Positions 1-64,000 of a stretch of 64,000 nt of DNA are shown here, piece by piece. Position 1 is the stretch's first letter, and every line of letters begins with the position of its first letter. This stretch comes from Magallana gigas (lineage: Eukaryota). The DNA lies in the NCBI RefSeq assembly GCF_963853765.1, contig NC_088855.1, forward strand, positions 1,426,001 through 1,490,000. Reading direction: 5' to 3'. The notes under the pieces were generated by a model that saw only the letters and a program-made list of their open reading frames with translations, made no database searches and was not told where the DNA came from. The translations under genes were made by a program, and so were the position numbers.

Positions 1-62
1 AGCAAGCAAAAAATAATGTCTGAATATGTGATTCAATCAACTCAAGAGAAAACTGTTCTAAC

Positions 63-257
63 CTGTGAATGGACAGCATGGCATACTTCAGACTGTTCTG
101 ATTGGCTGAGCCCTGCCTGGCCTCCTCCAGCACTGTGTCACTGATTACATCATCAATGATCTTGATGACCTCATCATTACGACCTCCATCAAACACTCCA
201 AATAGACCCTCCACCTCATTGGTGAACTGGGGTTTGTTCAGGATGGAAACACCAAGT
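63..257 (-). CDS. PHLPP: PHLPP exon 15 (PP2C domain start)
   Basis: LGVSILNKPQF...GLFGVFDGGRNDEV; taatag|A ... AG|gttag. Confidence 0.92.
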
Positions 258-3200
258 CTATTAAAAAAAAACACAATCAAAACCATGAAACAGATAAAAT
301 CCTCTGCTAATTTACAGTGGAAACAAACATGTACAGAAAAGTTTTACTCTGATGAATAAAATACATGTACATGTCAAATTTTGTTTTAACTCGACATATG
401 CTGTGCAATGACGTAGTCTGCCATCTGTGCAATATTAAGCCCTATAACAATGTTTCTAGGACAGTGTAACCTACTTGTTTCTCATCCCTGAGGTCAGGGA
501 CAGCCCTGTCTGCCAGGGACACCCCCCGCTCTCAAATGGCGCCTGTCTAAGGTCTAACAGTGACCGGTTCTGTCCCCGCATGTCCACTGTACAGATCTTC
601 TTCACAGAGCTGAAAAACAATCAAAACACACTGTAGACACAGAACAATGAGTGACCACAAACAAACCAGACAACTGTTCTAATCAATAGTGTATATCGAA
701 TATTACACTACACTTTTTTTTACAACAAGTTATAGAAATCATCTACATTGATTAGAATCTATGAATAAATAGTCCATTTTTTTATTTCTCAAAATGCTTT
801 TGCATTTGTGTTTGATGAAAAAATATTAGAGATCAGAGGCTACTTCCAAATTTCCAGTATGTGTGAACTACTGTTTCTGCACACACACAGAGCTAGCTTG
901 GTCAGTGATATCATTACCTGAGCCCCCTCAGTTCACTACTTTTGACCATGATGTCTGGGTTCCCTGAGATGTCCAGCAGCTTCACCTGTGACCCCATAAG
1001 ATTGGTGACCGACACATCCGACAGACGGTTGGATCCAACCTCAAGCACCTGTGGAAGAACAACAATCACCTGTCAGAGTTAGAACTATGTAACACTAACA
1101 CCACCAGCCACACCTAAGGACTGTTCAGTAGAGTGGCATGGCACTCACACTGCTGGCCAAAGTTCCATCCAATAAAAATTGTTGAGCTCCTGTTTGCACC
1201 TGCTCTGCTGAACAGACCTTGGGAGTGTCTAAATTTTGCCTCTACAAGTCTTTATATTAGCCCCTTCTATTGTTCTGATGTTGCCGTGGTACCCACCTTG
1301 AGGTTGTTGGCCCGTTTGAAGTCGGGGAGTTCCTTCAGGTGGTTACCATTGGCCCTGATGATCTGGAGCTTGGGGTGTTTCCCCAGGTTAGAGGGCAGAG
1401 TTCGAAGGTCATTCCCTGATAAATTGATCTCTTGCAAGTTCTCCAGCTTCACTATGTCTCTGAAAAAGAAAGGTCACAGTAAAGATAGATGCTAAAGCTA
1501 TAGTTCACTTTACTGTACATGTAAGACCCTTACTTCATTTTAAAGATTTAAAGCAATTAGATTTTGTGAACTGAAAGGCAGATTTTATTTAAACTAGTAT
1601 AAGTACAAGTAGTAAAGATAATGTTTTAAAGAAACTTTAGAGCAGATAACAAGGTGTGTAATAATTCACAGCATGGTGTCATCAAAATAAATTGATTCTG
1701 ACTACAACCAATAAATGGTAGGAAGTATCTTTACCTGTTTTTGATTTCTGTGATTCTGTTGTGAGCGATGTGTAGAATTCTGAGCTTGGTGAAAGTACAC
1801 AGGAAGGGGATGGAGTCATCCTCCAATCTGTTGTCAGAGAGGTACAGCTCATGCAGCCGGGAACTGTGGGTAAAACTGAATTGTGGGACAGACTGGAGGT
1901 CATTTCCTGTCAGGTTCAAATACTTCAACCTGCAACACAACAGAAAGAAAACTCATAAAGACTGCCAGTGTATGACTAGGGGGAATTGGTTTGATTTGTG
2001 GAATTCTTGGGTTTAAGGCGGTGTTATAAATAGCCTTCATTTGTTTAAATTTCTATCTTTATCTTAAGAGTTGATTTCACATTATTTAATAATTTCCATT
2101 GTTTGGGTTCTTAATTTTGGGACTGATTGTTGCAAGTTGTAAAGATTTCATTTTTAAGTTGGTTTTGATCTGTATGAATTTCTCCCTCAAGGGATGAGTT
2201 CAAAATGATTAAGATTTGTAAGTTCCTAATTCTGGGGGGTTAACAGTTGTTAAGGTTGCATTTTTCTATTAATAGGGTTTTCATTCACATCTATGAATTA
2301 TGGGTTTGAGCTTATTTTGAAGTTCTTTTTTCCTTCTTCCTATTCTCTTCAAAGTTGATTTTCATAATGATTTAGAATTTTTATGTTTCTTAATTTTACT
2401 AGGATCAATGTCTGCATGTTATGAATTCAAATAATTAAAGTTGTCTTTTTTAAGTGGATCTGAGGGGCTAACTTACTTGCTGGCCTGCAGCATGAGGTGG
2501 CCAGGTAACAGAGTCAGACAGTTGTGCTCCAAGTGGAGGTCCTCCAACACACAGTTCTGGAGGTCCGAGGGGACCTCAGAGATCTTATTGTGACTTAGGT
2601 TCAGCACCTTTAGCTTACGGGCATCACAGAACAACCTGAAATATACACCCACAAATATACACCCACAAATACAGCAACTTATTCTCTTGTTCCTTGAAAA
2701 CTTTTAAAAATAATTTTAAAAAATACATCTTACTGCAACTAATTTTCTTAAATGTCAAAAACATCAGCAATGTACATAAATTAACGATTCCTTACTTATC
2801 AAAATAAAATGTAAAAAATACTCTACTATCTAAAAGAAAACCTTTTATAATTGTGGTTGATAATACAAAGACTTTCAAATCAAACTTTAAAAGCAGATAC
2901 TCTTTTGTGGAACCATAAAATAAATCACACTTTAAGGGGGACAACTCCGACTCACCTTGGAGGAAGATCTGTTATCACATTATGACTAGCATCGAGTTTG
3001 ACCATGAAGAAGCACTCGGAGGCCCAAGAGGGGAGACAGGGCAGCTTGTTTCTGTCAAAGTAACATTGTTGTTTACACACCAAGATTCAAAGTCAAAGAT
3101 GTCTCAATATATATCACATTTCAAACATTTCATCATAAAATACATTGTAAGCTTCTCTCTCACCTTGAGATGTCCAGATTGACAAGCCACTCAGGTTTTG

Positions 3201-6200
3201 GATTGACTGAAAATGTTTCCAACACTGTAAATAAAGAAAGCAAAATATTGTACTTGATTACCAATCATAACATATGTAGAACATGGCGGTTAAAGGACAA
3301 ACAGAAGACTTTTGGATAGTCTTATATTGAAGATTCCAAATTTTAATTTTTGTTCTTAATTCTGTGTTTCCTTTTGTATCGAATTATGAATATATATTTA
3401 AATTGTGAACACTTTTTAAAAGTAACTACCCATATGTAAACACATCTTACCGGGACAGTGGTGTATAAGATTCTTAGTAATTTTCCTTGACTCCTTATTT
3501 CTGGGATTCAAGATATTTTGTTTTGTGAGAATATCAAATTGTGAACACCTATACTAAGTGTTATTACCCAGTAGTACTGTACATGTGTCTTACTGTTATC
3601 GGTGGCGTACAGGTTTTGTCTTACCGTTATCGGTGGCGTACAGGTTTTTGAGGGAGGAGCCGTTGACCTGCAGACTCTGCATGCCGTTCCTCTCACAGTT
3701 CAGGTATTCCAGAGACTTCAGGGACCGGACATCCAGGTCTTTAATCTGGTTGTCCCTCACGTCTAAGTGGGTCACCAGTTCCAGGAAGTGGAACTTGGCC
3801 GTCTCACTCGGCAGTAAGGAGAGGCTGTTCATTCTGAGGTCGATCTTCTTGATGTGCTGCATCCTACACAACACCTCGTGTGGTAATTTCTCCACCCTGT
3901 TCCCTGCCATGATAATGCTGTCCAAATTAGATTTGGAATTCTGGGATTGGAGGAGGACCTCTGGGATTGTGGTAAAGTGGTTAAAGGCAAGAACCAGGAT
4001 CTTGAGCGAGCTCATCTCACTCATTTCTGTGGGTAGTGAGTTCAGGTGATTGTTGTGGATGTGTAACATCTGCAGGCTGCAAATCAAAAATAATACAAGA
4101 TTATATATATACGATGAACATGTGAAATAAGGAGATTGATCAGCATACATAGATTTCAGGTACAACCATTTTTATGTCATACAGAAAATGTACTAGATTA
4201 AGTATATAGTCAACTTAACCAAATATTGCAAAGCCACTTGTATATGTTAGTTGTATCAAGTAAATAGCAGAAAACAAGTGTACCACTGTACTCTCAGCAT
4301 GATACTGCATTAGAGAGAACAAACAAGAGTCACAATTTTTCTGTTCAGAATTTGCATGGAGTATACATGTATTTAATATACCTGGACTATCTCACTGAGT
4401 CTATCATATCTGGACAAGTGGAATATTCCATTGAGTCTATCATCTCTGGACAAGTGGAATATTCCATTGAGTCTATCATATCTGGACAAGTGGAATATTT
4501 CATTGAGTCTATGAATTTCTTACCTGGACATGTGGACTATTTCGGAAGGGATCTCTCTGATTTTGTTGGAGGCTATGTTGAGTTCGGTGAGCGTCTTCAT
4601 CTGGCAGATGGCGGCCGGGAAGTTAGACAGGTTATTGTCTGCTAGATTCAGGCTACACAGACTGTGGAATCTACAGCAGACAAGGAAAATGTCAGAAATC
4701 AAAAGAAACCAAACACATTTATTGACAGAGGCATCATTAGTATTACTAAGTATTAGTAATTACTATTATTAGTCCTGTGGAATATTTATAAATTGTGGCG
4801 GCGCCTGTACTTGTTTGATATCTCTTGCCCGCTTATTTACTGTTACATCCTTACCTAACAAATTATGATGCATGCTATCTATTTATTGTTAGATTCCATG
4901 AAATTACACCTTCCCTAAATATTTGAAATATTTGCTCCAATCCATTTCTTCAGTACATGTACTTCTACAGGTTTGAACAGTATTTAAAGTAAATGAAGAT
5001 TTGATTACCGTGAATGATTTATTTGAAGTAACTGAAGAGTTTGTATGATACTGAATAGTGTGGAGTAGTGACCTAGACTCTATGATACATATATACAGTA
5101 CATGGAGTAGTAAATATGTCTACTAATACAGAATACTCTGAGGAACTAGTGTGTATAGGTATTATAATATAGTGTGTATAGGTATTATAATATAGTGTGT
5201 ATAGGTATTATAATATAGTGTGTATAGGTATTATAATATAGTGTGTATAGGTATTATAATATAGTGTGTATAGGTATTATAATATAGTGTGTATAGGACC
5301 AGAGACGGTGTCAGTTAGTTACTTTGGTAGGTCGTCCAGCCACCCGATGGTGTAGATGTCCTCCTCAATAGGACGCTCCTTGAGGGCGTTGTGTCGCAGG
5401 TTCAGACACTTCAGGTCCTCGTTAATGAACACTGTCTCCGGCAAGAACTCCAGGTGACAGTTGGACAGATCCGCCTTAGAGGGGAGCTTGGCTGTAGCCT
5501 ATAGATTAAAGGTGAAACAAAATAATCAATTCATTGAACCACATGTCCATTAAACCACCTACAACAAGAGAGAAGGATGAAAATAAAAACATCATTCAAA
5601 CAGAAAATGGTTCCCATGAATGAAATGACATTGAATCTGATAATTTCCTTACAATAAATGTACTATTGTCTATCAGTTTAACAGGAATCCTCTGAACTAG
5701 TGATAATAGCATGTAACTCTACTAACAATAGAAGCAAGCGTTAATCAAGTTTCGGCTCTGACCTTTTTGGTTTTGCGGAGCCACTTGGAGTAGTCTGTGT
5801 CACTGTCGAAGGACAGGTAAACAGAGCGGTCACCCTGCTGGGTGGAGGTGACCTTCAGACAGCGGTCATGACCTTTGACCGTGACCTCCTCTACCTCACC
5901 CTTCGCGAGCTGGACCACCGTCGGCTTGGTACTCTTGCTTTTGTCTGCAGAACAAAGAAATCAAGTCAGGCGTGGTGCATTAAAAAGCTTGTTAAGGAGC
6001 TACAACATCAATTGTAGGGATCGAAGCCCCCCAAAATCACAGTACTCCACAGTAAATGTAAAACCTCTTAGGTCAGCAATTTATATCCAAGATTTTTATA
6101 TATAGTTATTTTGAGCTTATAATTTAAGACAAGTTAATGTAATTATCTATCTTTGATCTTTGTTTTTTGACAGTCACTATGTATTTCACCTGAAAATAAT

Positions 6201-9200
6201 TCTTTGATATTCTATGAATGAAGTGTTTTCTCTTTGACTTCATTTTTATCATTAACAGTTAAATTTAATTTCTCTCTATAAACAAGATCAGCTTTAATTG
6301 TAGATACATGCATTAATTTTCTGCTCTCCTTCATCCCTCTATCACATTGTCTGTGTCTTTACTACATGTATTACAGTACTATATAAGATGTTGCTATCGA
6401 GATATTCTCACTTTCTTATTGAACAAATAGAGATATGCATAAATATTCTTTGCTTTTGAATATAAAAAATAGATATTTTTAAATTTCATATGTACTAATT
6501 CTTTGCTCTGGTGACCCAGACATCCTTAATTCTTTGATAATACTATAAGACTAATTCTTTTCTACTTTTTAATTGTTATAGATGACACCTCCATTTCATT
6601 GTACTGGACATTCTATAGCCCATGTAAACACTGGACATTCTGGTAATGCTACAGATGCCATAATGCTATATATACATCAAATAATATCATAGATACCCCC
6701 CCCCCCCCCACCCTGACTCCTCCCCCCCCCTCCCCCCAGACAAGTATAGCAGTGACCCTGACCTCTGTATATAAGTAGGCGTGTCCCCGACACCACACAC
6801 AGTCGTCTGACCCACTGGTGGAGTAGCTTCCCCTTTCGTACATATGCGTACGTCGTCAGCTGGTTCCGGGAGTACGTACCGTCTGACATCGGCTTGCCTG
6901 GAATATTTAAACAATTAAAAGGTAGTTAAAAACTGGGCAAACTAAAAGGTAATTGATATTTGAATTTCAAAAAACTGATATTAAAATCGGCTGGGTTAAT
7001 ACATGTAAAAGGTCAATAAAATTTGGTTATTAAAATCTGGGTTAATAAAAGGTCAATAAAATTTGGTCAGTCAAAAAACTGGTATTAAAATCTGGGGCAA
7101 TAAAAGGTCATTTAAGTATGGAAAATTAAAGTTCATCAAAATTAAAAAATATAGAGAGAAAATGAATCAGTTGGCAAGTCTTCAAATTAAAGCACACAGA
7201 TAGAAGTCTGACAATTAATACAATTTAAGCACTGGTTTTGTCTGATTGTAAATTAAGTCTGTACAGATAATTTTTAAAAAATATGATTTTACGTCAAATA
7301 TTGAATTTAGTTTAGGATCACATTTACTGATATTTAAGCCTGATGGCGAGACTAGACAAGTGTTGTCAACAATGAATTCAGTTGAAAACCAGCACAATAA
7401 AAAAATCAATTTTTATGTTTATAACAAAATGTGGTCTAGATTGAATTTTTCCATCCTAACCATCAACACAAATTTAACAGAAAACAACACCTTAGCATTT
7501 TCCATAAAGATGCATAGCATATAGTTTTTATCTGCCATGTATTTTGTATATTACTCAGTAGATGTATTGTGCTAGATGTGGAAACTGTGACAAATAGATT
7601 GTTCATATAATTACAAGGTTATTACCATTATTAATGAAATTAAACATTGAATGCAATCTTTGTAGAGCAATGTAAAAGTAAATAAGTGTAACGTTCATCA
7701 ATAATTAACGTCACAATAACAGCTAATTAATTACACATACTCATCAGGTAAATAAACTGGTTCACCCTAGTCCCCTGGAAAACAGGCCGTGCATTTTGTG
7801 GTTTGAGAGACAGAATAATTTATGAAATTTCAAGCCCATGGGGTGAATTTATTTCCTACATTTGTACGTAGGTTTACATATATATATATGCTTATTGCAT
7901 TTAATTAATTCCATCAATGGATGTTATGAAATGAGTGTAGGTTGATTTATTTCAGATGAAATGTTGTATGATTTATGTTAGTATACAATTTGGGAAAATA
8001 ATGTAAAAGTAATATTTCCTTTAGAACAAGACAGATTCACAAAGTCTGATAAAGTCATGATAAGATCAAGTTAATAACAGGTTGAGAATAAATAAGCTGT
8101 ACGTGTACCCAGTAACTGTTCATTAAACTTTAAACATGCACACAACTATAAATTACGACCCCAACCCATTTGAAGCAGATATATAACCGCCATTTTAACC
8201 AGATCTAAAGCAAACGTACAATTAATTACATATCAAATTACAATAATTATTACATAATAGAAATGGAATGAAATTGCATTCTTTCATAGATAAAATCAGT
8301 GGCTATATCTTATTGATGACACGTAAACTAACACGTAAATTAAAAAAAACATAGCCTACAGCTACTGACAATATCACTCACGCCCAGATAATCACCGATA
8401 ATTAAAGACCCAGTACTCTACATATACCTATAACATTATACCAACATCATTGTAAGTGCTGAGCAGTTATCTGATAACAGCTAGGCTACAACATTACACA
8501 GTATATGTACTGGTGTACAGTAGTTGTAACGGTACATCAGGTCCCTGTGTTACAACATTACACAGTACATGTACTGGTGTACAATAATTGTAACGGTACA
8601 TAAGGTCCCTGTGTCATCACTTAGTGACAACATTACACAGTACATGTACTGCCTGTGTTATAGTAATTGTCACAGTACATCAGGTCTCTGTGTCATATCA
8701 CTAATGGTTGACATTGTAATTATCATCTGATGATTGAGGTCAAGAAGTGCTTAAGCTGAAATCAACACATACTTGATAGTGTACAAGTGAGGACTTATAA
8801 ATCATTTCAAACTATTGGTAGTTGTTTTATAAATAACTCACTACTAGGTTAAGGATATCCCTCAAACTGTTTTATTACAAATTGCTAGGCTAAGGGTATC
8901 CCTCAATCTGTTATATTGCACTTTGCTAGGCTAAGGGTATCCCTCAATCTGTTTTTACTTATTACATATTACTAGGTTAGGGATTTCCCTCAATTTGGTT
9001 TGTTATGCATGTACAAATTACTAGGCGAGGGGGGAATCCATCTTTTCCAAGGTATTTCTGGAGTAATCCTCCTTGTGAATAGTGATAATAACTATCATAT
9101 TAAAGTTCAACATAACCACATCAATTATTCTGCTCAACTGCTTTTTATGATCACATTTAATTCTAATGCAACTATAAAAAGTCAACATTTTTAAAATAGC

Positions 9201-12200
9201 TCCTTCATTATTTCTTCTTAGTGAAATGCATGGTCTCACAACACCTCATATTTTATTGTTGAGAAAAATATCTTGTTTCATAAAGAATGCTGAAGTGTCA
9301 TGAGAAATTCAATGAAATGTAGTTCACAATTTCTATGTACAGAGTTGACCCGTGCGTTAAGGTCCCAATGATAAATCGGTGTTCATATATCCAATTACAA
9401 CAAATACTTTAATAGACTGAGATATAATTTAGATGGATCGGAACAAGTTTGGTTTATATGAATTTTGAACATTGTAATAAATTGTCCAATCATTCAGGGT
9501 TTATGTTCACTTATTTGTCTTGTCACTGTGGTACTCATAACAAATTGTTCATCACAAAAGAATTGGGACATGATTAAGATATATATCTGTAAGTATTTCA
9601 CAATCGTCACTCACAAAATTTATCGTTACATTGCATAATATATCTTAAGCAAGTTACAAGGGTATTTTAATCAAAAATTTGTTAATATATCGATAAATTC
9701 ATTAATTTCTTTTTTGGTATCTAATCTCATTTTAGGCAAATCAATGGAATGCTTTATTGTCATGGACATTAGAAACAATGCCCCCCCCCCCCCCCCCCCC
9801 ATCCTAAAATACACAGGGAGCACAAAATATTTCTTAAGAATAATTCTATAGTTGTTGAAGGTCTTCCCTATCACTAAATACCTGTTTATTTATTAGCGCT
9901 ACCAAAACTACTGAAATAGTTTACAAACAAGAGATAAACAGACCATATTTACGAGGGTCCATTTTATTTATGTTGCATTTTCTTACCAATCAGGATAAAC
10001 ACCTAAATGGCCTCATTGAGGACATTTTTTATGAGATGTTTTATCTGTCTAACGACCCTGGAATGGCATGTAGTTGATCTAGATATGGATGGTGCCAGGG
10101 CTCCGCTGGAACACCCCTATACCTAACAGGACACTTCCTCTACTCTAAAACCCATCAACCAGCGCACAAAGTGGCCAGCCCCAGCCTTATCTGGACTCGA
10201 ATATTTGTCCTGCTGATGCTTTTAATGTATAGCTCTTAGTTCAGAGATTGGAGCGAGATCTGACTGCGTTATGGAGGACCACTATCTACTGTTGTCTGTT
10301 AAAGAAGTCTTTACTCATATGTAGACCAATGGAGGACCACTATTTACTGTCGTCTGTTAAAGAAGTCTTTACTCATATGTAGACTAATGGAGGACCACTA
10401 TTTACTGTCGTCTGTTAAAGAAGTCTTCGGTTTACTCATACAGAGCCTGATGGAGGAGCTCTTTATATTTACTGTAGTCCGTTGGAGAAGCCCTAGCTTA
10501 CTGTTATAAACACAAACTGATTGTGACAGGACCGGGCTGATTGGCTGATGTGGGATGAAGCAATTTATTCATGACCCTGTATTTTCATTCTTAGCTTAAG
10601 TCAAAGTCAACATAAACAAAAAAAACAAGCGCCCCTAATAAAAGGTAGTCCTCTTCACTGAAGTGTGTAACTGACGCATCCTGACAGACATCAATTCAAT
10701 GTAAACAGCTTAATTATTGCTGTACTGTAAAATTACCATGTCCTCTTAATGTTTGATTTTAAGAACGATAATAAAGTGCAACCCGGAATAACAGGATTTC
10801 TGTATGTTTGGGAACCTGCATAACCACTTAAAACCTGAAATCCTAACATAAAAACACCCAGGATGATCTCATATAATGTTATGAGCACCTGTCAACGAAC
10901 CTAACAGACTGAATCATCATCTTACCTGCATAGAACTTGACAAGCCAGGAGAGGTCGGGACACAGCCCCATCTGCTGAATCTTCTTAGTGTCCTTGTAGC
11001 CCACATTCTGTAGGTATTCATTCTGAATGGCCAGCGGGCAGTCAAACGGCTCCAGCCTCCGAATAATGTCCCCATTCAACTGAATGTGCATGGAGTTGGG
11101 GGGTCGCCCGCACTGTAGGCAGAGTTTGTGGGCGGAAGTTGACAGAGTACAGGGGAACACTTTAGACACCTCCGAGTCCGGCTGAAACACTCGCACGAAT
11201 CCATTACTGGTGTCCTTCTCCAGCCACTTCCTGTCCACCTCGGTCTTTGACTCGCGTAGCTGGCCCATGGACTTGTCCCTCTCCTGTTCCTCCCTCTCCG
11301 AGACCTCCATGTACAGATCAGCGATAGAGTCACTCAGGTCCCACGTGTCGTCATCGTTCTTGCCGTGGATGGATAATCCGACACTCTGGTGAGTGAGCCC
11401 CTGGTGGAGGAACTCGCCCATACTCCACCAAGCCTCCGCTCCGTGATACTGAGTCCCGTACAAACTCGAGCCTGACTCACTCTGTGGCTGAGTCTGAGCT
11501 GTGCTGTTGCTGGAGATCGAGTTGAGACTCTGGTGCCCTGTCAATGGCTGGTTGTCGGGAGGCATCTCCAGCATGACATTAGTTCTGAAATCCAAAATGG
11601 AGATAAAAAGATTACTTTTACCTGGAGAGAAACAACAATAGGACGTCAATCAATCATACCACTACAATGACAGAGTAATGAATTGTCGGTTGACGATTTC
11701 CTCCGCTGACAGAGAGCCGTGAACTGATCGTTCATTCAGGAGGAGTTACGGCCTGTACCACTGCACATTTCTATGCATTGTGCGCACATTATACAGAACC
11801 TGTACTTTCCACAGATTTCACCAGGAAGCTACGACCAGAAAAATTGTTGATATATTCGTTTTCTGTCAAAATGATCTTTCTGCCTCGTTTGTTTACAAAA
11901 AAAAACTTCAATTTGTCTCACCAGAGGAAAAGATTCATCAAGAATTAGCTTCTGTAACCGGAACAGTCACAAATTACAAAACAAATGATAACAAAAGTTC
12001 TTTCTCAAATTCTGAATCAATTGCTCTGTTTTTTTTAAGATTTTAACAGTTCATGCTTAATACTTTATTCTATATTAATTTCTACATGGCAAACGGATCT
12101 CTATATATTCAGTAATTAAGTTAACATATACACATCATTTACATTCTTTCGTATGAAATGAAAATCAACTGAACATTTACTTTTAAAGGATCTGGGGCAG

Positions 12201-13770
12201 GACGATCGATGTCACATTTTTTACAATTTTCCCCAACAAATATTTCAATGCTAACTTTATAATTGCCATACAAAAGTAATCGCGGTCCAATCCATCAGTT
12301 TTAATAATTCTACAAAATATGACTTCTCATTTTCTTTGAAATTATGATATATGGCTATGTACATGTATATGACTACCATTAAAACAGCAGGTGAAAGAGC
12401 GTGTGACTCATTTTTTCAGACTCTATTAAAAAGTTTCTTTTGTGATATGGATTCATGTTCATTCAACGCCTCATAAACTCCTAAAGACACCGCAGAAGAC
12501 TTTTAGATATACCCTGAATAAACAATATCATTCTTCAGAGAAAATTGCAACTTATTTACAGCCAAGGCCTCAATGTTTAATGTGACGAAATATTTCAATA
12601 ATACCCCTTTGATAAATGTCTCTATATCGATACTTTAAACATTAATTCATCTTGAAAGCTTGTAAATATATAATGAAAACAGCTGAGTATTAATTCATTT
12701 CAACACTTTCTTTGTCAGAGAAAATCTTTTTAAAATTGAAGATAGGGATTGTACCCAATGTAAGTACGTTAAGTCGAAATATATTGAGTCTTTTTCAACA
12801 GACTCAAAATGTGTATTGAACAGTCTATTCTGTTCCTAAGAAGGCCACTAGCTTAGTAATCATGTTGACAAACTGTGACAGGCGAGTTTAAAACTCGATA
12901 CTTCCTACTCCAGGTCTCTCCGCACATATCAGGAGAAATCTTTAAACACAATGAATCCACAACAAGAAACTCAACACTCTCTCTGTCTCTGCCCCTTCAA
13001 TGAACTTTTAGACTACTAAGACTCAATGGACTTCCCTTCCACTATGTTTACATGCCTAAGGTTTAACACAAAAGAAAATCAAACTGAAGAGGTATTATAT
13101 TGTTAATAGATAATTAGAAATTCAAAATAAAAGGGTATACTGTTCTAACATGACGGGACGGAATAACTTGCACCAACATAAATCAAATGTCTTTGCGGGT
13201 CCTATAGAGAGAATTACATGTCATGCATACTGTGCCAAAAAAAATCTTACTTTATAAGTTTTTAACTGTTTAACTCTCTTCTATTAAAAAACATGTAATC
13301 AGAGGACTGCAGGAAGAAAAATTGTTTTGCAAATGAAATAGATCTAGAAACCAGGATCACTTTCCACATCAAAAAACTTAACAACATTCAAGTACACCGA
13401 TCACAGACTATCGGGTACTATACAGTTGTTCATAACGAACCACAACGTTAAACCATGACCAATCATTACATTCAGCCATTAATATCCAAAAGTTTCAGCA
13501 AAACAAAACATACAAAATCATGTAAGGCAAAAGATCATCTTGTGACAGCAATCAAAAGACACAAGTAACCGCAACTACTTTAGATTTAGAGAGAGAGTGC
13601 TATCCATACCATCACAAATGGATGTACTGTAGTTTGATCAACAGAGAGAATACTTACTTTGGGAAGGGGAACACGATTTTCGAGAACTGGGGGGCCTGGG
13701 TGGGGGCCTCGTAGGACGAGTCCTCCAGTCCCACCTCCACCAGGCGGACCGTGTCTGTATCCTCACTCAT
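63..13770 (-). CDS. PHLPP: PH domain leucine-rich repeat protein phosphatase (PHLPP), 3'-partial; join(complement) 13658-13770, 10926-11584, 6763-6897, 5763-5944, 5323-5498, 4524-4670, 3625-4076, 3164-3224, 2956-3051, 2477-2635, 1735-1929, 1297-1459, 918-1048, 475-609, 63-257
   Basis: All 15 exons have GT..AG boundaries with matching phases and give one open frame. Domain order is RA-like (HIQLNGDIIRRLE...LVKFYAG), PH (RKGKLLHQWVRRLCVV), many LRRs, then PP2C start (RNKLGVS...GVFDGGRN), as in PHLPP. The gene continues beyond position 1. Confidence 0.95.
475..609 (-). CDS. PHLPP: PHLPP exon 14 (LRR-PP2C junction)
   Basis: tttttcag|C ... WQTGLSLTSGMRN AA|gtagg. Confidence 0.9.
918..1048 (-). 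CDS. PHLPP: PHLPP exon 13 (last LRRs)
   Basis: VLEVGSNRL..VKLLDISGN; ccacag|GTG ... AG|gtaat. Confidence 0.9.
1297..1459 (-). CDS. PHLPP: PHLPP exon 12 (LRR)
   Basis: LQEINLSGNDLRTLP; tttttcag|A ... AAG|gtggg. Confidence 0.93.
1735..1929 (-). CDS. PHLPP: PHLPP exon 11 (LRR)
   Basis: Inside ORF 1731-1940; ttgcag|G ... AG|gtaaag. Confidence 0.93.
2477..2635 (-). CDS. PHLPP: PHLPP exon 10 (LRR)
   Basis: LKVLNLSHNKISEVP..LEDLHLEHNCLTLLP; AA|gtaagt. Confidence 0.92.
2956..3051 (-). CDS. PHLPP: PHLPP exon 9 (LRR)
   Basis: NKLPCLPSW...KLDASHNVITDLP; AG|gtgag. Confidence 0.9.
3164..3224 (-). CDS. PHLPP: PHLPP exon 8 (LRR)
   Basis: tttacag|TG ... WLVNLDIS AG|gtgag; phase 1/2. Confidence 0.88.
3587..3648. 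repeat. 31-bp tandem duplication spanning the exon 7 splice donor
   Basis: gtcttac(t/c)gttatcggtggcgtacaggtttt x2, one mismatch. Confidence 0.95.
3625..4076 (-). CDS. PHLPP: PHLPP exon 7 (LRRs)
   Basis: Inside ORF 3596-4165; tttgcag|C ... AAC G|gtaag. Confidence 0.93.
4396..4545. repeat. 36-bp minisatellite (3-4 copies) abutting the exon 6 donor
   Basis: tgagtctat at 4396, 4432, 4468, 4504. Confidence 0.9.
4524..4670 (-). CDS. PHLPP: PHLPP exon 6 (LRR)
   Basis: LCSLNLADNNLSNFP..LTELNIASNKIREIP; ctgtag| and AG|gtaag. Confidence 0.93.
5148..5298. repeat. 23-bp minisatellite, about 6.5 copies
   Basis: (tagtgtgtataggtattataata)n. Confidence 0.95.
5323..5498 (-). CDS. PHLPP: PHLPP exon 5 (first LRRs)
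   Basis: ctatag|GCT ... CCA AA|gtaac; ADLSNCHLEFLP, LKCLNLRHN. Confidence 0.92.
5763..5944 (-). CDS. PHLPP: PHLPP exon 4 (PH domain, C-part: ...SFDSDTDYSKWLRKTKK)
   Basis: ttctgcag|AC ... AAG|gtcag; phase 1/0; contains the PH C-terminal helix Trp. Confidence 0.92.
6763..6897 (-). CDS. PHLPP: PHLPP exon 3 (PH domain, N-part)
   Basis: attccag|GC AAG CCG ATG... AGA G|gtcag; phase 1/1. Confidence 0.92.
8485..8700. repeat. Degenerate ~60-70-bp tandem repeat, about 3 copies
   Basis: acaacattacacagta.atgtactg..tgt...ta.ttgt....gtacat.aggtc.ctgtgt recurs. Confidence 0.75.
8843..9000. repeat. Degenerate ~40-bp tandem repeat
   Basis: ctagg(c/t)taagg(g/a)tatccctcaa recurs 4-5 times. Confidence 0.75.
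10272..10470. repeat. ~58-bp tandem repeat, 3-4 copies
   Basis: atggaggaccactat.tactgt.gtctgttaaagaagtctttactcata recurs. Confidence 0.85.
10926..11584 (-). CDS. PHLPP: PHLPP exon 2 (Ser-rich N-terminus + Ras-association-like domain)
   Basis: Inside ORF 10879-11649; acceptor ttggatttcag|A, donor GCAG|gtaag. Confidence 0.9.
13658..13770 (-). CDS. PHLPP: PHLPP coding exon 1A (MSEDTDTVRLVEVGLEDSSYEAPTQAPQFSKIVFPFPK)
   Basis: ATG preceded by in-frame stops; donor AA|gtaagta, phase 2, matching the acceptor at 11584. Confidence 0.75.
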
Positions 13771-16700
13771 GTCTCTCCCAGAGAACGCTCACTTACTGAC
13801 CGGAAAATGTCACCAACACTCCTCCATGAAAAATTCACTTACTAACCTTAACTTTCATTCACCAAATTGTCGCTACTACTCTCAGACTACAGTCATAAAC
13901 TCAGTGTCTGTATTCACCGAATAGTAGATACTATCCCAACAGTAGTCACTGAATCACTGTCTTCATTCAGGGGACCTTCATCTCGCTGACTGTGGCTCTA
14001 TTTATGACGTGGTCAGGCAGCCAGTGTCCGACAGTGTATGGCTGTTTTTACAGTAATCCTAATCCGCTGATCAGCAGGTACAATGGGATCAGGGCGTCAC
14101 CAATACATAACGTAGGTGTCCTAAAGTCTTATCAAAAGTCTGACACTGTATCTAAAGACCTGACCAAAATATACACAACCTCTCACAAAGCCGGCCTACC
14201 TACAGGCCAATCAACCCGAGGATAATCAGTCACGAATTATCTCCTTACACCAACACTAAAAGTTTTGTTTATCCTGGCTGACTGCCGGCGACTGGGGAGT
14301 GAGATTCTGTCCCCAGACTATAGCAAGGGCTGGTCAGATTCTGAGAGATTCTTGCCCCAGACTTTGGCCACCAATAAATGAGATTCTGGCCCCAGACTTC
14401 AGCAGTGGAATAGGTGTACACTAGTACACTTCAGTCATCAGGGACGGCGATTCATTGTGTGGATGGAGCAGCCAACTGTCAGGTACAGAGGGCTCTACAG
14501 AGACTCCCACCGACTACAATCACCCAGCAAATCCCACTCAATGAGTCCACGGTATTTAGGGAATAAAAAAACACACGTTCACTCCAAATCACAGAAATAT
14601 TCAAATGTTCCAGCCGACTTCACAGAGAGTGCTTAGAAGTAGAATATGACATCTTTGTGAATCTGTTTAGTTTGACTTCACTTCAGTAAGCAATGGCCAA
14701 TCCCACAGGTAAACCACATAACAGTATATTTAGTATCTCTATCCATAGGACCCGACAGGTGTTCAACATTTAGACATGTAGACAAAATCCTCAACATGCA
14801 GCTAACGAGAGGTTTATTCATCCCTCTCTCTCCATATCACTGTCAATAGGAACCAGTGATGCATGCTTATTGATTGCATTATCCCCCGATATAAAGGAAT
14901 TGTCAACACGGTCCTTTCTAATTTGTTCGCAGATCCATTCACTTTATGTAACTTGGCTCCACAAGGAATAGTCCGGGCATTTAAAGCCAATTAGCGTCTA
15001 GTTTCTCACACTAAAAAAAGGTTATAACCAGGAACCCATTTTAATGCAGACCGAAGAATCTATATAGCCAGCCTTTACTTTTTTTCACATGCACAATAAC
15101 AATTTTGTTGTGCATACAAAACAGATCAATGCCAGGCAAGAAACCACAGGAGCTATACAAGAACATTCAATTGTGACTATACTTCATCTCTGGTCTAGAA
15201 AAGTTGTCAACATGCCGATAAATCTCATTGCCAGGAGCCACACTTAGACCAATCTCCTATTGTCAACTACCAGAGAATAGCTGGCCATTCAGTGCAATTA
15301 GAGACCCATTATGGCTGATAATTTTGTCACCCTCTATTAGTCTTGGGTCCAGGGGAAAGAAAAGGGTGGAAGGGGACAAATTAAAAAAAAAAAACCTGGG
15401 AAATGTTCATGTTTTTAACCTTATATATAAATACCTTATAAATACATGGTCTACCACTTAATACTGTAATATTTACCAAACGGGCTAAACAACATTTTAT
15501 GTTATTTTCTAATATATATTAATATATATACGTAATTATTTCATAGTACATTCTAATTCTTTATTTTGTTTCAATAGACTAATTTCCTCTCTTTTCTAAC
15601 AACGTTTGTTTTATATATTTCACATATACACACTAACAGTACTGTATATACAGGGAGATGGGAGGACCATCAATGAAAGGACTGGTTGACCATAATCAAC
15701 CTTTCCAAAGTCAACAAAACTAAATACTGCTGAATTCAAATGAACATTAGCTGTAACAAATATCTGGCATAGAGTTTTGTCACATTAGGTACTATAGGTT
15801 TTCACCCGAATATCTCTCTTGTAAAACTAAACCATACTAATTTTCATTAGCTGTAACAAATATCCAAAGAGTTCAGTTTAGAAACCTTTAGTTCATACTT
15901 TACAGGTTTTCACCCAATGTACTTCTCTTGAAAAATTAAACCAGATATTAATTTGCATCATCTACAACGCAAAGTGCTTATATACCAGGTAATTTCATTT
16001 TGATATAATATTGTGACATACATAATGAATGTACATAAACCACATCAAAGATCATGGCAGGGAGCATATCAATCTGACTCAGACTCTGACTACTTATTCA
16101 TCTTTTTACCAGGTTTACATTGGAATAGAGAGGGCCACAAAGAGTATAATATTCTATGACAGTCGGTGATATGTATAACATTCCAGGCTGTATTCAGTGA
16201 AGGTATGTGATCTACATACATCCATTTTATATTCCCCCACCCCTAGTTCATCAGGATGAATACCATGACACAAGATAGGCCTGCATTATAACACAGAATT
16301 ACTTTCCCAGTATGCACAGCTGTTACCATAAAACTACTCAAAAACTTCTGAACCTACAAAATGTCTGCACTTATCTAAATGATATTCTTGAACTAAATTA
16401 AATTAATTATTACACAAACATGCTGCAAAATATGTAATAACAAATTCAAAGATGATAGTTTGCAAAGATAAAATTTACCTGTAATTCCCAATCAAAAAAA
16501 AGTTGCTGGTTACTTTATGATTTTGCCTTTCTCCCACCTGAAGTACTTAATATTATATTTTGTCTTGATTGGGGTGGTCAGGAATTTATAAATACTCTGC
16601 CCCCTCTCAGTCGACCCAGAAACATTGGATGATTGTATAAGGTACATGACAGCCTTTATATTCCTACATGTATTGAGTCCAGATTTAAACAAAACCAAGT

Positions 16701-17630
16701 TTGATTTGACAGTTCATAACCTGGAGATACATCTCTCCATAACGTTAAAAAAATCACTTATCCAAACTGGTTGGCTTAAGTAATGGGATCATGCAAGCTT
16801 GAGACCGGACTGAAGTGCTATGATTATAATTGAGCGGAATTGATCCAGTTATAAATATGGGTGACAGTTATGTATCATAAGGCCCCTTGGCTTTAAATAT
16901 TAACACAATGCGTAGAATCCTTGGGAAAAACTGCTTTAGATAGACTAAGTTGACTATTAAGTTTCAAGGCAAGATCAGATCTGGAGATTTCTCACCTTAC
17001 CAGAATTTACGGGGAGATTACAACAAGTGGGGTGTAATGACCTTTAAAACATCAAGAAATTAAAGCTTACATTTAGGAAATATTAAATCCCCGGAGTCTT
17101 ATTCGGATATTTAAAGTGCCTTACTGTGTGCAATACACTGCTTTGTTTCAGAGACACACAAAATTAGAAACACAGAAGACTGTGTTCTAGTTATTTCATT
17201 AAATCTCTCACTGAGACTTCCTTATAATATAATGCATATGGGTTGTCTATATTCTATGCAATTTAAATGATCTCAAAAATCAGATAAAATTACTTTTCTC
17301 CAAGTCAAACTGTGCAATTAATTGCTTATCAAAAAATAAACAAAAATATTGTACAAATATTGTACAAATGCAGTACAATGAGAGACTTTTTTTTTTCTTT
17401 TAATAAAAAAAATCCATCCCAAAATTGATCTGATCTTGAAATTAAAATAAAAATACAAATTTCAACTTGGTATCAATTTTCTTGATTTATAAACACTGTG
17501 CAGACTATATTCTTTTTATGCTTATAATGTAGAACCCATAGTTTATCACCTACAAATCATAAAATTATATTCCTATCTATCGTTATCCTTTGGACGATAT
17601 ATAGAATTCATATATTATTCAAAGAGGACA

Positions 17631-17762
17631 GTTCTAACACCTCCCCACCAGGCATTATTATATTGATTAATGACAGTTCTAACACCTCCCCAGCAGGCAT
17701 TATTATATTGATTAATGACAGTTCTAACACCTCCCCAGCAGGCATTATTATATTGATTAATA
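17631..17762. repeat. 45-bp tandem repeat, 3 copies
   Basis: gacagttctaacacctcccca(c/g)caggcattattatattgattaat. Confidence 0.9.
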
Positions 17763-18049
17763 TTCTGTACGATACTTATCACTTGCCATTATCAGGTCCA
17801 GCACAATATCTTGATTCATATATGCTGTACGTATTGTATTGTATTGTTTACTTGCTAAAATTCATATGATTTATAAGCAGTTGTAACATACCCGGTATGT
17901 ACATAATTATAAACATATCCATACACTCTATCTCAATAAAGCAAAAGCACACTTTATTACTAGTAATAAGGTTATACAATATTGTACAAAAAATATTATT
18001 CATAACTGCACATTCATAGGAGGAGAGACCCTATAAATCAATAAATCAA

Positions 18050-18530
18050 AGTTATGTTAATAATAATAGTTATGGTAATACATTAATTGGATATGCGAAG
18101 TTTGACATTCCCGTTTTTTACCATGAGCCTCACGCAGATACATTGCGACATGGCACATGTTTGCGATTATGAATGGCATATATGAATGGCAAGGAGTTGA
18201 ACTAACTTTAACATTGAAGGACGAGTCCAGTAATATTTTTTTAAATACAATACACGTAGACATTTATAAAAAGGACAGATAAGTATAAAATGGAATTCAT
18301 CCTCGACTAAATTACCATATTTGCAGATACGCATCGATCTGACAGTTCCATTATTATGGCCTTGCTCTATCAAAAGCATATGCAATGACAGTCTAAATTT
18401 TGTTAAAAGTACAAGGTTTTCCGGAATATTTTTATGCAAATAAAATTGTAAGAAAAAGTGTCCGGCAGATACCTGTACAATTAACATTTAGAGGATGACT
18501 AGAATGCGTCTCTTTCCTGTATAAAAACAT
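18050..18530 (-). mobile_element. 5'-truncated non-LTR retrotransposon (RTE-X/CR1-like ORF2 C-terminus), frameshifted
   Basis: FRLSLHMLLIEQG...RICK...VEDEFHFILICPFY..LR..YLKKYYW.RPS..KLVQLL is the typical C-terminal motif of these elements; a 13-bp duplication at 18168-18191 shifts the frame. Confidence 0.8.
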
Positions 18531-21500
18531 CAGACAACCTCTGCTTTACGATTTTTAAGAAAACATTAGTGTTAGCCACATAAGCTATATATATACTTAT
18601 CCTCACCTCAATGTATAAAGGTGTTGTACTTTATTGCAGTTTCATAATTACCCCATAAATGAAAAGTTGCAATTTTGAACACTTTGATTTTTTGTGCAAA
18701 ACTGCATAGAAATTAGCAGTCTTAATTAAGCTTTTCTGATAAGCTTGAATAAGCTGTATAGCTGATTTAAGTTATTAAAAATATAATCAGATTCACGTTA
18801 TGTCAGCCTGCTTGGTAAATGGAATACATACTATCTACTACATATACTTGTACTCCACAAATAGTTTGTATCGAGTCCAACATTATTTCAAATTCTTACA
18901 TTAATTCTAGATACACCCTAAAGAACTGCATCATTATTACATAATAAAAAATCTAAGAAACAAATAACTAGTAAGTACTTTTCATCTTGGTTACGACGAA
19001 GTTATCCATCGCGATCAAACGGTACATCAACATAAGGAGTGTCCCGCGGGGACCAGTACGTCTGTGCCGCTGGGACCAGTACGTCTCCTTGGATATTCAG
19101 ATTCTATCCAAGAGAGTGCTGTTTTCTGAACTGATCCAAGTCACCAAATTTTTTTTCAATAAAACTCTCACATCCAATAAAAATCTATGTACATTATCTG
19201 TAAAAAGACTGTACAAAGCCTAGCTGTCATCAAAAACAAAGTCTGTACCAAAAGATTTGTAGAAAGCCCCATTTAAAAAATGTCTCCATGAGACATTGAG
19301 ATGCTCTGATAAACTCCACCCATTTAATTAAACAGTGTGTTCCTAGTGATAAAAGTGACCATTATTGAGTGTATGTCTTCTGAGTGGAAAGGTTCCATTA
19401 GATAAATTTGCACATCAAAGTTGTCAAATAGTGAAAGAAGAATGGCAACCCTCACTAGGATTATTAGACATTTCTTTTATGTTCAGTTTTTTTCTTGTAA
19501 ACTTTGTGAAAAACCGTGTACCTGTACTTCACTATGCCTTTTAAGGGCTTTACAAAGGATTAATTAATTAAATAAACAACAAACAAAAATCCTCGTAACT
19601 AACTGATTTTTTTTTTCAAATTTTAGAAAAGTGGCCAGGATGCTTAGATGCAATGTATTTATTCAAAATTCACAAAAATTTGAAGTATTTAATGTAAATC
19701 TTCAATAAATTTTTTTTCAGTAAGTTTTTTAATTATGTTCTATTAATTGCCTCCAGCAGAAATGCATCAGGGTTTTTTTCCAACCACTTAAACATCAGCT
19801 ATTCCAAAGTCACTATAATTCTGTATTCTCACAAATCAGGACTTTAAAAATGCTGTACATAAAATATATAATAAGTATATCAGAGTTATGTAGAGTACAA
19901 TATATACAAATCATCTTAACTTACCTCCCTTTGATCACTAGAAATCCTGATTATTGATAGTTATTTAATCACATAGTTATTGCCTTTAGCGTGGATCTTT
20001 GTCATAATTAACCGCCTTATGCCGATCTAAGACAATAAGTGAAAACCAGATAAATGCTCGCTTACCTATAACAATAAATGGAGTAATACTAAATTACTCA
20101 TGTAATCCAAAGATCAACTTTTTCTGACATAATCTCTCGATTCTAATCTGTACACAAAAGACAGTTTTCATTGACTAAGGCATTTTCTTTTTATGTCGAA
20201 AAGTCAGCCCCCTGATTTAGCTGGCTCATGGATTACGGATTTTATCCGCTAACCGTTGGTGTGTCAACAAGTGGTTGTTGAAACTGCTCATTTATATGTT
20301 TGCCCTGTGTCAGTGTTAAACCTCGGCCAAACATCGGCAGCCTTCTTCTAAGGAAAATGAAAATTGATTGTTCTTTTATCAAAATATTTGAATCGCTTGA
20401 AATTGCCCAGGTATTTTAATAGCTCTGAGATATTTCAATATTGAGTAGGCTTAAGATTGGATGTTTCTACAATTTATACACTGGATCCAAGATCACTTGG
20501 TACAAATTCTAACTTAATACCAAGTTCCTGTGATATTAAGCAAATGTACACAACTTATTTTATTAATAAGTCTCAATTTCAGCATGAAAAATTCAATATT
20601 GTGTCACCTCAACACTCAATATTAGTTTCTACATTGTCAAAATTATTTCAATTTTAAAGTATGTAACCTTAATGTGAAATTTTACTCTCTTTCCAAATAA
20701 AAATTATGGATTTTTTTTTATCAGCTCAAAATTGACATTTAATTTCCCTTAGATTCTGCATGATTAGAAAGGATCAATGAAAGTACAATTCCAATAGACG
20801 CCGCCTTTTTGCTGTGGAAAACCTATTTTAACTTATGGGTATAAACTCATATTTGTTCTTCAACCTACAGGGTATTAATATATAATATTAATATCACTGT
20901 AAATAAAAAAAAAATTGGAACTTTGTTCTATTTTTTCCAAGATGTGTATCAATAAATTCTAAATTAATCTGTATTACTTGTACCCATGTTTACATGGACA
21001 CAAATAGCTCATTACAATACCACAATAGGTTTAGGCTCTAGAAGCACAAGAAAAGGTTTTTTTCTTAAAGAAACTTCCAAAATATATAAACTAAGCAGAC
21101 TTATTAGAACCTTTAATAAAATGCCACTCCGTTCAAAGGGAGACTACTAGCAAACAAGATTTTTACCTGCAATGATGAAGCACACCTGAACAAAATCCAT
21201 CTATATTGGTTGAGTATCAGTCGTAAATGAGAAAAATAGCAAAATGTAATCAACGAGCAGTCAAAATTCACGCTCCAGTTCTGTTCCTATTTCCTACACA
21301 CAATAAGCAGCAGTGGACATCGGGGTGGACTGTATTATACACCTGTATTATACACCTGTGTTACACAGGTAGAGCCGGCCTGTAATTAGAAGAGTGATGA
21401 AGCTTGGAACCTGACCAGTGTTACACCGTTACAGGTAACCCTGTTTACACTGTCCTATTGGCTACTGTTGATCTTACCGGCTCTCATCACACAACTTGAA

Positions 21501-22679
21501 TCAAGGGCCACTCTTTGAAACAGTTGCCACAAAGACATTGTCGTTTCAAGGTGTTGTTGGCAAACAAATTAATCATCAGTGGCCCTCCAGAGCTCTCAAT
21601 TTGTACTTATCATTTCAACACAAGAATTCATCAATATATTCTCTACTCAAAATAAAGGACATTTCAAACTTCATTTTATCTTTAACCTTCAAACATTTCT
21701 TTAAGTTGAGTTGTGCAAAGACTGGCATTTATAATACATCTGTCAAATCCTGAAGATAACATTCCAATCAAATTCCACATGACTTCATGTCTAAACAATG
21801 TGCAAGTGTAAATATTGAATTTAAAACTCTCCAATTTGTTGCCCCAAACCATTTTCTAGCTGTCCACGTTGGAACATTGCTGTATTTTTTTTGTCATTAT
21901 ATTATTCACCCCACTTTAATTTAAAAAGTCTGAGGTAATATTTTAGAAGATTATTGATAGTGTAAATATATACAATAAATTTGCAATTTAATTTCTCAGA
22001 GGGCTAAAATGACATGCAATATTGTTATCAGTCAATATGACACACTGCAAACTTGACATGAAGTGAAAACACTGATTTATTATTAACCTTTTCCACGTAA
22101 GTCACCCTTTTTTGTGCCTGTCCTAGGTGGCTTTCAATTACAGAAGATCGCTCCTTTACACATGTGTATCCTGGCGCCATGGGTTTCCAATAGTCGTACA
22201 CTAAACGCTACCCCTACTGATTGTCTCTTTAGTTAACTATTTTGTAACTACATCATTTCCAACCTCAGACATAGCATCCAAAATCGCCGATACAAAATCA
22301 AAGTTAGTCTTCATCATATGCAATTTCTATTTAAAAATAAACTGGATGCCGCATTTGACCAATGAAAATGGGCGTCATGTGTTTCCAATAGTATTAATAA
22401 TCAACATTTTTTTTTTAATAATACTTACCATAAATGTGACATTACCTTTTGAATATATTCTATAATATTTTCAACTGTTTTCTAAGCCTTTTATTTCAAT
22501 TAACTTTAATTTTCTAAATTAATTTTCCCCATAACTTCATTTTATCACTTATGATGATTACAATACCATCTTTTGTTTGAATGATTATTGACAATGTTTC
22601 ATTTCAGAAGAAGCTCCTAGGATTGCAAAATACGATAACCCTGTGTGCCTAATAAATCATGGTTTTGCCCAAACTCCTG

Positions 22680-22900
22680 GGCTGCGTTTTACAAAAGAAC
22701 TTACGACTTAAGACCAAATTAATGAATGTTAATTAATCACAAACTAATCATTATTTTATTGTAATAGTTGTAAAATATAATTATGGAAATCAAAATGGAT
22801 GTAAATGAATGGTTTGATATAAATTCTGTTCATCAAAGACCGCTCCATTAGACTGAAAATATTTACGACTCTGTCGTAAGTTTTTTTGTAAAACGCAGCC
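22680..22900. mobile_element. 221-bp MITE, CTG target duplication (Harbinger-like)
   Basis: TIR ggctgcgttttacaaaa.aacttacgac / gtcgtaagtttttttgtaaaacgcagcc, with ctg on both flanks. Confidence 0.8.
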
Positions 22901-23889
22901 CTGGTCGTCTGTTTGTTTCTACCGCTACGGCATCCAGATAGAAAAAGAAATTAATAGAAAAACTATACTAAGTCATATGATAATTCAAGCATGTAAATAC
23001 GTCATCAGAGGTCTATTTGGCCGGACGATTAGTAATTTTAGATACTGTGATATTACAATTTGGATTTTGGGCAATTTAAGGGACTTTAATTAAAGTAGTA
23101 CATGTAGTAAGAATTAGTTTTTTATGAGTCCCTTTAGAAATTGTGTGATTTTAACCATTTCACGCAGCATAACCTTGGTAGTACATATGTATAAAGACGA
23201 AAGGAGATTTTGTATGTTCGGTTTCACATGTAATTGAAAAAGTGATGTCATTTTGGTATAAATTCACGCGGCAGAAATCAACTATCGGAAACACATGACG
23301 GCACAATACTGATTCCACAATTCGGCCATTTAGTATCAATTTGCGAAAATACATAAATGCAAATGTCAAGTATTTAATACGCCTTCATACAATTTACAGC
23401 TGTCAGAAAATTATCAGCAAGATATTAAAATATGCCAGATTAGAAGTAGATATTATTTCTTATATTTCATTAGGAAAAACTTTGAAAAACTGCATTTATG
23501 TTAAACATATCAAACGTTTATTTAACTCATTTTCAACATACTGCTAGGGGATGTTGCCACCCCCCCCCCCCCCCTTCCCTGATAGAATATCAAGATAAAA
23601 CAAAGTACTTATCTCTTGTGCTCACTCAAATGAGTAATATACATGCAAAAAGTATTCCTTAACTCACTGTACAGTCCCTATTAAAGGGACTAGTTATTAA
23701 ACAATCTAATAATCTTTCCTCCTCTAAAAATTCAAAGGACAATCCTATAAGATCATGCTGTGGCTATAGTCATTTACATGTATGTGCATGTAATTTCTTT
23801 GGCTTTATGCATATATGCATTTATTTTTAAACATCAATGTAATAGCATATTAGTGTGATTATGTGATTATGCCTGTGAACTAAAGTTAT

Positions 23890-24079
23890 NNNNNNNNNNN
23901 NNNNNNNNNNNNNNNNNNNNNNNNNNNNNNNNNNNNNNNNNNNNNNNNNNNNNNNNNNNNNNNNNNNNNNNNNNNNNNNNNNNNNNNNNNNNNNNNNNNN
24001 NNNNNNNNNNNNNNNNNNNNNNNNNNNNNNNNNNNNNNNNNNNNNNNNNNNNNNNNNNNNNNNNNNNNNNNNNNNNNNN
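23890..24079. other. Assembly gap (190 N)
   Basis: Run of N. Confidence 1.
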
Positions 24080-24360
24080 AGAGAGAAAGAAAACAGAGAG
24101 AGAGAGAACTAAGCATAGAATTGAAAGTAGAAGGGGAGAGCAGAGAAAGGGTAAGAGAGAGAAAGAGAAAGAAAGAAAGAAAGAAAAAGAGATGGATGAG
24201 AGAGAATGAGACATAGATGAGAGACAGCAAAAAAAAAGAAAAAGAAAGAGATAGGATAGAGAAAAGTGGAAAAAGGAGACATAGATGATATAGAAAGAGA
24301 GAGAGAGAGAAGTGGAGGAGAGTGAGACAAATAGAAATGAGAGAGATAAAGAAAGAGAGT
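24080..24360. repeat. GA-rich low-complexity tract
   Basis: Purine-rich (GA/GAAA)n directly after the gap. Confidence 0.9.
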
Positions 24361-24397
24361 GGTCTATTACTGCTGCTGATTTATTATCAGAGCAAAG

Positions 24398-38100: not shown

Positions 38101-38749
38101 AACATGACTCCATCAAGACCACTACAGTAACTTTATGTGGTTCATTTTTTAAAATTGTTTATTTTTGTGATCAGCTTCAGGCCTTCAGCCGATCACAGTT
38201 GTGTCCATATGAGGCATGTGGCAAACTACACTATTTGCGAACACATTACGCTTCGCACTACTTTGTGACTATATATGCAGTGACAGCTTCATGTATATTT
38301 TTAATTAATAGTTTTATAACTAAGAAATATTATTTTGATGTATATGACTTGAGATTTGACCATTTTTACATCATGATTAAATCATGCTTTTCTTTACATA
38401 CATAAGAATTTTGTTAGGAAGTACACTTCGCTTACTAAAAATAAAGTCAATTCGTTCCTTGCTATTTTGGAAAGCAATTAACAAACAACACGATTTATCC
38501 TATTTAATGCATGATATACTTTTGGCATATTAAACATAAAAATATTTCATGCTGACAACTGATATCACATGCCGATCACACCTTTAAAAGGAATACTTGT
38601 CTATACCTCGCGCTGAAAAAGTTACCAGATTTGGATATTTATATAATAAACATAATGAGACAGTATTAACTGCTTCTTATTTTAAATGAAGTAGTTTACA
38701 GATCCATTAATGATTAATTTGATTTGACAATGATATACATAATAAATGG

Positions 38750-39340
38750 CACAGTGTGCATTAAATGCACAAAATAGCCTTTTAAATACGGCATAACTCC
38801 CAAAAATGCACATCTAAACTTTTGTCTTTAACAGCAAACAAAATTCTTATGTCGAAAGTGCCAAAATTTCCAGAAAAATGTTTAAGAGGAAATGCACTTA
38901 CAAACTGTTCATTACTATGTAGTAGTTGGGGCTATATGGACCGTGGATATCGGCCTGGGTAGCTCAGTGGTAGAGCTCCTGACTAGAGTTGCAGGGGTCC
39001 AGGGTTCGATTCCCAGTCCAGCATATGTTTTCATTGTATCTATTTACTCATTCCTCCTTTCCTACTACAACTATATTCAATTTATGGCCAGAATTCTAAC
39101 TTTAAAAGGCCAAATTTCCAGAAAAATAATGGAATGATAAGATTTTTCTGGTAATATGCATATATAAACATTGTGTTCTTTTATCTACAGTTTCTTGAAA
39201 TTCCATGCAGCAGTTTAAGAGGAGTTGCGCCTACAAAAAAAGGAGGATCCGGAATGATGGACAGACTGACTGACTGACTGAGTGACGGCCGGGTCAAAAA
39301 CATTATGTAACCCTTGCAGCTTGTTGTATGGGGTATAAAA
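38750..39340 (+). mobile_element. Degenerate HINE-like fragment ((GACT)n + 3' hairpin remnant) interrupted by a solo LTR
   Basis: (gact)n at about 39262-39283 followed by ...cccttgcagcttgttgtatggggtataaaa. Confidence 0.55.
38918..39069 (+). mobile_element. 152-bp solo LTR with tRNA-derived core
   Basis: TGTAGTAG...CTACTACA 8-bp terminal inverted repeat; ACTA duplicated on both flanks; internal A box (tagctcagtgg) and B box (gggttcgattc). Confidence 0.85.
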
Positions 39341-40349
39341 ACCTTTGCCAAATTGCTATAATGGTGTGAATACAGGTTATTAGTGAGGACCGATTCCCCA
39401 TGTTTACCACCTAGCCGACTTACCACACTTAACACCTGTAGGCTATATCCACTAAATATTTTAACAAGTTGAAAGAAAAAGAACCAATGAAAAAAACTAC
39501 AAAGTACAATGAGACAGTCAAATAGTTGATATATCAACCATCTGCCAGACTCTTTGGGTTTAAGTTAAACAGAAGGATGGCCTCACTCATTGACTGCTGA
39601 GTGACCCTGGAGTTGCAACATGGGCCGGGTTTTCTTGAGTTACGTATGCTTTAAAAATCCTATGGGATACCCTACCCTAAAGTTCATTACAAATAGGCAA
39701 TTGCATACCCACAAATTATCGCTGAAATATCTCTATTATATATCAAAAAGAAGAATTTATAGGTCTACTTGTAGAAACTTCATGACTGTACATGTCACTT
39801 GATAAAAGGGAACAAACTATATGGCTGGCAAACATTTCAAATTTCAGAGTGAGATTCAGAGGCAACTGTGAAAGCTGGGAACAAAGTTATGAGTGCATGC
39901 AGACTTAATTATTCCCAATTTGATTGATCTCACAGAAATGTCAAACATCTCCACTAATTCTGTAGACCATTTGACATTTTTCATCAAATGTCAAATTAAC
40001 CACACTTCTGCCCTATATATGACTCTGCAAATCACAGCAAATGATACGATTTTTTGTATCCCACCATAGATTCCAAGTAATTGGTTCCTTAAAATTTTAT
40101 TTATAAAGAGAATCAAATAAAACTGCATGAAAAATGATTTTTGAGGGGAACTCAACCAAAGAGAGATAACTGTGCTCGAACTGTATTATCAAGTATTTTT
40201 TTAAAGCAGGAAATTCAAGCAAGTATAGATATTTATTGGCAACAGGTATCCATGAATTACAGTATCTAAGATTATAGGGAGCTTCATACCGAGCACTAAC
40301 AATATCTTCCTACACCAAGAGCGCAAACTACTCCTCGAGTGTGCTGATG

Positions 40350-40388
40350 TGACGTCTCGCCCCGCCTGCATATGGTAGATCTATAAAA
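40350..40388 (+). promoter_or_regulatory. Compact promoter-like module (CRE-like, GC box, TATA)
   Basis: TGACGTCT 40350-40357, CGCCCCGCC 40358-40366, TATAAAA 40382-40388. Confidence 0.4.
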
Positions 40389-41151
40389 AGGCTGCTCAGG
40401 TCAACTCGTACGTGATACAAAACATGATGAGCAAATACTCGCACATTAGAAAATGTTATCTCTCTAAGACAAAATATATTGTTTTACTCACAGAACCTTT
40501 TATGAACATGTTGTATTACTTGATAATACATAAAACATTATCCTCAGTTCTTATACCGATCGGTTTGGACTGATGTACGGTACATTTTACTATGTTAAAT
40601 TAAAAACAAAAACCCGGGTTAGATCTCTGATAAGGGGCAGACCCTGGAATATCTCCTACATGTGCTAGAAACACCGATTCAGGTATTAAGTCCTCATCTG
40701 TCGGCACACTTGGTGCCGGGTGGCATTTATTCGTATACTGAGAGATTCCGGGGACCAGGGTTTCAATCCAGAATTGAATCCCCATCTTGTACGTCATTAT
40801 TTCATCCATTCTGTTTCACATGAAATATAACTAATATATGAGGATTCTCTATCAACGATATGGTAACACTTGATACTTCTGGCTCAAATGCTGGTGCAGA
40901 TATTGAAGAATGATACTTATGGCACTAAGTCTCAATTAAACCTTGAGTTAATTTGATAATGTCCATTGTCTCAGGTTCTGCCAACAAGTCAATTGTACTT
41001 AAAATTCATCCAAATGTGATGGGAACAATAACTTGGAACAGATTATAAGTGATGTGCTTTTAACATGTTTAATTGTTAAGAATTTCTCGAAGTTCACAGC
41101 ACCAAGATAAGCCAATGAAAAAGTTGGTTATGGTCTACGTACCGGTAATTT

Positions 41152-42065
41152 ACAGCTTAATCCACTATTCCAATATTGAAATCGCTTATTTTGAAATTCC
41201 GCTTATTTTGAAATAGAAATAAATCCCCATTTTTTTTCCTCTCATTTTCTTTGCATTGATTTAACGGATATAATGAAATTGGCTATTTTGAAATATCGCT
41301 TATATTGAAGCCACTGATCGGTCCCCATAGGGGATATATAGTTGTTTTTATAACGGTTATATTGAAGTACTCCCTGGCGGCTGTCGTCACGGATGGTGAC
41401 AGTAATTATGCCAGACTGACCTGTTGATATACAAAGGTGTGAATTGATAAGTTCTCATCATGTGTTTTTATACTTCCTTTAAAAAGTAAAATTTATTCAC
41501 TGTTGAATTTTTTGTTTTTATGCATACAGATGTATTGAGGCTAGACGTAATATGAACACTCAACGGAAAAGAAAAAACCTTATCTTCGGACACTAAATAC
41601 GAACTAGTTATGGCTATTGATAAAAGAACAAAGCCTGAATACGAAATAGCTAAGGATTTTGAGATTATCGCGAGTACACTTACGATGATATACAAGCAGT
41701 GAACAGCAGTATTTGAAGCGTTTGAGTCTAGTGATTTTTCTCTATAAAATGAAAAAGAATGCGATCGGAGATTATGATGAGGTTTAAGATACATGTAGTA
41801 ACAAAATGAAACTTACTTAAAATATGGATATAATTTTTATCAAACTTTCAAGGACAAATATCCATATAATCTGACCACTGTCATAGATAAATGGTGACCA
41901 AATAATTTGTTCGGGTTTGGTTTTCTATGCTGACATTGGGATTGAACTTTCAATAATGGCGGCTTCACGTTAGTCAATTTTGCTTATATTGAAATACGGA
42001 TATATTGAAATAATTTGCATGGTCCCCTGAATTTCAATACATGTATATCCGGAGTAGGGAGTAGG
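41152..42065. mobile_element. Degenerate Tc1/pogo-type MITE-like element
   Basis: Subterminal (c)ttat(a/t)ttgaa repeats and ggtcccc motifs near both ends; TIRs poorly conserved. Confidence 0.4.
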
Positions 42066-42212
42066 CTGTATATCATAATAAGTGACTTGTAAGTCTTTCT
42101 GATCCTCTAAGGATTATTTATTGAAACAAAGATAATAATTTTGATAAACTAATACAGCATCAAAGAGACACTTTTACTAATATACCATCTATTAGATGTT
42201 GACCTTAACAAA

Positions 42213-42786
42213 GTCACAGGTGCTTGAGGACAGTGCTGCACTGTCCACTCCCCCCCCCCCCCCCCCCCCCCCCAAGTATCTAGACCCCCCCTAATCTCAG
42301 TGAGATTCGTTGAGACTGAAAAAATTTTGACGGACGTCTCTTCCGAAGAGACGTCCATCAAAAATTTTTCAGTCTCGATGAATCTCGCTGAGATTAGACC
42401 CCCCCTCCCCCGAGACTTTACTCCTTTTTTCATTTAATTATCTTTCCTTTTATGACATATTCATAAAATAATTTATACATTCATTGTACAAAATTACTTA
42501 AAACAAACACATTTTTTTTTAATCAGACCCTCTCTATGTATTATATATATAGAGAGAGAGAGAGATAGAGAGAGCGAGAGCGAGAGCGAGGGGGTCTGAT
42601 TTGTTAAAAATCTTTGTTTTAAGTAATTTTGTGCGATGAGTGTATAAATTAGTTTATAAATTTGTTATAAAATGATAACTTAATGAAAAAAGAAGTAAAT
42701 AAGTATCGGTGGGTCTAGACACTTAGGGGTGGGGAATGGAAAGGGGAGGTCGGTCCTGTCGGCTGTCCTCAAGCTACCGTGATGTC
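42213..42786. mobile_element. Foldback element with (GA)n centre and an inserted 107-bp palindrome
   Basis: Left/right arms pair across 42213-42535 and 42585-42786 (e.g. gcttgaggacag/ctgtcctcaagc, tctagaccc/gggtctaga, aattacttaaaacaaa/tttgttttaagtaatt). Confidence 0.7.
42291..42397. repeat. 107-bp near-perfect palindrome (53-bp arms, 1-nt loop)
   Basis: ctaatctcag...tctcttc c gaagaga...ctgagattag; 5 mismatches; acccccc on both flanks. Confidence 0.95.
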
Positions 42787-42932
42787 ACTGAGGATAAAAG
42801 AAGGTTTTGAAATAATGGTGAAAGTACTGATAAAGCGAAACATTGTAGATCTATTACAGTCTGCAAGAAAGAAACGGCATGCTTCAGAAACACTTCTGAG
42901 TGTAGGGTATAACCACTGCAGGAGTCGGCGAT

Positions 42933-43055
42933 TTTATCAATTTGTTGTAAATAAATGAGAAACGGGCAAAATCCTACCAGTGAGCTTCGCTTTGCTCGCG
43001 AAGCTCACTGGTAGGATTTTGCCTGTTTCTCATTTATTTACAACAAATTGATAAA
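42933..43055. repeat. 123-bp palindrome (58-bp arms, 7-nt loop, 1 mismatch)
   Basis: tttatcaatttg...gagcttcgc tttgctc gcgaagctc...caaattgataaa. Confidence 0.95.
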
Positions 43056-44217
43056 TTCGGCTGTGGTACAACAGATACCATGCATCATCATTACATTGTA
43101 TCAGAATTAATTGGGGCTTCCTAGTAGCGTGCAAATACAGACATACCTTGTAAAATGTTAGTAATTGGAATTTTCAGTTTTAACACACCAGGGGCAAGCA
43201 TTGGAGAATCTAAAAAGGCTGCCGCTGTTAGAATTTACCGCCATCTCCAAGTGTTATTGTTGTTTCTCGTGCCCGATCTTTTTACGATCATTAACAGATT
43301 TTTATTTTTTTCTTAAATCTAATTTTGAATTTATTTATTTTTGTAATTTAGAAACTTGTTTGCGATGTAAATCGTTCGTTTAATTATGTTTTAAATACAA
43401 GTTGTTTTAGATTGTTCCCCCATCAATCTTCCTCAACTGTCATAAAACGACATAAAATCAATGAGTTCTAAGACTATAGAAAATCACATCTTAATAAACC
43501 GAATTCTTATTAATAATCTTTTAATATTTCATATTTCTCCGTCGTATTTTATTCAGTTTTAAATTTAGCGGCAACAATTCTCTTCGAAAGGTCACTGTAA
43601 CCTTAGTGTAAAGAACGATCAAAATTAACTTTTTTTTTCTTGTAAAGATTCATCAGCATGTTCAGTGAATGTTGATTTGGTAGTGAACAAAAATGACCGT
43701 GTATAAACACCGTTGTGAATTATTGTTCCTAAACCTTACATTCGTTAGTAACGAGTATCCACGAATTCCACGAACGTTAATTTGATTGTCCACGAATATA
43801 TATAATTTTTTTTAAAAATCAAAGAATTCGTTCACTTTTTACAGAATATAAGGCACATAAATTGGTTAAAAAGCATCATCTATGAATATTTTGAAAGTGT
43901 TTGTGTAATTCGATCAATGTAATCATTTTTTAAAAATAAAAATATGATAAGAAATGTCTTTACTTTTTACAATGACCTTGAATTTTACATAAATTGAAAA
44001 TTTTTAATGTACAATGCCACATTCAATGCAATACAAAATATTCAGATTACTGTATACAGAGAACACTCAAGTTGATATATCACAGTGTAAACATATAATA
44101 AGCAAATACGTAAGCCTGAATACAGAGAATAGCAAGGAACGGCCAATCAGCCGGGGTGTTTGTACTCAAAGTAGTCAAGTTTTAACAAACGTTTTACAGG
44201 TGTGTACGGTTTATCAC

Positions 44218-44334
44218 AGGCACCTCGATGCTGACGATATATATTTTTCTCATAATAAAAATATATACCCTTTACCTAATATAAGATGGTATATATTTTT
44301 TATTATGAGAAAAATAAATAACGTCAGGTGCCTG
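44218..44334. repeat. Palindromic element (~28-bp core arms, 18-nt loop)
   Basis: atttttctcataataaaaatatatacc / ggtatatattttttattatgagaaaaat, plus caggcacc/ggtgcctg outer arms. Confidence 0.85.
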
Positions 44335-44480
44335 AGGTGTTTATGTACATATATTTACATTTGCCAGTGTCTTTGCCTGTGATAACACTATGTGTCGATT
44401 TTTTACTATACAGTCCAATAAATTCAAATGGCGTATAATGGGGGCGCAAGCGGGGTTTGCTTATTTAAATTCAAATATTT

Positions 44481-44911
44481 AATAGTACAATTGCTGAAAA
44501 ATTTATATGATCACAACTATCATAAAGCCCTTCGGGCTTTATTGGATTTGATCACGCCCCGACCAAAATTATTATCTCATAATACTCAAAGAATGATTCC
44601 TTATTTCTATTCGTCACAAACAAGGTTAATTATTTTTTACAAGAGTCGATAGTCAATTCGTATTATAGTATGGCAATACATTCACAGAGATTTTTGAGGA
44701 GGTTAAATTTTAAGATCATATATTTTTTTACTGTATGATTTATTTAAGGAATAAGGAATCATTCTTTGAGTATTATGAGGTGATCAAACACAGTCGGGGT
44801 GATCAAATCCAATTAAGCCCGAAGTGCTTTATGATATTTGATCACCTCATAATATTTAAAGAATGATTCCTTATGACTTATATTTATGTAATTTTTAGCA
44901 ATTGTACGATT
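44481..44911. mobile_element. Non-autonomous TIR element with internal inverted repeats (Crypton-N-like by recollection)
   Basis: Termini aatagtacaattgctgaaaaatt / aatttttagcaattgtacgatt; ctcataatactcaaagaatgattccttat in both orientations; taaagcccttcgggcttta hairpin. Related copy at 56311-56482. Confidence 0.6.
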
Positions 44912-45025
44912 TTGCGTCGTATTAAAATATAGTCATTTATGAAATGTACTGGGCCATACAGTACAAAATTGATTGGTAGTGGACACTGGAAAATGTAAAT
45001 ATTGTACATGTAGTATGGAGGATTA

Positions 45026-45180
45026 NNNNNNNNNNNNNNNNNNNNNNNNNNNNNNNNNNNNNNNNNNNNNNNNNNNNNNNNNNNNNNNNNNNNNNNNNNN
45101 NNNNNNNNNNNNNNNNNNNNNNNNNNNNNNNNNNNNNNNNNNNNNNNNNNNNNNNNNNNNNNNNNNNNNNNNNNNNNNNN
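45026..45180. other. Assembly gap (155 N)
   Basis: Run of N. Confidence 1.
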
Positions 45181-45508
45181 GGAGAAATATTTATCCTTGA
45201 AGAGAACTGTTTTTGACGTCATCGTAAGTGCCACAGGTGGGGTACATACATGTCCGATGAGGCTATACCCACCTGGCAACGAAACGAGGAATTGAATTCA
45301 CTGTCGACACAGAGTTCAGAAAAAACATTATAAAGTTCAAATGTGTCATTTCATAATGAATAGCTTCAATAATATAATTCATCAAAAACAGAAACCGTAC
45401 CAGATGTGGCCTATATAGATGTTTACCAACATGACGGATGCTGCTCCTTTGGCTATGGGAGTCCCAACAATACATCAGTGGCCATATATATATACATCAG
45501 TGTACCAA

Positions 45509-45547
45509 TATATATACCATAGTCCCTATATATATAGCACTTCAGTT
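45509..45547 (+). promoter_or_regulatory. Putative core promoter of the Ig-domain gene (TATA + TCAGTT initiator)
   Basis: TATATATA at 45509-45516, about 30 nt before TCAGTT (45542-45547), whose central A (45544) is 44 nt before the ATG. Confidence 0.45.
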
Positions 45548-45587
45548 GCAAGCAAGCACCAACTGAAGATAAACAGCTATTTGGAAG

Positions 45588-48407
45588 ATGAGTTCAAATA
45601 ACTCATGGATGTTTCTCCAATTTTTGCCGATTTTGGTGATTATCAACACGATAAAGGTAAACTTATATATCATGCTTCTAATTACATGTAAAGCCAGAAA
45701 AATACAGATTTGTTAAAAAGAGCTACGTTGCTAATGAGGCGAACTTGCTCTGATGATTGAGGAACCATTTTAACAAGACCTTAGACTTTCGATAGGACGT
45801 AACTATATATCTATTTCTTGCGTCAAAATAAGTTTAAATGACGCTGGTTTCAAATGAAAAATACACAGATTGCGTAGTCTTAGATCAAAAGCCAGACAAA
45901 ACTTGTTGATTTCAAAGAGCCATGACTGAGTAGCCAGCAATGAAATAGACAGTCCTACGTCATATTGCTGTTTGACACAACTACCCAAAGTCCTCAATGA
46001 ATGGAGAGAGCAACACTCCTATGCTATGGCCTGGTCCTTATTGCCTTTACATACAGCGATCATTTATGGTGGTTCACTACAACTAGTTTCTCAAATCAGC
46101 CAAAATATTACTTCATTATGATAGAAGATAGCGTGACGCATAGAAGAAAATAAGTCAAATAGGCGAAATAATATGCAATTTTGGATTAAAAAAAATATGA
46201 ATTTCAAAAAACTTATCCAGTAAATATGAACAAAAGCCAAAGGCGAATTCGAACTTATGATCTGCGGTTCACAAGCATGATACTGTAACCACTGAGCCCA
46301 GATGATATGCAACCAGTTCGATTGATACAAACAATCTAACAAAACATTTCAATCCCCGTCTTGTGACAAAGTGTCTTAAAAAGTATTCATGTAGTATGGT
46401 ACCTTAATATATGGTCACAATCTCAAGGAAGATTTAATGCAAAAAAATAAATTTCTTGCATGCCAAAAGATACATGCCAAAAAAGAATTTAATGTAAATG
46501 TTAAAATAATTTTTTTTTCTTATAAGGGACAGGAAATGGACTTCGGCGTGAACTATGTGACGTCATACAGTAAGCGGTACGACAAGAGCAGTGGGCTGGT
46601 TCACCTGTCTGTACTGGTGGACGTCCCAGAGTCGGGCCCCACCCTCGCCGTGTACTGGCAAGTCAACGAGGGCGTGGTAGGGGGTGAGCAACATTTAACG
46701 CGGTTTATGTATTCTTTCTGCAATGCTCGCTACCTTTATACCTGCATGAATCATTTAAAAAATATGCACAGTCTTATCAATATCTGAATAGAGCTTTTAT
46801 TATAAACAGTGGATGAATCTTCATTGGGATTATGAACAATGTATATATTTATTAATTATACTTTGATTTTGTGTGTCACCAGTGGATGAAGCTTCGTTTG
46901 GAACATCCCTGACCAGAAGTGGGACACAGACCACCTACTTCCTGGTGGCGGATACATCGTACGTCAGACAGGTCTTCTTCACCACAAAGATGGCGGACAG
47001 GTCCAGCAGCATCCGCTTCGAGTCCTTTGATTGGTCCGAGGACTACCCAAGCCCTTCTTCCTTTCCGATACGCTTCAGCAAATGTTCGTCCACAGCAACA
47101 CTGGGGAATTCACAAGTCCCCGACCAACAAACAATGCGTGTAGACTTCAAATGCAACCCGCCATTTTCTGCAAATTATTACAACTACCCCCGGGTGTACT
47201 GGAATATGAAGTTTGGATTGTACTTATTTAACGACAGCGCAAACACTGTTTATTATAAACCTCTTGAAGAAGAAATCCGCGACAAAAGAGGTGATCTATT
47301 ACTTTCAAGAACACCCAGAAGCTTGAGAAGATTTCCCTCCGACGAGAGAATTCCCGGCGAGGACACTATGGCATTTCCCGGCGAAGACACAAGGCCGTCG
47401 CCAAGAGGGTTAACTCCTTCAAGAAATACCGCTTTGACTGAAAATACATTGTCTCTCCAGCACGAGCTAGCAACAATTACCATTGGGGCAACACCATGGG
47501 CAGAACTCGATTTTTCAAGCACCTTTCTTAAAGAGAATGTTGTGTTTCTGGAGACCACCCTTGATGCCCCTCTTCGCATAGGTCTTGCAATGGTATTTTC
47601 GTTTGTACAGAAAGTTCCAATCAGCAAAGACTTACCTTCTGGGGTATACCTACAGAAGGACGGGGGTAAAACCTTTCCACAGCCTTCCGTCGTGAACTGC
47701 CAAGCCTTCGGGAACAACCCACCTAAGGTGAGCATAACCAAGAACGGCAAAACAGTTACAAAGACTGAGAATATTTCTGTTCAGGAGATTAGGTCACCTC
47801 TGTTTTCTACCTCTTACGTCACCTTCGTAAAGAAAAGTTTGGTTAACAGAGAAGCAGACGGTCAATACAGCTGTTTCTATGACAACCCACAAGGTGACGG
47901 CAAGCTCAGTGATTTCTCCGTCTTAACGAGACCAATCTTCCTGGAAGATCAGACCAGGATGACAGAACAGACTCCAGGGGAGGTAAGTTAATGATACTTT
48001 TACCCTATTTTAAAGAGACATGTAACCTACATGTATATTTAGCTATTCATATCCTCGTCAAACATGAAATACAGTATAAATGTAGAAATGAAAATGTGGG
48101 TATAAAACAGAGAACTGTTGTTTAAATGATAAGCACTGAAGTGTGTCCTCTCTTGCTGTAGCTGGCACTTCGTCTGGTGGTGGAAGGCAATGGACAGATG
48201 GTGGTATCTTGTCATGTTCCGGTCCCAGATCACATGGTCCTGATTAACAAGGCAGAGAAATCGGAGCAGCCGACCACAACAACATTACACCGGAAGGAAG
48301 TGACGCTTACGTACCGATATCCACCGGAAGCCGTGCGGCCATTTGATTACTTTTGTACTGTCCGCGATGAATATGGATACCACAACACACATTACGTCCA
48401 TCGATAA
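45588..48407 (+). CDS. Secreted 523-aa protein with two C-terminal Ig-like domains; join 45588-45656, 46527-46683, 46883-47982, 48162-48407
   Basis: Splice phases 0/1/0 all match. Exon 1 encodes a signal-peptide-like MSSNNSWMFLQFLPILVIINTIK|G. Ig signatures VNCQAFGNNPPKV...DGQYSC and VSCHV...DYFCTV. Stop TAA at 48405-48407. Confidence 0.8.
46068..46403 (-). mobile_element. 336-bp TTAA-type (Kolobok-like) element with tRNA-like core, in intron 1 of the Ig gene
   Basis: ttat-ggtggttcactac ... gtagtatggtacc-ttaa; minus strand ggctcagtgg (A box)...cttgtga...agttcgaattc (B box). Confidence 0.65.
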
Positions 48408-49304
48408 CGTGCTAACCCCTTGACTGGCTTAGAACCAATTCTCGTCAAGTACTAGTTCTCACTACTGCATAATTTAACATGCTAAGTAGTGTGGTGTCGA
48501 TAATACATTAGGTTCTTGGTGTGAATAGGTCTCAGGCCAGTAGAGTAAACTTAATCATAAATCAAACGAATTCATAAAATTCATTTCTTTTTCTATTTGT
48601 AGGAGATACATACTTTAGAATAATATCAATCATCTTGCCTCGATAAAAATTGGTTAAGGTCTTTTAAAAAACAAACTACTACGGCATAAGCGATCCTTCA
48701 GTTCCTACAAAGATTCTCTAAAACAAAGGTTTAGCATGGACAAAATTGCACATACAGATAGTCTGACTGTTATTTTATTTAAAAGTTCTCGAACATTTGT
48801 TCATTTACAAATTCAGAACACATCGTTATGCACTTGAGTGCACATCTTGTCAAACTAGGTAATTTATCAAATATTTACCTAAATTAAGTTCTATGTATTC
48901 AATAATACGTATGTTCAATTTTCAACAATGTCTACATGTATAACAAATAATAATCGGCAAAACGAAACTCAACCTGTACAGATGGATACAGGTATATGCA
49001 ACATGGGGGTGTACAAACATTGATTTTAATCCTTACTGGGTTTTCATTAATGACTTTTATAAACCTTACTATGGGGGAAAACTACTATATAGTACCCCCT
49101 TCGTCCCACCCTTCGGGGAAAGGCTACTATAAAGCAGGTTTTCAATGCTACTATGGGGGTAAAACTGCTCTGCAACACCGGTAAAGCCACCAGTATTAGA
49201 ACTGAACTTCCAAGAAAATATATAAAATAGCCAATCCACCTTAACGACCCTGCAATCCCTATGTTATAATTGTAGAAAACTGTGCGATTTCAGTTAGAAA
49301 TCAG

Positions 49305-49526
49305 GCCTCAGGATCATGAAGCAATTTCAGGCTTAAATCAAAATTTCAACCAGTCATAACCAGTCATAAAATAATGGTTTCTCATAAAATGACAATGGAA
49401 ATTGAGAACATTATATTAAGACACTTTTAAATAGCATTTCAATTTTGTCAGTGTTTTCAATCAAGAGATATCAAGACAGTTTACAAATTTTGACTTAATT
49501 CTACTTTTTTTTTCTGATCCTGTGGC
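49305..49526. mobile_element. 222-bp MITE, CAG target duplication
   Basis: TIR gcctcaggatca / tgatcctgtggc, with cag on both flanks; the paralogous site at 52241-52252 is empty (gaaatcag). Confidence 0.75.
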
Positions 49527-50825
49527 CAGCTAATATCTCCAGTGTTGTTTGATTTTTCTGATCTTCCGTTAATGTCATAGTTATAAAGGTTAATAACAGG
49601 TTAGGGAAAAGAAAATTCTAAACAGCGTGATAATCATTTAACAGTTTTTGTTTTTAAGGTTGAATGTCCCTCTGATAAGAGAGATAACTTCTGTAGAAAA
49701 TAATCTCGCTTTGTTTCTTTTAACTTACAATTATTAAGGCATTAAGGGAAGCAGTGCTGGGCCCTAATTTATGTTGGAAGGCGACATTTATTTAATATTC
49801 AATTGTAAAAAAAAAGATGAACGAAACGAACTGAACCCAAACATTTGGCAAGTGAAAAAAAGTAAAGGAAACTTTTACCAAAAAAAAAATCCAAGAAGCG
49901 ATTCATATATATTACAATCATATCAATTACTGGAAGATCATTCATTTGATCCCCTTTTTTGTTATAACAAAATGCTCTTACGACTTGTTTACATTTTTAG
50001 CTTTTCTAAAACATATGGATCCAGTTACATGTACTATCATCTTATCAAAATTTTCAAAACAAAAAAACCTTTCTGATTAATTAGAATCTGTGGCAATTTA
50101 TCATGTACTGTATGTAAAACATGTATGTTAAACCTTCAATAATCTATCATAATGAGTAATAACTCAAGCTAATTGAAGCATTTTTTGTTACAAACCCATG
50201 CAACAAAGTGCTATTCTGAACTAAAAAGCAGCGCTTCATTATGTTTCCTAATATGAATTGGCAGTGGTTATAACTATATATTATTTTCATATACAGTTAA
50301 TATTTTTAATTTTATGCTTCGATAATAAAAGTTTGCCTTTTCTGTACACTATGTCTAGTTTTCTTTATATCATGATTAGACACATTATCAATTTTTGACA
50401 AATCTAGCAGCGCTTCATCACTTCAACTTTGTTTCATTTGAATCTATTGATATTGACTTTCATGAAAATCAGTATGAAATTTTCTAAAAAAGATATGGTA
50501 AAATTAATAGCAGAGGGATATTACACCGTAAATTCTTGCAATAAGTCATTTTATCCTAAGCACAATATTACTGTTTCTTTTAGGGAAACTAATAAATGTT
50601 TGTCTCCTGAAGCCCACATTGTTTAGTGTTTACCCCTACAGACAGCTGTACAGGTATTGGTCAGTTCTCTATCCAAAGCCATTCTCTATGTTTATACCGT
50701 TTTCTTAAACCATCTATTGTATGACATAAAGCTTTGATTGTAGCATTAGTTTTTACTTCAGATAAACTAGGTCAATGAACTACTTTTTGAAATTCTGGCC
50801 ATTGAATATATTTTGAAAAGGACTA

Positions 50826-51222
50826 TATATGATATGGGCCTAAAATGGCCCCCTAAAATGAACATAGTCTTCTCTCAGAAAACATAGATCGCTGCATGCT
50901 TGAACAAACAAAATATTTTAGTCAGCAATATGTCTGGCCAAGACTAATAAGTGACAAAAAGTTTTCCTTGTTCAAGCATGCGCTCTTTATTTCCCATTCG
51001 TAAAAAGATAGGAAAAATGCCAGTTATTGACCGATTTTGATTGTATTGTAGAAATTGCGTCACTTCTGACGTCATATACTGCAAGTGAGTGCAAATAAAT
51101 CAAATAAATAAGTGAAAATTATATTTTATATAAACTGTTCTAAAAAATAACACAACATGTTATTGTACCCGAAACACTATTAAAAATGGCGAATTATGGG
51201 AGCAAAATTTAAAATCATATTA
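50826..51222. mobile_element. Degenerate MITE-like repeat
   Basis: atatgatatgggcctaaaatggcccc at the left end, weak inverted match (gggagcaaaatttaaaatcatat) at the right end. Confidence 0.4.
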
Positions 51223-52668
51223 TATATAAAGTTCTTTCAAAAATATCCCTCAAAATTTCACATTATGATTGAGGTTTTTTTTTAACTGTGTGAAAAAATT
51301 TAATGGAATTCTAGCATGCGTTCGACCTAAAATTGCCAGGAAAAAAATTGATGAAAACTTCAACTTTAGAGAATATATTGCTATTCATAAATACAATAGG
51401 CTATGCTGTATTCGACCTCAGGACCTACGGACAAGCAGACCATTTAAGGAATGAAATCAATGAATTCAAAATTTACCCAATTTTTACGAGCATAAACTGA
51501 TTATTGACAGTTTACGCTTTATGAAACGAGAAGCAGTTTATAAAAAGGCGTAAATTCTTTGAACCCAGCTTTTATGAGTATAAATTGGGTATATATACAT
51601 GTTGCTAGTTGAATTCACTCCGTATAAATTAATTTTTGGCTATCAGATATAACTGAAGAGACTGCATAAATCTTGGAATTTTATACACAAATGGTTTGGG
51701 GGTAGAGACCTTTTGAGACACCGACATAATTTCTTTCCCAAATCCCTTATATTATATAATTTCTATTTATTTATATTGGCCAGTTGGTTCTATTAAAGAG
51801 GTATATAAAATATATGTATATTACAGAAGGACAGATAACAAAGTGAGCTCAAACAGAACTTTTTTATATGAACAAATACATATAGGTTTCTACACACAGA
51901 ATTAAAAAAAAATAAATGTATAGTTTTTTGTCTTCTATTTAATTATCGTTTAGATCACCATAATTTTTTATCATGATACAACACTTCCTTTAATGGTCAT
52001 GCATTCTAAATAAAAGTACATCTACCATACAGCTTAGCAAAAAGTTATTTTAAACAGATTCATTTCATTTCAGATTACAAGTGCATTATAATTTCTTGAT
52101 ACATGAAATTCCTGTTCGAACCAGTTAAGCTGCGGAGTTTTAGAATTGAACTTCCATGAAAATTAAAAAAAAAAGACACCCACCCTTAACGGACCAACAA
52201 TCCCTATGTTATAATTGTAGAAAACTGTGATATTTCACAGTTAGAAATCAGTTTCGTCAATATTATTAAATTTTTCTAGTCTTAGTTATAAAGGTAAATG
52301 GCAGGTCAGGAGGAAAAAATTCTAAACAGCGTAGGTTTTGTTTTTAAATTCTTACAAAAAGTCATTTTATCCTAAGCATAATATTACTGTTTCTCTTAGG
52401 GAAAACAATAAATGTTTGTCTCCTGAGCCCACATTGTTTAGTGTTTACCCCTACAGACAGCTGTACAGGTATTGGTCAGTTCTCTATCCAAAGCCATTCT
52501 CTATGTTTCCATACCGTTTTCCTAAGGAGACTGGACGGTCAACCAATTAACCATTAGATCTACCTTAAATTATTATATATGATTTTTAAAACTATAAACT
52601 TTTATATCTTGTAAAGAAAAATTCCATTTACTCTGTTAAAAATATAAAATATTCAGAGCTCTTCTTAA

Positions 52669-52998
52669 GGTGGAATAACACACCTGGAAAAAGTCAGTCA
52701 AATTAACAGGAATTTTTTTGATAATGAAAGATATAATGATAAATAAACTGTACAAATGTCAAATAAGCGAAAAATTTGCAGTTTGGGGATAAAAAATGAA
52801 TATCTAAAATAATTACTCCAGAAAGTAACATCAACAGTCCCGGTGGTATTCGAACTCGGGATGTACGGATCACAAGTCCGACACTTTATCCACTCGGCTA
52901 TGGAGTAAATAATGTTTCGATCCATAAAATCTTTTTAATAAAACGAAATGTCGTTTCGATCAGCGGTCAGCCATTTTGTGATGATGTGTTATTCCACG
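52669..52998 (-). mobile_element. 330-bp TTAA-flanked (Kolobok-like) element with tRNA-like core (52838-52903)
   Basis: TTAA on both sides, TIR gtggaataacac/gtgttattccac; minus strand tagccgagtgg...cgga-cttgtga-tccg...gagttcgaat. Confidence 0.8.
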
Positions 52999-53147
52999 TT
53001 AATTAATATAGTCTGAATTAGCCACGACTGTCAAACCCTCTTGAGGAAAAACTATAAACATTTATCTACTAATGGCTTTTAATTGTCACAATTTTTGCCT
53101 CTGAAAAATAGCTTTACAGGTATTGGTCAGTTTAAATATCAGACTGG

Positions 53148-53274
53148 TGTTCGACTATCAATCATTGGCAGCAGTGGTTCAGTGGTTACATCAGAGGTAT
53201 GCCAGAGGTCCTGGGTTCGAGTCTAGATTGAGACTCGGCTTTTCACCACCTGTTACAATTGGCGCCTAACATGG
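53148..53274 (+). mobile_element. Degenerate tRNA-containing LTR followed by a primer-binding site
   Basis: A/B-box-like agtggttcagtgg / gggttcgagtc, LTR end ...cctgttaca (53257), then tggcgcctaacatgg (13/15 match to the Lys-type PBS TGGCGCCCAACGTGG). Left boundary uncertain. Confidence 0.6.
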
Positions 53275-53821
53275 TTTAAAACTGAAACTGCGTTAAATTT
53301 TTACAATATGAAAATGACACTCGGAAAAATGTTGGTAGCCTTTTCCTTACAAGGTTTAGTTAAATATATAATTAGGGGTGTCAACGAGTATTCGAGTACT
53401 TGACTACCGCTCGCTAACGACGATCATAAAGTAAACTTTTCTCTGTTGATTTCTCGTAAAAAAAATACAAAAAATCGAAACATCTGATCATTTATTCAAC
53501 ACCTCAGGTTTTTGGGCTACAAATGAAATTAACGTTTGTCTTTTCTGGGCAATTTTGATCCATTAGTTACAGTCTTTTCCATCGGTCCCCCTGATGTAAT
53601 TATAAGCGACTAATATACTGATGTAATTTGAATTAAAATACTTAGGCATACACGTAATTAGGGATATCACTTTGATGTTTCTTTTTATGTTAAGTATCAA
53701 TTCATTAGTATTTAGATTAGATGTTTTTTTAAATTAAAAATTTAATATATCAATAATTATATCATGGTTTTTATTATAATAAATTAAAGCAGTTCAAAAA
53801 AACATTGAAAAAGTGTCACCT

Positions 53822-53826
<5 letters not shown>

Positions 53827-53859
<33 letters not shown>

Positions 53860-55310
53860 ACAACAATAGGTATGGTAAAATCAGCATAACAGAGTCATAA
53901 TTCAAACTATCTTGGCAATGTAGTATAATACATGTAGATCCTGTATAAGAGTCCATTTTTTACCTGGATATTCTTATGTTTATAATCAAGTCCCTTTTCT
54001 AAAAGGATGATTTTATAGTCATATCACCTGTTGAGCATTGTAATTCTTAAAAAGATCCTAAACAAATGTTTATATAAAGGATATAAACATACATCAAACT
54101 CTGAACCCCTTGTGAGGCCCAAGAATCGTCCAGGGGCCAACGTCTTATCAATTGGAGGGAATCAGCAATCTGTCAAGACGCTTGCATATAAGTAAAACCA
54201 TATATCATAACATTTCATTTTCTGTGAATAATTAAAATATTTTCCTTCATAAAATCGGAATCTTAATGTGGCCCCACCATACACCTCAAGATTTTGATTT
54301 GAAAGAATTTAAATCAACATTATCTGAGGTTGCTTTCAATAAGTTTACAGCTTTTCTGGGCAAATGGTTTTTAGAAAGAGATATTTTAAATTTTTTCTAT
54401 TTATATTATGTAAATTTTTGCGACCCCCCCCCCCCCCGGACCCGGGGACCAAGATTCGAACAACTTGAATCTACCCTACCTGAGAATGCTTTCACACAAG
54501 TTTCAGCTTTCCTGGCTGATTAGTTTCATGGGGGTCATGATTTTCACAGCTTTGTATCTACACTATAATGATGTTCCACACAAGTTTCAGCTTTCCTGGC
54601 TGATTAGTTTCTGAGATAAAGATTTTAAAGATTTATACTATATTCCTATGTAAAAGTTTGACCCTCTCATTGTGGCTTCACCCTCCCTAGGAGTCATGAT
54701 TTGCCCAAATTTGTATCTACACTACATAAGGATGCTTCCACCAAAGTTTCCGCTTTCCTGGTTTATTAGTTTCTGAGAAAAAGATTTTTAAATTTATACT
54801 CTTTATATTCCAATGTAAATCTTTGACCCCCATTGTGGCCCCATCTTAACCTCGGGGACAATCATTTTCACAGCTTTAAATCTACACTACATGAGGAAGC
54901 TTCCAAACAAGTTTCAGCATTCCTTGCTGATTGTTCGGTTTGCTTTGAGAAGAAGATTTTTAAAGATAAATAATAATAATAATTGCAAGTTTTTATATAG
55001 CGCTTTTAAAATTGGCGAACCATCTCTCAAAGCGCTTTACAATTATTACCCCAGCAGACCTTAAAGCATTCCAGAGCCTTCTCTCTATATATTCTATGTA
55101 AAACTTTGAGTCCCCATTGTGGCCCCACCTTACCCCCGAGGACAATGATTTGAACAAATTTGAATCTACATTATCTTTTCTGGCCAAATGGTTTCTGAGA
55201 AGAAGACTTTTGAAAAATATCAACAAATTTTCAATAAATCCTAGTTATCTCTCCTTGAAAAAGAGCATGACCTTTCATTTAAACAAACTTGAATTCCCTT
55301 TACCCAATGC

Positions 55311-55342
<32 letters not shown>

Positions 55343-55460
55343 TGTGGTTCTGGAGAAGAAGTCGAAAATGTAAAAAGTCTACAGACAGACAGACGGACGG
55401 ACAGACGGACAAAAAGTGATCTGAAAAGCTCACTTGAGCTTTCAGCTCAGGAGAGCTACA
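53827..55460 (+). mobile_element. Helentron/'pearl'-type element with degenerate ~166-bp satellite units
   Basis: acaagaggcccatgggccacatcgctcacctga start; (acag/acgg)n; terminal aaaagctcacttgagctttcagctcaggagagcta hairpin. Confidence 0.85.
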
Positions 55461-55754
55461 AAGGGTCCGTCATCTAACAAAACACCTGAGCATGAAATAT
55501 TCTTGTTATTGTTCAAATTTCAATTATACTCAATAATGATTCCTTATTCCTAAAATATATTGTTTATACAAGTAAAGTTGTCAGTATTAGAATTGAATTT
55601 CCAGCAAACTTAAAACCTTACAATCCTTATGTTTTAAGCGTAGAAACTAGATAACTGAGATTCTACAGTGAGGAATAAGTAATTTCATAGTTTTAAGGCG
55701 AATGTCAGGTTAGGTAGAGAGAATAATCTAAACAACGTAATCAGCATTGAACAA

Positions 55755-56090
55755 CTTTTTTATCTCACCTGAAAAACCAAATAATCTTTTCCGATCAATT
55801 TTTGTCTATCGTCCGTCTGTCCGCCGTTTGTAAACTGTTCATGTTTTTCTCTTTTTCTTCAGAACAGCTGGGTTAATTTCAACTAATCTTGGCCTGAAGC
55901 ATCCTAAGGTGAAGGAAACTCAATTTTATTAAAATGAAGGACCACACACTCTTTCAAAGGGAAATAATTAAGATTCATTGAAAAATTGTTGGCATCTAAA
56001 ATAAAAAAAATCCTATCAAAAATCGTTTAAGCAGGAAAACTGAATTTGTGTAAAAGCATCCTAGGGTGGTGCAATATTAAGTTTGTTTAA
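55755..56090 (-). mobile_element. Degenerate reverse-oriented fragment of the same Helentron-type family
   Basis: tttttatctcacctga...tccgtctgtccg...tgtaaac resembles the reverse complement of the family 3' end. Confidence 0.55.
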
Positions 56091-56310
56091 GTCTTTAAAA
56101 ACTCTTATTTTCACCTCAACTGAACATGAGATGTTTCTGTCAATTAAAGAACAAACATTTTCCATGCCCTAGTCTGTGAAAACACTACGAATCAAATTTG
56201 TACAATACATTTCATCAGTGATGCAAATGACGTTACTGTGGAACGCAAGCGGTATTTGCATGATTATACAAAGTGAAAATTATATAAAAATGTCAATAAT
56301 TTCACACTTC

Positions 56311-56482
56311 AATAACAATTGCTGAAAATTATAAAAAAATAAGTAAAAGAGAATCATTCTTTGAATATTATGAGGGGTTCGGTACGGTCAGGGCATGTGA
56401 TCAAATCTATCGTAAAGCCCTTTGGATTTGATCACGCCCAACCTTAATGAACCCACATTGTACTCAAATGATTCCTTATTCG
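56311..56482. mobile_element. Short copy of the 44481-44911 family
   Basis: gaatcattctttgaatattatgagg...tgatcaaatc...aaagccc...tttgatcacgccc...tgattccttatt. Confidence 0.6.
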
Positions 56483-56639
56483 TTAATATGATTCTTTATT
56501 CCTTAAAAAGAAAATGTTTAAGGACCCTCCACACCTTTTGGAAGTTTCGTATACAAACTAGTGCAAACTTCTATATTCCTCATCGTCGGTAACCCACAGT
56601 TGATTCCGAAGACCAAGAATTGTCCAGTGGCCAAAGTCT

Positions 56640-57098
56640 AAACAATTTTAAAGAATCAACACTATGTCAAAATGATTTCATATAAGTAAAACCATGTATT
56701 ATAACTTTTGAGTTTTGGTGAATTTAAAATGTTTTCCTTTGTAAAATTGGACCCCCCCATGTGGCTCCAACCTACTCCTGAAAAATATGATTCTGACAAA
56801 TTCAATCTACACTACATAGGTTGCTATTACTAATGTTGGACCTTTTCTAAGAAAATGTTTTTTTAGAAAAAGATTTTTTCTCAATATTTTCCTTTGTAAA
56901 GATTCAACCCCTCCCCATTGTGCCCCTACCCTACCTCCGGGGATCATAATTTGCCAAACTTGAATCTACTCTACCTGATGATACTTAACACAAGTTACAG
57001 CTTTTCTGGCCAGTCGTGTTCTAAATAGTACAGGACGGATGCCGGACAAAAAATGATAAGAAAAGCTTACTTGAGATTTCAGCTCAGGTGAGCTAAAA
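56640..57098 (+). mobile_element. 3' fragment of a Helentron/'pearl'-type element
   Basis: Satellite-like units, then aaaagcttacttgagatttcagctcaggtgagctaaaa. Confidence 0.7.
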
Positions 57099-57283
57099 AC
57101 TGAATGATTAAAACAAACACATAATTTGAAAACATTATTTAATGTATTTACATGAGCATATAACCATTTCAAATGAAAGATTTATTTATCAAATGGATAA
57201 AAAGAATGATATATAACAAAAACAAAAAAACAAAGATATATTACATTGTACACTTATAATAATTTTTCTTGAAGTAATAAATA

Positions 57284-60085
57284 ACAAGAGGCCCATGGGC
57301 CACATCACTCACCTGAACAGCAGTTCCTTGTAACATTACATTTCGTAGCATATGCTTTTTCTATTTTAAACATTGAACCCCTTTCTGGGGACCCAGTAAT
57401 GGTCCGAGGTTTATGGTTGGCTTGAACAACATAAATAGTAACATAGGAATGAAAATGTGTAGCACTGCGGTGGGACCGCACGTACACAACCTGAAAAACT
57501 GAACGTAGAAGAGTTCCACTTCAAGAGGAATAACTCTCAGACTGTACAGAACATTAAGAAAGATAACTCTTGGTTCCACTACATTAGAGTTTACACAATT
57601 TGAGGATCCTTGCATAGTAATCTCACAAACTGTAGCATTATAGTTCTCGAGAAGAACTTTTTAAAAACATTTTCAATATATCTTTCTATGTTAAACTTTG
57701 AACCCCTTTTGGGGCCACAGTATTAGTCCAGTGCTAAAGTTTTAATTATTTGGAATCTACATTATTTAAGGATGCTTGCATAGTTATCTCACAAGCTGAA
57801 GCATTATAGTTCCCTAGAAAAAGATTTTTCAACATTTTCCCTCTATATTTCTACGCTAAACTTTGAACACCTCTTGGGGCCCCAGTATTAGATTGAGGTC
57901 ACGGCTTTTATAATTTCGAATCTACACTATCTGAGGGTGCTTACGTAGTTATATGACAAATTGATGCATTGTAGTTCTCGAAAAGAAGATTTTTAAACAT
58001 TTTCCATATATACCGGTACTTCTACATTTAACTTTAAACCCATCTTGGGTCCCTAGTATTAGTCCAGGGGTCACTAATTTAAAACTGTCGAACCTTCATT
58101 ATCCAAGGTTGTATGCATGATAGTAATCTCACAAATTGAAGCATTGTAGTTCTCGAGAAGAAGATTTTTTAACCTGTTACCTTTATATTTCTATAATAAA
58201 CTTTGACCCCATCTTGGGGCCCCATTATTGGTCCGGGGGTCACGATTTTACGAATTATGAATCTACCTAAGCGAAGGATGCATGCATAGATATTCCACTA
58301 ACTAAAACATTGTAGTTCTTGAGAAGAAAATTTTTAAACTTTTCCTTTGTTTTTTAAAATGTTTAAATTTTGAACCCCTCTTGGTGCCCATCAATTGTCC
58401 GGGAGTTACAATTTTTTGAATCTACATTATTTAAGGATGTACATGTATGCATAGTAATATCCCAAACAGTTGCACGATGGTTCTTGAGAAGATTTTAAAA
58501 CATTTTCCTATATATGTTAAAATCTAAACCCCTCCTGGGGCCCCACTTTTGTTCGGGGGTCACGATTTTTTCAATCTTCACTATATATACAACCTTTTGT
58601 GTATGTATTGGCATTTTTGGTGAAGTGGTTGTTGAGAAGAAAATTTTTAAACATTTTTCATATGTAGTTCTATGTTAAATTTTGATCCCCGCCTGGGGCC
58701 CCAGTTTTGGTCCGAGGGTCACGATTTTTACAATTTAGAATCTTCATTATACATACAAGCTTTTGTGTAAATATTGGCATTTCTGGTGCAGTGGTTCTTG
58801 AGAAGAAGATTTTTAAAACATTTTCCTATGTATTTCTATGTTAAACTTTGAACCCCGCCTGGGGCCCCAGTTTTGGTCCGAGGATCACGATTTTTACAAT
58901 TTAGAATCTTCACTATATATACAAGCTTTTGTGTAAATATTGGCATTTCTGGTGCAGTGGTTCTTGAGAAGAAGATTTTTTAAACATTTTCCTATGTATT
59001 TCTATGTTAAACTTTGAACCCCGCCTGGGGCCCCAGTTTTGGTCCGAGGGTCACGATTTTTACAATTTCGATTCTTCACTTTGTATACAAGCTTTTGTGT
59101 AAATATTGGCATTCCTGGTGCAGTGGTTCTTGAGAAGTAGAATTTTAAAACATTTTCCTATGTATTTCTATGTTAAACTTTGAACCCCGCCTGGGGCCCC
59201 AGTTTTGGTCCGAGGGTCACGATTTTTACAATTTAGAATCTTCATTATACTTACAAGCTTTTGTGTAAATATTGGCATTTCTGGTGCAGTGGTTCTTGAG
59301 AAGAAGATTTTTTAAACATTTTCCTATGTATTTCTATGTTAAACTTTGAACCCCGCCTGGGGCCCCAGTTTTGGTCCGAGGGTCACGATTTTTACAATTT
59401 AGAATCTTCACTATGTATACAAGCTTTTGTGTAAATATTGGCATTTCTGGTGCAGTGGTTCTTGAGAAGAAGATTTTTTAATTATTTTCCTATGTATTTC
59501 TATATATGTTAAACTTTGAACCCCGCCTGGGGCCCCAGTTTTGGTCCGATGGTCACGATTTTTACAATTTAGAATCTTCACTTTATATACAAGCTTTTGT
59601 GTAAATATTGGCATTTCTGGTGCAGTGGTTCTTGAGAAGAAGATTTTTTAAACATTTTCCTATGTATTTCTATGTTAAACTTTGAACCCCGCCTGGGGCC
59701 CCAGTTTTGGTCCGAGGGTCACGATTTTTACAATTTAGAATCTTCACTATATATACAAGCTTTTGTGTAAATATTGGCATTTCTGGTGCAGTGGTTCTTG
59801 AGAAGAAGATTTTTAAAGACATGCACCCTATACTCACTGTTTCGCAATTATCTCCCTTTTGAAAAGGGCTGTGCCCTTTATTTTAACAATTTATAATCCC
59901 CTTTCCATAAGGATGCTTTGTACCAAATTTGGTTAAATTTGGCCCAGTGGTTTTTGAGAAGAAGTTGAAAATGTGAAAAGTTTACAGACGGACGGACAGA
60001 CAGACGGACGGACGGACGGACGGACGACAGACAACGGGTGATCAGAAAAGCTCACTTGAACCTTCGGTTCAGGTGAGCTAAAAAA
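57284..60085 (+). mobile_element. Helentron/'pearl'-type element carrying about 15 units of 166-bp HindIII/Cg170-like satellite
   Basis: Same 5' box as 53827; ggggcccc recurs at 58695, 58861, 59027, 59193, 59359, 59529, 59695 (166-bp period, one 170); AAGCTT in the young units; (acgg)n; terminal hairpin. Confidence 0.92.
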
Positions 60086-60465
60086 ACACTATAACAACAA
60101 TGGAGAAATGAGTACTTGTATAAAGAGATCAATAATTCATCACATGTCAAATATTGTAAACATTTACTGTAAATTGCTTACAGGGCATACTGTAAATCAT
60201 ATAAAGGATATTCATATACAGTATATACTATTTACAGGACATACTGAAAACTTCTAGAGAATATTCTTTAACAAGATGAACTGCTAATTACAGATACACT
60301 GTAAATTTCAAACAAGACATTCAAAAGCAAGATACATTTATTCTGTAAATTATGTACACATATTATGTAATTTCTTTACTTGATATGTAACAGTTATCTG
60401 CAAATTATCACAATAAAGGATTCATTAAATCAAGCTTTGGAATTTTGAGAGGAACCAATTACACG

Positions 60466-60720
60466 TCTATAAATAGCTAGCATCTCTTAGGGCCAAAATC
60501 GGCCTCATCTCAAAAAAGAATCATATTTTTGGGGTTATATGCTGAAGAAATCGAATTCTCAAAAACACCGGGGTCATGTTTCTATACATTTCAATACATT
60601 ACTTTAAAATTATTGAATTTTAGGGTTGATTTTGGCCCTTAGAACCCCTAGCTGACTTTTGCTGTCCATCTCAAGACACGATGCCTCTGACGAAGTGAGG
60701 TGTGTGAAACTCATTTATAG
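60466..60720. mobile_element. MITE-like inverted-repeat element
   Basis: ctataaat / atttatag ends; tagggccaaaatcggcc / ggttgattttggcccttag internal inverted pair. Confidence 0.45.
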
Positions 60721-62272
60721 GGACTGGATGGTCAACAATTTAACAATCAGATATACATTAAAATTTTAGAGATAATTTCTATAGCCATAAACTTTTATTT
60801 AGTAAAGAAAATTTCTAGTATTTTAGCTTTAAGAGTTGCATAATTTCCTACATTTTTATACAAAGCTCTTCTTCAACAGGAGATAAATACAGTCAAAAAA
60901 TGGCCACGACCATCCAGCTCTCTTAAGGTGCAATAATTGACAGAGGACTGACTTTGTTAAGACATGTAACATGGTGATCACAAATATACATAATGATATA
61001 CACATAACAAAGCTCAGTGTTGCTTGGTAACGGTATTACGAAGGGAATAAAGTCTTAAAGGTTCAAATATTACATCAAAGATGTTCTTGGTTGATAAAAT
61101 GCGTACATTGTATAATGTCAATTTATGGGACAAAAGAACAGTGAAATATTATTCATTGAATTCTATCACAGTTAGACATCACAATACATGTATATACCAG
61201 CATGAAATTCTTGAAAAAACAATTCTTCCTTTAGGAATGTTTTGTGACAAGATTGATATTGGTCAGTTGTTTCTACAGAAGACTTAAACAAATATTTTAA
61301 GATGACAAATATTTTTTTGTTTTTTATAAAGTTTCAGATTAATTTTTTGAGTCAACATCATTCATTCATAGTTGTACATTTACCTGTCCAGCAATTACAA
61401 GTTAACAATTGGGAGTATAATTGCAGCTGTACTTCTTGGGTAGATATATTGTATATCATCCCATTGGCCTAAAAAAATGCAATTATGACTACAATTATAT
61501 CTTTTTTAGAAAAACTGATATATGTCACAGCGGATGCGGTTATGATTAGGGATTATTTACAGGAAACATCATTTTCTCAGAAAAATAAAATACTTAAATC
61601 TCCAGGTAATGTCATAGCTGCAAAGGTGTATAGCAGTTTAAGGAGAATGATTCCTGTTGAAATAAATATCAGATTGAAAGTGAGTATAGTTCAACACAGT
61701 CAGTGCCATATTGTGTTTTCATCAGTGTTCACTGAATACCAATTTTCACAGATTTTGTTGTCAAATCGATCCATGAAAATATCATGGCTTGATGATTTAA
61801 AAATTACCCTTTAGATCTACTTTAAATTTTGAATATGAACTTTGTAGCTAAAAACTATTATTCAGTAAAAAAAAAAATCCAAATAAGCAAGCATTAAATT
61901 TGAATATTTCCCACTATCTTCATACAGGGCTCAGCGCTCTCCGTCTCAAGGAGATCAAAATAGTCTCCAAATGCCCACGACTATTGAGCTCTCTTAAAAG
62001 TTCACAAATGTACAATTTCTAACATAAAATTTTATATTGACAGGATCTTTGACCAGGCATCTCATAACCTTCTTCATATTTTGACACCCATCAATGTTAA
62101 TGAAACCACAGTATTAGGTTGTGGTTCCTCTTTTCACAGTTTTTACTCCCCAGGGTTATGCTGGGAGTGTGGTATCAGCAAGTATACATGTACTCTGTAG
62201 GTTCCTTTGATAAAAGTTTCTATTTGCTATGGCTATACTACTGTTACTGTGATAGAACTCAGTTTGTTCTAT

Positions 62273-63617
62273 CTATGATATAGGGGTCTTTAGAAACTGC
62301 ATCTCCCCCGACAGAACGTCAGTAATGTGGATACATTTCTTGGCCAGGTCCCCTCCCATCCTTTTGAGGGCTAACTCTGCTGCCTCCCTCACAGATTTAA
62401 TGGGATCATTCCTCCTGAAGTGACAAAGAATTCAGTTTGTAGAGCTGTTGTTAGCTAATACAGACAAATGTTTATGGAACAATTTTATAAATAGTTAAAA
62501 AAAACTGAAAAATGTTATGTATCAAATTGCAAAAATATAAAATCAGGAGCACCAATTTTTTGTTATAATTTCAAGGGTTGCTTCTCACGATTTTACGCTG
62601 ATATTTATTCCTCGCGTTTAATAAAAAATCTACAGAATATATGGTTTTGAATGATTGGCATTTGTTGAAGGAAAGTTGTATTTTTCACAACAAGTCACAT
62701 TCTACATCGAAGTGTAACATTCTGTTGTGACTTAATATTGCAAAACGTTTTGTCAAAAAATGATTAGTTTTATTTTTTATAAAGGAGTTGAGTCTTTTCT
62801 TAATTATCAGTGGAATTAATTCAGTTGCTACAGAATTTATACAAGATAAGTGTAAACTGGGTTATGCAGTTTATAAAAATTGGGCGCCTGTAAAGTACGA
62901 TACGAAATCGAAACGAAACGTAACCAATCGAAACGAAACCAAAAATCGAAACGAAACGAAACGGAATTTAAACAAAACTTATATCAATTTTGACTACATA
63001 AAAGTGAAAATAAATTCATTGAAATAAATTTTTGAATCATAAAATATAACTACCTGTATGTTTCAGATTGCCGCTGTAAATTTTTGAGCCGATTATCCGA
63101 AATTGGCAAAAATTACATAATGATATAATTATGTAAATAACTGATGTACATTCCTATACCTTTAAATGTTTCTAATTTGTTTTACTAAATGATATTCAGA
63201 CGTTTAGAGAGAAAGAGAGAGAGAGAGAGTGATGCCTTAAAACTCATCAGTGACATCACATAGCAACGATTTTTGGTTCGTTTCGTTTCGATTCGATTGG
63301 TTTCGTTTCGTTTCGTTCGGTTTCGTTTCGCACTTTACAGGCGCCCATAAAAATTAAGTTAACCAGCATTTGAGAATAAACTTAACTTCTGTAGCTAGCA
63401 AATTCATTCCTTATAATTCAATTACTAGGTACAAAAAATGATCAGAAATTATTGGAACTTTGCGTCAAGAACACGTACCAGCGGTCAGCCACAGCTAGCT
63501 CGCTCTTCCCACCTGCCTTGAGGTATCCCAGGGCAAGGCAGCCACTCTCCCGGACCAATCGGTCATCATCCTCCAGCATCCCAATAATCTTCTCCACCGT
63601 CATCTTCTGAGCCCGAC
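62273..63617 (-). CDS. HEAT/ARM-repeat protein, last two coding exons (63479-63617, 62273-62414); 5'-partial
   Basis: ccttttcag|GT..TG|gtacgt and cacttcag|G..TAG join in frame: MLEDDDRLVRESGCLALGYLK...RWRNDPIKSVREAAELALKRMG, a HEAT-like D..VR..A..AL motif. Reminiscent of the RIPOR/FAM65 C-terminus but not confirmed. Confidence 0.8.
62882..63346. mobile_element. 465-bp Mutator-like MITE with 9-bp TSD in the last intron of the HEAT gene
   Basis: TIR gggcgcctgtaaagt / actttacaggcgccc, subterminal (CGAAA)n, ataaaaatt duplicated at 62873-62881 and 63347-63355. Confidence 0.9.
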
Positions 63618-63878
63618 CTGAAAAGGTAACACGCATTATTACCTTCATTTGGGATGGACACACATTGGTTAATTTATTACCGGTAAATGGATGTGCACAG
63701 GGATTTTATATAGATCTAGAGCCCCCCCCCCCCCCCCCCCCAAAAAATAATAATAATTATTACAGGTAGTTTTGAGGCAACACTGTGTTAATTGTGTTTT
63801 TCAGTAGCAATTTAAGGGTATTCTTATGAAATTGTGGTCTGCTTTCTATGTCCACCCAGGTCTTGTCTGAGTCAGCCT

Positions 63879-63944
63879 GGGGTCTGCTTGGTGTCAGCTC
63901 TGGGTCCACCATTGCAGATCCAGAGCTGAGACCAAGCAGACCCC
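63879..63944. repeat. GC-rich hairpin (~25-bp arms)
   Basis: ggggtctgcttggtgtcagctctgg / ccagagctgagaccaagcagacccc. Confidence 0.8.
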
Positions 63945-64000
63945 GGTTTTGGTTGGGGTCTGCTTAATCTGTTATGTTGGGTCTGGTCGGTACTGTACAA

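What the first reader, a model, noticed from the sequence alone, without database searches (positions are those of the whole stretch)
52665..53002. DNA-transposon-type (TTAA, TIR) elements that carry a tRNA-like Pol III cassette
Seen: three related 330-350-bp elements (36143-36491, 46068-46403, 52669-52998) starting GGTGG after TTAA/TTAT, each with a tRNA-like segment in the same orientation (degenerate in the 36143 copy). The best copy has A box, cgga-CTTGTGA-tccg anticodon arm (TGT, Thr-like) and GTTCGAAT. The CTTGTGA loop is retained in the diverged 46068 copy although the TIR sequences differ. Known: TTAA TSD with short RR-starting TIRs fits Kolobok, whereas tRNA heads are typical of SINEs, not cut-and-paste elements. 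Inference: a family of Pol III-promoter-bearing DNA MITEs (or solo terminal repeats of a KolobokP-like element) in which the cassette is conserved, perhaps to drive transcription or position chromatin. This is my best candidate for an under-described system here.
Basis: partly seen in the sequence, partly recalled or inferred. Interest (0 to 1): 0.7.

Follow-up and report, generated by a model that had tools for sequence, protein, structure and literature searches.

The report
Oyster jumping DNA carrying tRNA relic
A very abundant small cut-and-paste transposon family in an oyster genome carries a decayed threonine-tRNA gene, and only that gene's RNA polymerase III control signals have stayed unchanged between families, so the element may need them; this has not been tested directly.

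Summary
All three elements are real, TTAA-flanked and bounded by GG...CC inverted repeats. They belong to one large lineage of 330-350 bp Kolobok-type MITEs, with at least 1,275 and 1,728 first-look candidates for two families.

The tRNA-like part lies on the minus strand and is in the consensus of every family. It is a decayed copy of the host tRNA-Thr(UGU) gene, captured once together with its TTTT terminator. It is 62-73% identical to the nine genuine genes found in this genome, and the families share derived changes. It is no longer a tRNA: 11-13 of 21 stem pairs remain and it scores below the Rfam threshold.

As a whole the cassette is not clearly better conserved than the left arm, and inserted copies decay neutrally. 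Between the family consensuses, however, the A box, B box and T4 positions show 0 of 22 changes. Other cassette positions show 23 of 53 and the arms 69 of 212.

I read this as a Pol III/TFIIIC site kept in the propagating lineages. That step is inferred, not shown: the RNA data show only passive co-transcription.

The elements are not SINE insertions, and they are probably not KolobokP terminal repeats. I found no published description, and Repbase could not be checked. Other first readers of this scan noted the same kind of element elsewhere in this genome; those notes are unchecked.

The parts
52665..53002 (+). Family A MITE copy with both TTAA target-site duplications (element proper 52669-52998)
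   Evidence: 94.7% identical to the consensus of 30 genomic copies. Similarity ends at TTAA in all aligned copies.
52669..52682 (+). 5' terminal inverted repeat, GGTGGAATAACACA
   Evidence: Read directly. Invariant in most of 30 copies. With TTAA it occurs 328 times in the genome against 0 for the control.
52985..52998 (-). 3' terminal inverted repeat. It is the reverse complement of the 5' TIR; the last base is G in this copy and C in the consensus.
52836..52907 (-). tRNA-Thr(UGU)-derived cassette of the family A copy. Complements on the + strand: A box 52890-52900, anticodon loop CTTGTGA 52870-52876, B box about 52847-52859. The TTTT terminator of the family is lost in this copy.
   Evidence: Sequence read directly. 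Comparison with the family consensus and the genuine tRNA-Thr genes. ARAGORN at a relaxed threshold calls tRNA-Thr(tgt) in the consensus and in most A copies.
46064..46407 (+). Old, diverged member of the family B clade, with TTAT/TTAA flanks (element 46068-46403)
   Evidence: 81% identical to the family B consensus over positions 1-323. Alignment.
46232..46306 (-). Cassette of the 46068 copy. It keeps CTTGTGA, the B box GTTCGAAT and TTTT. The first two A-box positions are mutated.
36139..36495 (+). Oldest copy, about 75% identical to family B, with TTAA/TCAA flanks (element 36143-36491). It contains a poly-G insertion.
36329..36391 (-). Cassette of the 36143 copy. A 12-bp deletion removes the B box. 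The A box (TGGCTCAGTGG) and TTTT are retained.

Best explanation
Shown: the three elements belong to a large, diversified lineage of non-autonomous Kolobok-type cut-and-paste transposons (MITEs) in an oyster genome. They are 330-350 bp long, have 14-16 bp inverted repeats starting GG and ending CC, and make TTAA duplications. An ancestor of the lineage captured, once, a complete host tRNA-Thr(UGU) gene with its TTTT terminator. The gene has since lost its cloverleaf and cannot be a working tRNA.

Inferred: the lineages that kept amplifying retained exactly the signals that recruit TFIIIC and RNA polymerase III: the A box, the B box at tRNA spacing, and the T4 terminator. So the cassette most likely works as a portable Pol III/TFIIIC site, making at most a tRNA-like RNA of about 75 nt. 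That site somehow favours the element's own propagation, for example by keeping the copy in open, unsilenced chromatin where the transposase can reach it. Once inserted, individual copies are under no constraint and decay.
For: - Family structure, TTAA duplications and TIRs.
- Kolobok criteria (TTAA, 5'-RR..YY-3'): PMC9587614.
- Genuine tRNA-Thr(UGU) genes of this genome were recovered by pattern search: nine copies, several with a TTTT trailer.
- The cassettes align to them end to end at 62-73% identity. All families share the same derived states (G37, one extra A in the T loop, one G fewer in the acceptor arm, TAAAG for TAGAG), which points to a single capture.
- Rfam tRNA hits fall just below threshold at the cassette in three A copies. 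ARAGORN at a relaxed threshold calls tRNA-Thr(tgt).
- Between the consensuses of families A, B and C, the A box, B box and T4 positions vary at 0 of 22 sites. Other cassette positions vary at 23 of 53 (p=7e-5) and the arms at 69 of 212 (p=4e-4).
- Only 1 of 319 circular shifts of the mask gives 0 changes; the mean is 7.2.
- The only invariant runs of 9 nt or more in the whole element are the terminator block AACAAAAGC and the B-box block GGATTCGAACTC.
- The B box contains a CpG that decays in inserted copies but is kept in every family consensus.
- The stems decay without compensatory changes, leaving 11-13 of 21 pairs.
Against: - There is no direct evidence of Pol III or TFIIIC binding.
- The poly-A and random-primed RNA libraries show only even, two-stranded coverage of the whole element. 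Reads run out into many different flanks and there are no start or end pile-ups. These libraries would not capture a 75-nt RNA, so the result is uninformative rather than negative.
- The between-family test rests on one deep split (A versus the B clade) and one shallow split (B versus C), so few independent events are counted.
- Other short blocks of unknown role in the left arm are also well conserved.
- Inserted copies show no purifying selection.
- The cassette as a whole is not significantly better conserved than the left arm.
- The sampled copies are the best matches to the window copies, not a random sample.
- The proposed benefit to the element is speculation.
Confidence: 0.55

Rival explanations
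1. Neutral relic. A Kolobok-type MITE picked up a tRNA-Thr gene by chance, through gap repair or template switching as in Pack-TIR elements, and the gene is simply decaying. The invariance of the boxes would then be chance, uneven mutation, or some DNA-level constraint unrelated to Pol III, such as an internal transposase-binding or structural block.
For: - The cassette as a whole is not significantly better conserved than the left arm.
- Inserted copies decay neutrally.
- The cloverleaf is broken.
- Other conserved blocks without a known role exist in the left arm.
- There is no sign of a discrete transcript.
- Few independent lineages were compared.
Against: - The invariant positions coincide exactly with the a-priori Pol III consensus positions and the terminator. 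Only 1 of 319 shifted masks does as well.
- Neighbouring cassette positions of the same composition and alignment quality vary at 43%.
- The B-box CpG, which mutates readily, is kept in every family consensus.
Confidence: 0.33
2. Solo long terminal direct repeats of a KolobokP-like composite transposon, left behind by recombination or moved on their own.
For: - KolobokP is abundant in oysters. Its terminal repeats carry their own 11-18 bp TIRs with RR..YY ends, and solo copies are common (PMC9587614).
- Among the first 100 listed family A sites, two same-orientation pairs lie 5.5 and 7.1 kb apart.
Against: - The lengths are 330-350 bp, against the reported classes of about 450 and 660 bp.
- None of the 88 copies fetched from elsewhere in the genome has a direct partner within 1.5 kb.
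- The two pair spacings differ from each other and exceed the reported element sizes of 4.0-4.7 kb.
- Neither the TIR sequences nor the B-box decamer occur in the paper's supplementary sequences, which do hold nucleotide text.
Confidence: 0.07
3. Independent insertions of a tRNA-derived SINE, or of tRNA pseudogenes, into unrelated MITEs.
For: tRNA heads are typical of SINEs, and bivalves have many tRNA-derived SINEs (PMC11481361).
Against: - The cassette sits at the same position and in the same orientation in all 79 family copies and in both singleton copies.
- It has no target duplication of its own, no tail and no LINE-like 3' part.
- It is followed at once by a Pol III terminator.
- The same derived changes are shared by all families.
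Confidence: 0.01
4. Working tRNA-Thr genes spread by a transposon.
For: A full-length tRNA outline, the anticodon TGT and a terminator are present.
Against: - Only 11-13 of 21 stem pairs survive, and the T stem keeps 1-3 of 5.
- All copies score below the Rfam gathering score, and ARAGORN at default settings finds one hit in 83 sequences.
- Position 37 is G in most families, where the genuine genes have A.
- The genome has its own intact tRNA-Thr(UGU) genes.
Confidence: 0.01

Closest known systems
Non-autonomous Kolobok elements and MITEs (for example the T2-MITEs of Xenopus, PMC6004289; Kolobok families of the Pacific oyster, PMC9587614)
   Same: TTAA target duplication, short TIRs with 5'-RR and YY-3' ends, small size, very high copy number and many subfamilies.
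   Different: An internal, complete tRNA-gene-derived Pol III unit is not mentioned in the Kolobok papers I could read. The matching transposase was not identified here.
tRNA-derived SINEs (for example the bivalve SINEs in PMC11481361)
   Same: A decayed tRNA-derived module keeps the A and B boxes at tRNA spacing while the cloverleaf erodes. Thousands of copies carry a potential Pol III promoter.
   Different: These elements move as DNA, as the TIRs and fixed TTAA show. The module is internal, not at the 5' end. It is followed directly by a terminator, so the element itself would not be transcribed by Pol III. There is no LINE-derived body and no A-rich tail.
Pack-TIR / Pack-MULE elements: DNA transposons that captured host sequence (PMC8277862)
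   Same: A host gene fragment sits between the TIRs of a non-autonomous cut-and-paste element.
   Different: Those reported in animals are mostly single-copy and carry protein-coding fragments. Here a whole Pol III gene was captured and then amplified to thousands of copies in several families. That paper mentions neither tRNA, Kolobok nor oysters.
KolobokP solo long terminal direct repeats (PMC9587614)
   Same: Oyster host, TTAA, RR..YY termini, own short TIRs of 11-18 bp, able to move as small non-autonomous units.
   Different: The length class differs (330-350 bp against about 450 or 660 bp). No composite arrangement was seen, and no sequence match was found in the published set.
TFIIIC-bound boundary elements: tRNA genes, ETC sites and the B2 SINE (PMC3395662, PMC8136502)
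   Same: A B-box-containing unit, possibly dispersed by transposition, that could bind TFIIIC and mark chromatin.
   Different: The similarity is a functional analogy only. No binding or boundary activity has been tested for the oyster elements.

Membership tests
Kolobok superfamily (non-autonomous member) | [quoted passage not shown] | tested here: met
   TTAA on both sides in nearly all of 30 family A and 28 family B copies. Criterion from PMC9587614.
Kolobok superfamily (non-autonomous member) | Termini 5'-RR and YY-3', which distinguish it from piggyBac | tested here: met
   The ends are GG...CC in families A, B and C.
Kolobok superfamily (non-autonomous member) | Mobilised by a Kolobok DDD/E transposase from an autonomous element with matching termini | not tested
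Earlier notes of this scan report intact Kolobok transposons in this genome, but I could not compare their termini.
KolobokP long terminal direct repeat | Length about 450 bp or about 660 bp | tested here: not met
   The consensus lengths are 340, 350 and 349 bp including both TTAA.
KolobokP long terminal direct repeat | Occurs as direct repeats flanking an internal coding region (LTDR-INT-LTDR) | tested here: inconclusive
   No direct partner lies within 1.5 kb of the 88 copies fetched from elsewhere in the genome. Two same-orientation pairs 5.5 and 7.1 kb apart could not be read.
SINE (tRNA-derived) | Pol III head at the 5' end, followed by a body and a LINE-related or A-rich tail; variable target duplications from retroposition | tested here: not met
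   The cassette is internal and is followed by TTTT. The element has TIRs, a fixed TTAA duplication and no tail.
Functional tRNA gene | Passes the tRNA covariance model and keeps the cloverleaf | tested here: not met
   The best score is 27.8 bits against a gathering score of 29. Only 11-13 of 21 stem pairs are kept.
Type 2 Pol III promoter unit | A box TRGCNNAGTGG and B box close to GGTTCGANNCC at tRNA spacing, with a downstream run of four or more T | tested here: met
   All three family consensuses have a perfect A box, the B box AGTTCGAATCC (10 of 11), a 44-nt offset and TTTT directly after the acceptor arm. The consensus motifs are from my own knowledge of Pol III promoters.
Type 2 Pol III promoter unit | Bound by TFIIIC and transcribed by Pol III | not testable with these tools
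   Only poly-A and random-primed libraries could be laid. No ChIP or small-RNA data were available.
piggyBac-type MITE | TTAA duplication with CCC...GGG-type termini | tested here: not met
   TTAA is present, but the termini are GG...CC. PMC9587614 makes this distinction only by giving Kolobok's RR/YY ends; the CCC...GGG motif for piggyBac is from my own knowledge.

The most novel reading that the evidence does not exclude
A DNA transposon lineage whose success depends on an internal Pol III/TFIIIC site. The MITE would carry a stripped-down tRNA gene as a chromatin-opening or anti-silencing module, or as one that helps integration or excision. In doing so it would have seeded thousands of potential TFIIIC sites, and possible boundary elements, across the oyster genome. 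That would be a cut-and-paste counterpart of what SINEs do in mammals.
Probability: 0.3. Interest if true: 0.75.

Novelty: new variant of a known kind. Interest (0 to 1): 0.5.

Why it matters
MITEs are usually seen as passive shells that need only their ends. Here the most constrained part of a very successful oyster MITE lineage is the set of Pol III control signals of a captured tRNA gene, not the terminal repeats.

If those signals are used, this would be a clear case of a cut-and-paste element relying on the Pol III/TFIIIC machinery. It would also be a ready-made source of thousands of dispersed TFIIIC sites in a mollusc genome.

There is a practical point as well. These cassettes will inflate counts of tRNA pseudogenes and SINEs in bivalve annotations.

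If the signals are not used, the finding is an ordinary, if neat, example of host-gene capture by a MITE.

Tried and rejected
- ARAGORN at default settings and Rfam at gathering threshold find nothing at the three window copies. Rfam at E<=10 on the best window copy gives no tRNA hit. The tRNA origin had to be shown through other copies, the family consensus and the genuine genes.
The autonomous partner and the composite hypothesis therefore stay open.
- A search of the KolobokP paper's supplementary sequences for the TIRs and the B-box decamer found nothing.
- A first cassette-count pattern had a wrong gap length and gave only 4 hits. The corrected pattern was run.
- RNA reads gave no discrete transcript. 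One contig joint skipping 52633-53018 was set aside as unreliable: it is a single contig with a 22-base side.
- Nine literature searches found no description of a MITE with an internal tRNA-derived Pol III unit. Repbase and Dfam are not available here, so an existing consensus entry cannot be excluded.
- SINE insertion, a working tRNA and a piggyBac MITE were considered and rejected on the tested features listed under Membership tests.

Full report
**1. The observation**

- 52669-52998 is flanked by TTAA on both sides, starts GGTGGAATAACACA and ends with the inverted complement of that 14-mer.
- 46068-46403 is flanked by TTAT and TTAA.
- 36143-36491 is flanked by TTAA and TCAA.

The three align over their whole length. 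In the 52669 copy it reads, 5' to 3':
- a perfect A box, TAGCCGAGTGG;
- the arm CGGA-CTTGTGA-TCCG;
- GAGTTCGAAT.

The A-to-B offset is 44 nt, as in a tRNA. ARAGORN at default settings and the Rfam tRNA model do not call any of the three.

**2. The host genome and the families**

The window is C3:1426001-1490000 of a 564-Mb assembly in 29 contigs. Public runs that hold the element are labelled oyster.

*Family A.* A genome search with the 52669 copy gave at least 1,275 first-look candidates; the 40 that were scored are 90-93% identical to it. Thirty aligned copies lose similarity exactly at TTAA on both sides and share the 14-bp TIR. The exact 20-mer of TTAA plus TIR occurs 328 times, against 0 for the reversed control.

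*Family B.* The 46068 copy is a diverged member (80-83%) of a second family with at least 1,728 candidates. Its TIR is GGTRCYTCACTACACC, again with TTAA on both sides.

*The 36143 copy.* It has no close relatives and is about 75% identical to family B.

Clustering the 81 distinct genomic copies plus the two diverged window copies (83 sequences) gave family A (30, including the window's 52669 copy), family B (28), a third family C (21, about 87% identical to B) and four singletons, two of them the diverged window copies. Mean divergence from the family consensus is 4-6%.

TTAA duplications with 5'-RR and YY-3' termini are the published signature of the Kolobok superfamily, as opposed to piggyBac (PMC9587614).

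**3. What the cassette is**

A pattern search recovered this genome's genuine tRNA-Thr(UGU) genes. There are nine copies, five of them clustered on C4. They have intact stems, the anticodon loop CTTGTAA and, in several, a TTTT trailer.

The MITE cassettes align to these genes from acceptor arm to trailer. Identity is 73% for B, 70% for C and 62% for A. Shared blocks include CCATAGC, GAGTTCGA and GGGGCTTTT.

All families share the same departures from the genuine gene:
- G instead of A at position 37;
- one extra A in the T loop;
- one G fewer in the 3' acceptor arm;
- TAAAG for TAGAG.

The simplest history is therefore a single capture of a whole tRNA-Thr gene with its terminator, before the families diverged.

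Other support:
- The Rfam tRNA model hits the cassette in three family A copies just below threshold, at 27.8, 24.8 and 22.2 bits against a gathering score of 29.
- ARAGORN at a relaxed threshold calls tRNA-Thr(tgt) in the A consensus and in most A copies.

The cassette is not a working tRNA. Only 11-13 of 21 cloverleaf pairs survive in the family consensuses, the T stem keeps 1-3 of 5, and no compensatory changes are seen.

At least 241 copies in the genome still carry an exact 31-base core of the cassette, against 0 for the control. The matched sequences include forms intermediate between A and B, so more families exist.

**4. Is the cassette conserved?**

There are three levels to this question.

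*(a) After insertion: no.* Divergence from the consensus at non-CpG sites, cassette against the rest of the element, is 4.2% against 3.6% (A), 3.5% against 3.7% (B) and 3.8% against 5.5% (C). Retention of the A and B boxes in individual copies lies within the range of control 11-mers.

*(b) Between families, cassette as a whole: only weakly.* Identity between the A and B consensuses is 75% in the cassette, about 72% in the left arm and 20-60% in the right 100 bp. Among five lineages, 39% of ungapped cassette columns vary, against 48% in the left arm (p=0.2) and 67% in the right arm (p=0.002).

*(c) Between families, within the cassette: strikingly uneven.* The positions specified by the Pol III A-box and B-box consensuses, plus the four T of the terminator, show 0 changes in 22 positions among the A, B and C consensuses. 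Other cassette positions show 23 in 53 (p=7e-5) and the arms 69 in 212 (p=4e-4).

- Sliding the same mask around the element, only the true placement out of 319 gives zero changes; the mean is 7.2.
- The only invariant runs of 9 nt or more in the whole element are the terminator block and the B-box block.
- The only A-box differences between families fall on its two unspecified positions.
- The B box holds a CpG that decays in inserted copies, yet it is kept in all family consensuses.
- The TIRs themselves differ between families at 12 of 32 positions.

**5. Expression**

I laid four RNA runs (two of raw reads, two of contigs) on 52300-53400 at 88% likeness. They cover the whole element on both strands. 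Reads run out into many different flanks at 52665 and 53002, there are no pile-ups of starts or ends, and the flanks of the window copy are almost silent.

This is what copies embedded in other transcripts would give. Poly-A and random-primed libraries would not capture a 75-nt Pol III product, so the result says nothing about the promoter.

**6. Interpretation**

*Shown:* a large Kolobok-type MITE lineage carries a once-captured, now decayed tRNA-Thr(UGU) gene in every copy.

*Inferred from the pattern of change:* the lineages that went on amplifying kept the Pol III control elements and let the rest go. This points to TFIIIC/Pol III recruitment being useful to the element rather than to the host. 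Because the T run follows the cassette directly, any transcript would be a short tRNA-like RNA, not the element itself. So the benefit is more likely to come from factor binding (open or insulated chromatin that leaves the ends accessible) than from the RNA. That last step is speculation.

The main rival is a neutral relic whose box invariance is chance or reflects another DNA-level constraint. I give the functional-site reading 0.55 and the relic 0.33.

*The KolobokP solo-repeat idea is unlikely:*
- The lengths do not fit the reported classes of 450 and 660 bp.
- No direct partner lies within 1.5 kb of the 88 copies fetched from elsewhere in the genome.
- The two same-orientation pairs seen among the first 100 listed sites have different spacings, both too large.
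- The published KolobokP sequences contain neither the TIRs nor the B-box decamer.

*Independent SINE insertion is excluded.* The position and orientation of the cassette are fixed, the derived changes are shared, and there is no tail and no separate target duplication.

**7. Novelty**

Capture of host sequence by TIR elements is known (Pack-MULE; Pack-TIR, PMC8277862). Decayed tRNA modules that keep the A and B boxes are the hallmark of SINEs. A high-copy cut-and-paste family built around a complete Pol III gene, with its control elements the best-conserved part, was not described in any paper I could find. Repbase and Dfam could not be consulted.

Other first readers of this scan noted the same kind of element on other windows of this genome (s1-385508, s1-356127, s1-382451, s1-388693). 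Those notes are unchecked and do not count as independent support.

I class the finding as a new variant of a known kind, with interest 0.5.

Noticed in passing
window 38917-39069 (tRNA-like at 38953-39023, + strand): This is a second, unrelated tRNA-like sequence, and the only one in the window that passes the Rfam tRNA gathering score (32.6 bits). ARAGORN gives it an odd 4-base anticodon. It is part of a unit of about 153 bp with at least 566 candidates in the genome, 90-96% identical, often in short tandem arrays with a period of about 260 bp.
   Followed up: partly
L038:1156-1802, L039:1501-2147, L044:1267-1818: Family B and family C type copies lie head to head in inverted orientation, 20-45 bp apart. 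They occur at two independent places; L038 and L039 are duplicates of one locus. This could reflect insertion next to an existing copy's TTAA or a foldback-like arrangement.
   Followed up: no
G000 C2:35254971 and 35260453; C3:53399806 and 53406931: Two pairs of family A copies lie in the same orientation, 5.5 and 7.1 kb apart, among the first 100 listed sites. That is slightly more than the roughly 0.3 expected by chance. The sequence between them could not be fetched.
   Followed up: no
window 36271-36294: The oldest copy has a run of about 24 bases, almost all G, where the other families have an A-rich stretch.
   Followed up: no
L089:1491-1935: A family B copy is split by an insertion of about 97 bp between consensus positions 89 and 91.
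   Followed up: no
genome-wide (matched sequences listed): Some cassette variants are intermediate between families A and B, for example GGTTAAAGTGT with the A-type anticodon arm. The lineage therefore has more families than the three characterised here.
   Followed up: partly
element columns 161-188 of the seven-lineage alignment (window 52810-52835 in the family A copy): The block next to the terminator, ATTCAGTAAA.ATGAAC on the + strand, is as well conserved between lineages as the cassette itself (0.80-0.84). Its role is unknown.
   Followed up: no
window 52632/53019: One RNA-run contig (X10, depth 31, 22-base side) joins 52632 to 53019 and skips the element plus about 48 bp. It is too weak to call an empty site.
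   Followed up: no
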